Shown in pieces: positions 1-64,000 of a DNA stretch of 64,000 bases. The notes below the pieces were generated by a model, which saw nothing but the letters and a program-made list of their open reading frames with translations, ran no database searches and was not told the origin of the DNA. The position numbers and the translations under genes were made by a program. This DNA is from Patescibacteria group bacterium (GTDB lineage: Bacteria > Patescibacteriota > Patescibacteriia > JAHIZJ01): assembly GCA_028714495.1 (NCBI GenBank), contig JAQTMH010000004.1, positions 64,232-128,231 on the forward strand, written 5' to 3'. The first letter of the stretch is position 1. Each line of letters starts with the position of its first letter.

Positions 1-57
1 TCAACCAAACAATCTCCGGTTTGACCTCGTCGTAGTAATACTACGCCTCGGCCACAA

Positions 58-112
58 TCCTCCCCCGGATTCGGATCCGGGGTCGGCTCAAACGCGTAAG
101 TCCTATAAATAT
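58..112 (+). promoter_or_regulatory. second copy (3' part) of the conserved leader motif CCCCCGGATTnnnATCCGGGGTnnnCTCAAACGYGTAAGTCCTA upstream of HAD hydrolase gene
   Basis: Aligned by eye to 58378..58417. The upstream hairpin differs in sequence but not in form. Confidence 0.5.
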
Positions 113-118
113 CGAACA

Positions 119-790
119 ATGATCAAGGGAATTATCTACGATTTGGACGATGTGATTATCGATTCTTACGGACTCCATGTGAAAGCCACGGAAATGGTGC
201 TGGCTGGATTTGGCATTAAGCCCGACCAGCTAAAAATATCAGATAAACTTGAGGCCAAGCTGTTGGGCAAAAGAGTAATTGAAGTTATGGAAATACTGGC
301 AAAGCATCACAAGCTAAAGGTTGATCCAAGGATTCTTCATCAGCGGCGGGAAGAAATATTTCTGAAGCTGGCTCAGGCAGAGCTGGAGCTTTTTCCCGGA
401 GTAAAGGAATCGCTTCGTCTTTTTAAAACCGAAGGTTACAAAACCGCAGTTGCTTCATCCGGCACAAAGGGGCTGATAAATTTCGTTTTAGGCAAGTTTG
501 GCTTGTTCCACCTATTTGAAGAAATTGTTTCCGCTGAGGATGTAAAAAAGGGCAAGCCGGATCCAGAGGTTTTCAAAAAAGCCGCGGGAAAAATGGGGCT
601 CAAGCCTGAGGAATGCGTCGTGCTTGATGATTCCACGAACGGGATCATTGCCGCGAAGAAAGCCGGATGCAAATGCATCGCCGTGCCAAGCGCTCAGACC
701 CCGAAACAGGATTTATCAAAAGCCGACCGAATCGTTCAATCGCTTAACGAGATTACCCTCTCGATGATTAAACAATTTAATGAACAATAA
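119..790 (+). CDS. HAD-superfamily hydrolase, subfamily IA (beta-phosphoglucomutase-like)
   Basis: The N-terminus has IYDLDDVII (DxD nucleophile motif). The C-terminus has GKPDPEVF and LDDS motifs. ORF is 223 aa. Confidence 0.75.
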   Translation: MIKGIIYDLDDVIIDSYGLHVKATEMVLAGFGIKPDQLKISDKLEAKLLGKRVIEVMEILAKHHKLKVDPRILHQRREEIFLKLAQAELELFPGVKESLRLFKTEGYKTAVASSGTKGLINFVLGKFGLFHLFEEIVSAEDVKKGKPDPEVFKKAAGKMGLKPEECVVLDDSTNGIIAAKKAGCKCIAVPSAQTPKQDLSKADRIVQSLNEITLSMIKQFNEQ

Positions 791-803
791 AAAGGATAAC
801 ACT

Positions 804-1496
804 ATGAAAAAAGATAATATTATTCGCATTGGCCACCGCGGCGCCTGCGGTTATGAACCGGAGAACACGCTCCGGTCGTTTCGAAAAGCGATTGAGCTAG
901 GCGTTGAGATGACAGAATTTGATGTGTATGTTTGTGCGACAGGCGAACTGGTCGTTATCCACGATGATAAAGTTGACCGTACAACTAACGGAACCGGTTA
1001 TGTTTTTAAAAAAACATTTTCCGAATTGAGACAGCTTGATGCCGGTCAAGGTGAAAAAATCCCAACGCTTGAAGAAGTGCTCGATGTGATCAATCGGAAA
1101 GCAAAAGTGAACATAGAATTAAAAGGTGTTGGGACAGCAAAACCGGTGGCTGAAACAATTATTCGTTATCAAAAGGAAAAAGGCTGGTTGATTGATGATT
1201 TTTTAGTTTCGTCGTTTAATCACCACGAATTAAAAGCATTTCATGATTTATTGCCAGAGATTCCAATCGGTGCCCTGATTACTGGGATCCCATTAAACTA
1301 TGCTGAATTTGCAGAAAAGCTGGGGGCTCAGTTTGTTAATGTGTCAATGGAGTTTGTAACTAGAGAATTTGTTGACGATGCGCACCAGCGAGGCCTGAAG
1401 ATTGCCGTTTTTACTGTAAATGAACCGGACGATTTTGAACTGATAAAGGCAATGGGCGTTGATGGAGTATTTTCTAACTTTCCGGATAGAATATAG
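804..1496 (+). CDS. glycerophosphodiester phosphodiesterase (GDPD family)
   Basis: Carries the IGHRGACGYEPENTL motif typical of GlpQ/UgpQ. Start placed at ATG 804 (AAAAGGA upstream); the ORF track allows 780. Confidence 0.8.
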   Translation: MKKDNIIRIGHRGACGYEPENTLRSFRKAIELGVEMTEFDVYVCATGELVVIHDDKVDRTTNGTGYVFKKTFSELRQLDAGQGEKIPTLEEVLDVINRKAKVNIELKGVGTAKPVAETIIRYQKEKGWLIDDFLVSSFNHHELKAFHDLLPEIPIGALITGIPLNYAEFAEKLGAQFVNVSMEFVTREFVDDAHQRGLKIAVFTVNEPDDFELIKAMGVDGVFSNFPDRI

Positions 1497-1629
1497 ACAA
1501 AGCAACAATTTTTGAATTTAAAAAGCTATGTTTTATTTATCCACTTGCTTGTTAATTCCAAGGCCGCTATAATAATATAAGCTCTCTCTCACGCACTGGC
1601 CCGCCATATCCTCTTTCCCCATGATGCCT

Positions 1630-1668
1630 GGTGACTTTAGTCCGCGGCCCTAAAGTCACCTTTTTTAT
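1630..1668 (+). terminator. rho-independent terminator after GDPD gene
   Basis: GGTGACTTTAG...CTAAAGTCACC stem followed by TTTTTT. Confidence 0.7.
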
Positions 1669-1943
1669 TTGCCTTCACACCAGCAGTTGTAGAGTTACTT
1701 AACAATATTTTCAGTACAAACGAAAGCGGAGCCATAGGCAAATAACCCGCCGAAGGCCCCCAATATTACCTAGCTGGTAAAAAGCCAGATAAATAATGAA
1801 AATAAGTACTGTTAAATAAATGCTAACCGGAGGCGGGTAATGACCACCTTATTACCAAGGATTTACATTGGAGATGCCGGAACCCCCTGACTAGATCGGG
1901 GGCCGGCATGACTGCAGAAGTGGTATTATTAGCCGCTGCAAAT

Positions 1944-2055
1944 AACCCCGCCCCAATCTCAGCCAAGTCCGTAGTTTGTCGTTGACCTAAGGCGAAGCCG
2001 CCTAGCGGCTTGCGCTTTTTCTTATTGATGGCGTCCATAAGATTGGGGCGGGGTT
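1944..2055. repeat. 112-nt palindromic hairpin element, copy 1 (16-bp terminal inverted repeat AACCCCGCCCCAATCT)
   Basis: Termini are perfect reverse complements. An internal GCGAAGCCGC...GCGGCTTGCGC hairpin is followed by a T-run. A second copy lies at 48881..48991. Confidence 0.8.
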
Positions 2056-2337
2056 AAACAGCTATTTATTTTAAATAATTGTAAAATTGACCCAAGCCCA
2101 AAAATATGCAATGATTATAAGGCCGAGAGGTTCTTGGCAACCGCTCATTCGGCCCATAACCACAAGGGGGTTCAATTTGAACTGGCCAGGGCTGCTATTC
2201 GACGCAGTCGCGGGGAGTGAGGTCGCGAACAAGGCCAACACGAAGACGGCCGAGCGTGACGACATGTCGTGAGCCAACTCAGGAGGACTCACCCATGAAC
2301 CGCATACGCGATTCCGACTGAACCGCCAAAGCGGTGC

Positions 2338-2372
2338 GCGGCAGAGGTTATCCAACCACTGCCGCCTTTTTA
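2338..2372 (+). terminator. rho-independent terminator
   Basis: GCGGCAG...CTGCCGC stem followed by CTTTTTAC. Confidence 0.55.
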
Positions 2373-2415
2373 CTTTAGGGAAATTAACAGAAGGCGGTTG
2401 TTATCCACAGCAGCT

Positions 2416-2443
2416 TTGACACTAGTAGTAAGTGGACTATAAT
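2416..2443 (+). promoter_or_regulatory. consensus sigma70-type promoter (TTGACA-N16-TATAAT)
   Basis: Exact TTGACA at 2416 and TATAAT at 2438. Confidence 0.6.
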
Positions 2444-2543
2444 ATACCTGTCGTTCGCGTGTGCGGTTGTGCGGCAGGGGGAGTTGGCGAATGACAGCAG
2501 GTAAACCGTCGTGGCCGCATTAACTGGGGAAAGGAGAAATCCT

Positions 2544-2579
2544 ATGGCCAACAGACGGTGGAGCTCGGTTCTCTTCTAG
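2544..2579 (+). CDS. 11-codon micro-ORF (MANRRWSSVLF) with strong SD
   Basis: AGGAG lies 7 nt upstream of ATG. It sits between the consensus promoter and a rho-independent terminator. Function unknown. Confidence 0.3.
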   Translation: MANRRWSSVLF

Positions 2580-2624
2580 CTCTTCCTGGCGAAGAAGAGG
2601 GCTCAAAGGCTCCGGATGCCTGAA

Positions 2625-2698
2625 GGTGGCTGAAAGTATCTTGTCGGGGAGATCCGTGGCGGCTACGACAAGAGCTGGAAGCCACCTCTTTTTATTTG
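2625..2698 (+). terminator. rho-independent terminator (long stem with internal hairpin)
   Basis: GGTGGCT...AGCCACC followed by TCTTTTTATTTG. Confidence 0.55.
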
Positions 2699-3160
2699 CA
2701 GTGGCTAAAACCCTACCCGCCTCCGGTTGCTGCCTGCTTTCGCTTTTTCTATTACATTCATTTTTCATTATTACAACAGTTAGGTAAATAAGGGGGGCCT
2801 TCTGCGGGTATTTGCCCTTGGCTTCGACAATGTAATTAGTAATAGATAATCTTCCACCCATCACATTTGTTGGTTCTTTGTCAAATAAAAAACGGGGCGA
2901 ACCGTCTGAAGGGAGCAAGCCGCAGAGAAGTTTCGGCAGGCGCGGCTTGCCAACCACCGGTTCGCCCCTTCCGGGCAATGGCGATCGGCGCATAGATTTT
3001 TGGAGTTGGGCGGGGTCACCCGGCAAGCTTTTCGGTAAACGCCGACCAATGAGCAATTCAGTACCCCCTAGGCTTCTCTTATAGTCCGGGCGGGAAAAAG
3101 CTCCGGCCCAGCTATGATTTTAGTATAGTTGTTATTGGATAGGCAGACAAGTGCTGGTAG

Positions 3161-3529
3161 TTATAGTTGTTTAACCATGTATGTATCTCGAAGTTTGTAG
3201 CCGATTTTACGATAGTACTCACGCACCCCGATGCCGGAGATAACGGCGATTTTTTAAAGCCTTTTTTGAGAGCGATTTTTTCAGCTTCACGCATTAATCT
3301 TTTGCCCAGGCCAAGATGCTGGACCGCTGATTCCTTCTTTTTTCCCCTTCAGTTCAATCAGCTGGCCGTATATGTGGAGCTCTCTAATCAGCGCGCCGTC
3401 CTTTAAAACCGGAAACAGCTGATTGATTTCCGGCGATGGATAAATTGGGAGCCGGACAAAGGCATAAAGCCTCTGGCGGTTTTTATTCTCGTAGAATATG
3501 AAATATTCAGTGCCAGCCGAAGCCACCAT
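3161..3529 (-). pseudogene. displaced 3' fragment of elp3-like gene (frameshifted)
   Basis: The two short ORFs 3112..3294 and 3287..3529 are homologous to the C-terminal GNAT region of ORF 4579..6180 (LYAFVRLP.., LIRELH.YGQ, KKGFKK). One A is missing in the A-run near 3251, giving a frameshift. The last 87 bp are near-identical to 4590..4677. Confidence 0.75.
3169..3255. repeat. 87-bp direct repeat (left copy) flanking inserted element
   Basis: Near-identical to 4590..4677 (2 mismatches, 1 indel). Flanking sequence is only about 70 percent similar. Confidence 0.85.
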
Positions 3530-3556
3530 TTTTTTAATAATAAAAGGAGGCGTTAT

Positions 3557-4297
3557 TCACGCCTCGCGGGTCAGCTGTGCGATCTCGTCTTTGTAGAGAT
3601 CAAGCCACCCTTCATCAAAGAACCACTTGGGAACGAGTGATCCCTTTAGCCGCCGCTCGCGCTGGAGCGTCCGGTACGTCCAGACGCAGTGACCCTCGCT
3701 GCCGCGCACCTTAGGCGCGGTGACCGCCTGACGCACGACATTGTGCGGAAGTGTGTAGGGCGGATTGAATCCGCCGTTGATTTCGATGTAGGTGCGGCGC
3801 AGGTTGAGCGCTGCCGTGAGGAATCGCACGAGCAGGCTGAACCCGCGGTTGGTGCAGCATGCGTCGGGATGAACGATGATCAGGAACGACTGTCCCCGTC
3901 CGCGCATCGGGTGATTGATGCAATTCCAGGTGTCGCTGCCGTCGATTGCCCGGTCCGTTGTTCGGCACTCAGGCGGAGAGGACAGATACGTGATGGGGTC
4001 GCCGGGTTCGTCTCGCAGGAGCACCCGGTCAGTGGCACCGTTCACCATGAAGGCCCCGTGCCAGCCCAGGAGCTCGGGATGATACCGCGGAATCACGTAA
4101 AGACTGTCGTTCGGATCGTCCGAGAACGTGCAGCAGCCGCGCCAGAACGTGAAGGGATGCTTCTTCGGCGCGTAGAATGTGACGCGCCAGCGTTCCAGGC
4201 AGTCAGTCTCGACTTCCCAGCGCAGGAGAATGCCATAGCGTCTCCGGATGCGCGTGACCAGGCCCTTGAGGGCGCTTTCCAGACTAGGATAGAACAT
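3557..4297 (-). CDS. hypothetical protein with FNPPY motif (possible N6-adenine/N4-cytosine DNA methyltransferase catalytic motif IV), GC-rich foreign gene
   Basis: 246-aa ORF with RBS GGAAGGGGG upstream of ATG 4297. It contains NGGFNPPY; no clear AdoMet motif I was recognised. The antisense 297-aa ORF was rejected. Confidence 0.5.
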   Translation of the reverse strand: MFYPSLESALKGLVTRIRRRYGILLRWEVETDCLERWRVTFYAPKKHPFTFWRGCCTFSDDPNDSLYVIPRYHPELLGWHGAFMVNGATDRVLLRDEPGDPITYLSSPPECRTTDRAIDGSDTWNCINHPMRGRGQSFLIIVHPDACCTNRGFSLLVRFLTAALNLRRTYIEINGGFNPPYTLPHNVVRQAVTAPKVRGSEGHCVWTYRTLQRERRLKGSLVPKWFFDEGWLDLYKDEIAQLTREA

Positions 4298-4506
4298 CAG
4301 TGTACCCCCTTCCGTGGATTTGGTTGGCTGTTGACAGTATTTGGCCGACAGCCCTTTTTATCATATTCAGTTTGTCTTGTCAAGGGCGTAAAAAGGCCGT
4401 CGGCTTGCATTTCTATGGATCGGTGTCGGTTCACTCCTATGAATGGTAACAATGACGATGCTAACCCCACGGCAACCGTGATGAGCATCCTGTACATTTT
4501 TAGCAC
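4297..4506 (-). CDS. hypothetical small protein (69 aa, N-terminal hydrophobic segment)
   Basis: ORF only, inside the inserted element. Confidence 0.25.
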   Translation of the reverse strand: MLKMYRMLITVAVGLASSLLPFIGVNRHRSIEMQADGLFTPLTRQTEYDKKGCRPNTVNSQPNPRKGVH

Positions 4507-4578
4507 ATTGGGCGGTTATACGGCTGAGCCGCGACTCGGTGCTATTGAAACTATATTGCGTTGTCGGATGAATGATAA

Positions 4579-6180
4579 TTAGGACAGAGGTTTGACCATA
4601 TATGTATCTCGAAGTTTGTAGCCGATTTTACGATAGTACTCACGCACCCCGATGCCGGAGATAACGGCGATTTTTTTATAGCCTTTTTGGCGGGCGAGAC
4701 GTTCAGCCGTTAGCATCAGACGCTTGCCAAAACCCAAGTGCTGCACGGCTTTTTTATCTGTTTGACCGACAGGGATCATTTGGCCGTAAGTATGGAGCTC
4801 ACGGATAAGCGCTGTGTTTTTTAATACAGGTAACAACTGTTGCAGGCGAGATTGGCCAATCTCGCCTATGGGTGAATTGTTTGGCAGACGCAGGCGCAGG
4901 AAAGCATAAAGCTTCTTTCGAGTTTTATCCTCGAAAGAAATAAAGCACTCATCTCCAGCCGCGGCCCGGTATTTTTCGGCAAAAATCTTGGCTTGACTGG
5001 GTTTAACCTGGCTGGCACGAGCTTCGCGGCAACGAATGCATTGGCAGATTACGCCGCGCTCGCTTAGAACCTGGCGCAGGTTTGTCAGACGGCTTCCAGC
5101 CACGATATCTGGGCCGGGAATATCGCGCACCAGCCGTTCGATTCTGACCCAGCGGGGAACCAGCGCTTTCAGCTTTGGGATTAATGACATCAGTTGGCGC
5201 TCGGAATAGGGTTTATATTTCCCGCGTTTCCACAGATGATAAAGGGGAGAGTTTTTAAGCACCACGGTCGGATAGAGTTTTAGGAAATCGGGTTTGAAAC
5301 GCGGATCAGTAAAGACTTCCCGGAAGGTTTTGATATCTTTTGCCGGAGTAGCTCCAGGCAAGCCGGGCATGAGATGATAATTGATTTTTAAACCGGCCTC
5401 ACGCAAAAGTTTCGTGGCTTGGACTATGGTTTTAACATCGTGGCCGCGCTTAACCAGCTTGAGGATTCGATCGTCAGTGGTTTGAACGCCGATCTGAACG
5501 CGGGTAACGCCCAATTCACGCAGGCGCCTGATCTCTTCCGGAGTGATGAAGTCGGGCCGGGTCTCGATAGTCAGTCCGATAATCCGGTTTTTGGCGTGTT
5601 CATTCAGTTTCTGAGCAGCTGATAGGCCAGAGGCAGTTTTTCCATTAGCCGCGTCAAAGCATCGCTTAATAAACTGGGTCTGATAGGCTGTTGGGTAAGC
5701 CGACCAGGTGCCGCCGAGGACGATGAGTTCGATTTTATCAGTGGCGTGGCCATTGGCCTGAAGAGTGGCTATTCGGGTTTTTACTTGTCGATGAGGGTCA
5801 AATTTAGCGCGAAAAGCCCGTTGCGCCGCCGGTTCGGAAACCAGATAGCTTTTTGGCATCTGATCTTCGGCCGGACAGTAAACGCATTTGCCCGGGCAGG
5901 GGTAGGGCTTAGTTAGCGCGGTTATTACGGCCACGCCCGAAAGGGTGCGGATTTTGCGGCGGCGCAGGGTATTTAATAGAGGAGCGCTAACCGGCAAACG
6001 CCCGGCCTTTATCAATTGCCGATATGCCCGTAAAATAGTATTATTAGAGATGATCGGGAGATTAAACTCTTTGGCGGCGCGACGCTTAAATCCAGCCAAG
6101 TCTTCCGAGCTAGCGACGCTACTCCCCAATAATTTTTTGACTATGGGATACCAATCCATATGAAAAGCGATTTTGCTCAA
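4579..6180 (-). CDS. elp3: Elp3-like radical SAM / GNAT acetyltransferase (tRNA U34 modification family)
   Basis: Radical SAM region has KIRTLSGVAVITALTKPYPCPGKCVYCP and GHATDKIELIVLGGTWSAY. The C-terminal domain is GNAT-like. 533 aa. Confidence 0.8.
   Translation of the reverse strand: MSKIAFHMDWYPIVKKLLGSSVASSEDLAGFKRRAAKEFNLPIISNNTILRAYRQLIKAGRLPVSAPLLNTLRRRKIRTLSGVAVITALTKPYPCPGKCVYCPAEDQMPKSYLVSEPAAQRAFRAKFDPHRQVKTRIATLQANGHATDKIELIVLGGTWSAYPTAYQTQFIKRCFDAANGKTASGLSAAQKLNEHAKNRIIGLTIETRPDFITPEEIRRLRELGVTRVQIGVQTTDDRILKLVKRGHDVKTIVQATKLLREAGLKINYHLMPGLPGATPAKDIKTFREVFTDPRFKPDFLKLYPTVVLKNSPLYHLWKRGKYKPYSERQLMSLIPKLKALVPRWVRIERLVRDIPGPDIVAGSRLTNLRQVLSERGVICQCIRCREARASQVKPSQAKIFAEKYRAAAGDECFISFEDKTRKKLYAFLRLRLPNNSPIGEIGQSRLQQLLPVLKNTALIRELHTYGQMIPVGQTDKKAVQHLGFGKRLMLTAERLARQKGYKKIAVISGIGVREYYRKIGYKLRDTYMVKPLS
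4590..4677. repeat. 87-bp direct repeat (right copy) flanking inserted element
   Basis: See 3169..3255. Confidence 0.85.
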
Positions 6181-6870
6181 ACCTTGTTAAGAAAAGTCCG
6201 CGCCGACTATCAAATGCTGGCGGATCAGTATTCATCTACCCGGGAAGACATCTGGCCGGAGTATCTCGAGTTTCAAAAATATCTTCAGCCGGGAATGAAG
6301 GTTTTAGATATTGGCTGCGGCAATGGTAGATTAACGAAAATCTTCGATAAAGTAAAGGTTGATTATACCGGCGTGGATGTCAGCCCGCGTATGCTGGAGC
6401 AAGCCCGGAAGCTTTTCCCGGGTTATAAATTTCAGGTTGGCGATATTATGAATCTGCCGTTTAGCGAAGGAGAATTCGACGCGGTGTTTTGCCTCCAGGT
6501 CATCCACCAAATTCCCTCGGGCGAACTGCGCCGCCAAGCGCTTGGGCAAATGTCGCGGGTGCTTAAGCCAGGTGGCCGGATTATTGTAGCGGTTTGGAAT
6601 TTGTGGCGGCCGATTTACCGCTCGAAGCTTAATCGAAATAACCTGAAGAAATTTTTTGGTCTGACGCCGTACGACAAAAATGACATTTTGATACCCTGGC
6701 GCGATTCCGGGGTGGAGCAGTATTATCACGCCTTTACCCAGCCTGAATTGAAAAGGCTTTTGAGTCAGGCCGGTCTGAGGGTTGAACGGGAGTTTTTGGG
6801 CAAGGAATACAAAACAGACAGTAAGTACCACTTCAACAACATTGTCATCATCGCACAAAAAGCGGGTTAA
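6160..6870 (+). CDS. class I SAM-dependent methyltransferase
   Basis: VLDIGCGNGRLT glycine-rich motif I, and motif II VLKPGGRIIV. Confidence 0.8.
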   Translation: MKSDFAQTLLRKVRADYQMLADQYSSTREDIWPEYLEFQKYLQPGMKVLDIGCGNGRLTKIFDKVKVDYTGVDVSPRMLEQARKLFPGYKFQVGDIMNLPFSEGEFDAVFCLQVIHQIPSGELRRQALGQMSRVLKPGGRIIVAVWNLWRPIYRSKLNRNNLKKFFGLTPYDKNDILIPWRDSGVEQYYHAFTQPELKRLLSQAGLRVEREFLGKEYKTDSKYHFNNIVIIAQKAG

Positions 6871-6949
6871 CTTGTAGTTCAGCGACTTAAACTCTAGAAT
6901 TAATCATTGGCTTCTGCTAGGATAAGAATATAATAAATAAACCAATAAC

Positions 6950-8107
6950 ATGTTCAAAAAGAAACCTCTCGTCATTATTTTGATTGCTGCCAGCGCGGTC
7001 TTTTTGCCGCTGGTTGTTTTGGCTGAAATCAACCGCTCGGTCTTAGTCGGCAGTAGTGAGGTCATTAATGATAATTTTGTTAATTTTGGGGAAGTTATAA
7101 CAGTTGACGGTCAGGTAAATGGTGATGTGATTTTGGGAGGCAGCGACGTGACGATCAACGGCCAGGTGGCAGGCGATGTCTTGATTGCCGCGGCCAACGT
7201 GACGATCAGCGGAGAAGTTTTGGGCAATGCCAGGATCGCGGCCAGCACTGTGATAATTCGTGGTACCATCGCGAAAAACGCGACAATCTTGGCGAATGAT
7301 CTCACCTTCACCGAAAAGGGCTCGATCGGCTGGAGCCTGGGCTACCTGGCCGGTTCAGCGGATTTAAAAGGAAAGGTGGCGGGCAATCTAACCGGCGAAT
7401 CGCTCTCTCTGACATTGGGCGGTCAGGTTGGCAGCAACGCCCAAGTTACGGTCGCGAGAAATAATTTGGTTCTTGATCCAGGCGTTAAAATCAAAGGCGA
7501 TTTGAACTACCGAACCCAGGCCGAAACCGCGATCAGGCCAGGGCAGGTAGGCGGGGTTGTTACGCATAACGAGATTGAGGATGTTCAAAATCAAGTCAGA
7601 AAGTTTTTTGTCGCGAGCTCATATTATCTGAAGCTAATATCCCTCCTTGGCTTGTTGCTGGTCGGTTTGCTGATTGTGGCGGTTTGTCCGAAAAAGGTCG
7701 AACAGATCATTCAAGAAATTACGGTCAAACCTTTAACAAAAATTGCCTGGGGTGTTCTGTTCCTTTTCGGTATTCCTGTCGCGGCTTTTATCCTTTTCAT
7801 TTCAATTATCGGCGCGCCGTTGGGTTTGATTGCTCTGGGCGCCTATCTCATATTGGTTTATCTCAGCCGGATTTTCTCGGGTTTGATAGTAGGAAAATAT
7901 GTTTTTGGCCTGATTTTTAAGGATCGGACCATTTCTCCGACCTTGTCTCTAATATTTGGAGTGGTTATCTTAGTTCTGGCCAGCTGGCTGCCTTATGTTG
8001 GCTGGCTGATCGGTCTGACGGCCACAGTTTTTGGACTTGCCGGAGCCATTTTGGTCGGTTTCCGAGACATCAGGAAGGAAAATCCGACAACGAGCGCAAA
8101 GAAATAA
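6950..8107 (+). CDS. membrane protein with N-terminal bactofilin-like beta-helical repeats and C-terminal polytopic membrane domain
   Basis: Has a signal/TM segment, then repeated GDV/GEV beta-strand units (VDGQVNGDVILGGSDVTINGQVAGDV...), then four or more hydrophobic helices. Confidence 0.55.
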   Translation: MFKKKPLVIILIAASAVFLPLVVLAEINRSVLVGSSEVINDNFVNFGEVITVDGQVNGDVILGGSDVTINGQVAGDVLIAAANVTISGEVLGNARIAASTVIIRGTIAKNATILANDLTFTEKGSIGWSLGYLAGSADLKGKVAGNLTGESLSLTLGGQVGSNAQVTVARNNLVLDPGVKIKGDLNYRTQAETAIRPGQVGGVVTHNEIEDVQNQVRKFFVASSYYLKLISLLGLLLVGLLIVAVCPKKVEQIIQEITVKPLTKIAWGVLFLFGIPVAAFILFISIIGAPLGLIALGAYLILVYLSRIFSGLIVGKYVFGLIFKDRTISPTLSLIFGVVILVLASWLPYVGWLIGLTATVFGLAGAILVGFRDIRKENPTTSAKK

Positions 8108-8152
8108 CCATTAACCAGGCAGCTGGTTTTTTGCCAGCGTGTTTTTCTATCT

Positions 8153-9499
8153 ATGAACTCGCCATTGAATCTGCCGAAAAAGATATTTCGTTCATACGAC
8201 ATTCGTGGAATTTACCCCACGGATATTAAACAAGAAGTGGCTTTTGTCATTGGTCAGGCGTTTGCCCAGTTAATCCAGGCAAAGAAGGTTGTGGTTGGTC
8301 GGGACGCCAGGCTGTCTTCGCCCGAACTCCACCAGGCGTTGATTGAGGGCTTGATAAATCAAGGAGTGGAGGTGCACGATTTGGGCTTAGTCCCATCCGA
8401 ATTGATTTATTTCGCGGTCGGGAAGTACGGCTATGATGGTGGGGCGATGATTACAGCCTCGCACAATTCCAAAGAATATAACGGTATTCGCTTTGTCAAC
8501 AACAAAGTCGAAATGTTGCCCGGAAAAGTAGTATACGAGTTTATTGCGAGTAAAAAGGCTTTTTCTCCCGCGGAAACACCGGGCCGGGTTGAATCTAAGA
8601 ATTATCTGACTGGCTATATTCAGCACGTGCTTTCATTTATTGACATTAACCAGGTCAAACCGTTAAAGATAGTAATTGACGCGGGCAACGGCGTGGCCAG
8701 TACCGTCATTCCGGAATTGGCCAAACGCTTGCCGATAAAAATATACCCATTATTTTTCGAGCTTGACGGAAATTTCCCGAGCCACTCACCTAACCCTGTT
8801 TTACCAGAAGCCCGGCTCGCCTGCAGTCAAAGTGTTCTAGAAAAAAAGGCTGATTTCGGGATACTCTTTGACGGCGACGCGGATCGGGCAATGCTTATGA
8901 CGGAAAAAGGCGAGTGGATACGCGGTGATATCGGCCTTCTGCTACTGGCGAAGCAGCTTTTGAAAAAAAATCCGGGCAAGGGTATTTCCTACAATGTCGT
9001 CTGCAGTCGCGCGATACCGGAAAAAATAATCGAATGGGGCGGACGACCATTGCGCACCCCCGTCGGTTTTGTGAATGTTTCCGGGGCGCTGCGGAAGTAT
9101 GATGGCGTACTGGGCGGCGAAACCTCAGCTCATTACTGCTTCCGTGATAATTATTACGCCGATTCGGGCATGATCGCTTTCGTTATAATAGTCCAGATGC
9201 TGTCTGAAGAGAATCAGACGATGTCGCAATTAGTTGCCGACTTGAATCCATATCATCGGATCGAAGAATATTTTACCATCGATGATCAACAGCCCATCAT
9301 CCAAGCCTTAAACCAAGACTATGCTGACGGGAAAAAAGATACCCTCGATGGTTTAACCGTCGAGTACGACGACTGGTGGTTTAATGTTCGGCCGTCGAAT
9401 ACTGAGCCGTTACTCCGATTGACAGTCGAGGCGAAAAGTGAGACACTTCTACGAGATAAACTCCATCAATTAAAAAAATATTTCATAACTAAAAGATAA
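8153..9499 (+). CDS. phosphomannomutase/phosphoglucomutase (alpha-D-phosphohexomutase)
   Basis: TASHNSKEYNGIRF active-site serine loop and GDGDADR metal-binding loop. Confidence 0.85.
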   Translation: MNSPLNLPKKIFRSYDIRGIYPTDIKQEVAFVIGQAFAQLIQAKKVVVGRDARLSSPELHQALIEGLINQGVEVHDLGLVPSELIYFAVGKYGYDGGAMITASHNSKEYNGIRFVNNKVEMLPGKVVYEFIASKKAFSPAETPGRVESKNYLTGYIQHVLSFIDINQVKPLKIVIDAGNGVASTVIPELAKRLPIKIYPLFFELDGNFPSHSPNPVLPEARLACSQSVLEKKADFGILFDGDADRAMLMTEKGEWIRGDIGLLLLAKQLLKKNPGKGISYNVVCSRAIPEKIIEWGGRPLRTPVGFVNVSGALRKYDGVLGGETSAHYCFRDNYYADSGMIAFVIIVQMLSEENQTMSQLVADLNPYHRIEEYFTIDDQQPIIQALNQDYADGKKDTLDGLTVEYDDWWFNVRPSNTEPLLRLTVEAKSETLLRDKLHQLKKYFITKR

Positions 9500-9508
9500 T
9501 CATTATTT

Positions 9509-10942
9509 ATGAAAATCAATCCGTTCGTTTTTCGTAACTATGATATCCGAGGAATTGTCGATGTTGATCTTGACGTTGAAAAAGTTGAAGCAATCGGCAA
9601 GGCGTATGGGACGTTTTTGCGGCGCCGGAAAATACGCCAAGCGGTCATTGGACGCGATTGCCGGTTAAGCGGTCCTGATTACCAAACCGCGATGATAAAA
9701 GGCATGACCGCGATGGGTATTGATATGGTTGACTTGGGAATGGTGATGACTCAAATGGTTTATTATGGCCACTACCGTTTTCAGACAAATGGCGGGGTCA
9801 TGATCACCGCCTCTCATAATCCTTGGAATTTCAATGGCTTTAAACTGGGCGTGGGTTATTCGCAAACAACGGAGCCGGAACACGTTCAGGAGATAAAAGA
9901 TATTGTTGATTCGGACAATTATTTTAAATCCGATGAAACAGGTAAGGTTGAAAAAGCCGATATTACCGAGGATTATTATCACGACGTCTTGAAGCGCGTC
10001 AGGCTGAAGAAAAAATACAAGGTCGTGGTTGATTCACATTTTGGTACGACCGGAATGTATATCCCCGAGATTCTTAAACGGGCTGGTTGCGAGGTTATCG
10101 CAAAAAATATAAAGGTAGATGGGCATTTTCCGGCTGGCACGCCAGATCCGACTGACGAAGCACTTATGAAAAAGGTCAGAGACATGGTTTTGGAAGAAAA
10201 GGCCGATGTGGGCTTTGCTTTCGACGGTGACGGTGATCGGATCGGCGTGGTTGATGAACAGGGACATATCCTTTGGAACGACGTGTTAGTGGCGATATTT
10301 GCCCAGGAAATTCTCAGCCGTTTTCCTAAGTCGAAGATTGTGTATAACACTCTCTGCTCGCAAGTTGTACCCTTGGTAGTGGAACAGGAAGGTGGCATAC
10401 CAGTAATCTGGCGGACCGGCCATTCGTTTATCAAGTCAAAAATAGCTAAAGAAAAGGCGGCCTTTGGCGGTGAATTATCGGGTCATTTCTTCTTTGCCGA
10501 CAATGCTTATGGTCACGATGACGGCTCATACGCCGCTTTACGTCTTCTGGAATATCTCTCTGACCGAAATCTGACGTTAAGCCAGGTTTATGAATCTTTC
10601 CCGCAATATATCTCATCACCAGAGATAAAGATCGGTTGCCCGGACGACAAGAAAGCCCAGGTGATAAAAGAGATATCGGTAAAATTTCAAAAGGATTTTC
10701 CCGAGGGAAAGGTGACTGATGAAAGAGTAATTCCAGGCGATGACGGTTGTCGGATTGATTTTAAGGACGGCATGATGATTTTCCGCTATTCACAAAACGG
10801 CCCATATATTACAGTAAAATTCGAAGCTAAGGATAAAGAGACTTACGAGAAACGCCGCCTTTATGTCCGCGATACACTCAAATCGTACCCGGACATGATT
10901 TGGGAAGACCAGCTCTGCGTTAATTTAGCCGTACTTGAATAA
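9509..10942 (+). CDS. phosphoglucomutase/phosphomannomutase paralog
   Basis: ITASHNPWNFNGFKL and FDGDGDRIG motifs. Confidence 0.85.
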   Translation: MKINPFVFRNYDIRGIVDVDLDVEKVEAIGKAYGTFLRRRKIRQAVIGRDCRLSGPDYQTAMIKGMTAMGIDMVDLGMVMTQMVYYGHYRFQTNGGVMITASHNPWNFNGFKLGVGYSQTTEPEHVQEIKDIVDSDNYFKSDETGKVEKADITEDYYHDVLKRVRLKKKYKVVVDSHFGTTGMYIPEILKRAGCEVIAKNIKVDGHFPAGTPDPTDEALMKKVRDMVLEEKADVGFAFDGDGDRIGVVDEQGHILWNDVLVAIFAQEILSRFPKSKIVYNTLCSQVVPLVVEQEGGIPVIWRTGHSFIKSKIAKEKAAFGGELSGHFFFADNAYGHDDGSYAALRLLEYLSDRNLTLSQVYESFPQYISSPEIKIGCPDDKKAQVIKEISVKFQKDFPEGKVTDERVIPGDDGCRIDFKDGMMIFRYSQNGPYITVKFEAKDKETYEKRRLYVRDTLKSYPDMIWEDQLCVNLAVLE

Positions 10943-10953
10943 CAAATAAAACT

Positions 10954-11805
10954 ATGAATAATAATCGTGCCAGGCAAGTCATCCAAACAGCTGTTCGTCG
11001 AGCCGGACGATTATTGCTGAAAAACTTCAACAAAGTTCAAAGGGTCGAACTTAAAACCCGGAAGGATTTAGTATTAGCCATAGACGTTCAACTCGAGAAG
11101 ATGATATTGCGCGACCTCCGCCGGCATTTTCCGGAATATAACACTCTATCTGAGCAACAGGGATTTTCGGATCATGGCTCAGCCTATACCTGGGTGCTTG
11201 ATCCGATGGACGGCTCAGTTAATTACTTTAATGGCGTATTACCCGTTTGCGTTGGCGTAGCCCTGGTTTATCGCAATACGATAATACTATCGGCTGTGTA
11301 TGAACCCCTGGAAAAAAGGTTTTATTTTGCCGAGCGTGGTCAGGGTGCCTGGCTGAACGGGCGGCAGATCAAGGTCAGTCGGCATACGGACATACACAAT
11401 ACGCTGGTAATGACGCATTTGTCATCACGCCGGATTGCTCGCGCGCTGACGCTGAAAACATTTGGCCGACTCTATGACCATGATATGCGGATTCGGATGA
11501 ACGGGTCAGGCATTGCCGCACTAGCCTATGTGGCGGCTGGGAAATTTGATGTTTTCTACAACATCCTAACCTATCCCTGGGACATAATTCCAGGCGCGCT
11601 CTTAGTGCAGGAAGCCGGCGGGAAAGTGACGGATTTTCAAGGGCGGCCGATTACCCTGAAATCAACTTCGGTTTTGGGAACGAACCGCAGGTTTCATTCA
11701 ACCCTTCTTCGGCTAGTCAAAGACGCCCATGTTCCCAGCGAGGTAATACATAAAGCGGTTTTTCGATCAATACACGGAGAGCAAGGATTGAGAAAAACCG
11801 CATGA
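10954..11805 (+). CDS. inositol monophosphatase family protein
   Basis: WVLDPMDGSVNY motif (IMPase family WxxDPxDGT). Confidence 0.75.
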   Translation: MNNNRARQVIQTAVRRAGRLLLKNFNKVQRVELKTRKDLVLAIDVQLEKMILRDLRRHFPEYNTLSEQQGFSDHGSAYTWVLDPMDGSVNYFNGVLPVCVGVALVYRNTIILSAVYEPLEKRFYFAERGQGAWLNGRQIKVSRHTDIHNTLVMTHLSSRRIARALTLKTFGRLYDHDMRIRMNGSGIAALAYVAAGKFDVFYNILTYPWDIIPGALLVQEAGGKVTDFQGRPITLKSTSVLGTNRRFHSTLLRLVKDAHVPSEVIHKAVFRSIHGEQGLRKTA

Positions 11806-12590
11806 TCGGTATTTTCGATTCAGGCATTGGCGGGCTGACAGTGGTAAAAGAGGTATTGAGGCAATTGCCGAATTACCAGATTGTTTATTTTGGCGACACT
11901 GCCCGGACACCCTATGGCAGCAAAAGTCCGGAAACAGTGACAAAATACGCGCTGCAAGACGCCCAGTTTTTAATTGACCAGGGCGCGCAGATTATTATCG
12001 TAGCCTGTCACACCGCCTCGGCAGTGGCAGCCGAGGAATTAAAAAAGCGTTTGGCTGTGCCGATTTTCGAAGTGGTCAGCCCAGCTATCCGAAAAGCGCT
12101 TGCCGTGACAACCAAGAAACGACTCGGGATTATCGGCACTTCAGCCACCATTGCCAGCGGAATATACCAGCGCCGGCTAAAAGAGGCGGATAGGGAATTG
12201 GAGCTGATAACCCAGGCTTGTCCGCTTTTTGTTCCATTGGTTGAAGAGCGCTGGGTGAAGAAACCGGAAACGAAAATGATTGCCAGACGCTATCTCTACC
12301 CCCTGAAACTTAAACAAATCGATACGCTGGTCCTCGCCTGCACGCATTACCCGCTCATGCGGGAGATTATTCAGCAGAAAATCGGCCAGCGGGTAAAGCT
12401 GGTGGATCCGGCCGCTGAGGTGGTTCAGGAGGTAGGCCAATATTTGAAACAACATCCGGAACTCGAACAAAAGCTCACCCGGGGCCAGGAACACAAATTT
12501 TATGTCAGTGATATCACGGATAAGACGCGGCAATCGGCCAAAGATTGGCTGGAGCGACCCGTGCGTCTTGAAAAACACCTGTTGGAATGA
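11802..12590 (+). CDS. murI: glutamate racemase
   Basis: IGIFDSGIGGLTV N-terminus and VACHTAS second active-site region. Confidence 0.85.
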   Translation: MIGIFDSGIGGLTVVKEVLRQLPNYQIVYFGDTARTPYGSKSPETVTKYALQDAQFLIDQGAQIIIVACHTASAVAAEELKKRLAVPIFEVVSPAIRKALAVTTKKRLGIIGTSATIASGIYQRRLKEADRELELITQACPLFVPLVEERWVKKPETKMIARRYLYPLKLKQIDTLVLACTHYPLMREIIQQKIGQRVKLVDPAAEVVQEVGQYLKQHPELEQKLTRGQEHKFYVSDITDKTRQSAKDWLERPVRLEKHLLE

Positions 12591-12736
12591 AAGGTAGGAC
12601 GCAGGTCTAATTAACAATTCAGAATGCAGAATGCAGAAGTAAGAAGGTCGGTTGTCCCGTTGCGGGACTTCAATAATTATTCCTACTGATCCCCGATCTA
12701 GTCGGGGATGAATTCTTAATTTCTTCATTCGACCAA

Positions 12737-12775
12737 AAAGAAAAAGAGCGCTGACAAGAGTGTCAGGCTCTAAGA
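12737..12775 (-). terminator. rho-independent terminator (minus strand) after ORF 12782..13108
   Basis: On the minus strand, hairpin GAGCCTGACA..TGTCAGCGCTC followed by TTTTTCTTTTT. Confidence 0.55.
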
Positions 12776-12781
12776 AGGTAC

Positions 12782-13108
12782 TCACGGAGCTTCGGGTTCC
12801 GCATGTTCTTCTTGGGTCGCGATGACTTCAGGGTTTTTCGGGTCATAGGGTCCCCACAAATCGACCAGATCCGGATTTCCGCCGGTCGTGAAAATGACCG
12901 GCTGCTTTAGGCCCATGCGATCAGTAAGCGGTGCGGCGGTGAAGGAAGGGCCTTCTGGACCCCAGGCTAGAACACGACCGTCCTCAGCGCAATAGATGTA
13001 TTCCATCCTGTCGTCATCGCACTCGATGTATGCGGGGTTGTCTGGTCCTTGGGGTAGAGAAGTGATCTGGCCGCTCCTCATGCCTTCTGGAAGTCTTAAA
13101 GAGCCCAT
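12782..13108 (-). CDS. hypothetical protein, GC-rich singleton
   Basis: 108-aa ORF with AGGAGGG SD. GC content is clearly above flanks. Confidence 0.5.
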   Translation of the reverse strand: MGSLRLPEGMRSGQITSLPQGPDNPAYIECDDDRMEYIYCAEDGRVLAWGPEGPSFTAAPLTDRMGLKQPVIFTTGGNPDLVDLWGPYDPKNPEVIATQEEHAEPEAP

Positions 13109-13290
13109 AATACCATCCCTCCTATGTTTCTGTTCGGTTGACAGCGATAACTCCTAATGTTTCAATCCATTCAGATTTCCTTATGGTAATACGTTCGGCA
13201 AAAAAAGCAAGGAGTAAGCTTTTAATAAAAAACGTAGGCGAGGATGATTATCCTCGCCAACGGTGAATATTTATTACCTAAGTATTTATA

Positions 13291-14463
13291 TTATAGGCCC
13301 ATCTTTTTTTTCACTTCAGCCAGCGTCTTTTGGGCGATTGGCCGGGCTTTTTTAGCGCCGTCATTGAGAATCTTCCAGACTTTTTTAGGTTCCTTTGCCA
13401 GATCAGCTCGTTTATTCTGGAAAGGATTGAGTTTTTTAACAATCGCGTCGGCCAGCGCTTCTTTCAATTCGGAGTAGCGGATAGTTTTATCAGCATAAGC
13501 GGATTCGAACTTCTTGATTTCAGCCGGAGCGCCAAATTCCTTCAAAAGCACGAATAGATTTTTCACGCCTGGGCTCATCTCACCGCCTTCAGAGCCGACA
13601 TCAGTAACGGCTCGGCTGATCTTTTCGCGGATGGTTCCGGGCGTGTCGGTTAAAGCGAGGTAGTGCTTTGGCCCAAGGGATTTGCTCATTTTCTTGGTCG
13701 GGTCAGCCAAAGACATAATCCGTTGGGCCTGTGACAGCTGAGCTTTTGGCACGATAAAGGTCTCGCCAAACTGGCTATTGAATTTTCGGGCAATTGTCCG
13801 GGTCAATTCCACATGCTGTTGCTGGTCTTCGCCTACTGGGACGATGTGGGTTTTATAAAGCAGGATATCGGCGGCCATGAGAATAGGATAATTTAACAAT
13901 CCCGCCTTAATAGTGTTTAGCTTCGCATCAAATTCAAGCATGCCTTCAACTAAATCTAATAATTTCTCAGCTGTTTTTGTAGCTCTAGAGATGCGGTTTG
14001 TAATATTAGAAATATCGTTACTTCCATTAAGTATATTTTCATTTATAACTTTCCACGTATTCTTTAAATGACGAAAATCTGAATCATTAATTGATATCTC
14101 AAATTTCGGTTCATATGATATTTTATCCTTCCACTGTGTCATTCTTCTAAGCTCCCCGACAGGAGTTACAGTATTCAATAACCACGCTAACTCTGAATGT
14201 TCTGGCACATGCGATTGGACAAAGATGATCGATTTCTTCGGATCCAAGCCAGCCGCGAGATAGTCCAGGGCAGCGTTAAAAATACGCTGCTGCATTTCCT
14301 CAGGCTCGTATTTAACTGTAATGGCGTGATAGTCGACAACGCAAAAAATACAGTCGCTGGTTTCCTGAAGAATCAACCACTGTTTAATCGCGCCCAGGTA
14401 ATTGCCGATGTGGAGCATGCCAGTGGGCTGGATGCCGGAGAAGATTTTAAGTTTTGAGGCCAT
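13291..14463 (-). CDS. trpS: tryptophanyl-tRNA synthetase (with ~70-aa AT-rich insertion)
   Basis: HIGH motif (GMLHIGNYLG) and KMSKS (KKMSKSLG). A TGnTACAAT promoter lies immediately upstream. Confidence 0.9.
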   Translation of the reverse strand: MASKLKIFSGIQPTGMLHIGNYLGAIKQWLILQETSDCIFCVVDYHAITVKYEPEEMQQRIFNAALDYLAAGLDPKKSIIFVQSHVPEHSELAWLLNTVTPVGELRRMTQWKDKISYEPKFEISINDSDFRHLKNTWKVINENILNGSNDISNITNRISRATKTAEKLLDLVEGMLEFDAKLNTIKAGLLNYPILMAADILLYKTHIVPVGEDQQQHVELTRTIARKFNSQFGETFIVPKAQLSQAQRIMSLADPTKKMSKSLGPKHYLALTDTPGTIREKISRAVTDVGSEGGEMSPGVKNLFVLLKEFGAPAEIKKFESAYADKTIRYSELKEALADAIVKKLNPFQNKRADLAKEPKKVWKILNDGAKKARPIAQKTLAEVKKKMGL

Positions 14464-14504
14464 AATGGTTATATTGTAGCACAGGAATTAGAAATGAAGA
14501 AGTT

Positions 14505-14624
14505 ATGCGCCGCCCCATAAAGACCATAAGTACCACTGTCATCCCGGACTTGATCCGGGATCCCATTATTTCTACTACAATGGGATCCTGAAACGAGTTC
14601 AGGATGACAGATGGGGGGCGGCGC
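14505..14624. repeat. 120-nt compound palindromic element (outer stem ATGCGCCGCCCCAT / ATGGGGGGCGGCGCAT enclosing three hairpins)
   Basis: Inverted repeats are read directly. It lies between the terminator and the trpS promoter. Confidence 0.6.
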
Positions 14625-14652
14625 ATTCGGTTGTTTTTACCACTTTCCCGGA

Positions 14653-14684
14653 TACCAAAACCCCATACCACGTTGGGTATGGGG
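14653..14684 (-). terminator. rho-independent terminator after large surface protein gene
   Basis: Minus strand CCCCATACCCAACGTGGTATGGGG followed by TTTTGG. Confidence 0.65.
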
Positions 14685-14711
14685 AATGGTTATTTGAATT
14701 ACTGAAGTTCT

Positions 14712-17700
14712 TTAGTAGCCTGGGGCGATAGTGATGCCGCCGCGGAAGCCCTTGTGGTGTGAGAAGAACTGGGACAAGGCTTTACCGTTCCGGTCAAAGG
14801 TCCTGATTTGCGGACCCATGCCCTGGCCTGGCGCAGTCACAATCTCATTCGTGCCATCGCCGTTTAAGTCAGCTACGAAGGAGGTGAAATTGCCTCTTAG
14901 GCTTGATGAATAAGCCCAGAACTGGGAGAGCACCTGGCCATTCTTGTCAAACACCCGGATCTGCGGACCGGCAGAGGAAATCGGAGAGACAACAATGTCG
15001 TTGTTGCCATTGCCATCAACATCGCCGACTGAGGCATTTACGCCGCCCCTGAAAGTCTCGGCGTAGGCGAAGAAGCGTTTGATTAGAGTGCCATCGCCTT
15101 TGAAGATAGCTACCTGCGGGCCAAGTCCGGCTTTTGGACTAACCACGATATCAGCTGTGCCGTCGCCATCAATGTCACCAGTCTTTATATTGTAACCGCC
15201 GCGGACAGTGGTGGCATAGGCGAAGAATTGGCTAACCTGGGTGCCGTCGTCTTTGAGGACCCGGATCTGCGGACCGGCATTGCTTTCCGGCGCCACCACC
15301 AATTCATTTATGCCATCACCATTGGTATCTCCAGTCGCCACGGTTAAGCCACCTTTGTAAGAGCTGGCATAGGCCATAAATTGATGTTTAACATCACCCT
15401 TGTAATTAAACACGCGTACTTGCGGGCCACCACCAGACATAGGTGAGGTGATTATTTCAGCGATGTTATCGCCATTGACATCAGCCGCGGTCAAATTTAC
15501 GCCCATTCTCACTTTTGAATCATAGGCGAAGAATTGGTATTTGAGTTTGCCAGCGTGATCGAAGACTCTTATTTGAGGACCAGCACCAGCGCCTGGAGCG
15601 ACAATTATCTCGACTTCGCCGTCGCCGTCAACATCAGCCGTTGTGGCCTGGATGCCGATGCGGAGCGTGGAGGCATAGGCGAAGAAGTTAGCAATCACTT
15701 TACCGTTCTCATTGGCAAGGATCACTTGCGGACCGCCGCCTGATAGCGGAGTGGCAATGATGTCGTAGTTATTGATTTCATTTCCGGTCGCGCCAGCGCC
15801 GGTAGCCAATGCGAAATTCGTGAAGTGATCAACTGAGAAGCAAACGACATTATTTTCAGTGTCCTGGGTAACTCCGTTAGGTAACTGCCAGGCGCCATTG
15901 GTAGAGTTATAATACTTAGCTACCAGGTCGTCTTCGTTGACCCCCACTTCATCCAGCACGGCTTGATCATAAGGGATGCAGATGGTTACGTTGCTATTGA
16001 ACGACTCGATCAATTGCTGATTGCTGTCCAGGGCCGAGAAGTCCCAAGCGAAATTGATCGGCTTGGTGTCGTTGGTTCGATAGATATTTATGTTCGGTGA
16101 AGCCATGAAGGTCACGTCGCCTTCAGTAGCCAGGGCGTTGGCCGGAATGCTTACAGTAGTGCCATCGGGTAGAGTGATGTTGTTTTGATTTGAAGCGGTA
16201 ATTTGCTGGGTTAAACCTTCGGGAATCGACCAGGCCTTCTTCTCCAGAGTGAATGATTTAGTAACCTCGCCTTTGGCAGAAATCGTCACCATCGCTTCGT
16301 CAGAACGGTAGAATCCTTCAGTTGTGCCCATTTCGCAGCCAATATACCAAGTTCCGATAATCAATGGGATTCGACCGGTACCATCCATTATTTCACCGCC
16401 GGAAAAGCCGCCATCAGGATTGAAGGCATGGCACCAACCGAAGTTTACTTTTGAACCGTCGGCAAATGAAGCATTGGCAATGACCGTGGCATCAGCTTGG
16501 CGGAACTGCATAGTTACCGTAGCGGGCGAAGTCGGTGTAACCGTAATATCCTGAGCCATTTCTGGAGGCATCCAGTTATTTTTTGCCATTTCCATACCGT
16601 TGCCAGAACCGCACTCATAGGTATCGGCGACCAGGCGAACCACGCCAGTGCCACCTCGAACTTCAGAACCGGCATTAATTTCCTTGCCCCCCTCGAAATC
16701 ACCAGTTACTTTATTTTCATGGGCTCTTCGGTTTGAACACCAGATATAACCATATGACACTGGATTGCCGGACGGGTCGAGCAAATTGACTGTAATTTGC
16801 GAATCAGCTCGATAGACGGTAACGACTTTAGTGACAGTGCCGCCAACCGGTACGGTAAATGGCGCCTGGTCTGGATTTGTCTGGACAAAGTCAGGATTAT
16901 TTCGGAACCAATAGTTTAAGAAGTAGGCCTTGCCGCCTTTGACCGGCAGATTGAAACTGCCATCGGCCTGAAGACGGGTGTTCATCCACATGCCGCCGCC
17001 GTCTGATCCGGCATTGACATCAGCTTCAACATTGGTAACCTTTGTGCCGTTTTGATCTTGGAAGAAGCCGATAATATTCGCGTCTGGCGGTATCATGGTT
17101 AGCTTAACATCTTTTGTCTCGCCGGCCGCGATAGCAACTTCCACCTCCTCTTTTAACAGGAGAGTGGCTTGGTCAGAGGGAGTCTGGGCTCCAACAACAA
17201 AGGTTTCCCCACCGATCAGATGAATAGTGGCGGATCCGTTTTGAATGCCGTTGCCGAATTGATCGCCCCCCTTATTCCCACCGCTCTTTTTGCGGGCATA
17301 GGCATAGCCGAACATATTATTAATAGCGTTGCCGTTCGCGTCAACTAATTTTACGTTTATCGTGGCGTCAGCCAACTGGACCACGATATCTTCTGCAGTA
17401 ACAGTTTGGTTGGCAGACAGTATATAAGAAGGTCTCGGACCCGATTGATTTTGAATGTAGGTAGAATCAGGACCTTGGTTTATGCTGCACTCCCATTCAC
17501 CCGGCCAGACCCAGGCAGTATAGCTGCCGTCAGCGCCGGTTTGACCCTGTGTCCAGCCAAAGCCCTGCCGTTGATTGCAATTGACTCCAAGACTGGCGAC
17601 TGGCGTACCGGTATTGGTAATAACCCGGCCGACAATCCTGCTGGTTTTTTCCGACATGGTTAAGGTGCCGAGGTCGAGAGTTTGGTTAGCCGCAACTGTT

Positions 17701-19028
17701 ACCGAGGTTTCTGATAGATAATATTTAGATAATTCAGGAAACCGCTGAGTATCGGCGTTGACGCTCATTTTATACGTGCCATCAGTAAGATTCGCAGAGA
17801 AGGTGCCATCCTGATTTATTCCACTACCCATGCCCTGGCCTTCGCCTTTGCGCAGATCGACATTTCCGCCAGACAAAGGAGCACCGTTAGGCAGGACAAT
17901 TTTACCTTTTATTATCGCGTTGGTTTTAGTAACGGTGAAATCCGTTGTCAGATTTTGAACGGAATTATCGTTTACGAAACTTACCATGGTTGGCGGCTGA
18001 TTATAAGTCCAGTCAACTTGTCTCTGGCGCTGATTCTCTTGATCCCAGCCGGCATTGAGATTTAGGTTCCAGTTGCCGCCCGAGAGAACCAGGCTGTACG
18101 TTCCATTACTACCGAGATCAACGCCCTTGCCGCCAGAACCACCTTCACGATTGGCCCAGATTTGTCCGCCAGTGGTAACTGGAGTGCCGTCGTTATATCT
18201 GACAGTTCCGGTTAGGGTCTTGGTGGCAGCTTGCAATTGAGCGTTAACCGTAGCGGCAGTAGTTCCGTTATAGGCAAACTGGATTGGATCTGGGGCGACA
18301 AAGTCACCATATTGAGGACTAAGAAATATATTCAGAGTGTAGGTGCCAGCAGTGATGTTGCTATCAACAAAGGAATAGGCGCCCCATAGATCAGTTTGAG
18401 TATGAAAATTCATCGAAAAGTCAGCCGTTTGGATGTCAACACCTAGATTGGGAGCTATATCGCCGTTTGGCAGGGTTACGTTGCCCTTAACTTGGTACGC
18501 GCCAAAATAGACCGGATCAGAAGGAGTTTTATCCGGATTATCGCCACCCTCCTCACCAACCAGAGAAGTCATGCCATAGGCGCGGTAGTGGCCGTTGATA
18601 TTGATTGGGTTTCGCACGCCGGCAATTACCAAAGTGTAGTCACCAGCTGCTAGGTTGTTAACAAAAATTCCAAAATTAGTACCCCCGGCGTGGAATTCTC
18701 CAGCCAGACCAGAACTCAAGGTCGCGTCTGTAAAACTGGGATTGCAGAAATCCCATTGCCCATTACAACCGCCGCTTACTCCAAAATCAAAAACCACATT
18801 GCCAGGACTGCTCAAGGCGGCTCCCATTGTAAAATCGATTGTATAGGTGGTAGTTGCGCCAGCCACTGAACTTGCGGCGCTAAAAGAGACCGCGGTAATA
18901 CGAGAATCAGGATCAGGAGTTGTGGGCATTTCATCGGCGCGGGCTGGTTGAACCACTAGAAAAAACGAAAAAATCAATACTGCTCCAGCTCCGACGTAGA
19001 AAATTGCATTTTTTTTGGACTTTTTCAT
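14712..19028 (-). CDS. giant secreted surface protein with prealbumin/Ig-like domains and C-terminal FG-GAP/VCBS beta-propeller repeats
   Basis: 1438 aa with an N-terminal signal peptide. The C-terminal third has about 7 tandem repeats (...SGGGPQVRVF...DVDGDG..EIVV..). Confidence 0.8.
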   Translation of the reverse strand: MKKSKKNAIFYVGAGAVLIFSFFLVVQPARADEMPTTPDPDSRITAVSFSAASSVAGATTTYTIDFTMGAALSSPGNVVFDFGVSGGCNGQWDFCNPSFTDATLSSGLAGEFHAGGTNFGIFVNNLAAGDYTLVIAGVRNPININGHYRAYGMTSLVGEEGGDNPDKTPSDPVYFGAYQVKGNVTLPNGDIAPNLGVDIQTADFSMNFHTQTDLWGAYSFVDSNITAGTYTLNIFLSPQYGDFVAPDPIQFAYNGTTAATVNAQLQAATKTLTGTVRYNDGTPVTTGGQIWANREGGSGGKGVDLGSNGTYSLVLSGGNWNLNLNAGWDQENQRQRQVDWTYNQPPTMVSFVNDNSVQNLTTDFTVTKTNAIIKGKIVLPNGAPLSGGNVDLRKGEGQGMGSGINQDGTFSANLTDGTYKMSVNADTQRFPELSKYYLSETSVTVAANQTLDLGTLTMSEKTSRIVGRVITNTGTPVASLGVNCNQRQGFGWTQGQTGADGSYTAWVWPGEWECSINQGPDSTYIQNQSGPRPSYILSANQTVTAEDIVVQLADATINVKLVDANGNAINNMFGYAYARKKSGGNKGGDQFGNGIQNGSATIHLIGGETFVVGAQTPSDQATLLLKEEVEVAIAAGETKDVKLTMIPPDANIIGFFQDQNGTKVTNVEADVNAGSDGGGMWMNTRLQADGSFNLPVKGGKAYFLNYWFRNNPDFVQTNPDQAPFTVPVGGTVTKVVTVYRADSQITVNLLDPSGNPVSYGYIWCSNRRAHENKVTGDFEGGKEINAGSEVRGGTGVVRLVADTYECGSGNGMEMAKNNWMPPEMAQDITVTPTSPATVTMQFRQADATVIANASFADGSKVNFGWCHAFNPDGGFSGGEIMDGTGRIPLIIGTWYIGCEMGTTEGFYRSDEAMVTISAKGEVTKSFTLEKKAWSIPEGLTQQITASNQNNITLPDGTTVSIPANALATEGDVTFMASPNINIYRTNDTKPINFAWDFSALDSNQQLIESFNSNVTICIPYDQAVLDEVGVNEDDLVAKYYNSTNGAWQLPNGVTQDTENNVVCFSVDHFTNFALATGAGATGNEINNYDIIATPLSGGGPQVILANENGKVIANFFAYASTLRIGIQATTADVDGDGEVEIIVAPGAGAGPQIRVFDHAGKLKYQFFAYDSKVRMGVNLTAADVNGDNIAEIITSPMSGGGPQVRVFNYKGDVKHQFMAYASSYKGGLTVATGDTNGDGINELVVAPESNAGPQIRVLKDDGTQVSQFFAYATTVRGGYNIKTGDIDGDGTADIVVSPKAGLGPQVAIFKGDGTLIKRFFAYAETFRGGVNASVGDVDGNGNNDIVVSPISSAGPQIRVFDKNGQVLSQFWAYSSSLRGNFTSFVADLNGDGTNEIVTAPGQGMGPQIRTFDRNGKALSQFFSHHKGFRGGITIAPGY

Positions 19029-19232
19029 AATTTTTACTTTACTTTTTAGGTTAAATTACTTAAATGATATATAAAAAACCACTTAATAGTGGCTTAGATT
19101 AGCTAAGTAAACAAAAAATATTGTATAGGTTGCCAATTATCTTATTCTGATCTCCTCCATCGATCATGAACTATGTGAAAGGCAATATTATACCTATAGT
19201 ATACAGGTATTTTCCAATTGTGTCAATTTGTT

Positions 19233-20963
19233 TTACACAACTATGACGACTGGCAGGATCATCGGCCGCCGTTCAGTCTTTTGAAAAAGGAATTGGCCGA
19301 GGTCATCACGGATCTTGTTCTTGATATAGGTATCATTAAGCGAAGATTCAGGATCGTGGTCTTTTAGAATTTCTTTGACCTTAGCTTGGGTTTCGTCAAT
19401 AAGTCTTTTGCTGCTCTTCATATAGACAAAGCCGCGAGAAATGATGTCGGGCTGTCCAACCAGAGTTCCGGTTTTGCCCTCGATCGTGGCAATGATCACA
19501 ATCATGCCGTCGGCGGCTAGTTGTTGGCGGTCTCGCAAGACAACGCTTGAAACATCGCCTACGCCCAAGCCGTCGACCATGACGTATTCTGACGGTACGC
19601 GTTTGTTGGTAATCCGGCCGCCTTGCTTAGTGAATTCTATTATTTGGCCGTTGTCCGCGATGAAGATTTTTTTCGGATCAAAACCGGTTTGGATAGCCAC
19701 CTTGGCGTGTTGCCGGAGAAAGGAATGGTTGCCTTCGACAGGAATCAGATACTGCGGATTGACGAGCTTCAGCATTAACTTTAGATCTTCCTGTTTAGCG
19801 TGGCCGCCGGCATGGATGTCCATCATTTTATAATTAATTACTTCAGCACCCTCACGATAGAGAGTGTCGACCAGTCGCTGAACCGAGCGTTCGTTGCCCG
19901 GCACGACTGAGGAAGAAAAGATTATGGTATCACCTTTTTCGATTCTGGCCCTTTTGTGCTCCCGGTTGGCCAGGCGCATCAAGACGGCCCGGCCCTCGCC
20001 CTGGGCGCCGGTGCAGAGGATAACGAGCTTTTGGCTGGGAAACCTTCTCATATCCTCGAAGCCAATAAGCGTGCCCGGTTTGATTTTCATATACCCGAGT
20101 TGCTGGGCGATTTCGACATTGGTCTTCATGCTGTAGCCGTCAATGACAATGTGGCGGCCATATTTTTCAGCCAATTGAATAATCTGCTGGATGCGGCCCA
20201 GAAGCGAAGCGAAGGTGCCGATAATCAGCCGGCCCGGAGTTTTACTGAAGACATCTTCGAGATTGAGCATGATTTCTTGTTCAGTGAATTGGTGGCCGGG
20301 CTGGGGAGCGTTAGTGCTGTCGGCCAACATAACCAGGACATTTTGTTCGTTTAACCGGGCGATTTTGGCGATGTCAGCCGGCGTATCCCCAGACGGCTGC
20401 AAATCAAGTTTGAAATCGCCGGTATGGACAACCAGCCCAACCGGCGTATTGACAATGACGCCTAGAGAGCCGGGGATATTGTGGCTTACCCCGAAGAATT
20501 CAACCTCGAAAACGCCCAGCCGCAATTTCGTTTCATTATCAACGGCGTGCAGATCAAGTCTTCCGCCGCCGTTTTTGTAGTCTTCCTGGCGCTTGGCGAT
20601 AATTCCCAGGGTAAGTGGTGTGCCGAAAATCGGCGGCCGGCCCAGGCGCGGAATGAGGTGAGGAATCGCGCCGATATGGTCATAGTGACCGTGGGTTATG
20701 ATCACGCCTTTTACAAATTTTTCTTTTCCTCTGAGATAGGAGATGTTTGGGATAATATAATCAATTCCGGGCATATCCTCCTCGGGAAACTGCAGGCCCA
20801 TGTCGATAATAATGATATCGTGCTTATATTCGAGCACGGTCATATTCCGACCGACTTCCTCAAGTCCGCCCAGAGGAATGATTCTCAGGGTGTCGGTTTT
20901 TTTGCCCAATTGAGGTTGAAGCGCTGGCCGTTTGTTGAATTTACGGTGTCTTTTGTGACTCAT
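19233..20963 (-). CDS. rnj: ribonuclease J (metallo-beta-lactamase / beta-CASP family)
   Basis: HGHYDHIGA motif, beta-CASP region, 576 aa. Confidence 0.85.
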   Translation of the reverse strand: MSHKRHRKFNKRPALQPQLGKKTDTLRIIPLGGLEEVGRNMTVLEYKHDIIIIDMGLQFPEEDMPGIDYIIPNISYLRGKEKFVKGVIITHGHYDHIGAIPHLIPRLGRPPIFGTPLTLGIIAKRQEDYKNGGGRLDLHAVDNETKLRLGVFEVEFFGVSHNIPGSLGVIVNTPVGLVVHTGDFKLDLQPSGDTPADIAKIARLNEQNVLVMLADSTNAPQPGHQFTEQEIMLNLEDVFSKTPGRLIIGTFASLLGRIQQIIQLAEKYGRHIVIDGYSMKTNVEIAQQLGYMKIKPGTLIGFEDMRRFPSQKLVILCTGAQGEGRAVLMRLANREHKRARIEKGDTIIFSSSVVPGNERSVQRLVDTLYREGAEVINYKMMDIHAGGHAKQEDLKLMLKLVNPQYLIPVEGNHSFLRQHAKVAIQTGFDPKKIFIADNGQIIEFTKQGGRITNKRVPSEYVMVDGLGVGDVSSVVLRDRQQLAADGMIVIIATIEGKTGTLVGQPDIISRGFVYMKSSKRLIDETQAKVKEILKDHDPESSLNDTYIKNKIRDDLGQFLFQKTERRPMILPVVIVV

Positions 20964-21190
20964 AAAGAGTAATTTGAATTTTAGATTTTAATATCTATAA
21001 CAATTATTAACTAGATTGTACTGGCGAGCGAGATAAGCTAAGAAATAATAAGAAAATGCGGAGTAATATTATTGAAACGAAGGCTATAATAGTTCGATTG
21101 AACCGACGCCAACTGAAACAGATAGAGAATTAATATACCAGGCATCTTAAATCAACAACCACCGCTGCCGTGCTGATATCTTCCTTTTTT

Positions 21191-21277
21191 TGGTGCCGGG
21201 AAGAGGACTCGAACCTCCATGGGATTGCTCCCACACGGCTCTGAACCGTGCGTGTCTACCAGTTCCACCATCCCGGC
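21191..21277 (-). tRNA. tRNA-Leu (anticodon CAG)
   Basis: Minus-strand cloverleaf: acceptor GCCGGGA/TCCCGGC, anticodon loop UUCAGAG, long variable arm, T arm GGAGGTTCGAGTCCTCT, CCA encoded. Confidence 0.85.
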
Positions 21278-21369
21278 ATGTGTGGGTGTACACGATTATG
21301 TAAAGATATTGGCAAGTTCAGCGGGCAGGCCGCGCCCGCAACGAATGCTTATGCGGTCGGGCGGGTCTG

Positions 21370-21447
21370 CCAATTCCGCCACCCGCCCACCTCTGGTACG
21401 GGGTAAATCTGCCAGCTTGCCCCGCGCCCATTGTGGTGCGGGGTGGA
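21370..21447. repeat. GC-rich tandem repeat (2 x ~35 nt) upstream of tRNA-Leu
   Basis: TGCCAATTCCGCCACCCGCCCACCTCTGGTACGGGG and TGCCAGCTTGCCCCGCGCCCATTGTGGTGCGGGG. Confidence 0.5.
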
Positions 21448-21499
21448 GTTTATCTCGTCATTCGACGAGGCCACTTGCCCATCAATATATTGAAGAACT

Positions 21500-23284
21500 T
21501 TACCACTCCCGCTTGGTTTTGATATACCAATTTTCAATATTTGTAAAACGGTCAGAAGGGATAGTTATGCGGTTTAAATTGAACCCCTTAATATTGGCGT
21601 TTAATCCGTAAGTATAGGTGGGATTGTAGAGAAAGAGAGCCGGTAATTCGTCAGCCAAAATATTTTGGAAATGAAGATATTTCATCTGGCGCTGTTCGAG
21701 ATCAGTAGTTTTTCGGGCTTCTTCCAAAAGCTGGTCAACATCTTTATTGACATAGACGGAGAGGTTCAGTCCTGGATCCCGGCCTTGAGAGGAATGCCAA
21801 AAAGAGTATGGATCGGGGTCAGTCCCCACGATTTCACCGACGAGAAGTGCCTCATAATCCCTTGGCTTAATTACGTATTTCTCGATTCGACTCCCGTCAA
21901 TGATTCTTAGCTCAACTCCCACGCCGATTTTTTGCCAGTAGTCTTTGAGCAAATTGGCGGTGGCGACGAAGTCCGGCTGGTCAATCGTGGTCAAAGTGAA
22001 GCGGAGCTCTTGACCGTCCTTTTTTCTCATTCCCGATTCTTCGTCCAATGCCCAGCCGGCCTTATCCAACGTTTCAATAGCCTTGGTCGGTTCAAACTCG
22101 TATTTTTTTACTTCTGGATTGTAGCCGATAAAGCCGGGCAGAATCGGCGCGTGAATCGGTTCGCCCTCGCCCTTAAGCACCTGCTCGATTATCTCGGGTT
22201 TATTTATAGCGTAGGCCAGCGCTTGCTTGATATCCAGGTTTTTTAGAAGCTGATTTTTTTGGTTGAGAAAAACGGCGGTATATTGGGGCAAATGGAGAAG
22301 GTGGGAGACGATTTCTTTGTTTTTTGACAAGAACTCCTTTGATTCTTTTGGAACGTAGCCCAAGCCCTCCACCTTTTTATCACGCCCAGCCTCGATTAAA
22401 CTTTCCAGGTCGGGGTAAAAGACGAAACGAATTTTCTCGATATAGGCGGGCCGTTGGTAATAGTCGGGATTGCGGATCAATTCATAGGATTTAATATTTC
22501 CCGAACGGTCTTTTTTGAGGGAATTGAATTTATAGGGACCAGTGCCGATGGGCTTCAAATTCGTTTCCGCCAAGTGGAAAGAAACCGGTTGGATGTCGCT
22601 CCAAATATGATAGGGCAGGATGCCGAATGTCAGCGAGTTTAGAAATGGAGCAAAGGGTTCGGTTAAAGTAAGAATAATGGTTGAGCCGTCCGGGGCTTCA
22701 GCGGTAACGCCACGTAAATTTAGAGCCAGCGGGCTTTTTATCTCCTGATTTTGGATTGCCTCAATCGTCAATAATACGTCTTCTGAACTGAAAGGCTGCC
22801 CGTCGTGCCACTTGATATTGTTTTTTAAATGAATGGTGTAAGTCTTTTGGTCCTCGCTTAATTCATAGCTTTCGGCTAAATCAGGCACCAGTTCCCGCTG
22901 CTCATTATATTCAAAAAGACCGGAGAAAACCAGGCGAGAAATATCCATATCGGTATCGTTGGAAGGAGCCAGGATGGGATTGATATAGGCCGGATTGCCC
23001 ACCAAACCCTCGACGTATTCTCCTCCAGAGACAGGCACTTCTTTGGTGTGGCCGAGATAAAAACGTATGCCCAGCACAATCCCCGATATTAAAAACAAGG
23101 CTAACAGGCCGAGAAGAATTATTTTTTCTTGCTTGGACAACACTCTAGGCAAATACCGAAGTTGTCGAGGGGAGGGCCAACGACGACCTTGGGAAAAATA
23201 ACGCTGACCGGAAGTCGCCGCCGGCGAGAATCTTCGTCGGTATTTGGTGAATAATTTTTTAGACCAGTCCGAAAATCGTGCCAC
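21500..23284 (-). CDS. ABC transporter substrate-binding protein, family 5 (oligopeptide/dipeptide-binding-like), membrane-anchored
   Basis: 594 aa with an N-terminal TM anchor and SBP_bac_5-like sequence throughout. Confidence 0.75.
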   Translation of the reverse strand: MARFSDWSKKLFTKYRRRFSPAATSGQRYFSQGRRWPSPRQLRYLPRVLSKQEKIILLGLLALFLISGIVLGIRFYLGHTKEVPVSGGEYVEGLVGNPAYINPILAPSNDTDMDISRLVFSGLFEYNEQRELVPDLAESYELSEDQKTYTIHLKNNIKWHDGQPFSSEDVLLTIEAIQNQEIKSPLALNLRGVTAEAPDGSTIILTLTEPFAPFLNSLTFGILPYHIWSDIQPVSFHLAETNLKPIGTGPYKFNSLKKDRSGNIKSYELIRNPDYYQRPAYIEKIRFVFYPDLESLIEAGRDKKVEGLGYVPKESKEFLSKNKEIVSHLLHLPQYTAVFLNQKNQLLKNLDIKQALAYAINKPEIIEQVLKGEGEPIHAPILPGFIGYNPEVKKYEFEPTKAIETLDKAGWALDEESGMRKKDGQELRFTLTTIDQPDFVATANLLKDYWQKIGVGVELRIIDGSRIEKYVIKPRDYEALLVGEIVGTDPDPYSFWHSSQGRDPGLNLSVYVNKDVDQLLEEARKTTDLEQRQMKYLHFQNILADELPALFLYNPTYTYGLNANIKGFNLNRITIPSDRFTNIENWYIKTKREW

Positions 23285-23310
23285 TTAGGAACGTTTACTA
23301 GTAGAATTGA

Positions 23311-23529
23311 TTACGTAAAGAGTAGATTCGCCACCGCCACCCCCATAAAGAGCACGGAGACGACTATGGTAAAAATGAAGATGTAGCGTTCAACGCCGCG
23401 TCGCGTCTCAAAAACATTACCCTCGCCGCCAAAAACACCACCCAGGCCAGAACCGCGTTGCTGAAGAATCACCGAGGCTGTCAGCAGGACTGACAATACG
23501 ATTAGCGCGATATTGAAATAAAATTGCAT
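23311..23529 (-). CDS. secG: preprotein translocase subunit SecG
   Basis: 72 aa with two TM segments and the LQQRGSGLGGVFGG glycine-rich loop. Confidence 0.7.
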   Translation of the reverse strand: MQFYFNIALIVLSVLLTASVILQQRGSGLGGVFGGEGNVFETRRGVERYIFIFTIVVSVLFMGVAVANLLFT

Positions 23530-23618
23530 AGTAGTTATTTATAGAAAAAAGCCAATACTGGCTAACTAGGAGATTAGCATGAGGGCAAGAATTTGTCAAT
23601 GGAAAGATTATTTCTCAT

Positions 23619-23779
23619 GACAATTTTTCCCGGTGGGCTTTTTCACCAATAATTTTTTGTAATCTCAAGATACTCCGACTATTCACTTTCATTTTCGGTT
23701 TTTTCTTGTATTGTCGGCGCTGGGCTTTTTGAGCCAGACGCTTTTCAATTTCCACGTGATGATTGGAAGTTGACATTTA
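23619..23779 (-). CDS. hypothetical small basic protein (53 aa)
   Basis: ATG abuts the TAA stop of the upstream gene. Not in the ORF track (<60 aa). Confidence 0.3.
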
Positions 23780-24622
23780 TTATTTTCCGATTTCAATCAG
23801 GCGCCATTCTTGGCCGACCCTAATTACCACACCCCGCGACTCAACCTTAAGATCATCGTATTGGCCCGAGTATAGATGTTCATGCACTCCGCCTGGCGCA
23901 AAGTAATGCAAGCCGTCGTCTCTTACGCCGACAATTCCATTCTTACAAGGTTCCCAGGTTAAAAAATTATCCTCGCAAATTTCTTGGGGGTTATTCCGGG
24001 TCTCTTCTTGTGCGAGAAAAAGCTTTCTCACACCCTTTTCAGTCCTTTCAAGCACGACCCCCTCTAGCCAGGGATGAGTGCACCAGCTCTCGGTCTCTGA
24101 ATTGAAATTGTTATATAGATTGTAACTGCGGTTTTCCGGCAAGCGAATTTTTAGAATATTGCCCTCCTCGGTGATAACGCCGGTCGGGTGAGGTTCCAAT
24201 CTTTGATGGCCGGAGGGAGTTACTCGTTCCCGGCCGTTGATTAAATAGCTTGAGCCATCCCGAATATGCACGCCGCCGGGGAATTGATAGTGGCCTCGGT
24301 ATTGGCCTTCGTTTTTGTATAGAGGATCCACCCAGCGGCCACCATTTTGGATTATCGAAAAATCTTTGCCTTGTCTGAGGACAACCCCCTCAGGTGTTAA
24401 AAACCATTCATCATACTCGGTTCCAGGCGGGAGCAGATTTTCTCCTCCATTAAGGAGCAGCTGACCATTGCTTTCGATTATTACCCCATTTTCATTAGAA
24501 CGCCAGGTATCCGCCTGACCGTTAAATCGGCAAAGCTCTTTTGATTTGGGCCTGTGTTCGGTTGTTGTCTCCGGCTCTTCTAGAACAGCTAGAGACGATT
24601 CTAATTCTCTGCCTCGGCGCAT
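23780..24622 (-). CDS. hypothetical protein
   Basis: 280-aa ORF with no recognised motif. Confidence 0.5.
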   Translation of the reverse strand: MRRGRELESSLAVLEEPETTTEHRPKSKELCRFNGQADTWRSNENGVIIESNGQLLLNGGENLLPPGTEYDEWFLTPEGVVLRQGKDFSIIQNGGRWVDPLYKNEGQYRGHYQFPGGVHIRDGSSYLINGRERVTPSGHQRLEPHPTGVITEEGNILKIRLPENRSYNLYNNFNSETESWCTHPWLEGVVLERTEKGVRKLFLAQEETRNNPQEICEDNFLTWEPCKNGIVGVRDDGLHYFAPGGVHEHLYSGQYDDLKVESRGVVIRVGQEWRLIEIGK

Positions 24623-24708
24623 AATATTATATTATTAGATAATTAGTTGATTGGTTGATAAGTCAAATAGTTGATTGAACGGACAATTAACATTTTACCT
24701 CTTTTTGC

Positions 24709-26517
24709 CTAGCTACCCAAGGAATCGCGGATCACTTCAGTTAAATGCGAACCGACGAGTTTTGTCAACTCCTTATCACTGGCCTGGCGAATACCCGAGA
24801 CTGAACCGAATTTTTGGAGTAGTTTTTTCTTGGTTTTCGGGCCGAGGCCGGGAATTTCATCGAGCTGTGATTTTATTGACTGGCGGCGGTGGGTTTTCCG
24901 ATAGAAACCGATGGCGAAACGGTGGGCTTCATCGCGCATTCGTTGAACCAGAAAAAGGGCGGGAGAATCAGGCGGGAGCAGGATCGGATTTTTCTTGCCT
25001 GGCAGAAATAACTCTTCATTTCTTTTTGCCAGAGCGGCCAGGGGGATGTTAAACCTGTGCTCGGCGGGGACGCCTCGCGCTCCGTTGAGTTTAGCCAGGA
25101 CACCTCGCACAACGTTAAGTTGGCCTTTACCGCCGTCGAGAATAATCAAATCGGGTTCTGGCCAGGCGGCTGGCGAAGTCTCAGCCAGGTGGCCGAAACG
25201 CCGCTGGAGAATTTCAGCCAGCATGGCCGGGTCGTTTGCTCCTGACACAGTTTTGATCTTGAATTTGCGATAGTCTGATTTTTTCGGCAGGCCAGCCTCG
25301 AAAACGACCATTGAACCGACGGCGTTGACTCCCTGGATATTTGAAATATCGTAGGTTTCAATCCGGCGCGGTGGTTCGGCCAGGTGGAGGAATTTTGCCA
25401 GATCTGCCAGGGCTTGATCGAGCTGGGTTTGACTGGCTTCATCTTCGACCCGACTTTTAGCCAGGGCATCTCGGGCATTGGCTTCACCAAGCTTCAGAAG
25501 CTGAAACAACTTACCTCGCTCGGCTGTTTTAAATTTCAGCTGTAGCAGTTTTTCAATCTCTTCTCGCCGGTCTGGAAGTTCTCGGAAAATAACCTGTTTC
25601 GGATGTTCGGTTGATTGGGTATAATATTGTTCTACAAAGCTGGCCAGAAGAAATGGATTTTTTTCGTCCTGGATATTTTTCAGAATGAAGTTTTTCCGAC
25701 TGATTAGCTTGCCCTCGCGAAAAGCAAAAAGATTTATGCCGGCCAAGGCCCGTTCCCGGACTAGGCTGATGAGATCAAGGTTGTCATTAGTCCGGAGGAT
25801 GACTTTTTGCCGCTCAAGTACGCGTTCGATCGCGGTGATCCGATCCCTGGCTTCGGCGGCTTTTTCAAAGTGTTGCTGCTTTGACGCTTCAGACATTGAA
25901 CGGCGCAGCTCGACGAGGACACCCTCGCTTCTGCCTTCAAGAAAGTGGATAAAGTTTTTGATAATCGCTTGGTATTCACTTCGGCTAGCCGGTGAAGTCA
26001 GATGTCCGGCGCAACGATGCAAGCGGAAATCAAAACACGGATCTTCAGGTTTATTTTTGCAGGTTTTGATTGGGAAGATTTTTTTCAGATGTTTCAAGGT
26101 GAGTCTGACGATTTTGGCTGACTGGTAGGGGCCGAAGTATCGCGTTTTGTCTTTAGCAATCCGGCGGACCAAAGAGACCGAGGGAAAATCCTCGGCTAAA
26201 TTGATTTTGATATAGATAAAATATTTATCATCCCGCATAATGATATTGTAGGGCGGGTGGTGGCGCTTGATCAGGGTTGTTTCCAGAAAGAGCGCTTCGG
26301 TCTCGGAGTCAACGATAATGTATTCGAGATCAGCAATTTGTGTGACCATCAGGCGCTTCGAAGCCTCAAGGGAATTTGATTTCTGGAAATAGGAAGCCAC
26401 CCGGCTTTTCAGATTTTTCGCTTTGCCCACGTAAAGAATCGACCCTTTGACATTCTTGAAGAGATAGACGCCGGGTTTTTTAGGAATATTTTTAATCTGA
26501 TTTTTCAGGCTCTTCAT
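24709..26517 (-). CDS. uvrC: excinuclease ABC subunit C
   Basis: N-terminal GIY-YIG domain (PGVYLF..ILYVGKAKNLKSRV), C-terminal HhH, 602 aa. Confidence 0.9.
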   Translation of the reverse strand: MKSLKNQIKNIPKKPGVYLFKNVKGSILYVGKAKNLKSRVASYFQKSNSLEASKRLMVTQIADLEYIIVDSETEALFLETTLIKRHHPPYNIIMRDDKYFIYIKINLAEDFPSVSLVRRIAKDKTRYFGPYQSAKIVRLTLKHLKKIFPIKTCKNKPEDPCFDFRLHRCAGHLTSPASRSEYQAIIKNFIHFLEGRSEGVLVELRRSMSEASKQQHFEKAAEARDRITAIERVLERQKVILRTNDNLDLISLVRERALAGINLFAFREGKLISRKNFILKNIQDEKNPFLLASFVEQYYTQSTEHPKQVIFRELPDRREEIEKLLQLKFKTAERGKLFQLLKLGEANARDALAKSRVEDEASQTQLDQALADLAKFLHLAEPPRRIETYDISNIQGVNAVGSMVVFEAGLPKKSDYRKFKIKTVSGANDPAMLAEILQRRFGHLAETSPAAWPEPDLIILDGGKGQLNVVRGVLAKLNGARGVPAEHRFNIPLAALAKRNEELFLPGKKNPILLPPDSPALFLVQRMRDEAHRFAIGFYRKTHRRQSIKSQLDEIPGLGPKTKKKLLQKFGSVSGIRQASDKELTKLVGSHLTEVIRDSLGS

Positions 26518-26791
26518 GGGGCAATTATATCAGCCTGGCGGGGTCTTGACAAAAGCTAAAGAATGCGCTATTATACTTGGTTATTGAGGATTACAGCGGT
26601 TATTGTTGAGAATAAAGGCGGCGGATAGGAAGGTTTTTAATAATTTTCTGTCCTGCGCCTTGATTCAGTCAGACATTTGTCAGACGAACCAGGGCAGATA
26701 GTCGCTCTTTACTATTTATTGGTGTTAATGGCCATTAGGTCCATAGATTCTGTGGTGTTTGGTCGCTCAGGGTTCAACAAGGAGGATTGTC

Positions 26792-27379
26792 ATGGCACTC
26801 TCGCACACGGTCGCAATCACCGAGCTTCCTCTGAAGCAGGTCATCGTTCGGTTCTACACCATGCCGCCCAAGGGCACCGCCATCCCGGAACAGAAGCGCG
26901 ATGATCGGCGTATTGAACAGCGCCACACTACCGAGGCGCAAGCTCAGGGCATCGACGCCCAACGGCTCCAGCGCGGCAAGCCCGACTCGGGCCGGCAGCT
27001 CAGGGACGTGACCTACGCGACGCTCGACCTGCTCATCTCGGATCTCCGCGCTCTCGGCTTCAAGCTCGTCCAGGCCTTCTGGAACGAGCAGCGCCGGGCG
27101 AACGATCCGAACCGGCCCATGTATGTCGTCTCGTTCGTCTTCGGTCTCGAAGGCGAGGAGATCGCGCTCGGTCCGGTCGACCTGGAGTGGTTCATGCGCC
27201 GGATCAATCTGGCCCACGAGAAGGTGACCATCTTCGCCAATCCCAAGCGGATGGGCGAGGAGGAGGACTTCACCTGGCGTCAGGACACGGTCAACTGCCG
27301 TGGGGCCAAACCCGACCAGTCGCCACGCCTCCAGACACGGATGCGCGAGCTCGGCGACTATTCGCACGACGAACTGTAG
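26792..27379 (+). CDS. hypothetical protein, GC-rich singleton
   Basis: AAGGAGG SD is 6 nt upstream of ATG 26792. A plus-strand terminator follows. GC content is clearly above flanks. Confidence 0.55.
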   Translation: MALSHTVAITELPLKQVIVRFYTMPPKGTAIPEQKRDDRRIEQRHTTEAQAQGIDAQRLQRGKPDSGRQLRDVTYATLDLLISDLRALGFKLVQAFWNEQRRANDPNRPMYVVSFVFGLEGEEIALGPVDLEWFMRRINLAHEKVTIFANPKRMGEEEDFTWRQDTVNCRGAKPDQSPRLQTRMRELGDYSHDEL

Positions 27380-27423
27380 GACAGCTCGTCCTACTTCCAC
27401 CTGGGTTCTGCACACAACTGCAA

Positions 27424-27468
27424 CAGGCCGGCCTTTTCCTTCGGGGATTGTGCCGGCCTCTTCTTTTT
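27424..27468 (+). terminator. rho-independent terminator
   Basis: AGGCCGGCC...GCCGGCCT followed by CTTCTTTTT. Confidence 0.65.
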
Positions 27469-27524
27469 ATACGAGAAGTCTATGTATCCGTAGGTGAGCG
27501 TTAACACTCACTTACGGACGTAAA

Positions 27525-28958
27525 TTATTCTTCGGCGGCAATTGTCTCGGTTGCCGATCCGCCCAAATCAAGTCGTGAGAGCATATAGTTACCGAGAATT
27601 TTTTTAACCGGTTCGATTGAGCCGTGATTGACAAGTTTCAAAATGTCCCGCTCGATCGTTTTCACCCACGACGGAACGATGAGGCCAGAGGTTAATTCGA
27701 AGAAGTTCATAAGAAAGGTGGTGGCATAGGCGCCTTTTGGTAGGGTAAAGCTGATGACCACGCCCTCGGGAGTAATTTGGGAAGCGTGAATGTCTGGTTT
27801 GATGATTGTGGAGACCGCACGCTTGGCTGGACGGATAAACGGAAATGGTTTAATATACCGCAAAAAGCTTTCTGTCTCATCCTCTTTCAGATAAGTCAGA
27901 TAAGGCTCATGGTCAGTCGGGTCAGGACTCAAAAGCAGGGGCAGGGTTTCCGGTAGAGGCTTGCCTTTTTTCGCAGCCTCGGAAACTATTTTATTAAATA
28001 GATAGCTGACATAGGCATAAACCCAGAGTCGGGTGTGCTCAGATATACAAGTAAGTGCACCGAGGATGTCATTTGGATTTTCCTTCAAATATTCCAGCAC
28101 TTTTATTTCATTACGGAAAGTGTAGGGGAAGCGTTGAAATTCTTTGAGCATACTTTGTCCATCATCGAAGAGAGTCTGTGCCTTTTGGCGGACCACTTGA
28201 AAATAAGGTGGTTCGGATTCGTTAGTTCCAACCAGAAATAGATTAAGCGCGTCAGTGTAATTTCCTTGCAAGATTGCTCGTCCGAACTGGTGGACTGAAG
28301 AACGACTGCCGAAACGTTGAACGCCATAGTAATTTAAAACTCCATTTTCTTGGCATTCGGTCAAGTGCCGGGTTAACCACTCCGGATCAACGGGCTCCTT
28401 GGTGCGGATAAAAATAATGAAGCGATTGCCGGCCAGCCCGCCAACAGTTATTACGCCCTTGCCATAATGGTAATTTTTTAAGAAAAGGCCTGGAATTTTA
28501 TGTTCAGCCACAACTTCATATTTAATTCGACGGAGACTGATTTGCTGGCTAGTGACAGCAACCGCATCCTTAATGCCCGCATAGCCAATCTGCTTGAGCT
28601 CAATTTTCAGGGACTCGCTTAAGCGTTTAAGGGCTTCGAGTGTGAAAATACCGGCCTTGACCAAGGTACAGAATAGCGTTCTTTGATCAGGTATGTTTTG
28701 AGGCGGGGTAGGTGGTTCTGGCGTTATTGTAATTAAATTTCCATTAATTGCCACCTCCTCGACGATGAAATCTTGGGGGTAGAGACGATAGTAGCCAAGG
28801 GGGCGATCAGCTGGGAGCGTGTCGATACCGATGTGTTTTAATATTCGCTGGGGATTCAGCTTTGAATCAATCTCAAACCACTCCGGTTTATCGCGGCGGA
28901 GCTGATCAATGGTTGCCCTTTCATTTTCCCATAGTTCGTGTGAAATGTTTTCTGACAT
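27525..28958 (-). CDS. truD: tRNA pseudouridine synthase TruD/Pus7 family
   Basis: YAGIKDAVAVTSQ (catalytic Asp motif GxKD) and NYYGVQRFG motif. Confidence 0.7.
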   Translation of the reverse strand: MSENISHELWENERATIDQLRRDKPEWFEIDSKLNPQRILKHIGIDTLPADRPLGYYRLYPQDFIVEEVAINGNLITITPEPPTPPQNIPDQRTLFCTLVKAGIFTLEALKRLSESLKIELKQIGYAGIKDAVAVTSQQISLRRIKYEVVAEHKIPGLFLKNYHYGKGVITVGGLAGNRFIIFIRTKEPVDPEWLTRHLTECQENGVLNYYGVQRFGSRSSVHQFGRAILQGNYTDALNLFLVGTNESEPPYFQVVRQKAQTLFDDGQSMLKEFQRFPYTFRNEIKVLEYLKENPNDILGALTCISEHTRLWVYAYVSYLFNKIVSEAAKKGKPLPETLPLLLSPDPTDHEPYLTYLKEDETESFLRYIKPFPFIRPAKRAVSTIIKPDIHASQITPEGVVISFTLPKGAYATTFLMNFFELTSGLIVPSWVKTIERDILKLVNHGSIEPVKKILGNYMLSRLDLGGSATETIAAEE

Positions 28959-29060
28959 ATTAATTTGAGCTTATCTTCGGCCTAGACTTTTGTCAATTAT
29001 AAGGACTTGCCAAGATTTGCCTTTGCCTGTATACTATCTGTTAGTATTTTTTTATTACCT

Positions 29061-31961
29061 ATGGCGGGAAAAATCACCATCAAAGGCGCGCGAGTGCACA
29101 ACCTGAAGAATATCAGCTTGGATATACCACGCGATAAACTAGTTGTGTTTACCGGCATATCCGGCTCGGGAAAATCATCTTTGGCATTCGATACGATCTA
29201 TGCCGAGGGCCAGCGCCGCTATGTCGAATCCCTGTCGGCTTATGCTCGGCAGTTTTTGGGTTTGATGGATAAGCCTGACGTGGACCAGATCGAAGGTTTG
29301 TCGCCGGCTATTTCGATCGATCAGAAATCAACCTCGCACAATCCGCGCTCGACCGTCGGCACGGTAACGGAAATCTACGATTACCTCCGCTTGCTTTTCG
29401 CCAGGGTCGGCACGCCTCACTGTCCGAAGTGCGGTCTCGAGGTGGCGCGCCAAACCGTTGACCAGATTGCCGAAAAAATTCTCGAATTGCCGGTTGGCAC
29501 GAAAGTCAGTCTGTTGTCCCCGATAATAAAAGACCAAAAGGGCGAGCATAAGAATATTTTGGAAAAAATACGAAAAGCTGGGTATGTCCGAATTCGGTTC
29601 GATGGATTAATGTACACTGTCGAAGAAGCCGAGGCGATGACGATTGATAAAAACAAGAAGCACACCATGGAGGTCGTGATTGACCGCCTGGAAATATCGG
29701 CTGAAATGCGGAAAAACAATTTGCCGAAGCGGGAACAGAAAGACACCGAGCGCGGCCGGCTGATGGATTCCCTGGAAACGGCGCTTGATCTGGGCAATGG
29801 AATAGTCTACATCCAGCAGGAGGGCCAAGACGAGGATTTGGTTTTCAGCCAGCATTTTGCCTGCACCAAATGCGGCGCTAGCCTACCCGAGATCGAGCCG
29901 AGGAATTTTTCTTTTAATAATCCCCACGGCGCTTGTCCTGATTGTAGCGGCCTCGGCACGAAGCTTGAAATTGACGGAAGCTTGATTATTCCGAATAGAA
30001 AGCTGACGCTGGCCGAAGGCGCGATCCGGCCCTGGTCCAGGACCTCGGCCAACCAGACCTGGTATTTCCGAATTCTTGAGTCAGTAGCCCGTGAGAACGG
30101 TTTTTCAGTCAATACGCCGATAGAAAAATTAAGCAAAAAACAGCTGGATATCGTTCTTTACGGCACCGGCAGTAAAACTTATGATGTCAATAATGAGTTT
30201 GCCGGGGGCAAGGTGCGTGAGCTTTGGACAACCTTTGAAGGTGTGATTCCGAATCTCGAGCGCCGGTACAAAGAGACGGATTCCGATTATATTCGTTCGG
30301 AAATCGAACGCTACATGCGGATTTACCCTTGTCCTACCTGCGGCGGAAAACGTTTGAAGCCGGAAGCTCTAGCCGTGACAGTCGGTGGCTCGTCGATTGA
30401 CCAGGTTGTCAGATTGACCATCGACGAAGCGGCCAAGTTCGTTGTCCAGCTAGTCGCCAAATCGAATTCGCGGGCTTTAACTCAGAGGCAGCAGGTGATT
30501 GCCAATCAGATTTTGAAGGAGATAAAAAACCGGCTCGCTTTTCTTGAGAACGTCGGCTTAAATTACCTGACGCTTGACCGGCCAGCCGCGACTTTAGCCG
30601 GAGGAGAAGCTCAAAGAATCCGCCTGGCCACCCAGATCGGTTCCAGCCTGGTCGGCGTGGTTTATATTTTGGACGAGCCCTCGATCGGCTTGCACCAGCG
30701 CGACAATGACAAATTGATCGCTACCCTGATGCGGCTCAAGGATATCGGCAATACGGTAATTGTAGTTGAGCATGATGAGCAAATGATCCGGTCAGCCGAT
30801 TTCGTGGTGGATATCGGTCCGGGCGCGGGCGAGCACGGCGGAGAGATTGTCGCTCAGGGTACGCCCACCCAGATTATGAAGAATAATAAGTCGGTAACCG
30901 GCCGCTATCTTTCGGGCTCGCTTAGCATAGAACCGCCTAAGAAATATCGTAGCGGCAACGGTAAATTTTTAAGCATTCTAGGCGCCAGCGAGTTCAATTT
31001 GAAAAACGTCGATGTTCATATTCCGCTCGGGAAGTTCGTCTGCATCTCGGGTGTTTCCGGATCGGGCAAATCTACTCTGATGACGGATATTCTCGCCCGC
31101 GCCCTGGCCCAGTATTTTTACCGAGCTAAGGATATTCCCGGCGCACATAAGGAGATTAAGGGCATTGAGCATCTCGACAAAGTCATAAATATTGACCAGT
31201 CGCCGATCGGCCGCACTCCCCGGTCAAACGCGGCCACTTACACCGGCGTCTTTACCTATATCCGCGACCTTTTCACCCAGATTCCCGAAGCCAAGATTAG
31301 GGGTTATAAGGCTGGACGCTTCAGTTTCAATGTCAAAGGCGGCCGGTGTGAAGCCTGCCAGGGCGACGGCTATAAAAAGATTGAGATGCAATTTTTGCCC
31401 GATGTTTACGTCGAATGTGAAGAGTGCCATGGCCAACGCTATAATCAGGCCGCGCTGGAGATTCATTACAAAGGTAAAAATATTGCTGATGTTCTTGATA
31501 TGACAGTCGAAGACTCCTATAACTTTTTTGAAAATATTCCAGCGATCCGCCAGAAACTACATACTTTGCGCGACGTAGGCCTGGATTACCTCCATCTGGG
31601 TCAGTCAGCTACCACTTTGTCTGGTGGCGAAGCCCAACGGATTAAATTGGCGACTGAGCTTTCCCGACGGGCGACTGGCCGGACGCTCTACATCCTGGAC
31701 GAGCCGACTACCGGCCTTCATTTCGAAGACGTCAAACGATTGCTCCACGTTCTCAATAAGCTGGTGGACAAGGGTAACACCGTTTTAATCATTGAGCACA
31801 ATCTGGATGTGATAAAATCGGTTGACTGGGTTATTGATCTGGGTCCAGAGGGCGGCGATAAGGGCGGCGAGATCGTGGCAGAAGGCACGCCGCGCGATTT
31901 GGCTAAAATAAAGAAGTCGTACACCGGGCAATACTTGAAAAAAGTGTTAGCCAAGGAATAG
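29061..31961 (+). CDS. uvrA: excinuclease ABC subunit A
   Basis: Two ABC ATPase modules ([18 protein letters not shown]) and zinc-finger Cys clusters. Start taken at [15 protein letters not shown]. Confidence 0.9.
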
Positions 31962-32085
31962 AATAATATTTTAAGCGACTCCCTCGTCATTTTGTAAACC
32001 AAGGCAAACACATCTGGCTGTCGCCTGACTTTCTTTTTGAATTTATTAGTTTGCTTTTCTCTATTAAAAACGCCATAATTGAACT

Positions 32086-33027
32086 ATGACGACCTCATCT
32101 CTTAGCCGATCAATACTCTCGGAACTGGCTTATTTTGATATTTTCGAACACCCCCTAACTTTGATGGAAATTTGGCGGTTTAACAGTCAGCCCAAAGTAA
32201 CTTTAGCCGAAGTAATTGAAGCAACACAAAATGATGATTGGTTGAAGGAGAAAATTGATCAAAAATGGGGATTCTATTTTCTCAAAGGACGTCAACATAC
32301 AGTTGAACTTAGGCTGAAGCGCTACCGGGAGGCTGAGGCGAAATATCAAAAAGCCCTGAAGTTTGCTCGACGGCTGTCCGCCTTTCCCTTCATCCGAATG
32401 ATCGGCGTATGCAATTCCCTGGCCTACAGCAATTCCCGTCTGGCCGGGGATATCGATTTTTTGATCGTCGCCGAGCCGAGAAGAATTTGGACCGCCCGGT
32501 TTTATGCCGCCGGCTGTCTCAAACTTTTAGGGGAGCGGCCCGTCGGCCAAGAGACAAAGGATAAAATTTGTTTGACCTTTTTTATCTCGCCCGAGGGATT
32601 TGATCTGCGGCCGATAAAGATTTCCAGCCCAGACATTTATCTGGCGCACTGGGTGAAACAAATCGTCCCAATTTATGACCCCCGGCGGCTATACCAGCAG
32701 TTTATGAAGGCAAATAGCTGGGTTGATGAATCGTTTCCAAATGGTTATCCGGTGATCGTGCCGCCGGCGCGAAAAATTAACCGGTCCTTTTTTAATAAAC
32801 TTGGGCAAAAAGTTTTTGAGACTATTCATTCCAGCTGGCTTGGTGATTGGCTCGAACGATATTTTGAAAAAATCCAACGCCGCCGTCTTCCGGATCAGTT
32901 GCAAAGATTGGCGAACCGCGATAGCCGTGTAATTTTATCCAAGCAGATGCTGAAATTCCACGACAATGACCGGCGGGAAAAATACCAGAACCTGTGGCTG
33001 CAAAAATTAAAGACCCTTGGTTTATGA
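32086..33027 (+). CDS. hypothetical protein
   Basis: 313-aa ORF. Confidence 0.5.
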   Translation: MTTSSLSRSILSELAYFDIFEHPLTLMEIWRFNSQPKVTLAEVIEATQNDDWLKEKIDQKWGFYFLKGRQHTVELRLKRYREAEAKYQKALKFARRLSAFPFIRMIGVCNSLAYSNSRLAGDIDFLIVAEPRRIWTARFYAAGCLKLLGERPVGQETKDKICLTFFISPEGFDLRPIKISSPDIYLAHWVKQIVPIYDPRRLYQQFMKANSWVDESFPNGYPVIVPPARKINRSFFNKLGQKVFETIHSSWLGDWLERYFEKIQRRRLPDQLQRLANRDSRVILSKQMLKFHDNDRREKYQNLWLQKLKTLGL

Positions 33028-34427
33028 CTTCACGCTTAGCCAGAATCACCGAGTATCTTCTTTACCTGTATGTTTTTTTACTGCCTTGGCAGACGCGCTG
33101 GATAATCAAAGAAGGCCAACTCAATGGCGGAACCTGGGAATACGGCACCTACAGTCTCTATGCCACTGACCTTTTGTTCTTGCTGTTGATATTTTTTCAT
33201 TATCTAAGCTCCCGGAAAGATACCAAGGAGTCTTCGCATCGGCCAGCCAGAGGACTCGACATATCAATTATCGCTATTTTGGTAATTGCCGCTTTGTCAT
33301 TTTTTTGGTCCTTGAACCAAGGGTTGACGCTATATGTTCTGACCCGCTTAGTTATGGGCGGGATATTGGTTTGGTTAATCGGAGGAATAAAATTTAGATT
33401 GCGCCGTCTGGCCCAAGCGTTTGTCGGCGGAGCCTTGATCCAGGCGATTATTGGTTTAGCCCAGTTTTTTTCCCAGACCGCGCTAACCTCGAAATGGCTG
33501 GGTTGGGCGACCCATGACCCTGGCCAGCTTGGCACATTTGTGGTTGAGACTGATGGACAGAGGCTGCTCCGGGCTTACGGCGGCCTGCCCCACCCGAATA
33601 TCCTGGCCGGGTTATTGGTCATCGCCATACTTTTTATCTTCGGCCTATATTTTGATTTATATCATCGGATACACATTTGGTTTGAGAGAATAGCTCACGA
33701 TCGCAAACGTAAATTTTGGTCAAAACATAGACCGGAGATATCACGCTTCACCGCCGAGATTATGTTTTATCTCCTCAGCCTGATTTTTTGCATGTTTGGT
33801 TTGATTGTCACATTTTCCCGGTCGGCTTGGCTGGCCTTAGCCGTGGCCCTAGCTGTTCTTGCTCTGGTAGTGATTATAAAAAGTGACAAAGTTAGATTGA
33901 TTACCTTTAGCAAGCTTTTTGTCGTAATGTTGCTCGTCGCTGGAGTCGCGCTGGCTCTGTTTCGGGAACCGATATTTTCACGGTTTCAGCCGGAGCACCG
34001 CTTAGAGCAGATTTCAATTGAATCTCGTCAGACTTATCAAGAGCAAGCGGTTCAGCTTTTGAAGAAACATTGGATTGTTGGCGTGGGTCTGGGAACATAC
34101 ACTCAGGCTGTTCATGACGGCATTGACACCCGGCTCAAACCCTGGGACTATCAGCCGGTTCACAATATTTATCTTCTGCTGGCTGGCGAACTTAGCTTTT
34201 TCGGTCTCTTGGCTTTAGGCTTTCTGCTTTTCGAGATTTTACGCAAGACGGTGAAAAAACTTTTTTCAGGTCAGCCAATCGATCACTGGTTCATGGTGGC
34301 AGTCAGCCAGGTCGCGGTTTTGTTTGTCTTCGGACTGTTTGATCATTTCTGGTGGACGCTAAATTTTGGAATAATGCTGTGGTGGCTGGTAATTGGGGTA
34401 TTTCGAAAGACGGCAATTAGAAATTAA
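32994..34427 (+). CDS. O-antigen ligase/polymerase-like polytopic membrane protein
   Basis: 477 aa with 10 or more TM helices and a periplasmic loop, Wzy_C-like architecture. Confidence 0.6.
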   Translation: MAAKIKDPWFMTSRLARITEYLLYLYVFLLPWQTRWIIKEGQLNGGTWEYGTYSLYATDLLFLLLIFFHYLSSRKDTKESSHRPARGLDISIIAILVIAALSFFWSLNQGLTLYVLTRLVMGGILVWLIGGIKFRLRRLAQAFVGGALIQAIIGLAQFFSQTALTSKWLGWATHDPGQLGTFVVETDGQRLLRAYGGLPHPNILAGLLVIAILFIFGLYFDLYHRIHIWFERIAHDRKRKFWSKHRPEISRFTAEIMFYLLSLIFCMFGLIVTFSRSAWLALAVALAVLALVVIIKSDKVRLITFSKLFVVMLLVAGVALALFREPIFSRFQPEHRLEQISIESRQTYQEQAVQLLKKHWIVGVGLGTYTQAVHDGIDTRLKPWDYQPVHNIYLLLAGELSFFGLLALGFLLFEILRKTVKKLFSGQPIDHWFMVAVSQVAVLFVFGLFDHFWWTLNFGIMLWWLVIGVFRKTAIRN

Positions 34428-34635
34428 CGGCTTGAATTAGCTGGATCAAATATCACTCCCCATGGTATTGCGGGACCCTTTTATCTTCCTAGCCACTTTA
34501 GTGGCGTACCCGACTATCCCATCATACAACGGGATCCCGTCCCCGATCTAGTCGGGGATGGCGGGAAAGTCGGTTAGAAGAATCTTTTCTTCTTAGCCAC
34601 TTTAGTGGCGTTGGCGCATTGGCTCGAAGGGGCTC

Positions 34636-34663
34636 TTGACTTGAGCCTGCTTTTTGCTAAGAT
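34636..34663 (+). promoter_or_regulatory. groESL promoter (TTGACT-N16-TAAGAT)
   Basis: Read from sequence. Confidence 0.55.
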
Positions 34664-34675
34664 GAAGTAACGGAA

Positions 34676-34702
34676 TTAGCACTCATATATTTGGAGTGCT
34701 AA
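34676..34702 (+). promoter_or_regulatory. CIRCE operator (HrcA binding site) TTAGCACTC-N9-GAGTGCTAA
   Basis: Perfect match to the CIRCE consensus inverted repeat, upstream of groES. Confidence 0.85.
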
Positions 34703-34756
34703 TATTCGAGAAAAATTGGCTAAATTAACATTAATTTTATCCACAAGGAGTAAATT

Positions 34757-35032
34757 ATGCATCTGAAACCCCTAGGCGATCGCGTGATCGTGAAGCCTAC
34801 CAAAGACGAGGAAATTACCAAATCCGGCATTGTCCTGCCTGACACGGTAGAGAAAGAGAAGAAGGAACAGGGCGAAGTCATAAGCGTTGGCAATGGTGAA
34901 AAAATTACCAAGCTCGGACTCAAGGCCGGCGACAAAGTGCTTTTTGGCAAATACGCCGGCGAGGACGTGGAAATTGACGACACTGAATACAAGGTGCTGA
35001 AAGAGGAAGACGTTTTAGCAATCATCGAATAA
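34757..35032 (+). CDS. groES: co-chaperonin GroES
   Basis: MHLKPLGDRVIVKP... Confidence 0.95.
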   Translation: MHLKPLGDRVIVKPTKDEEITKSGIVLPDTVEKEKKEQGEVISVGNGEKITKLGLKAGDKVLFGKYAGEDVEIDDTEYKVLKEEDVLAIIE

Positions 35033-35049
35033 CTTTCATTATTAATTAA

Positions 35050-36699
<1,650 letters not shown>

Positions 36700-37071
36700 A
36701 GCAAGCATTCAATATTTGCCAAGCGGACTCGAAAGGGTCCGTTTTGGTTTAGATACTATTGTAGATTTGTTCCGTTCCCGCAATTTCAAATTGCGGGAAC
36801 GATTTAATGCCCCGTTTTTGAATTATCGTTTAGCCGATGAAAAAATATTTCTCGAGCGAAGTTGAGAGATACTTTAATGTATCTCTCCATGCCCCAGCCA
36901 GTCGCGACTGGCTGGGTTAGTCGAGAAATAATATTAATTTCTTAAACAGCCCCGTTTTTGGTTTATGAAAAATTCTTGACAATTCTCCAGATTTAAAATA
37001 AGGTGATGGTGTTTTCGGAAAGTCGAGGAAGAGTTGATTAACAACCTGTTCTTTAGAGGGAGGGACTGATC

Positions 37072-37698
37072 ATGACCTGGAAGGTGATTTCAGTGGTTCT
37101 GGCCTACGCGCTCAGTCTAGCCGGCTTTGCGCTCATTCACACGCCGAAGCCGAGCATTTGGTTTCTTGCCGGATTGACGTCCTACCTGTTGTACTTCCTC
37201 GTCAAGCAATTCAACCCGGCCGACATACCAGCCAGTCGCCAACTGCTCTGGCGCGGCAAGTCGGTGGTGGGCTGGACAATACTGGCTGGCGTATCGTGCA
37301 GCACCTGTTTGCTTCTGCCGCTCCTTATCTTCACGGCACAGTTCGGGGCGATCAAGGATTGGGTAGACGCCCTACCACTGCTGTATTCCTTAACAGCCAA
37401 TTTGATCATCTCGCTGGTGAGCCTCTACAGTGTAATCGGCTTTCCCGTTTGTACCTTTGTGGCGCTGGTCATGATTCTCCTGCCGACCAAGATTCTCGAG
37501 ACTCCAGGCAAGGTAACAATCGATCATGATTCTCTCTGGGGAGAAACAAGGACGGTCGGAAAAACCTTCTCTGAACAGTCGAAGGAGTGCCGGTGGATAG
37601 CGCTCTACGGCAATCCGGTCGGATTCCTGTACTGGGTGATCCGCGCGCTTTGCCGGTTCAGACTTCAGCGGGCTCTGGGTGTTGGAATCAGCGCTTGA
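37072..37698 (+). CDS. hypothetical membrane protein, GC-rich singleton
   Basis: GAGGGAGG SD and multiple TM segments. A terminator GCGGC..GCCGC+TTTTTTT lies at 37744..37776. Confidence 0.5.
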   Translation: MTWKVISVVLAYALSLAGFALIHTPKPSIWFLAGLTSYLLYFLVKQFNPADIPASRQLLWRGKSVVGWTILAGVSCSTCLLLPLLIFTAQFGAIKDWVDALPLLYSLTANLIISLVSLYSVIGFPVCTFVALVMILLPTKILETPGKVTIDHDSLWGETRTVGKTFSEQSKECRWIALYGNPVGFLYWVIRALCRFRLQRALGVGISA

Positions 37699-37851
37699 CT
37701 CCAACTTTCAGCACCAATGCCCTTTCATCTCCGGAAACGATATCCGCGGCTAGGCTAAGCCAAGGCCGCTTTTTTTATCCAGACTTGCTTTTTTTCGTAA
37801 AATCGTGTATAATATAGACGATTGAAAAAAGATACCTAAATAAAAGCAAAA

Positions 37852-38370
37852 ATGTCAGACAAAAACCAAGATCAAAGCAATCAAGAAACAATTAAAACCG
37901 AGAAAGAGGTTCCCCCAGAAGCTGTTTTGGCCGGTCAGCCATTGAGCGTTTATTTCAAGGCGATCATCCGGCCAGTTTTTATATCAATCGCCCTGCTCGT
38001 TTTATCAGAATTCACTGAGACATTGCCTTATTTGGACTGGATTGTCGCTTTTGGCCTATTTTGCTATGTTGGCTGGCGCTTTGTTAGTAAAAAAACCACC
38101 GATACTCTCCAAGCAGTAGTCGCGGGTGGACTGGCCGGGAGCCTTTTGGGCCTGAGCGTCGCGCTGTTTCGTTTCATTGTTCATCTTAATGTCACAAGCT
38201 TCTTCCAAATAATTACTGAGCCGATTACCTATGCCATAATCGGCATGCTGACTGCCGGGGTGATCTATTGGTGGTCGCCAAAACAAAAACCCAATTCGAA
38301 ATCTTTAATTAAAAAAACAGTTAACCAAGAAGTCTTCCGGCTAATTCAATCCGGTCGGAGGCTTCCCTAG
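37852..38370 (+). CDS. hypothetical membrane protein
   Basis: 172 aa, 4 TM. Confidence 0.5.
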   Translation: MSDKNQDQSNQETIKTEKEVPPEAVLAGQPLSVYFKAIIRPVFISIALLVLSEFTETLPYLDWIVAFGLFCYVGWRFVSKKTTDTLQAVVAGGLAGSLLGLSVALFRFIVHLNVTSFFQIITEPITYAIIGMLTAGVIYWWSPKQKPNSKSLIKKTVNQEVFRLIQSGRRLP

Positions 38371-38381
38371 GAGAAAGATTT

Positions 38382-38681
38382 ATGCCAAACGAAAAACCAG
38401 TAACGAGTCAAGACGACAAGCTGATGGGCGCGTTGTCCTATCTGTGGATTTTGAGCGTGGTTATGCTCGTCATAAAAAAGGACAGTGAATTTGTGAAATT
38501 TCACGCTCGACAGGGATTAATTCTTTTTATCGTATCATTTTTATGGTTCATCCCGGTGGTGGGCTGGATTGTAAACTTAGCTGTTCTCCTTATGATAGTC
38601 ATTGGATTCTTTAAGGCTTACTCGGGCGAAAAATGGGAAATGCCCGTGATCGGCGCCTTGGCCAAGAAAATAAATTTATAA
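38382..38681 (+). CDS. small membrane protein (DUF4870-like, FHARQG motif)
   Basis: 99 aa, 2 TM. Confidence 0.5.
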   Translation: MPNEKPVTSQDDKLMGALSYLWILSVVMLVIKKDSEFVKFHARQGLILFIVSFLWFIPVVGWIVNLAVLLMIVIGFFKAYSGEKWEMPVIGALAKKINL

Positions 38682-38741
38682 ATCTTAGCAATAACTTTTA
38701 AATTACGGGCCGCCTTAAACGGAAGGCCTTCGTGAAATCTT

Positions 38742-41156
38742 ATGCCGAAAACCAAGGGCAAAAAATTAATTTTGTGGTTTAAAGAAATCCGCAAAACTGA
38801 CGTAGGTTTGGTCGGCGGAAAAAATGCCTCGCTGGGAGAAATGTATCGCTTCCTAACTCCGCGAGGCGTTTTAATTCCAAACGGATTTGCCACCACCGCG
38901 TCAGCTTACCAAATTTTCTTGAAAGAGGCGGGGATAAAAAACGAAATCAGGAAAATTCTCGAGCAAACGAACATCCATAATATCCAAAGCCTGATGGCCG
39001 GCGGCCGAAAGATCAGAGAAACGATTTTACGGGCGGAATTTCCCAAGAAGCTGAATGAGCAGATCATCAAATCATACCGCCAGTTGGAGAAAGAGTTTGG
39101 CCGGAATTGCGATGTGGCGGTCCGCTCTTCGGCCACAGCCGAGGATTTGCCTGATGCCTCATTCGCGGGCCAGCAGGAAACCTTCCTCAATACTCGGGGT
39201 CCCAAGGAACTTTTGCTGGCTTGCAAGAAATGTTATGCCTCGCTCTTCACCAACCGGGCGATTTCCTACCGTCAAGACAAGGGTTTTGACCACTTTAAAA
39301 TCTCGCTTTCCATCGGTGTCCAAAAAATGGTCCGATCGGATTTAGCCGCCTCCGGGGTTATTTTCACGCTCGACACCGAGAGCGGGTTTAAAGACGTGGT
39401 GCTGATTAATAGCTCATACGGTTTGGGCGAGAACGTTGTCCAGGGCAAGGTTAACCCTGATGAATATTACGTATTTAAGCCGACATTGGCTAAGGGCTAT
39501 AGCGCGATCATCTCCCGGCACCTTGGCAATAAAACGCCGAAGATGATTTACAGCAAGAATCCGGCAAAGCCCACGGTTGACGTACCGGTCAGCGAAACGG
39601 ATCAGGCAAAATTCTGCATTACCGATCGGGAGGTATTGAAGCTGGCCAAATGGGCGGTGATAATCGAGGAACATTACCAGCGGCCGATGGACATCGAGTG
39701 GGCCAAGGATGGACAGACCGGCAAGATGTTTATCGTCCAGGCCCGGCCCGAAACAGTCCAATCGCAGCGCGATTATTCGGTACTGGAGGATTATCGTCTC
39801 GCTCGCCGAGGCAAGGTTTTGATAACCGGTTCGCCAGTCGGTTCAAGAATCGGCGCCGGCACGGCTAATGTCATCAGAGACGTAAAAGATATCAGCAAGT
39901 TTAAAAAAGGCGAGGTCCTGGTTACGGACATGACTGATCCGGACTGGGAGCCGATTATGAAGATTGCCTCGGCCATTGTCACAAATCGGGGCGGCCGGAC
40001 TTGCCACGCGGCGATTGTTTCACGCGAGCTTGGCATCCCCTGCATCGTCGGAACTAAAAATGGCACGCAGAAAATAAAGACTGGCCGTCAGATCACGATT
40101 TCCTGCGCCGAGGGCGAGATCGGCTATGTTTATGAGGGTCTTTTGAAATTCACCGTTAAGAAAACCAGCATTAAAAATTTGAAACGCCCGAAAACCAAGA
40201 TCATGATGAACCTGGGCGATCCGGACCAGGCGTTTGAATACAGCTTCATACCGAATGACGGCGTGGGTTTGGCGCGTGAGGAATTTATCATCAATTCGTT
40301 TATCAAAGTCCATCCCGGCGCGCTGCTCAACTTCGGCCGGTTAAAAGACCCCAAGGCCAGAAAGATTATCACTAGCCTGACTAAGGGCTATCCGAGCAAA
40401 AAACAGTATTTTATTGATCGGCTTGCCTCAGGTATCGGCATTATCGCCGCGGCGTTCTATCCCAAGGATGTGATCGTCCGCCTCTCGGATTTTAAAACTA
40501 ATGAATACGCCAATCTCATCGGCGGCCGGCAGTTTGAACCGGTGGAAACCAATCCGATGATCGGCTGGCGCGGCGCTTCCCGGTATTATGATCCGAACTT
40601 TGCCGCGGCTTTCGGACTGGAATGCCTGGCCCTAAAAAAGGTTCGCAGCGATATGGGTTTGACTAACGTGAAGATAATGGTGCCTTTCTGCCGAACCGTG
40701 GAAGAGGGGAAAAAGGTTTTGGCTGAAATGGCAAAATACGGCCTGGTTTCTGGAAGAAATGGACTGGAAGTCTACGTGATGTGCGAGATTCCCTCAAACG
40801 TGATACTGGCTGATGATTTTTCAAAGATCTTCGACGGCTTCTCTATCGGCTCGAACGATTTGACCCAGCTCACGCTCGGTCTGGATCGCGACTCGCAATT
40901 GGTCAGCCATATCTATGACGAGCGCAACCCGGCGGTTAAAAATTTAATTGCCGAGGTTATCCGCAAGGCTAAGAAGAACAAGCGGAAAATCGGCATCTGC
41001 GGCCAGGCCCCGTCGGATTATCCCGAGTTTGCCCGATTTATTGTCGAGGAGGGCATTGACAGCATGTCGCTCAACCCCGATACCGTGATAAAGACCACTC
41101 TGGATATATTGAAGCTGGAAAAGAAATTAGGTGGCCGGCCAAAGAGAAAAAGATAA
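38742..41156 (+). CDS. ppsA: phosphoenolpyruvate synthase (pyruvate, water dikinase)
   Basis: PEP-utilising enzyme mobile domain GGRTCHAAIVSRELGIPCIVG, 804 aa. Confidence 0.85.
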   Translation: MPKTKGKKLILWFKEIRKTDVGLVGGKNASLGEMYRFLTPRGVLIPNGFATTASAYQIFLKEAGIKNEIRKILEQTNIHNIQSLMAGGRKIRETILRAEFPKKLNEQIIKSYRQLEKEFGRNCDVAVRSSATAEDLPDASFAGQQETFLNTRGPKELLLACKKCYASLFTNRAISYRQDKGFDHFKISLSIGVQKMVRSDLAASGVIFTLDTESGFKDVVLINSSYGLGENVVQGKVNPDEYYVFKPTLAKGYSAIISRHLGNKTPKMIYSKNPAKPTVDVPVSETDQAKFCITDREVLKLAKWAVIIEEHYQRPMDIEWAKDGQTGKMFIVQARPETVQSQRDYSVLEDYRLARRGKVLITGSPVGSRIGAGTANVIRDVKDISKFKKGEVLVTDMTDPDWEPIMKIASAIVTNRGGRTCHAAIVSRELGIPCIVGTKNGTQKIKTGRQITISCAEGEIGYVYEGLLKFTVKKTSIKNLKRPKTKIMMNLGDPDQAFEYSFIPNDGVGLAREEFIINSFIKVHPGALLNFGRLKDPKARKIITSLTKGYPSKKQYFIDRLASGIGIIAAAFYPKDVIVRLSDFKTNEYANLIGGRQFEPVETNPMIGWRGASRYYDPNFAAAFGLECLALKKVRSDMGLTNVKIMVPFCRTVEEGKKVLAEMAKYGLVSGRNGLEVYVMCEIPSNVILADDFSKIFDGFSIGSNDLTQLTLGLDRDSQLVSHIYDERNPAVKNLIAEVIRKAKKNKRKIGICGQAPSDYPEFARFIVEEGIDSMSLNPDTVIKTTLDILKLEKKLGGRPKRKR

Positions 41157-41336
41157 ATAACATCAGAAGAAATATACGGCTTCCCGAGCGTAAAAACTCG
41201 GGAAGTTTGTTTATCAATATAGTACTCGCTGACGATTTTTTGAGTATTGACATTTTTGATAAAATAGTCTACCTTTTTAACTGCCTGTAATTTGGTGTGG
41301 AAGCGGCTTCAAAACCACTAGGAGGACGTAGCTAAA

Positions 41337-41636
41337 ATGGCATATGGCGATCAGACACCAGCGAGGGTCTCCAAGGTGCGCCTGGATGGTGTACTAGGTG
41401 AACAGTCGGTCAGAGAAACGAGGCGGCCGGAGGAATGGAATGATGTATTGAGCACGGTTCAGCTGCGCTCAATCGGCGATGGCCGGGTTCATGTGCGCAA
41501 TATCTGCGGTGATGTCCGAGTGGACGGCCAGCGGATCGGCGCAGCCCAGAGCATCACGCTCGAACCCGGGGCCCACTTCCAGGTGAATGGCCTGGTTGGT
41601 CAGATCATCGATCGGGCTCCCCACAGACCTTCGTAG
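41337..41636 (+). CDS. hypothetical protein, GC-rich singleton (weak FHA-like pattern)
   Basis: AGGAGG SD. A terminator hairpin lies at about 41650..41710. Confidence 0.45.
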   Translation: MAYGDQTPARVSKVRLDGVLGEQSVRETRRPEEWNDVLSTVQLRSIGDGRVHVRNICGDVRVDGQRIGAAQSITLEPGAHFQVNGLVGQIIDRAPHRPS

Positions 41637-41821
41637 TACGACTTCCACACGCTTACCCCGACCCCGTACCAGTCGCTAACGCTTCGGTACAGGGTTCGGG
41701 GTTCTTTATTTAATGAGTATTTTCAGTTATAGTGAGTATAGTTTTAGAGAGGTCGTCCCGGAATAAATCCGGGACAGGTGCCATGGTCTCGTGTGCTACA
41801 TTAGCAGAACGTGTATGGAGC

Positions 41822-41908
41822 GGAGGCGTGCCAGAGCGGTTGAATGGGCGTCCCTGGAAAGGACGTATACCCGAAAGGGTATCAGAGGTTCAAATCCTCT
41901 CGCCTCCG
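41822..41908 (+). tRNA. tRNA-Ser (anticodon GGA)
   Basis: Acceptor GGAGGCG/CGCCTCC, anticodon loop CUGGAAA, long variable arm UAUACCCGAAAGGGUAUC, T arm AGAGGTTCAAATCCTCT. Confidence 0.85.
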
Positions 41909-41999
41909 CCCCATATATGTTTGTGAATCCATGCCCCGTCTCTCTGCCCTAGCGCGGGTTCGCCTCCGCCAGTTAAAAAGAGTTTTAGATATTTAATTA

Positions 42000-42398
42000 T
42001 TGGCTAGAAACAGAATGAAACACGCGTTGAAAATTTTCGGTTACGGTTTTCTTCTATTCATTATAACGATGGTTCTTTTGTTCCTTCTCTCGATGATCAC
42101 TGGTTCGGATTCACCGGTGGGTTTTTGGTGGGTTGGGGTAGTCTTAGCGATTATCATGACAGCCACATCTTTTTGGTTTTCCCGTGGTCTGCACCCGGCC
42201 ACAGCCAAACAGGCGTTTTCTCTTGGATTAACCTGGGCAATAATGCTGGCTGGGTTTCTCCTCGTCATTGCCATTCCCAATGGTACGACTGATATCGTTT
42301 TTGGCAACTGGAGCACATACCTGGTCTTTGTTGGGGTAGCGGTCGGACCAGTATTTATGAAGCCGAGGCCGGTTGCGCCTAATACAAAAATGCAGTAA
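42000..42398 (+). CDS. hypothetical membrane protein
   Basis: 132 aa, 4 TM. Confidence 0.5.
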   Translation: MARNRMKHALKIFGYGFLLFIITMVLLFLLSMITGSDSPVGFWWVGVVLAIIMTATSFWFSRGLHPATAKQAFSLGLTWAIMLAGFLLVIAIPNGTTDIVFGNWSTYLVFVGVAVGPVFMKPRPVAPNTKMQ

Positions 42399-42407
42399 GA
42401 ATATTCA

Positions 42408-42436
42408 CGAGCGCAGGCACGGAGACCTGCGCTCGG
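42408..42436. repeat. REP-like GC-rich hairpin CGAGCGCAGG-CACGGAGA-CCTGCGCTCGG
   Basis: 10-bp stem. Copies at 44641..44667 and, inverted-core, 45286..45311. Related units at 44890..45060. Confidence 0.75.
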
Positions 42437-42438
42437 AG

Positions 42439-42819
42439 ATGAAAACAACACTCTTATTAAATATTATGAAACTCTTCAAATCTACTATCATCTTTTTCTA
42501 CCTCATTGCCGCTTTTTGGATTGCCTTCGGCGTGATGTGGCTGTTTCAAGAGTCGGATTACCGATGGTTCTACTTTACCGGAGCGCTTAGTAACGCAATC
42601 ATGCTGGCTATTTTGACTTATCTCATGAGCCGCGGCCGGAAATGGGCATATTGGTTGTTAGTCATTCTTCTGGCTTTAAATATTATTTTGACGATTACCG
42701 ATCAGATCGGCTGGTTTGACCTGGCGTATCTGGTGCCGGCTGTGGCGGCATTTATTTTGATTTTGAAGGTGAAAAAAGAAGTGACTACGGCAAAGAGTGA
42801 AAAGCAGATTATTAAATAA
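42439..42819 (+). CDS. hypothetical membrane protein
   Basis: Start taken at MKTTLLLNIM. 4 TM. Confidence 0.5.
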   Translation: MKTTLLLNIMKLFKSTIIFFYLIAAFWIAFGVMWLFQESDYRWFYFTGALSNAIMLAILTYLMSRGRKWAYWLLVILLALNIILTITDQIGWFDLAYLVPAVAAFILILKVKKEVTTAKSEKQIIK

Positions 42820-42829
42820 TTAGAAAAAA

Positions 42830-43090
42830 ATGAATGAAAGAGGACAAGAAAACCCAATAGAAAGAGAAGGCGGCGGCATTGAGACTGCCACCTCGTTTGA
42901 CGAGCTTTACGTGGCAATCCGCGCGCAAGGAAAAATAGTCGGTTCGCGAGAGGAATATGAGCCAGAAGAAATTATCGATCTCATCGAGGGTGTCAGGCTC
43001 GGCGGTATCAGATTAAATTATGTCACGCGTAGCAACGGCATTAGGGATGCAGTGAGACGCCTACTCCAGGTAGAGAAACCGGGGGAGTAG
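42830..43090 (+). CDS. hypothetical protein
   Basis: 86-aa ORF. Confidence 0.4.
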   Translation: MNERGQENPIEREGGGIETATSFDELYVAIRAQGKIVGSREEYEPEEIIDLIEGVRLGGIRLNYVTRSNGIRDAVRRLLQVEKPGE

Positions 43091-43162
43091 TGTGATGGGG
43101 GTGGGGGTTGGGGTGAGGAAAGAACACGTATATAGATTTATTGGTGATAAACACTAATAATT

Positions 43163-44188
43163 ATGGATTCATCTCTGATTAGTAAAAAGGTGGTAAAAGT
43201 ACATGCACATTGTTTATTTCCATTAAGCACTAATGGAAAATATTCTTTTAAATTCGGCAGTTGGAAGCTCATTGAACACAATAATTTTATTGCGATATTT
43301 GAAACTAATATTGATATTAATAACCCTGAATTACATCGAGAGTATTACAAATTATTAAATAAATTAGAATGTATTTTATCTGCTGTATATCTTATTGATT
43401 TTATACCAAAGAGAATTGATTATTTTGAAATTGAAAAATTATCTGATCTTACTCGTAATGAGCAGATACGACTAGTGACGATATTTGGAAACAAGCCTTT
43501 TGTACCAACAACCATAGAGCACGAAGCCCACAGATCATTTAGTAGTATGGGTATGGTGCATATGTTTTTAAAAGCGCAGCGGGGTATTAATTATTCGGCG
43601 CCAACTCAAGATATAAAAACATTGTATGAATTTTTGAATGAGCATACAAACATAGCAAATAGTACAGGGTTAATTCGAGAGGGATATTGGAATCTAAACT
43701 ACTTAAATCAAAACCAATTATATGGTTATTTTAACGAGTATTCCCTACGAAGCGCAATATTATTAATTGTATCAGGACTTGAGAATATTTTTACAAAAGG
43801 GGCAAAGCAAGAGATAATTTATCAATTCTCGACCATTGGGAGTATTTATTATGACAGATTTGTAACAAATGATTATTTTAATCAATTTGATAACGTAAAA
43901 AAAATACCATCAAGAGATTTCAGAATAATATTAAAAAAATTATATGATATTCGTTCGGCGATTGCCCACGGTAGCAGTGGTTTTCTCGGAAGTAAAATAA
44001 AGGAGACTAACGAAATATTTTGTAGAATGGGTATGCGTCAGGTTCAATATAAAAATATTCAGCTTTTAAGAGCTAATGCATTAATGTTATTTTCATTCCT
44101 TCAACCGCATATTCACGGAATTATAGTTCAAGCAAAAGAGAAATTAAGTATGGGGGGAGAGATAATCGAAGATACATTTATCAATTAG
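43163..44188 (+). CDS. HEPN-domain protein, abortive-infection-like putative RNase (AT-rich foreign gene)
   Basis: C-terminal LYDIRSAIAHGS contains the R-x4-H HEPN catalytic motif. Marked AT-rich composition relative to neighbours. Confidence 0.5.
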   Translation: MDSSLISKKVVKVHAHCLFPLSTNGKYSFKFGSWKLIEHNNFIAIFETNIDINNPELHREYYKLLNKLECILSAVYLIDFIPKRIDYFEIEKLSDLTRNEQIRLVTIFGNKPFVPTTIEHEAHRSFSSMGMVHMFLKAQRGINYSAPTQDIKTLYEFLNEHTNIANSTGLIREGYWNLNYLNQNQLYGYFNEYSLRSAILLIVSGLENIFTKGAKQEIIYQFSTIGSIYYDRFVTNDYFNQFDNVKKIPSRDFRIILKKLYDIRSAIAHGSSGFLGSKIKETNEIFCRMGMRQVQYKNIQLLRANALMLFSFLQPHIHGIIVQAKEKLSMGGEIIEDTFIN

Positions 44189-44244
44189 TGATTTGTTTCG
44201 AAATACGTATCAATACTGATTAAACTTATAAAAACATTATTATT

Positions 44245-44601
44245 ATGAAATTCATTAAGTCGTCAGATAAACCCTGGGAGGAGAAAAAGGGGTATAGCAA
44301 GAAAATCTTTCTTGATGAAGAAGATTTGCATACGCCAGGCGCGCGTATTCAACTGATAAAAATCAAACCGAAGGAAACGGCGAAAAATCATTACCATAAA
44401 AAGCAAACGGAAATTTCTTATTTCCTAAATAACAACGGATTTTATATTGTTAATGGTATAAAGCAGCAAGTGGAAGCAGGCGATGTCATTGTTATCGAGC
44501 CCAATGATCGGCACGAAGTGGTTAATAATACTAATAGTGATTTCTTGTATGTTGTTTACAAGCTTAATTATGCCGAAGACGATCTTTTTTGGGGAAAATG
44601 A
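44245..44601 (+). CDS. cupin-domain protein
   Basis: HYH...E...H pattern (KNHYHKKQTEISYF ... PNDRHEV). Confidence 0.65.
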   Translation: MKFIKSSDKPWEEKKGYSKKIFLDEEDLHTPGARIQLIKIKPKETAKNHYHKKQTEISYFLNNNGFYIVNGIKQQVEAGDVIVIEPNDRHEVVNNTNSDFLYVVYKLNYAEDDLFWGK

Positions 44602-44701
44602 TAATGACGTGTCGAGTGCGTTGAGGGCTGATATCGACATCGCGCAGGCACGGAGACCTGCGCTCGGCGGCTATCCTAAATAACATTAACAAATAAAAAT
44701 C

Positions 44702-44884
44702 ATGTCAAACTGCTTCCAAAAAGGCGGATCAGCTGGCGCGGTCTATGGCCTGGGCTTGATCGGCGCAGCTGTTTATTTTATCGGCCACGCGGGGGGTTTT
44801 TGGATCGGCGTGCTCGGATTTCTCAAAGCGCTGGTTTGGCCGGCCATGCTGGTTTATCGCGCGCTCGAGGTTTTGTATCAATAG
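44702..44884 (+). CDS. small membrane protein (60 aa)
   Basis: Gly-rich TM hairpin. Confidence 0.35.
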   Translation: MSNCFQKGGSAGAVYGLGLIGAAVYFIGHAGGFWIGVLGFLKALVWPAMLVYRALEVLYQ

Positions 44885-44889
44885 GGCTC

Positions 44890-45060
44890 GGGTGCGCCCA
44901 ACGAGAGCGCGGGCACAGACCCGCCCGCATTGCTTCACAACGCGAAGTGGGCGGGGACCCGCGCTCGGAGGATAATAATTATCCTATCGTGGGGGCGCGG
45001 AATTGAAAAAACACATCGCGCACCCGCGGAGGGGCGCGCTCGGAGGATAAAAATTATTCC
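44890..45060. repeat. cluster of REP-like GC-rich palindromes (BIME-like)
   Basis: Contains CCCGCCC..GGGCGGG, GGATAATAATTATCC and two CGCGCTCGGAGGATAA units. Confidence 0.7.
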
Positions 45061-45074
45061 ACCGTTCAAATCGA

Positions 45075-45353
45075 ATGACCCAACGAAGAATTTATCAAGA
45101 CGAATTCCCGTATTTCGTAACATTTCGGACGGCTGGGGACAATCCGTTTTTTGAAAACGCGAAATACGCCGCATTATTGTCGGATATTATATTCGAGGCG
45201 GGAAAATTGAAAGGATTTGACGTTTTATCGTACCAAATCATGCCGGATCACTTACATTTATTTACTCAAAAAACCCAAACCGACCACCGAGCGCAGGCCT
45301 CCGTGCCTGCGCGTACATCGAAAACGGATCGCGCACCCCGTTTTTTACTATAG
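45075..45353 (+). pseudogene. truncated REP-associated tyrosine transposase (RAYT, IS200/IS605 TnpA-like), disrupted by a REP hairpin
   Basis: HUH motif QIMPDHLHLF at residues 56-65. The ORF ends at 92 aa before the catalytic Tyr region. The REP-like hairpin 45286..45311 sits at the break. Confidence 0.6.
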
Positions 45354-45475
45354 GCACGGGAAATCCCAGAAAATATATCTTGTTGGTATAAAGTATTAAA
45401 GGGTATAGACAAGGAATTTATATAAAAGTAAAAGCCCCAAGGAAAGTATCCATGGGGCTTCGAACGAGCTGTTGA

Positions 45476-45838
45476 TCAGATCCCGTTGGTAGGGGGCCTG
45501 ATTTCGTAATCGTCGGGACTAAAGGTTGCGCCGATTACCCGCTTGGTGATCGGATGTATCCGGCATTCGATCATCGTTCCGTATCTGATCTGCGGAGCGC
45601 CGGTTCGAACCTCGAACGGGGGAGGCTTCATAGTGAAACACCGATGTTGCGTACCGGACGATTCCGGAATGTTGATGAACAGAATGAACTTCGGATCGCT
45701 CATCGGCCCCACTTCCCAGCTGTCCACGAAGCCGCTCTTCTGGATTGTGAGCTGAGGAATAACATGGGGCGCGACCATGACGACCACACACAGCGCCGCG
45801 AACAGAACGAGCAATATGACAACTCTTCTCATGATCAT
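45476..45838 (-). CDS. small secreted hypothetical protein, GC-rich singleton
   Basis: AAGGAGG SD then MIMRRVVILLVLFAALCVVV signal-like N-terminus. Confidence 0.5.
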   Translation of the reverse strand: MIMRRVVILLVLFAALCVVVMVAPHVIPQLTIQKSGFVDSWEVGPMSDPKFILFINIPESSGTQHRCFTMKPPPFEVRTGAPQIRYGTMIECRIHPITKRVIGATFSPDDYEIRPPTNGI

Positions 45839-45968
45839 CCTCCTTTGCAGACATCCGATTGAGTGCCAGTTGATAGTAACGAGCCATATTACCACAATGG
45901 ATCGTATTTGTCAAGGGTTTATATGTGGTATTATATATTTATAACGTAAAATTATTAAATAATTAATT

Positions 45969-47492
45969 ATGAAAAAAACACTAATTATCATTCTCGCGGT
46001 AATTATCTTAGCTGGCGCAGCTGTGGCTATTATCCGTTTTGGCTTTGGCGGGGATGAGGACACCTGGATCTGCGATAATGGCCAATGGGTGAAACACGGC
46101 AATCCATCGGCGGCACAGCCAACGACCGGTTGCGGGAACGCGACGAATACAAACACGGCAGCCAATACGAATTTACCAGTGCTGAATGTTACATACGTGC
46201 CGTACGCTAATCAAGAGCTCCTCTTTACCTTTGACACAGTAGATGAATGGACCTCGATCGCGCCTGAGGAGATCCAAAAATCCGTGACGGCTGAACAACG
46301 GCACGGATATGAGATACAGTATTTTTCTTCAAATACGGACGCGGTCACATTTTCGGTTTCAGAAAAGAAATCAGCCGAGCTCACGAATATCGCGGCCATC
46401 GTGGCTGACGACCGGTCGGTTTCAAAAGATAGTCAGAGCGTCACTTGGATAGACGAGCGTCTTGGCCAGAGTGATGCCCGAACTGAGCTGAGGCAGGTTG
46501 TCGGTACGACTGAATACACCATTTATTCACGCTATCTTATTGTTTCATCAGCTGCCGGAGAAACACGCTGGGCGCTAGCGGAAATTGGTGTTCCGTCGGC
46601 CAAGAAAAACCAATATAGCGGCGTGGTCGCGCATTTGCTTGACGCGCTGCAGCTGTCTGATGATTCATCCGGCAATGCTGATCCCTCGAAGCAACTCAAC
46701 TGGTCAACCATGGATCAGGGGCCATACCGCGACAAGGTTACGTATGCTACGGGCGCTAACCTGACAGATTGGAGAGTTTCGGGGAAAATATTGGCTGAAC
46801 ACGCTTCCGTGCCAGGCGCGGTAGTGAAAGACGGCACGATTTTTGTCTATTTCGTCGATGTCTCACAAGAAGGCCTGAAAGAACAGCTCGGTATGGTGAA
46901 ATCAACTGACAATGGGCAGACTTGGTCAACGTCAACCATACTGACAATTTCGGGCTTGGGAAATAAAGCCATGGCTGATCCAGCGCCGGTCTTGCTGGCT
47001 GATGGACGGATTCGACTCTTTTACTTTGATATCAACGAACGGCGCATAAGCATGCTGGCTAGCGGCATTGAGCCCACTAATAAGATTTATTCAGCCATAT
47101 CTAGCGATGGTGTTAATTTCACCCAGGAAGACGGCGTCCGTTTTGAACGAGCTGGGGTGTTTGATCCGGACGTCGAGCTGGTTAATGGTACCTGGTATAT
47201 GTATACGGGCGATGTTGAGACCAACCAGGTGATTGTCGCCACTTCGACTGACGGCCTGACTTTCACGGAAAAAGGCGTGGCGTATTCTGGCGGAGCCGTA
47301 CCGGATGTCTGGCAAGAAGATGGAAAATGGTATCTTTACCTGGCTGGCATTAGTCTGGCCACTTCGACTGACGGCCTGACTTTTACAGCTACAAGTACGC
47401 GGTTCAATGATCCAGCGTATAAAATAACGGCTGATCCGTCTGTGGTCCAGCTAGCGAACAACAGCTATTTGATGTTTTATAAAGTAAAGTAA
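45969..47492 (+). CDS. secreted BNR/Asp-box repeat protein (sialidase/glycoside-hydrolase-like beta-propeller)
   Basis: N-terminal TM/signal. Asp-box S-x-D-x-G-x-T-W (KSTDNGQTWS) plus repeated STDGLTFT units. Confidence 0.65.
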   Translation: MKKTLIIILAVIILAGAAVAIIRFGFGGDEDTWICDNGQWVKHGNPSAAQPTTGCGNATNTNTAANTNLPVLNVTYVPYANQELLFTFDTVDEWTSIAPEEIQKSVTAEQRHGYEIQYFSSNTDAVTFSVSEKKSAELTNIAAIVADDRSVSKDSQSVTWIDERLGQSDARTELRQVVGTTEYTIYSRYLIVSSAAGETRWALAEIGVPSAKKNQYSGVVAHLLDALQLSDDSSGNADPSKQLNWSTMDQGPYRDKVTYATGANLTDWRVSGKILAEHASVPGAVVKDGTIFVYFVDVSQEGLKEQLGMVKSTDNGQTWSTSTILTISGLGNKAMADPAPVLLADGRIRLFYFDINERRISMLASGIEPTNKIYSAISSDGVNFTQEDGVRFERAGVFDPDVELVNGTWYMYTGDVETNQVIVATSTDGLTFTEKGVAYSGGAVPDVWQEDGKWYLYLAGISLATSTDGLTFTATSTRFNDPAYKITADPSVVQLANNSYLMFYKVK

Positions 47493-47599
47493 CAAAAATA
47501 TCGGCAACGCTTAAAAAATCTGCCAGTATAATTATCAATCAATTATTCATTTAGCAAAAAATAGGGCTAGTCAGAATAGCTGTCGATGATAGAAAAACC

Positions 47600-48169
47600 A
47601 TGAAAAAATGGAAACGCAAAAGCACGGAACTCGTTTTGGATACAAAGTATTTTAAAGTTCGCCGAGATGTTGTTGAACTTCCCGGTGGACAGCAGAAGGA
47701 TTGGACCTATTGGGACAGCAATGATTCGGCCATGGTAATCGGTCTGACAGAAGACAAAAAATTGGTAATGATCCGTCAATACCGTTATCTGGTGAACGAT
47801 GAGGTAATCGAATTTTCTTCAGGTTCACTTCATGACAATGAACCGATTGAAGTAGGGGCCAAGCGGGAGTTTGAAGAAGAAACAGGCTATACTTGTAGTC
47901 CGGAACCACTTGTAAGATTGGGTTCGTTTTATGAAACGTATGGACAGTTAAATCGTCGGATACATATTTTCTTCGCTGATAAGGTAAAAAAGTCAACGCA
48001 AACTTTGGACAATGGCGAAGACGGATATGAGGATATACGCGTTGAACTGGTTGAATACAATGAAGCTGTTAAGCTGGCGCTGGAAGGCAAGATAGCGGCT
48101 ATGGGCTCGACCTTAGCGATGCTTTTGCTACACGAGAAAAGAAAGGAACCGGGATTAAATATTGACTGA
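47600..48169 (+). CDS. NUDIX hydrolase
   Basis: Nudix box GAKREFEEETGY. Confidence 0.85.
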   Translation: MKKWKRKSTELVLDTKYFKVRRDVVELPGGQQKDWTYWDSNDSAMVIGLTEDKKLVMIRQYRYLVNDEVIEFSSGSLHDNEPIEVGAKREFEEETGYTCSPEPLVRLGSFYETYGQLNRRIHIFFADKVKKSTQTLDNGEDGYEDIRVELVEYNEAVKLALEGKIAAMGSTLAMLLLHEKRKEPGLNID

Positions 48170-48175
48170 ATAAAA

Positions 48176-48742
48176 ATGACAAAATTTAATCTTAAAAACC
48201 TTGCGTCAGACAAACCCAGCATAAAATACTGCACCGCGAAGCAAGCCGTGGAACTGTCGAAGCAAAACCCACAAGCTCTCTATCCTAAGCTCGACGTATT
48301 TCTGCCGTTTCTCGACGGCGAAAACCATGTGCTCAAATGGGTAGCCATAATAATTATCGGAAATCTAGCCGGTGTTGACCGTAATAAAAGAATCGACCGG
48401 CTGGTGCCGAAATTGGCCGGCTTCTTGCACACCAAAGAATTAATAACCGCCGCGAATTCGATAAAAGCGCTGGGAAGTATCGCCCTGGCCAAACCTAAGT
48501 TCCGGGATGAAATTATCCGTCATATGTTGACGGTAGAAGGGGCTAATTATATAAGCAAGGGTAAAATATCTCCAGAATGCAGAAATGTCGTTCTCGGGCA
48601 CGTCCTGACCACGTTAGGTGAGTTGCCGGATGAGGCAATACGTAAGCCTGTAGTCACGGCCTTTCTCAAGCGCCAAACGAAAAACCGACGGCCAGCGGTG
48701 CGGGAGAAAGCGGTTGAATTGTTGAAAAGACATTGTAAATAA
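48176..48742 (+). CDS. hypothetical protein
   Basis: 188-aa ORF. Confidence 0.5.
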   Translation: MTKFNLKNLASDKPSIKYCTAKQAVELSKQNPQALYPKLDVFLPFLDGENHVLKWVAIIIIGNLAGVDRNKRIDRLVPKLAGFLHTKELITAANSIKALGSIALAKPKFRDEIIRHMLTVEGANYISKGKISPECRNVVLGHVLTTLGELPDEAIRKPVVTAFLKRQTKNRRPAVREKAVELLKRHCK

Positions 48743-48880
48743 AAGTCATCCTTTCTAACCGACTTTCCCGCTATCCTGCTTTCTAACCGACTTTAGTCGG
48801 GTAGTGAAAAAAAGGTGGGATCCCGTCGAACCTGTCCCGTCGAATGACGGGATGGCGGGATAGCCGGGTTAACGATGTTT

Positions 48881-48991
48881 ACCCCGCTCCAATCTCAGCC
48901 AAGTCCGTGGTTTATTGTTGGCCAAAGGCGAAGCCGCCTAGCGGCTCGCGCTTTTTCTTATTGATGACATCTATAAGATTGGGGCGGGGTT
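48881..48991. repeat. 112-nt palindromic hairpin element, copy 2
   Basis: About 90 percent identical to 1944..2055. Immediately followed at 48992..49025 by the sequence that lies 755 bp downstream of copy 1 (2811..2843). Confidence 0.8.
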
Positions 48992-49062
48992 CTTTGCCAT
49001 TGGCTTCGATAATGTAATTACTGAATTATTTACTTCTACTCATTACCAGAATTGGTACGGGG

Positions 49063-49098
49063 CAAAGAAAAAGGCGGAGCAGGATTGGTGCTCCGCCG
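49063..49098 (-). terminator. rho-independent terminator for ORF 49156..49546
   Basis: GGCGGAGCA...TGCTCCGCC; T-run on minus strand. Confidence 0.6.
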
Positions 49099-49155
49099 CA
49101 GGCTATGTGTTAGATTACCTGTGTGCGTGTTGCCGCCTAGGTTGGCCGCGTGCTG

Positions 49156-49546
49156 CTACTTGGGATCGCCCTCCGGCTGATCTCCAGCTCCCTCGGCTTC
49201 GCTTGCCGGAGCGCCCCCACCCTCCTCCGCCACGGCCGGAGCTTCCGCGTCATCGGTCGGCCCGACGCGATCTCTGTCCAGCTCGCCTTCGCCCTCGTCC
49301 TCGGCTTCGTCCTCCTCCTCGTCCTCGTCCGGGACATCCACGCCCTCCAATGGCTCGATGTAGAGCGTGTCGCCGTCTTCGATCACCGCGTCCGGGTTGA
49401 TCTCGCCCTGCTTCTCGGTCACGAGCCGGTGGGTCTCCGGGTCGAACTCGTAACCCGCCTCCTCCAGCAGTTGCTGGGCCGTGACTTCCTCGCCCTCCAC
49501 CATGGGTTCGTGCCACTCGGTCACCTCCGTAACTCGGCGCATTGAA
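49156..49546 (-). CDS. hypothetical acidic protein with possible beta-grasp (ubiquitin/MoaD-like) N-domain, GC-rich singleton
   Basis: AAGGAGGAGG SD. N-domain pattern is AQQLLEEAGYEFDPETHRL...VIEDGDTLYIEP. The C-terminal tail is poly-acidic. Confidence 0.45.
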
Positions 49547-49950
49547 AATCCTCCTCCTTGTGGGGTTTTGCGTTTCTGGCCGCACCTTACGGCCTGGAAA
49601 CATATTACAGGATGCCAAAAAATTGTCAATATGCTGAGATATCCGAAAGACAGTTAGCTACAAAGTGTGCTTGACTCGGGAAAAAATACCAGTGTAAGAT
49701 GGCGCTTGCGTGTTAGAAGTATCGCTGCCAACTTGACTATGATAGACAACTCGTGACCAGCCGATTAAGTAACGGAGACTAGACAGACCAACTTACCCGC
49801 TATGTCATTTTTGACCTCTGGCGGGCTATTTTTTACTAAAATTTGCTGATAATATACTAATCAAGTAAGATATAATTAAATAAGAGATTAACATTTTTCT
49901 GGGTTCTCGGGTCAAGCCCGAGAACGACAAGATAATAAAAGTTTAATAAA

Positions 49951-50406
49951 ATGAAATTAAAATATTATAAACAACAGACAAATTACACTTGCGGTCCGGC
50001 TTGTCTGAGAATGATATTGCGAGTATTTGGAATAGAGAAAACAGAAAAGAGCTTGAGCCGGGAAATGAAAGCTGATCCCAGGGCCGGAGTTGCACGTAAG
50101 TATTTTACTAAGCTGGCAAAAAAATATAAATTGATATATAAGACAGGTGAAAACGCCAACCTCATATTATTGCGGCAATTAATAAAGGCTAAATTCATTA
50201 TTATAGTCGAATACTATATCTATCGGCACAAGGAAGCCCATTACTCAATAGTAAAGAAGATCAGCAGAGGTAGTATATATTTTTTAGACCCCTGGTTTGG
50301 GCCGAGACATAAATATCGGTTGGCATACTTCAATAGGGTATGGCGCGATGGGTTTAAGAAGAACAGCAGAAAGAAGTGGTATTTCGCGGTAAGATATTCA
50401 AAGTAG
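49951..50406 (+). CDS. standalone peptidase C39-like (papain-fold cysteine peptidase) domain protein
   Basis: QQTNYTCGPACLRMIL matches the C39 Q...CGxACLxMI catalytic Cys region. A His lies in YRHKEAHYSIV. Confidence 0.55.
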   Translation: MKLKYYKQQTNYTCGPACLRMILRVFGIEKTEKSLSREMKADPRAGVARKYFTKLAKKYKLIYKTGENANLILLRQLIKAKFIIIVEYYIYRHKEAHYSIVKKISRGSIYFLDPWFGPRHKYRLAYFNRVWRDGFKKNSRKKWYFAVRYSK

Positions 50407-50496
50407 CCAGTTTACATATTTACTGCCACAATGGTAATGATCGCAGGTACTTATTAATGAATTTTATTCGGATTAAGAAATATTAAATTTATAACA

Positions 50497-50952
50497 ATGG
50501 TGATAAAAAGCAAACAAAATCAATTAGCTAGATTAATCGCTCCTTGCGGTATGAACTGTGGTTTGTGCGCCGCGTATTTGCGCGAGGCAAAAAAATGCCC
50601 TGGGTGCCGAGGCGGCAATATCGATAAATCACCCGCCTGTATAAATTGTCGTATCAAAAATTGTTCCAAGCTGAAAAAAGCTAAATCTTCGTTTTGCTAT
50701 GCTTGCGACAGCTATCCCTGCGAACGAGTTAAACATCTGGATGCGCGATATCGGGAGCACTACCACATGAGTATGATCGAAAACCTGCGGTATATTCAGG
50801 CTAAGGGTATTGACGCGTTTATGCGCAATCAAAAAAAGAAATGGCAATGTCCGACCTGCGACGGAATGATTTGCTGTCACAACGGCCTGTGCTACAAGTG
50901 TGATATAATGAAATTGAAGGCGAAAAAGAGAAAATATCGCTGGGAGGATTAA
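50497..50952 (+). CDS. cysteine-rich (about 20 Cys) putative metal-binding protein, DUF3795-like
   Basis: Repeated CxxC/CxxxC clusters: CGMNCGLCAAY, CPGCRGG, CINCRIKNC, CYACDSYPC, CPTCDGMICCHNGLCYKC. Confidence 0.5.
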   Translation: MVIKSKQNQLARLIAPCGMNCGLCAAYLREAKKCPGCRGGNIDKSPACINCRIKNCSKLKKAKSSFCYACDSYPCERVKHLDARYREHYHMSMIENLRYIQAKGIDAFMRNQKKKWQCPTCDGMICCHNGLCYKCDIMKLKAKKRKYRWED

Positions 50953-50973
50953 TAAAATAATGAAAAAATAACT

Positions 50974-51531
50974 ATGAAAAAAACCTATCAAAATCTTCTC
51001 AAGGCAATCGCCGGCGAATCGCTGGCCCGCAACAAGTATACTTATTATGCCGAGATTGCCATGAAAGAAGGCTTGGTTTGGATCGCGAAGGTATTTGAAG
51101 AAACGGCGGATAATGAACGCGCTCACGCCCAGGAAGAATTGGAAAAGCTGCCCGAGAAAACGGAAATGACCAACACTTACGACATCCATCCGCTGGGAAC
51201 AACACTGGAGAATATCCGGAACGCTGAAGCCGGCGAACGTTATGAGTTTGGCACAATGTATCCAGAATTTGAAAAAGAAGCCCGCGCAGAAGACGAAACA
51301 GCTATCGCCGTTCTTTTTAAGGAAATTAGCGAAGTTGAGGAAAAACACGCTGAACGTTATAAAATATTGGGTGACAGATTGGAACAAGGAAAACTTTTCC
51401 AAAGCGACGAAGAAGTAGAATGGAAATGCCTAAACTGCGGCTATATCCACAAAGGCAAAAACGCGCCCGACAAGTGTCCGCTTTGTATGAAACCACAGGG
51501 TTGGTACATGCAAATTGGCGCGGTTCGATAA
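50974..51531 (+). CDS. rubrerythrin
   Basis: Ferritin-like diiron ExxH motifs plus C-terminal rubredoxin-like CxxC...CxxC (WKCLNCG...CPLC). Confidence 0.85.
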   Translation: MKKTYQNLLKAIAGESLARNKYTYYAEIAMKEGLVWIAKVFEETADNERAHAQEELEKLPEKTEMTNTYDIHPLGTTLENIRNAEAGERYEFGTMYPEFEKEARAEDETAIAVLFKEISEVEEKHAERYKILGDRLEQGKLFQSDEEVEWKCLNCGYIHKGKNAPDKCPLCMKPQGWYMQIGAVR

Positions 51532-51569
51532 AGCGCTTCACGAGTAAATATATGCCTGAGTTTTGAAGG

Positions 51570-52166
51570 GTGGATTGTATGGAAAGCATCTATAAAAAAA
51601 TCTGGCAGCTGGCGATTCCCTTTTATAAAAAAGGCCGGTCTTACGATATTATCCAGGTTCGCTGGATGATGAAAGAGGGTGATCGAATAGCTGATCTGGA
51701 AAAGATTGATAAAAAATTGTTATTACCTCTTATTATTTTACATGATGTTGGCTACTCGAAGGTGAAAATCAAGGATCCGCATATCAAGGACAAGGATACG
51801 AAAAGAGTGCACATGCGGGAGGGCGCGAAAATCGCCGCCAAGATTTTGGAACAAGTTAAGTATGATCCGGAACTAGCGAAAATTATCGTGAGATACATTT
51901 CAATCCACGATAATTGGGTTTTCGGAGATGATTGGCCGTATAAAAGCTCGCGTGAGATGGCTTTATTCAATGATTTGGACTTTCTCTGGGTGACGTCCAG
52001 TTTTAGAGCTTTCGCCGCCAACGGCAAGTCAATGGGCTTAACGCCGAAAAGCTTCTATAAGTTTTGGGAAAGTGACGAGAAATTGACCAGGCGGCCTTTT
52101 TGCTGTTCGGCCACCCAGAAAATATTCGACCAATCAATGCGCAGAATTAAACAACAATTAACCTAA
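51570..52166 (+). CDS. HD-domain phosphohydrolase
   Basis: ILHDVGY H...HD motif. Confidence 0.65.
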   Translation: MDCMESIYKKIWQLAIPFYKKGRSYDIIQVRWMMKEGDRIADLEKIDKKLLLPLIILHDVGYSKVKIKDPHIKDKDTKRVHMREGAKIAAKILEQVKYDPELAKIIVRYISIHDNWVFGDDWPYKSSREMALFNDLDFLWVTSSFRAFAANGKSMGLTPKSFYKFWESDEKLTRRPFCCSATQKIFDQSMRRIKQQLT

Positions 52167-52172
52167 AAAACT

Positions 52173-52502
52173 ATGTCAGAGGGAACAAAATTACCAGAAG
52201 GGATCGAGCAAGAGGAACAAAACGAAGAAAAAGTCGAGCCATCGGCGGAAATGCCACAGCCAAAGGGATGGAAAGATTTATTCGGAGCCAGAAACGATCC
52301 AGCCTGGAAGCAGTTTTTAACTGAACGCGGACACCTGGTGGAGTATCAAAAACTGGCTGGTGCCCTGAGGGATTTTAATAGAACCGGTGGCGAAAAATCG
52401 CCAGCCGATTTCCGCCGTTTTTTGAAAGAAGGTGGTTACAAGAAACAGTATAAAAAGATGATGGGCTATTTAGATTCTTTTGAACAACAGGGTAAGGAAT
52501 AG
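52173..52502 (+). CDS. hypothetical protein
   Basis: 109-aa ORF. Confidence 0.4.
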   Translation: MSEGTKLPEGIEQEEQNEEKVEPSAEMPQPKGWKDLFGARNDPAWKQFLTERGHLVEYQKLAGALRDFNRTGGEKSPADFRRFLKEGGYKKQYKKMMGYLDSFEQQGKE

Positions 52503-52577
52503 CCGGTTTGACTGAATCGCCCGATATTGTCATACTGACGATAGGGTCAGTGTTTATCTAATATTAAAAACAATTTT

Positions 52578-53231
52578 ATGAGTGAAAGTAAATTTGCCAT
52601 CGGCGAGGCAGTCAATTTCGGCTGGAACAAGACAAAAGAAAATGCCGGGTTATTAATTGTGATAGTGCTGATTACGATGGCAGTGAGCGGATTTGGATCA
52701 TTGTTCAGTCGGTCCGGGTCGGCGGTATATTTCATTAACCTGATCACCTGGGTAGTCGGGCTTTTTATCGGCATTGGCGTGATAAAAATCATGCTGAAGA
52801 TATATGACGGGCAAAAACCAGAGTTAAATTTATTATGGTCGGGTGGTCCGGTTTTCGTAAATTATTTATTGGGCAGCATCCTTGTTTCATTGATAGTGTT
52901 AGGAGGTTTGATTTTATTGGTTATCCCGGGCATCATCTGGAGCTTTAAGTATTCCATGACTACGTATTTGATAGTTGATAAAGGAATGGGACCAACCGAG
53001 GCTTTGCGCAAGAGCGGGGAGATTACCCAGGGTTCGAAATGGCAACTTTTTTTGCTGGGACTTGTTTTGGCCTTGATCAATATGGCGGGCGCCCTGGTTT
53101 TTGGCATCGGGTTGTTATTCACTATCCCGCTGACTTATCTGGCCATGGCTTTTGTCTACCGCAAATTACTGGGCCAAGCACCAGCTTCAGCGCCGACTCC
53201 AACTCCAAAGCCAGCCGCGCCAACTAATTAA
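52578..53231 (+). CDS. hypothetical polytopic membrane protein with Pro/Ala-rich C-terminus
   Basis: 217 aa, about 5 TM. Confidence 0.5.
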   Translation: MSESKFAIGEAVNFGWNKTKENAGLLIVIVLITMAVSGFGSLFSRSGSAVYFINLITWVVGLFIGIGVIKIMLKIYDGQKPELNLLWSGGPVFVNYLLGSILVSLIVLGGLILLVIPGIIWSFKYSMTTYLIVDKGMGPTEALRKSGEITQGSKWQLFLLGLVLALINMAGALVFGIGLLFTIPLTYLAMAFVYRKLLGQAPASAPTPTPKPAAPTN

Positions 53232-53261
53232 TTACTGAATAAGAATTAGATAAGCAGCTCC

Positions 53262-54143
53262 ATGACCTATTTGTTATTTGATATTGGCGGGACGAATATG
53301 CGTTTGGCCGTGGCGCATCAGACTAAGTTGTTTAGCGCGTTGACGATTGTCCGACGGCCGAGAAGCTTTGCTACTGGAATCCGCTTGATTAAAAAGTTGG
53401 CCGGTAATTTAGCAGCTGGTCGGAAAATTGATCAGGTAGTCGGCGGAATGGCTGGAGTATTAGATAAAGAACATACTCGTTTACTCCGCAGCCCGCATTT
53501 GCAGTCGTGGGTCAATAAACCCCTGCAGCGCGAACTCAGCCGCGCTCTAAAGGCGCCGGTTCGTTTGGAAAATGACGCTGACCTGATTGGTTTGGGCGAA
53601 GCAGTATCTGGAGCGGGCCGGGGCCATTCAATCGTCGCTTCCATAGCCATCGGTACGGGCATTGGCGGCACCCGGATTGTAGACGGACGGATCGATCATA
53701 ATGTTTTCGGCTTTGAGCCGGGCCACCATTTTCTCAATATCGGCATTCGCAAGCATCGGCATATTTCTCCTCATCCGGGCGACTGGGAAAGCTTGGTCTC
53801 AGGCAGCGCGATGAAAACGCGCTTTGGCCGGCCAGCCGAGAAAATAAATCAAAAAGCAATTTGGCGCGAGATGGCCCAGTATGTCGCTTACGGGCTGGTA
53901 AATGTTTCAGTTTTTTGGTCACCGAATATAATTGTGCTGGGCGGATCGCTCATGAAACGTTTGCCTCTGTCCGAGATCCGTCGCTATTATAAAAAATATT
54001 TAAAAATGTTTCCAACCCTGCCCCGAATCGTCCGGAGCAAGTTAGGCGACCGAGCCGGTTTGTACGGCGCGTTAAAATTAATAAACAATGATAAATGGAA
54101 CCAATATGCCAAAAGCCCAACAGGAAATAGAGACAAAGGTTAA
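53262..54143 (+). CDS. ROK-family sugar kinase (glucokinase-like)
   Basis: LLFDIGGTNMRLAV N-terminal ATP-binding motif. Confidence 0.7.
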   Translation: MTYLLFDIGGTNMRLAVAHQTKLFSALTIVRRPRSFATGIRLIKKLAGNLAAGRKIDQVVGGMAGVLDKEHTRLLRSPHLQSWVNKPLQRELSRALKAPVRLENDADLIGLGEAVSGAGRGHSIVASIAIGTGIGGTRIVDGRIDHNVFGFEPGHHFLNIGIRKHRHISPHPGDWESLVSGSAMKTRFGRPAEKINQKAIWREMAQYVAYGLVNVSVFWSPNIIVLGGSLMKRLPLSEIRRYYKKYLKMFPTLPRIVRSKLGDRAGLYGALKLINNDKWNQYAKSPTGNRDKG

Positions 54144-54341
54144 GACGCCGACCTCGACCCGGGTAGCCAAAGCGGTTTTGGTTATTTTTACCTCGGTCCT
54201 GGTTTTGTCAATTGCCCTGGTCTTCAGAATTTTCGCGACCAACATACGTTAGGCTATAACTGAGGGTGATATAAGACACTTGCCAAACCGGCGGTTTTCG
54301 CCTACTCTGGGAAAGGCCGTAGAAAATTAAATTGCAAAATT

Positions 54342-56135
54342 TTGGATAATGTAGTAGAAGAAATCAAAACCCGTTTGGATATTGCCGAAATCGTTCAAGA
54401 GTACGTCAGGCTGACCAGGGCGGGTACTAATTTCAAAGGGCTTTGCCCGTTCCACACGGAGAAGACGCCCTCTTTTATGGTTTCGTCGGACAAGCAAATT
54501 TACCATTGCTTCGGCTGCGGCGAGGGCGGTGATGTTTTTAGCTTTGTCATGAAAATGGAGGGGATTGAATTTCCCGAGGCCTTGCGGATTCTGGCTGAAA
54601 GGGCCGGCGTCAAAATTCCGCCGCGCAATCCTAAGATGGCCAGCCAGAAAACAAAATTTTTGGATATTAACAGAGTAGCCGCCGCGTTTTTCAATAAAGT
54701 GTTACTGGAATCGTCGAAGGCGCAGGTAGCGCGCGACTATCTCAAACGGCGTCAGGTTTCGGATGAAACCTTGGACCGGTTCCAGCTCGGCTACAGCGTG
54801 GAGGATTGGGACGCGCTCAATAATTTTTTGATGAAGAGGGGATATAGCGTGGCAGAGATATTCGCGGCTGGCCTGACGATAAAAAAAGACCGCGGCGACG
54901 GCTACTTTGACCGTTTTCGCGGCCGGCTGATGTTTCCTCTCGCCGACGCCCATGGCCAGATCGTGGGATTTAGCGGACGAATTTTAAAAGCAGAGGAAAA
55001 AGCCGCCAAATACGTCAATTCTCCGCAAACTCTTATTTACAATAAAAGCGCGGTACTTTACGCCTTGCACTTGGCTAAGAAAGTGATCCAGAAAGAGAAA
55101 CTGGCCGTAGTGGTTGAAGGGCAAATGGACGTATTGGCTTCACACCAAGCGGGCGTTGAGAATGTTGTCGCCTCTGGCGGCACCGCCCTGACTCAGGAAC
55201 AAGTTCGTTTGATCAAGCGCTATTGCCAGGTGGCGGCTTTTGCTTTTGACATGGATGTGGCTGGGGCGGAAGCGGCCCGCCGGGGACTGGAAATCGCCTG
55301 GCAAAATGAATTAGAAACCCGCGTGGTCCAATTGCCTTTTGGCAAGGATCCAGACGAATGCATAAAAAAAGATCCGGCCGCCTGGCCAAAAGCCATTGCC
55401 GAGGCGCGACCGTTCATGGATTATTACTTTGATAAAATCTTTAAAGACCATGACCCGGCGAATGTCCAAGGGAAAAAAACAGCCGCCAACCTTTTTCTGC
55501 CCTTGGTCAGGCGCTTGCCCAATCCGATTGAGCAGACTCACTATCTTCAAAAACTGGCCGCCAAGATAAATGTCGAGGAGCGCTATTTAAGAGATCTAAT
55601 GGCGGCGGTGAAGCTTACCAGTACGACAACCCTTGAAGCTTCTTTGCCTAAAACCGCCGATTTGAAAGATCGAACCCAGAGGTTGGCCGAGATGGTGGTA
55701 GGCATTGGTTTGTGCCGGCCCGAGCATCTTGAATTTATTATCAAAGACGTCCAGCCGGAACATCTAAAAATCAAAGAAATATCAGAACTTTACAAAAATC
55801 TGGTAATTTATTATACTGAAAACAATAGATTTGATCTTAAGGATTTTTATTCAGCCCTAGCCAAAAAGGACAGCCGGCAGGTTGAATTGAGCAAACAGTT
55901 GTGCCTGCTGGTCGAGACTGAATATTCCGAGCTGGAGAAAGACGATCCGGCCATGATAAAAAAGGCTTTGATCGAGGCCATTCCTTTTCTTAAAAGACAG
56001 TATCTTTACTCGGAATTAAAGCGCCTGGAAGATGAATTGAGAATCGCCGAAGAATCGGGCAATAAAGAAAGTATTCGGACACTTTCAGAACATATTACAC
56101 GTTTGACCGAGGAATTAGGACAATTGAACCAGTAA
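54342..56135 (+). CDS. dnaG: DNA primase
   Basis: CHC2 zinc finger CPFHTEKTPSFMV..YHCFGCGEGGDVFSF, TOPRIM domain. TTG start per ORF track. Confidence 0.9.
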   Translation: MDNVVEEIKTRLDIAEIVQEYVRLTRAGTNFKGLCPFHTEKTPSFMVSSDKQIYHCFGCGEGGDVFSFVMKMEGIEFPEALRILAERAGVKIPPRNPKMASQKTKFLDINRVAAAFFNKVLLESSKAQVARDYLKRRQVSDETLDRFQLGYSVEDWDALNNFLMKRGYSVAEIFAAGLTIKKDRGDGYFDRFRGRLMFPLADAHGQIVGFSGRILKAEEKAAKYVNSPQTLIYNKSAVLYALHLAKKVIQKEKLAVVVEGQMDVLASHQAGVENVVASGGTALTQEQVRLIKRYCQVAAFAFDMDVAGAEAARRGLEIAWQNELETRVVQLPFGKDPDECIKKDPAAWPKAIAEARPFMDYYFDKIFKDHDPANVQGKKTAANLFLPLVRRLPNPIEQTHYLQKLAAKINVEERYLRDLMAAVKLTSTTTLEASLPKTADLKDRTQRLAEMVVGIGLCRPEHLEFIIKDVQPEHLKIKEISELYKNLVIYYTENNRFDLKDFYSALAKKDSRQVELSKQLCLLVETEYSELEKDDPAMIKKALIEAIPFLKRQYLYSELKRLEDELRIAEESGNKESIRTLSEHITRLTEELGQLNQ

Positions 56136-56238
56136 TCGAATTCTCTACCTTTGTTCCCAAGGGGACACTGATAGATCGGCCCTGTCGTTGGAATGACAGT
56201 CCGGCTTGTATCTATCGGCGGGTAAGGTAAAATTTTAT

Positions 56239-57459
56239 ATGGCTAAATCTAAGGACAAGAAAAAAAAGAAACGGAGCGCGGGCCACCCGAAACTTCAGGC
56301 CAGGAAAAAGGTGCGGGTAAGAAAGAAAAGAAAGATATCGGCAGCGGCGACTGAAAAGGCGAAAAAAGGCAAGGCTGAAGCTTCAAATGAGGCAATCAAC
56401 AGTCTACTGCGCAAAGGCCGGCAGAGGGGTTTTGTTACGGAAAAGGAGATCTTATACTCAATGCCGGAAGTAGAGGAATATATCGATACCTATGAGGATT
56501 TACTCGATAAATTCGAGGAACAAGGAATTAGCGTAGTCGAATCAGACGCGGGAATTCTCGATGTTCAGCCGACCGACAGCTTTCCCGGCCAGACTACTAC
56601 CCAAAGTGACAGCCAGCGCTTTGATTTAAGCGATATTTCAGACGACTCGATCCAAATGTATTTGCGGGAGATCGGAAAAGTCCACCTGCTTTCCGGCGAA
56701 GAAGAAGTCCAGCTCGCCAAGCGTAAAGAAAAGGGTGATGTCGAGGCGGCCAAGCAGATGGTTCAGGCCAACCTCCGGCTGGTAGTTTCGATCGCCAAAA
56801 AGTTTACCGGCCGCTCGCTTTCTCTGCTTGATTTGATCCAGGAGGGCAACATCGGCCTTTTCCGCGCCGTCGAGAAATTTGATTATCGCAAGGGCTATAA
56901 ATTTTCAACCTACGCTACCTGGTGGATCCGCCAGGCGATTACTCGGGCCCTGGCCGACCAATCGCGGATTATCAGAATACCGGTCCACATGGTTGAAACA
57001 ATAAATAAATTCCAGCAAATTGAGCGTTCATTAATCCAGGACCTGGGCCGAGAGCCTCTGCCCGAGGAAATCGCGGCCGAAATGGGTGAAGACGTGGAAA
57101 AGGTCAGGCACATTATGAAAATCTCACAGGACACAGTGTCGCTTGAGACTTCGGTCGGCGAGGATGACGAGGATTCCACCTTGGGCGATTTCATTGAAGA
57201 TGAGAAGACGGTATCGCCGGACCGGATCGCCTCGCTCCAGTTGCTAAAAGACCACGTCAAGGATATTATAAAGGAACTTCCGGCCCGGGAGCAGAAAATT
57301 CTTGAAATGCGTTTTGGTTTGCTGGACGGGGTGGCGCACACTCTCGAGGAAGTCGGCCAAGAATTTGGCGTAACCCGGGAACGAATCCGCCAAATCGAAG
57401 CCAAAGCCCTGGAGAAAATTCAGGAACACGGCGGGATGAGGAAACTGAGGGATTATTAA
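56239..57459 (+). CDS. rpoD: RNA polymerase sigma factor RpoD (sigma-70)
   Basis: Regions 2-4 present: [40 protein letters not shown]. Sits in a dnaG-rpoD arrangement. An alternative start is at 56206. Confidence 0.9.
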
Positions 57460-57523
57460 AAATAAATATGCAATGTTCAAAACGTAAAATGTCTTCTTGT
57501 CAAATATTTATTATTTTGGGAAC

Positions 57524-57832
57524 ATGAAAGACAAGAGGAAATATGCTGATCGAGCGAAATACCTTATCAACGCAGTTAAGAAAAGAAGAAAAAATGTCCG
57601 CGAAATGGCGATCTCTTATAAGGGTAATAGATGCGAGATATGTGGCTACAGAAAATGTAATGAAGCACTGGAATTTCACCACCAGATTAGCAAAAAAGAT
57701 TTTGGAATATCTAGCAAAGGATACACCAGAAGCTGGGAAAAAGTTAAACACGAACTAGACAAATGCGTATTACTCTGTGCGAATTGTCATCGGGAAGCAC
57801 ACGCTGGCAAACACAAAGTTGTTGATAAATAA
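57524..57832 (+). CDS. free-standing HNH endonuclease
   Basis: CEICG...EFHH...CANCHREAH (HNH zinc-finger nuclease motif). About 100 aa. Immediately upstream of the intron-containing tRNA. Confidence 0.75.
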   Translation: MKDKRKYADRAKYLINAVKKRRKNVREMAISYKGNRCEICGYRKCNEALEFHHQISKKDFGISSKGYTRSWEKVKHELDKCVLLCANCHREAHAGKHKVVDK

Positions 57833-57858
57833 ATAGAAAAGGTCAAAGAGCGGTGAGT

Positions 57859-58154
57859 TCCGCGATAGCTCAATGGTAGAGCAACCGGCTGTGTACGAAA
57901 ACGCAGCTTCCGATGGAAACGTCGGGATGAACTCTCTGGGATAACGGTGAAGGCTTCATTCAAATTCTATTTGAATATGCTGATACCGTGGGAACCCCCG
58001 CACCTTCCGAAGGTGAGGGGGGCGCCGTAGAGACTAGATACCAGAGTGCCTAAACCCAGTCATTTGGGTAAGGCAAAGATATAGTCCATGCCGTATGGAA
58101 ACATATGGATTACGTGTAACCGGTAGGCTGTCGGTTCGAATCCGACTCGCGGAG
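57859..58154 (+). tRNA. tRNA-Asn (anticodon GUU) interrupted by a group I intron in the anticodon loop
   Basis: Exon 1 is 57859..57892 and exon 2 is 58117..58154. The spliced product has acceptor TCCGCGA/TCGCGGA, D arm GCTC-AATGGTA-GAGC, anticodon stem ACCGG/CCGGT, loop CUGUUAA, T arm GTCGG-TTCGAAT-CCGAC and discriminator G. Confidence 0.8.
57893..58116 (+). ncRNA. group I intron (224 nt, small IC3-like tRNA intron)
   Basis: P1 pairs exon GCUGU (57888-92) with IGS GCAGC (57903-07), giving a U.G wobble at the splice site. R element AGAGACTAGA (58029-38) and S element AAGATATAGTCC (58076-87) form P7. The terminal G (omega-G) is at 58116. Confidence 0.8.
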
Positions 58155-58263
58155 CTCGCCGCTTTTACTATTTAGGAAGATATTTAGGAAGAAGTGATGG
58201 ATCAATAATAAATTATCCCTTTGGATTGATTTTTTGCTTGATTAGGGGTAAACTTTAAAAAAG

Positions 58264-58417
58264 ATAGGACTTACGCGCTTGCCGCTTTCGACCCGGCGAA
58301 GCCGGGTCAGTAAGCGGCTTTACCACCCAATCCGCCAAAGAGGCGGATTGGGAACCCGATTTGGCCAATTTCTTCCCCCGGATTTAATCCGGGGTTGTCT
58401 CAAACGTGTAAGTCCTA
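58264..58417 (+). promoter_or_regulatory. structured 5' leader / MITE-like element upstream of SDR gene (13-bp closing helix TAGGACTTACGCG / CGTGTAAGTCCTA around three hairpins)
   Basis: Long-range complementarity is read directly. The 3' 55 nt are conserved with window positions 58..112, upstream of the HAD gene. Confidence 0.5.
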
Positions 58418-58441
58418 AAAGAATTATAAATTAAGAGTATT

Positions 58442-59236
58442 ATGTCAAAAAAATCAATCTCCGAACTGTTTAATTTAAGCGGCCAGACTGCCGTGGTCAC
58501 TGGCGGGGCCATGGGGATCGGTTTCGGCATCGTTAAGCGTTTGCATGAGGCCGGAGCCAACGTTGTCATCGCCGATTTGGCCGAAAAGGAAGGCCAGCAG
58601 AAAATCGAGCAACTAGGTGAGCGGGCGCTTTTTATAAAAACTGATGTCAGTAGTGAGGCTGACGTGAAAAAATTAATCAGCGCCACGGTTGAGAAATTCG
58701 GCGGATTGGACATTTTCGTTAATAACGCTGGGATTTACCCTTCCGCATCGGCGCTGACTATGGACGTTCAGCTATGGGACAAAGTACAGGCAGTGAACAT
58801 GCGCAGCGTGTTTCTGTGTTGCCGGGAAGCGGCTGGGGTAATGGTCAAAAAAGGAAAGGGCAATATTATCAATATTGCTTCGATTGACGCCTTGCATCCG
58901 AGCCAGATCGGCTTGGCCGCTTATGACGCTTCAAAACACGGTGTGTGGGGGTTTACTAAGAATTTTGCCCTGGAATTAGGTAAGCAGGGTGTGCGAATTA
59001 ACGCCGTTGCTCCAGGCGGCATAGCCACCGAGGGCGTGGCCAAGATGAGTGAGCCGGCTGCCGCTGCCAGTATTGACATGAAAGAAATGACTAAGCAGTT
59101 CTTGGCAAAGATACCGCTTGGCCGCATGGGCGAGCCGGATGAAATTGGTACGGTTGTCTTATTTCTTGCCAGTGATGCGTCTTCATACATGACTGGCTCA
59201 ATGATTGTTGTTGATGGAGGAGCGTTATTGGCGTAG
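58442..59236 (+). CDS. short-chain dehydrogenase/reductase (SDR) family oxidoreductase
   Basis: TGGAMGIGFG cofactor motif, NNAG, and catalytic YDASKHG (YxxxK). Confidence 0.85.
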   Translation: MSKKSISELFNLSGQTAVVTGGAMGIGFGIVKRLHEAGANVVIADLAEKEGQQKIEQLGERALFIKTDVSSEADVKKLISATVEKFGGLDIFVNNAGIYPSASALTMDVQLWDKVQAVNMRSVFLCCREAAGVMVKKGKGNIINIASIDALHPSQIGLAAYDASKHGVWGFTKNFALELGKQGVRINAVAPGGIATEGVAKMSEPAAAASIDMKEMTKQFLAKIPLGRMGEPDEIGTVVLFLASDASSYMTGSMIVVDGGALLA

Positions 59237-59399
59237 ATCGGCAACCAATAACGATATGAATGGCTTGAGATTCCAAACCATCCCGTATTTTGTAGTGGTT
59301 AGCTTGAAGACTTGGAAATCATCCGGGGCGGCTCGCGGAGCAGAGGGTTTTTATATTTATGCAATGGTGTTGGGGGATAAAGCATGCTAAAATTAGTCA

Positions 59400-59999
59400 A
59401 TGATTATTGGCATTAGTATAAAACTGGTGTGCGCTGTTCTGGCCGGTTCTATCGCGGTAGTCGCGGGGTTCTGGCCGTATATTCGTGATATCTATCGGCA
59501 CAAAACAAAACCCCACGCATACACTTGGCTGATTTGGACTATTACCCAGGGTACTGTGTTCGTGGGTTTGTTACTGGGCAACGGCGGCTGGGCAACATGG
59601 GCCATGGCTTTAGGTGTGAGTATAAATATAATTGTTCTAACGCTTTCCTTGCGTTATGGTACGCGGAACATCACCCGGGGGGATTCGATTATTCTGATTG
59701 CCGCCTTATTGGCAATAGTGGTATGGTGGCAGTTGCGTAATCCGCTGCTGGCGTTGATAATGGTATCGCTGATAGATATCATGGGGTATATCCCAAGTTT
59801 CAGAAAAACATACAAAGAGCCATGGTCAGAAACCGCGCTATCCTGGGCAATTTTCACCATAACAAACACACTGACGATTTTTGCGCTCAGTGAATATAAC
59901 TTTATGACGATGGCTTATCTAGTTTCTATTACTACGGCTAATCTGACGCTTCTGTTGATTTGTTTGATCCGAAGACGGGTCATCTCGGATCCGGGATAA
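59400..59999 (+). CDS. hypothetical polytopic membrane protein
   Basis: 199 aa, about 6 TM. Confidence 0.5.
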   Translation: MIIGISIKLVCAVLAGSIAVVAGFWPYIRDIYRHKTKPHAYTWLIWTITQGTVFVGLLLGNGGWATWAMALGVSINIIVLTLSLRYGTRNITRGDSIILIAALLAIVVWWQLRNPLLALIMVSLIDIMGYIPSFRKTYKEPWSETALSWAIFTITNTLTIFALSEYNFMTMAYLVSITTANLTLLLICLIRRRVISDPG

Positions 60000-60125
60000 C
60001 CTGCCCGATTTTGCCAACGAGGCAAACTTGCTGGAAGGCGGGCTTTGGGAGCTGGGTGCTGAAGCAGGACATGGAGACGAAATAAAAGTCGTCTTCTTTT
60101 ATGATTCCTAAATTTCAAACTCGTA

Positions 60126-60692
60126 TTAGTTCTTGAGCTGCTTAATTTCTTTTTTCAGTTCCACCATCTTTAGTTCCCGTCCAACCATCAGTTTGTTCAG
60201 CTTTGATAGTTCATCAACGCGAGCCTCAAGTTCGGCTGTTTTCTCGGCAATGCCTTTTTCAAGATTTTTAGTATAATCGGCCAACTTTTTTTCAATCGTC
60301 TTTTTTAACGTGATATCTTCGATGGCCAATAAAATCTGTTGCGTCGCATCCAACTGTCTGGCATTTAGTATCATTATTTTCAGTCCAATATTAGGAAATT
60401 CATGGGTAACCTCAAAATCGTTGAGAGATTTTTTCTGCGGTAGAATATTCTCCAATAGCCGGCGAAGCTCGGGAATATTCCACTGGCCATTTCCTAAATC
60501 ATAAATGAGTTGATTCTCCGTTCCTTCTTTGGCTACTTGGAATATTTTGTAGAAAGCGGTATTTGCCGCGACTACTCGAAGGTCAGGGTTAAGAATTAGA
60601 AACGGCTCTCTGGCCGTATTGCAGAAACTGCTGATGTAGTACAAAGCAGTCTCTCTGTCTGATTTTTTCGGAGTCCCCTCCTTTTTTTTCAT
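60126..60692 (-). CDS. PAS-domain protein with C-terminal coiled coil
   Basis: PAS-like N-domain (FLILNPDLRVVAANTAFYKIF) followed by a coiled-coil tail. Confidence 0.55.
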   Translation of the reverse strand: MKKKEGTPKKSDRETALYYISSFCNTAREPFLILNPDLRVVAANTAFYKIFQVAKEGTENQLIYDLGNGQWNIPELRRLLENILPQKKSLNDFEVTHEFPNIGLKIMILNARQLDATQQILLAIEDITLKKTIEKKLADYTKNLEKGIAEKTAELEARVDELSKLNKLMVGRELKMVELKKEIKQLKN

Positions 60693-61328
60693 AAAATTCC
60701 CCTCCTATATTTAATATTTAATAGTTTTAACGAATAATTATTGATTCATACTAATAAAATTACGTATCATTTCCAGGCAGCTGGCAGTATTTATTTACAA
60801 TCCCATCGATTACGCGAGTTATGGAATGGATTTTTATGTCTTTTATATGAACGATGCTCTATTTTTAATATTAAAACAAAGAAAATTTATGTCAATAATG
60901 GAGATGTGCCTCATGTCGTATGCCCGCAAATCAATGGTTTTTTACTGCGAACGCGAGGATGGCCACGGAGATTGCGTCGAGCATTTATAGCATCTAAAAG
61001 AAAAAAACGTGAAGATTCGCTGGGGAATCAAGTAGCATAGTCATTGCTATTTGATAGATTTGAATATATATTGTATAATAAAGAGTATCAAAGTCTGTTA
61101 TATTTTTATGAAACGGGGGGACATAAAAATAAGCCGAAGTATCTGTATTTATGCTCAATCAGTAAGGAGGGCAGATAGCTTTTCAGATTTTCTTATTTTG
61201 AAACACCTCATTGTTTAAAGTCGACAATGAGTTTTTTATTTTTTGGAAACTAGCTGTTTGATTGAGTTTTATACACTCATCTTAAACCATTGGTTTTATC
61301 TACTGGAAGTATCCAATTAAATATCAAT

Positions 61329-63824
61329 ATGCGTAAGTGGAGATGGGGCGCCCTTCTTGTTCTGGTCGTTGGTTTTATTGTTTTCGCGCTTTACGCGGGG
61401 AGCGAGGCTTTAGCGGCCGATGAAGCTAAAACGATCAGAGTAGGAATTTACGACAACAAACCAAAAGTTTACCTCGATGACAATGGTGTGGCCGCCGGCC
61501 TTTTCCCGGACATTTTAAATTATATTTCGGAAAAGGAAAACTGGCAGTTAGAATACGTTTTTGGAACCTGGGAAGAGGGCTTAACTCGTCTTGAGAATGG
61601 CGAGATCGACGTGATGGTGGACATGGCGCTTTCAGAAGAGAGACAGGAAAGATACGATTTCACAAATGAGACCATATTCAGCAGCTGGGGGATAGTTTTT
61701 GTTCGCAAAAATTCCACTATAAAATCCTTTCAGGATCTTGATGGTAAGAAAATCGCGGTTTTGGAATCAAGCGTTTATTATGGCGGATCAGAGGGAATTG
61801 ACCGGTATTTGAAAGCCTTTGATTTGAAAGCGGAATTAATTACTGTTTCTAAACAAGCCGATGTCTTTGATATATTAAATCAAGGAGAAGTTGATGCGGG
61901 CGTGGTAAGCCGGGTTTTTGCCTTGATTAACCAAAAAGATTACCCAGAAATAAAACAGACGGATCTATTTTTCAGTCCCACGGAATTGCGATTTGCCCTT
62001 ACGAAAGGCAAGACCGACAATCAATATTTAATTGAAAGACTGGATTACTGGGTGAAAGAACTGAAAGAAGGTTATGACGGCGCTTATCAGCAGATGTTGA
62101 AGCGTCATGGTTTGACGGGGATAGCTAATGGCAAAGAGGTGGTTCCCAGGTGGATTTTTATTACGGTATTCGCGGGCGCGTTATTTTTACTATTATCGTG
62201 GCTGATTATCGCCAGGTTGCGGCGCGCGAGAATGATCGCCCTCCGGGAGCTGAAAGAGAGCGAGCAATTTCATAAAGCGCTTGTCGAAGCGGCGGACCGG
62301 GCGGGAATAGGCATTGTCATTCTACAGAACGTCAAGGACAGAGAAGCGGCGATAGTATCGGTTAACGATCAGGCGTGCAGCATATCAGGCTATTCGCGAG
62401 AGGAGTCGCTGAAGATGTCTATTCAAGACGTTATACCTGCCGATATTATCAAGCAGATCATGACAAGATACAGGAGCAGGCAGCGGGGCAGTCCTGCGCC
62501 GTATTCCTATGAAACAGCGATTGCGCGTAAAGACAAAACGAAGGTTCCTATAATAATCAGTCTCGCTATAATGAAGCTTCATGGCAAGACGGCCACGGTT
62601 GTGTATTTCAGAGATATTACAGAAAGTAAAAAATCCGAAGAGGAGATTAAAAAACACGAGAACGAACTAGAAAAATCCCAGGAAGCTCTTATGAACGTGT
62701 TGGAGGATTTGCGTATCGAAAAAAACAGACTGGAAGAGGCAAGGGTCAAAGATGAAGCAATTTTAGGAAGTATTGCCGATGGGGTTATTGTTGTTAACAA
62801 GGACAGCAAGATAATTCTTATGAATCAGGCCGCTGAAAAAATGCTAGGCTGGAAAAGAGAAGCGGCATTGGGCAGACCATGGTTTGAAATTTTACAGCGG
62901 GAAGACGAAAAAGGTCGTTCCGTATCCCCAGAAACAGGAGCCATCCAGGTGGCGCTCTCAAAAGAAAAAGTTACCGCCGCCGACTCTTATTATTACGTCC
63001 GCAAGAACAAAACAAGATTTGCCGCATTTAGAACGGTATCTCCCATTATTATGGGTAAGAAAGTAATCGGCGCCATAAATGTTTTCCGCGACGTTACGCA
63101 TGAAAGGGAGATTGACAAGATGAAAGACGAATTTTTAATCGTCGTTTCTCATGAATTGCGGACTCCGATGACGGCAATCATGGGCAATATTGATATGGTT
63201 TTGAAAGGCCAGGCTGGCCCGATTAGTGAAGAGGTCAGGGAATATCTGAAAGACGTAGCCATTGCTTCTGATCGGCTGATCAATCTGGTCAATGACATGC
63301 TCAATGTTTCCCGTATTGAAGCTGGCAGTTCAAAATTTATTCCCAAGCCGGTGGATATTTCTGTCTTGATACGATCTGTGATTAAAAATTTTGAGACCCT
63401 TGCTAGAGAAAAGAAACTCGTCTTGAAATATAAACCGGGAAGGAATTTGCCGTCAGTATTTGCCGACCCGGATAAAGTAGTCCAAATACTGAATAATATC
63501 ATCAGCAACGCGATCAGGTTCACCCCAAAAGGGTCAGTGGGCGTCACAACCGATTATCAACGCGACATGGTTATTGTCCACGTCAAAGATACGGGTATCG
63601 GTATTTCCGAGGAAGATAAGGAAAAATTATTTAAAAAATTTACCCAACTTGATTCCAGTATGGCGAGAGAAACAAAGGGGACCGGACTGGGTCTTTATGT
63701 CAGCAGGCAAATTGTCCAGCAAATGAAGGGAGATATTTGGATGGACAGCGATGGTTTAGACAAGGGGTCGACCTTCAGTTTTTCCCTGCCGATTGCTGGC
63801 AGCAAAAAGCCAAGAAAAAAGTGA
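61329..63824 (+). CDS. sensor histidine kinase with periplasmic solute-binding (SBP_bac_3-like) domain, PAS domains, HisKA and HATPase
   Basis: H-box VSHELRTPMTAI. N, G1 and G2 boxes in the C-terminus (GTGLGL). Periplasmic domain lies between two TM segments. Start taken at MRKWRWG. Confidence 0.8.
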   Translation: MRKWRWGALLVLVVGFIVFALYAGSEALAADEAKTIRVGIYDNKPKVYLDDNGVAAGLFPDILNYISEKENWQLEYVFGTWEEGLTRLENGEIDVMVDMALSEERQERYDFTNETIFSSWGIVFVRKNSTIKSFQDLDGKKIAVLESSVYYGGSEGIDRYLKAFDLKAELITVSKQADVFDILNQGEVDAGVVSRVFALINQKDYPEIKQTDLFFSPTELRFALTKGKTDNQYLIERLDYWVKELKEGYDGAYQQMLKRHGLTGIANGKEVVPRWIFITVFAGALFLLLSWLIIARLRRARMIALRELKESEQFHKALVEAADRAGIGIVILQNVKDREAAIVSVNDQACSISGYSREESLKMSIQDVIPADIIKQIMTRYRSRQRGSPAPYSYETAIARKDKTKVPIIISLAIMKLHGKTATVVYFRDITESKKSEEEIKKHENELEKSQEALMNVLEDLRIEKNRLEEARVKDEAILGSIADGVIVVNKDSKIILMNQAAEKMLGWKREAALGRPWFEILQREDEKGRSVSPETGAIQVALSKEKVTAADSYYYVRKNKTRFAAFRTVSPIIMGKKVIGAINVFRDVTHEREIDKMKDEFLIVVSHELRTPMTAIMGNIDMVLKGQAGPISEEVREYLKDVAIASDRLINLVNDMLNVSRIEAGSSKFIPKPVDISVLIRSVIKNFETLAREKKLVLKYKPGRNLPSVFADPDKVVQILNNIISNAIRFTPKGSVGVTTDYQRDMVIVHVKDTGIGISEEDKEKLFKKFTQLDSSMARETKGTGLGLYVSRQIVQQMKGDIWMDSDGLDKGSTFSFSLPIAGSKKPRKK

Positions 63825-63856
63825 TATATTAAGCAGGAGAGTGAGTGACTAACCAT

Positions 63857-64000
63857 ATGAAAAAAATTTTACTTATTGAAGACGAGGCCCTAATGCGGAG
63901 AATGTTCCAGCGAATCCTTACCAAGAAAGACGGCTTTCAATTGACAACGGCTACGAGCGGCGAGGAAGGGCTAAAAATGATCAAGAAAGAAAAACCCGAT
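63857..64000 (+). CDS. response regulator receiver domain (partial, runs off window)
   Basis: MKKILLIEDEALMRRMF... CheY-like N-terminus. Confidence 0.7.
   Translation, partial: MKKILLIEDEALMRRMFQRILTKKDGFQLTTATSGEEGLKMIKKEKPD

Follow-up and report, generated by a model that had tools for sequence, protein, structure and literature searches.

A structured block before two unrelated genes of a Patescibacteria contig is very probably a MITE of an IS701-type transposase

Introduction

How does one structured, non-coding block come to stand just before the start codons of two metabolic genes that have nothing evident in common? The window considered here, that is, the whole 64,000-nucleotide stretch of a Patescibacteria contig that was analysed, carries such a block upstream of an SDR gene and again, at its very beginning, upstream of a HAD/GDPD gene pair. 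The preliminary description of this DNA left the choice between a riboswitch-like cis-regulator and a miniature inverted-repeat element (MITE). Our answer, held with high confidence, is that the block belongs to a non-coding, non-autonomous DNA transposon, a MITE of an IS701-type transposase, of which the window contains one 153-bp copy and one 203-bp copy cut by the window edge. This identification rests on terminal inverted repeats, 5-bp duplications, presence in many copies and in both orientations, a paralogous site found both empty and filled, and a partner insertion sequence (IS) with the same ends. The occurrence of one block before two unrelated genes is accordingly explained by two separate insertions.

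Two copies of one element in the window

The complete copy, referred to as copy A, separates an intron-containing tRNA gene from the SDR gene, in a spacer identified by the sequence GTAAACTTTAAAAAAGAATTATAAATTAAGAG; its end is 24 nt upstream of the SDR start codon (ATG at 58442). For the splice junction of the neighbouring tRNA, a brute-force ARAGORN run fits either Thr(UGU) or Asn(GUU). The second copy, copy B, enters the window only with its 3' part. The features of both copies are as follows.

58265..58417, plus strand: MITE copy A, complete, 153 bp, recognised by sequence, fold, terminal inverted repeats and duplication
58260..58264, no strand: target-site duplication, left copy, AAAGA, identical to 58418-58422
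58418..58422, no strand: target-site duplication, right copy, AAAGA, an exact 5-bp match to the left copy
58265..58283, plus strand: left terminal inverted repeat TAGGACTTACGCGCTTGCC, whose 19 nt also form one end of the 1053-bp IS of contig L087
58399..58417, plus strand: right terminal inverted repeat CTCAAACGTGTAAGTCCTA
58281..58318, plus strand: hairpin 1, GCCGC...GCGGC around GACCCGGC-GAA-GCCGGGUC
58322..58363, plus strand: nested 42-nt hairpin module ACCACCCAA...UUGGGAACCCGAUUUG, which splits the GCGGCUUUGGCCAA junction of the family
58364..58375, plus strand: linker GCCAATTTCTTC, conserved in the family alignment
58376..58394, plus strand: hairpin 3, CCCCGGAU-UUA-AUCCGGGG, with the same stem in copy B and the loop UCGG there
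1..105, plus strand: 3' 105 nt of MITE copy B, the remainder lying beyond the window edge
87..105, plus strand: right terminal repeat of copy B
106..110, no strand: right flank of copy B, TAAAT, equal in 4 of 5 bases to the left flank TAAAC (L001 9780-9784)

The features first described are present in the sequence, with coordinates displaced by about one base. The block shared by the two loci extends roughly over 58364-58417 and 51-105. The 19-mer CTCAAACGYGTAAGTCCTA from this block occurs twice on the plus strand of the window, where 0.01 matches within 3 mismatches would be expected, and the search returned a third match in the inverted 5' end of the element itself. The 13-bp closing helix around a three-hairpin domain, which had also been described, is present in copy A: the 5' arm TAGGACTTACGCG (58265-58277) pairs with CGTGTAAGTCCTA (58405-58417) through 12 Watson-Crick pairs and one G-U pair, and encloses three near-perfect hairpins at 58281-58318, 58326-58352 and 58376-58394. 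The plus-strand RNA is predicted to fold at -86.1 kcal/mol, compared to -47.1 +/- 3.8 kcal/mol for 200 shuffles (z = -10.2), and the minus strand folds comparably well (z = -8.7). The sole open reading frame across copy A (58279-58434, 51 aa) overlaps the hairpins and was judged to be spurious. Short-read contigs break within the copy, as is expected for a repeat.

Copy B is not a shorter copy; it is cut by the window edge. A Logan contig with 100% identity in the window overlap (L001) holds all 203 nt of it at 9785-9987, including its own 5' arm. It begins 2 nt past the stop of a 2-thiouracil-desulfurase-like gene, and 13 nt separate its end from the HAD ATG (window position 119); it occupies the 218-bp gap between the desulfurase-like gene and the HAD/GDPD gene pair. 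Each window copy thus precedes a start codon by 13-24 nt and is oriented with the gene, and both carry the terminal inverted repeat TAGGACTTACGCGYTTG. The TAAAC/TAAAT pair around copy B is a slightly decayed duplication. The claim of a hairpin that differs between the copies is partly true: the CCCCGGAU/AUCCGGGG stem is identical in both and differs in its loop only, and the middle hairpins are different inserted modules.

Distribution and insertion footprint of the family

A genome scan with the 3' 19-mer recovered 78 loci, mostly titled as Patescibacteria-group lineages and some with other or generic labels. Among them, the metagenome-assembled genome JBAZQK01 contributes 18 loci with at least 22 copies and PLYC01 contributes 11 copies. 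Family members have a median length of 154 bp (range about 22-430 bp), and the shared ends are present in 149 complete copies. The literature searched contained no description of MITEs in Patescibacteria (CPR), and the family to which the element belongs, a large one in these genomes, had not been described before. In viral contigs, a search for the terminal-repeat pattern gave no matches; a single viral 19-mer match (L082) has no partner end, lies in coding-like sequence and was treated as chance.

The insertion footprint is strict in length. Exact 5-bp duplications flank 82 of 147 complete relatives from Patescibacteria genomes and metagenomes (56%), as against about 1.4% of controls. The genome-scan copies taken separately show 44 exact duplications in 79, with 12 more matching at four of five bases (shuffled partners, 1.35%), and an independently selected replicate set of metagenome copies shows 38 in 68 (control, 1.5%). 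Duplication lengths of 2-4 and 6-9 bp, tested in the same copies, fail, and 5 bp alone holds. Furthermore, tandem paralogues in L096 preserve the same site in both states, empty as AAAATAATATGTCATTC and filled as AAAATAATAT-[134-bp MITE]-AATATGTCATTC. For copy A the corresponding empty site, predicted to read AACTTTAAAAAAGAATTATAAATTAAG, was searched for in metagenome contigs with no matches.

The genomic context of the copies is mixed. Upstream of gene starts, 28 copies are oriented with the gene and 15 against it (p = 0.07), and downstream of stop codons the figures are 25 and 20. Of 88 gene adjacencies, 45 follow stop codons, about as many as precede starts, and in 35 the copy runs antisense to its neighbour. 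Start codons lie 0-130 nt away, and some copies abut coding regions at 0-7 nt. The neighbours are unrelated housekeeping genes such as those for CysRS, MreB, AspRS, CTP synthase and Nramp, among others. As such, target-site duplications, mixed orientation, unrelated neighbours and a transposase-encoding element with the same ends, described below, bear out the MITE alternative of the preliminary description.

A partner insertion sequence of the IS701 family

Positions 199-1251 of contig L087 hold a 1053-bp IS with ends as in the MITE and a 328-aa open reading frame. The product scores above the cut-off for the NCBIfam model NF049921 transpos_IS701_2 (E = 9.7e-104; 347.2 bits, cut-off 250) and also above those for Pfam DDE_5 and DDE_Tnp_1. 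More copies of the IS were found in L136, L131, L167, L187 and L098; in L087, L136, L187 and L098, where the element is 1053-1131 bp long, the same 17-19-bp ends accompany an IS701-family reading frame, and partner sizes overall are 1053-1139 bp. The MITE and the partner IS have only about 19 bp in common at each end.

The partner transposase is 34-42% identical to homologues from ISAba11, ISMesi2 and Methanosarcina, and the end sequence is shared with these elements: the end of ISMesi2 reads TAGGAGTTACGCAGTTG, that of ISAba11 ...CTGCGTAAGTCCTA, and that of an IS on a Methanosarcina barkeri plasmid TAGGACTTACGCAGTT, with the 5-bp duplication ATGGT. The repeat around ISMesi2 in L204 measures 7 bp instead of 5. 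The full-length partner copies, all on short metagenome contigs, gave no 5-bp duplication (0 of 4); we suspect that these contigs are chimeric across the repeat, which would explain the missing duplications.

The published end signature of IS701 is ---YACT-Y--YR, a consensus which according to the same paper is not representative of the whole family (PMC2266710). Compared to this signature, TAGGACTTACGCG matches at ACT (positions 5-7) and YR (positions 12-13) and does not match at Y4 and Y9. Classical IS701 members make 4-bp duplications and are 1400-1550 bp long (PMC2266710), whereas the MITE duplications are 5 bp and the partner IS measures 1053-1139 bp. The partner is therefore consistent with an ISAba11/ISMesi2-like subgroup distinct from classical IS701.

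No transposase homologue was detected by tblastn in the 64-kb window or in the 78 genome loci, and a search of these loci for an autonomous copy (convergent ends 0.4-6 kb apart with at most 4 mismatches) gave nothing convincing. Recurrent families among 416 open reading frames, obtained by all-against-all clustering, proved to be housekeeping genes and not transposases. Since no transposase gene lies within the window, mobilisation in trans by the partner transposase is what we infer. An IS701-family DDE transposase, supplied in trans, would recognise the 17-19-bp ends (TAGGACTTACGCGYTTGCC) and make a 5-bp staggered cut at AT-rich intergenic sites, leading to insertion and a 5-bp duplication. 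One copy would thereby have landed in the putative 5' UTR of the SDR gene and the other in the gap between the desulfurase and HAD/GDPD genes.

Covariation and decay of the interior fold

The interior of the element is modular. Hairpin 1 is shared by the 'type I' relatives, and among these its inner stem shows covariation (e.g. CCCGGC/GCCGGG and CCGGGC/GCCCGG), and hairpin 3 takes the place of a long CGTTAAAACC...GGTTTTGCCTCGAAC arm seen in most relatives. The ends of the nested module recur in L028 around a different hairpin body, and L004 is without the module. When the ACCACCC...GGGAACCCG module was sought outside MITEs as a possible mobile unit, it was found only in copy A, L028 and perhaps L042. 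Between lineages, interior modules are swapped wholesale, and the invariant columns are mainly those of the paired terminal repeats.

The covariation that had been predicted for a structured element is present, but it has no strand preference and is compatible with a MITE. Across 14 copies compared between lineages, 95.4% of cells are paired, and double changes occur in 15 of 37 pairs, compared to 8.3 +/- 1.6 after shuffling (0 of 500 shuffles reach 15) and 3-5 with slid partners. G-U pairs account for 4.3% of plus-strand and 5.7% of minus-strand pairs (143 unique copies). Covariation of this kind, being without strand specificity, does not discriminate between RNA and DNA. Among copies within one genome, 42 of the 63 changed stem pairs are one-sided disruptions. 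Strong covariation between lineages, without strand preference, together with this decay within one genome suggests selection on the propagating element and not on each insertion. The fold was probably selected in propagating master copies, rather than locus by locus as a host regulatory RNA; selection could have acted on competence for transposition or on host tolerance when the element is co-transcribed. The orientation lean of 28 to 15, together with the slower change at paired sites within one genome (0.035 per site, about half the 0.064 of unpaired sites), leaves room for a host-level constraint of some kind on the copies.

A more far-reaching proposal, which is tentative and in our view unlikely, is that the strong multi-hairpin fold is itself the selected trait of a Patescibacteria-wide MITE superfamily. 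It could act as a cruciform or foldback joining the ends of an element shorter than the persistence length for the IS701-type transposase. Alternatively, the elements could serve as portable structure modules in RNA (as stabilisers, insulators or targets of RNase), tolerated or exploited in the very short spacers of streamlined CPR genomes; if this second version were true, the copies before the SDR and HAD genes would be genuine structures of the 5' UTR, though accidental ones.

Alternative explanations

One further possibility adds to the MITE explanation instead of competing with it, namely that the copy before the SDR gene has been co-opted and, as a 5' UTR structure, now affects the stability, processing or translation of the SDR mRNA. 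A weak sigma-70-like pair, TTGATT-17-TAAACT, can be picked out by eye upstream of copy A (58226-58254), and copy A, lying between this pair and the SDR start, would be transcribed as a 153-nt domain of -86 kcal/mol. Effects of co-transcribed MITEs on neighbouring genes have been documented in other families (PMC3184786; PMC6382973). The promoter call is weak, as it has 8 of 12 matches and falls below the scan threshold; the ribosome-binding region lies outside the element, and the decay of stems within genomes argues against selection at the level of the locus. Taken together, co-option appears doubtful and has, in our estimate, quite a low probability. An outward-facing hybrid promoter using a -35-like TTGGCT/TTGTCT in the right end was rejected for its poor spacing and poor -10 at copy A.

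A riboswitch-like or other cis-regulatory RNA leader, whose transcript would sense a signal and control both the SDR and the HAD/GDPD genes, has several features in its favour. The element resembles the leaders and riboswitches in Rfam in its multi-helix junction with covarying stems and in lying within the 5' UTR at both window loci. Its fold is very stable, the two window copies are gene-oriented and 13-24 nt before the starts, and copies before starts lean mildly to gene orientation. It differs from them in that its context is not conserved, both orientations occur and the constant part consists mainly of transposon ends. Rfam was searched at gathering and at permissive thresholds with the window, the element and 15 loci holding other variants, and no variant matched; only weak chance matches to hairpin-rich sRNA models were returned, the best being P9 with 24 bits against a gathering score of 43. 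Insertion is evident from the exact 5-bp duplications and the empty/filled pair. Moreover, the interior is replaced wholesale between lineages, mainly the transposase-binding ends, and not an unpaired core, are invariant, and G-U pairs have no strand bias. The expectation that copies of a regulator would always lie 15-25 nt before starts in the same orientation failed as well, given both orientations, the 0-130 nt spread of start distances and the many copies after stops (45 of 88) or antisense to a neighbour (35 of 88). The neighbouring genes have no common function, and copy B, 2 nt past an upstream stop codon, is an intra-operon insertion and not promoter-proximal. As the identity of the element, the leader is largely refuted, and we consider it very improbable.

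A multi-copy family of stand-alone small RNA genes would likewise account for a stable covarying fold and many copies per genome, but the element has no conserved promoter or terminator and no strand bias, its copies abut coding regions at 0-7 nt, and the copy number is explained by the duplications and the transposase partner; we give this reading an even smaller chance.

Least credible, to the point of being negligible, is a hairpin element of the REP/RAYT, IS200/IS605 or integron attC type, whose DNA would be moved in single-stranded form by a tyrosine (HUH) transposase or an integrase. The element has G+C-rich hairpins with GNA triloops (for example GCGAAGC), which form stable DNA mini-hairpins, both of its strands fold equally well, and the window contains, elsewhere, a truncated IS200-like reading frame and REP-like palindromes (44641-45353). 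These palindromes differ in sequence from the element, and these systems are not known to have target-site duplications or terminal inverted repeats. The strict 5-bp duplication refutes the reading, as do the inverted ends of 17-19 bp, which are the same as in a DDE element of the IS701 family.

Comparison with known elements

Among classical MITEs, Correia/NEMIS of Neisseria, MITEAba12 of Acinetobacter and RUP and BOX of Streptococcus resemble the MITE described here in being short, non-coding and multi-copy, with terminal inverted repeats, and in being found chiefly in AT-rich intergenic DNA, in either orientation. Correia elements duplicate TA, whereas the duplication here is 5 bp. The interior also differs from that of the classical elements, being modular, multi-hairpin and covarying instead of a simple long palindrome. 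Duplications are retained in only a fraction of copies in both cases, 40% for MITEAba12 (PMC6382973) and 56% here. MITEAba12 is 113 bp long and folds at about -24 to -27 kcal/mol, compared to -86 kcal/mol for 153 nt here.

The closest counterpart is the bcr1 repeat of the Bacillus cereus group, a non-coding element of about 155 bp (group A bcr elements; Okstad 2004, Klevan 2007, Kristoffersen 2011, as reviewed in PMC3184786). Both have 5-bp direct repeats at variable genomic positions and a closing helix with independent stem-loops ('cruciform-like'), and in bcr1, too, compensatory changes keep the fold while stability is lost in some copies (PMC3184786). The sequences are unrelated and the host phyla differ, and for the window element a transposase partner with identical ends has been found. 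With IS701 elements of the ISAba11/ISMesi2 type, the window element has the terminal sequence TAGGACTTACGC in common; the partner transposase exceeds the NCBIfam IS701 cut-off and the Methanosarcina copy has a 5-bp duplication, the difference being that the window element carries no transposase gene.

Implications

To summarize, the block is an ordinary kind of element and not a riboswitch, and the known workings of such elements are unchanged by it. A false riboswitch candidate is removed from annotation, and the repeat family, whose copies break short-read Patescibacteria assemblies, can be masked by a simple signature, the TAGGACTTACGCGYTTG ends combined with a 5-bp duplication. The source of the MITE is tied to the ISAba11/ISMesi2-like subgroup of IS701. 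Streamlined CPR genomes of about 1 Mb can hold at least 20 near-identical copies of an active-looking MITE. Furthermore, the contrast between covariation at the level of lineages and decay within genomes offers a tractable case, which could show whether the fold of a MITE is selected for transposition or for host tolerance.

Two copies of one element in the window

The feature is real, far beyond chance, and its preliminary description (a shared 3' block, a 13-bp closing pairing and three hairpins) was right to within 1-2 bases. The relevant positions in the window are as follows.

58265-58417, plus strand: copy A, a complete 153-nt element upstream of the SDR gene
58322-58363: a 42-nt module nested in copy A; its ends also occur at locus L028, and locus L004 is without the module
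1-105: copy B, the 3' part of a 203-nt element upstream of the HAD/GDPD genes

In copy A, 12 Watson-Crick pairs and one G-U pair join the first 13 nt (TAGGACTTACGCG) to the last 13 nt (CGTGTAAGTCCTA), and this closing helix surrounds three near-perfect hairpins. The predicted RNA fold of the plus strand reaches -86.1 kcal/mol, compared to -47.1 +/- 3.8 for 200 dinucleotide shuffles (z = -10.2), and the minus strand folds comparably (z = -8.7). The 3' block is found again at 51-105. Two plus-strand sites of the window carry its 19-mer CTCAAACGYGTAAGTCCTA (0.01 expected with <=3 mismatches), and a third match of the same search is the inverted 5' end of copy A itself. Copy B is truncated by the window edge, but the complete element of 203 nt, including a 5' arm of its own, lies at 9785-9987 of the Logan contig L001, which overlaps the window at 100% identity and carries the same HAD gene. 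Located inside a co-directional gene string, it starts 2 nt past the stop of a 2-thiouracil-desulfurase-like gene, and 13 nt separate its 3' end from the HAD start.

A weak promoter-like pair (TTGATT-17-TAAACT, 58226-58254; found by eye and below the scan threshold) lies upstream of copy A. The copy stands between this pair and the SDR start codon, so it is probably transcribed as a 5' UTR. Two short-read contigs with the SDR gene both terminate within copy A, the usual behaviour of assemblies at repeats.

Target-site duplications and genomic setting

The identity of the element is settled by its flanks. Exact 5-bp flank identity was found in 44 of 79 complete, non-redundant elements, and four of the five bases agreed in 12 more; when left flanks were paired with another element's right flank, 1.35% were exact. 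Flank windows of 2-4 or 6-9 bases gave no match among the 79, so the duplication is exactly 5 bp. An independent set of elements from metagenome contigs, retrieved with a different selection pattern, gave 38/68 exact against a 1.5% control. AT-rich sequence predominates at the duplicated sites. The flanks are AAAGA on either side of copy A, and TAAAC (left) and TAAAT (right) for copy B. Furthermore, insertion is observed directly at locus L096, where a tandem paralogue reads AAAATAATATGTCATTC and its twin reads AAAATAATAT, a 134-bp element, then AATATGTCATTC. MITEAba12 shows the usual pattern, in which a minority of copies (40%) retain their duplications (PMC6382973).

When one genome per GTDB species was scanned for the 19-mer CTCAAACGYGTAAGTCCTA, 78 loci were returned, up to 18 of them from one metagenome-assembled genome (MAG). 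An inverted partner (TAGGAC...) lies 85-230 nt upstream in most matches, so most are complete elements. By their record titles, the majority are Patescibacteria-group (CPR) loci (Doudnabacteria, Moranbacteria/Moraniibacteriota, Liptonbacteria, 'Saccharibacteria', 'Patescibacteria group') and a minority are titled otherwise (Bdellovibrionales, Gammaproteobacteria) or generically. Full-text literature searches of incomplete coverage returned no paper on MITEs (non-autonomous DNA transposons) in Patescibacteria/CPR and none tying IS701 to them.

The preliminary description had allowed for either a riboswitch-like leader or a MITE, and the leader reading implied copies placed upstream of genes in one orientation. 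Positioned with a simple ORF call, the elements occupy tight intergenic gaps, a median of 13 nt (in many cases 0-7 nt) from the preceding stop and 0-130 nt from the start. Before gene starts, 28 are oriented with the gene and 15 against it (p = 0.07); the corresponding numbers downstream of stop codons are 25 and 20. Neighbours include CysRS, AspRS, MreB, CTP synthase, Nramp, SAH hydrolase, a histidine kinase and glycosyltransferases. The Rfam comparison that had been suggested matched no family at gathering or permissive thresholds. This is the setting of a transposon, not of a regulator, and the leader is rejected on the 5-bp duplications, mixed orientation, unrelated neighbours and lack of an Rfam match.

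An IS701-type partner element

No transposase is present in the 64-kb window or at the 78 genome loci. Searching metagenomes for the end sequence TAGGACTTACGCGYTTG gave at least 120 matches, and among those listed were convergent end pairs ~1.05-1.13 kb apart.

Full-length IS701-type elements and annotated relatives
L087, 199-1251: 1053 bp; ends TAGGACTTACGCGCTTGCC and TAGGACTTACGCGTTTGCC; single 328-aa ORF; no 5-bp duplication
L136, 1190-2261: full-length; no 5-bp duplication
L187, 346-1415: full-length; no 5-bp duplication
L098, 97-1227: full-length; no 5-bp duplication
ISMesi2 (plasmid locus L204): 1092 bp; ends TAGGAGTTACGCAGTTG / TAGGACTTACGCAGTTG; 7-bp flanking repeat (TGGAGGA)
Methanosarcina barkeri IS (L205 296-1434, plasmid NZ_CP009527.1): 1139 bp; end TAGGACTTACGCAGTT; 5-bp repeat ATGGT
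ISAba11: right end ...CTGCGTAAGTCCTA

The L087 ORF matches NCBIfam NF049921 'IS701 family transposase' (347 bits, cut-off 250; E = 1e-103) and Pfam DDE_5 and DDE_Tnp_1, both above cut-offs. L136, L131, L167, L187 and L098 have homologues (52-65% identity) and the same ends, the genes of L187 and L098 being frameshifted. Over 19 nt, the 5' end of the MITE has the same sequence as the IS end beside the transposase stop codon; the interiors are unrelated. In contrast to 56% of the MITEs, none of the four full-length ISs has a 5-bp duplication; they sit on short contigs, possibly chimeric across a repeat, and the difference may reflect assembly chimeras or genuine behaviour.

The nearest relatives on annotated plasmids (34-42% identity) include ISAba11 (Acinetobacter), ISMesi2 (Allomeiothermus) and the M. 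barkeri IS, all with almost the same ends. The closest, at 42.5%, is the archaeal M. barkeri element, and therefore the IS subgroup spans Bacteria and Archaea. Published IS701 elements have ends of the form ---YACT-Y--YR, 4-bp repeats and lengths of 1400-1550 bp, and three clusters of ends are distinguished (PMC2266710). The present ends agree at ACT (positions 5-7) and YR (12-13), but the MITEs have 5-bp duplications and the L087 IS is 1053 bp long.

The element is a MITE using the ends of the ISAba11/ISMesi2-like IS701 subgroup. Of the two readings first offered, the MITE stands: the copies are numerous, lie in both orientations and have inverted ends and 5-bp duplications, one pair of paralogues shows an empty and a filled site, and a DDE-encoding element shares the ends. 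Mobilization would depend on an IS701-type transposase provided in trans, which would bind the 17-19-bp ends and insert the MITE at AT-rich intergenic sites by a 5-bp staggered cut.

A modular interior and a conserved fold

The transposon ends are constant and the interior exchangeable. Many relatives are distinguished by inserted short G+C-rich hairpins, of which the 42-nt module of copy A is one, and some lineages carry wholly different palindromic cargo between the same ends. Copy A has lost the long central arm of the family; copy B retains the arm's CGTAG...CTACG hairpin. Palindromic cargo of the GTCATTSCSRG...CYSGSAATGAC type occurs at L011, L022, L026, L050, L055, L061 and L072 (also L013/L081), in elements of up to ~430 nt from other Patescibacteria lineages. 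Near-identical sets (L010/L044/L023, L032/L057, L025/L058, L031/L076, L004/L028) differ by precise 20-40-nt G+C-rich hairpin insertions such as CCCGCCTCGGACGGCGGG and CCTGCCTGCCGGTAGGCTGG, which hints at a process adding small palindromes inside elements.

The covariation foreseen in the preliminary description was borne out. An alignment was made of 14 copies (~123 nt) drawn from different MAGs. Standard pairs make up 95.4% of its pair cells, and 15 of 37 pairs show both-side changes, compared to 8.3 +/- 1.6 in shuffles (0/500 reach 15) and 3-5 with partners slid 1-3 columns. Variation reaches almost every pair of the three internal helices. Similarly, hairpin 1 of the window's subtype covaries (CCCGGC/GCCGGG versus CCGGGC/GCCCGG or GTCGGGC/GCCCGAC).

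Within one MAG, one-sided disruption affects 42 of 63 changed stem pairs in 18 copies, and we ascribe most of the 12 'compensated' pairs to a swapped hairpin module, present in L052 and L069. In the same 18 copies, changes at paired sites are about half as frequent as at unpaired ones (0.035 vs 0.064 per site). G-U pairs are rare on both strands, at 4.3% (plus) and 5.7% (minus) of pairs in 143 unique copies; in the 14-copy alignment, our own tally of the pair table gives 11 G-U and 13 A-C cells. The absence of strand bias and the within-MAG disruptions argue against a functional RNA from one strand; we infer that the propagating lineage maintains the fold, which decays after insertion. By folding, a very short element may draw its ends together; alternatively, the fold may render a co-transcribed element harmless or useful.

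The closest analogue is bcr1 of the Bacillus cereus group, which is ~155 bp long with 5-bp direct repeats and a cruciform-like fold of independent stem-loops, which compensatory changes preserve and some copies have lost (PMC3184786). The MITEAba12 fold (-24 to -27 kcal/mol for 113 bp; PMC6382973) is much weaker than that of copy A.

Other features of the window

A second MITE-like repeat of ~110 nt, unrelated to copies A and B, occurs at 1946-2055 and 48881-48991 (91% identical; inverted ends CCCCGCCCCAATCT...AGATTGGGGCGGGG). REP-like G+C-rich palindromes (CGCGCAGGCACGGAGACCTGCGCTCGG) lie in both orientations at 42411-42436, 44641-44670, 45018-45043 and 45284-45313. They surround a truncated IS200-like (Y1/HUH) ORF (45075-45353, motif MPDHLHLF; Pfam Y1_Tnp, weak and below cut-off, E = 6e-4), and together may be a decayed REP/RAYT-type system.

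Direct repeats of 100 nt (3169-3268 and 4590-4689, 93% identical) flank a 1.3-kb insert adjoining an ELP3-like gene (4579-6180, minus strand). The insert, a partial gene duplication or unknown insertion, contains a stretch of C-terminal sequence duplicated from the ELP3-like radical-SAM/GNAT gene (3287-3529), along with a 246-aa ORF (3557-4297) with no Pfam match.

A group I intron (Rfam RF00028, 52.4 bits; gathering score 50) splits the anticodon loop of a tRNA gene at 57859-58154, and ARAGORN missed this tRNA when the intron was left in place. The position of the splice junction is ambiguous, giving Thr(UGU) if exons join at 57890/58115 and Asn(GUU) if at 57892/58117.

Significance

The feature is a MITE of an IS701-type (ISAba11/ISMesi2-like) lineage widespread in Patescibacteria. 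It is of use in annotation and in the study of CPR mobile elements, and the reason for the conservation of its fold is a tractable side question.
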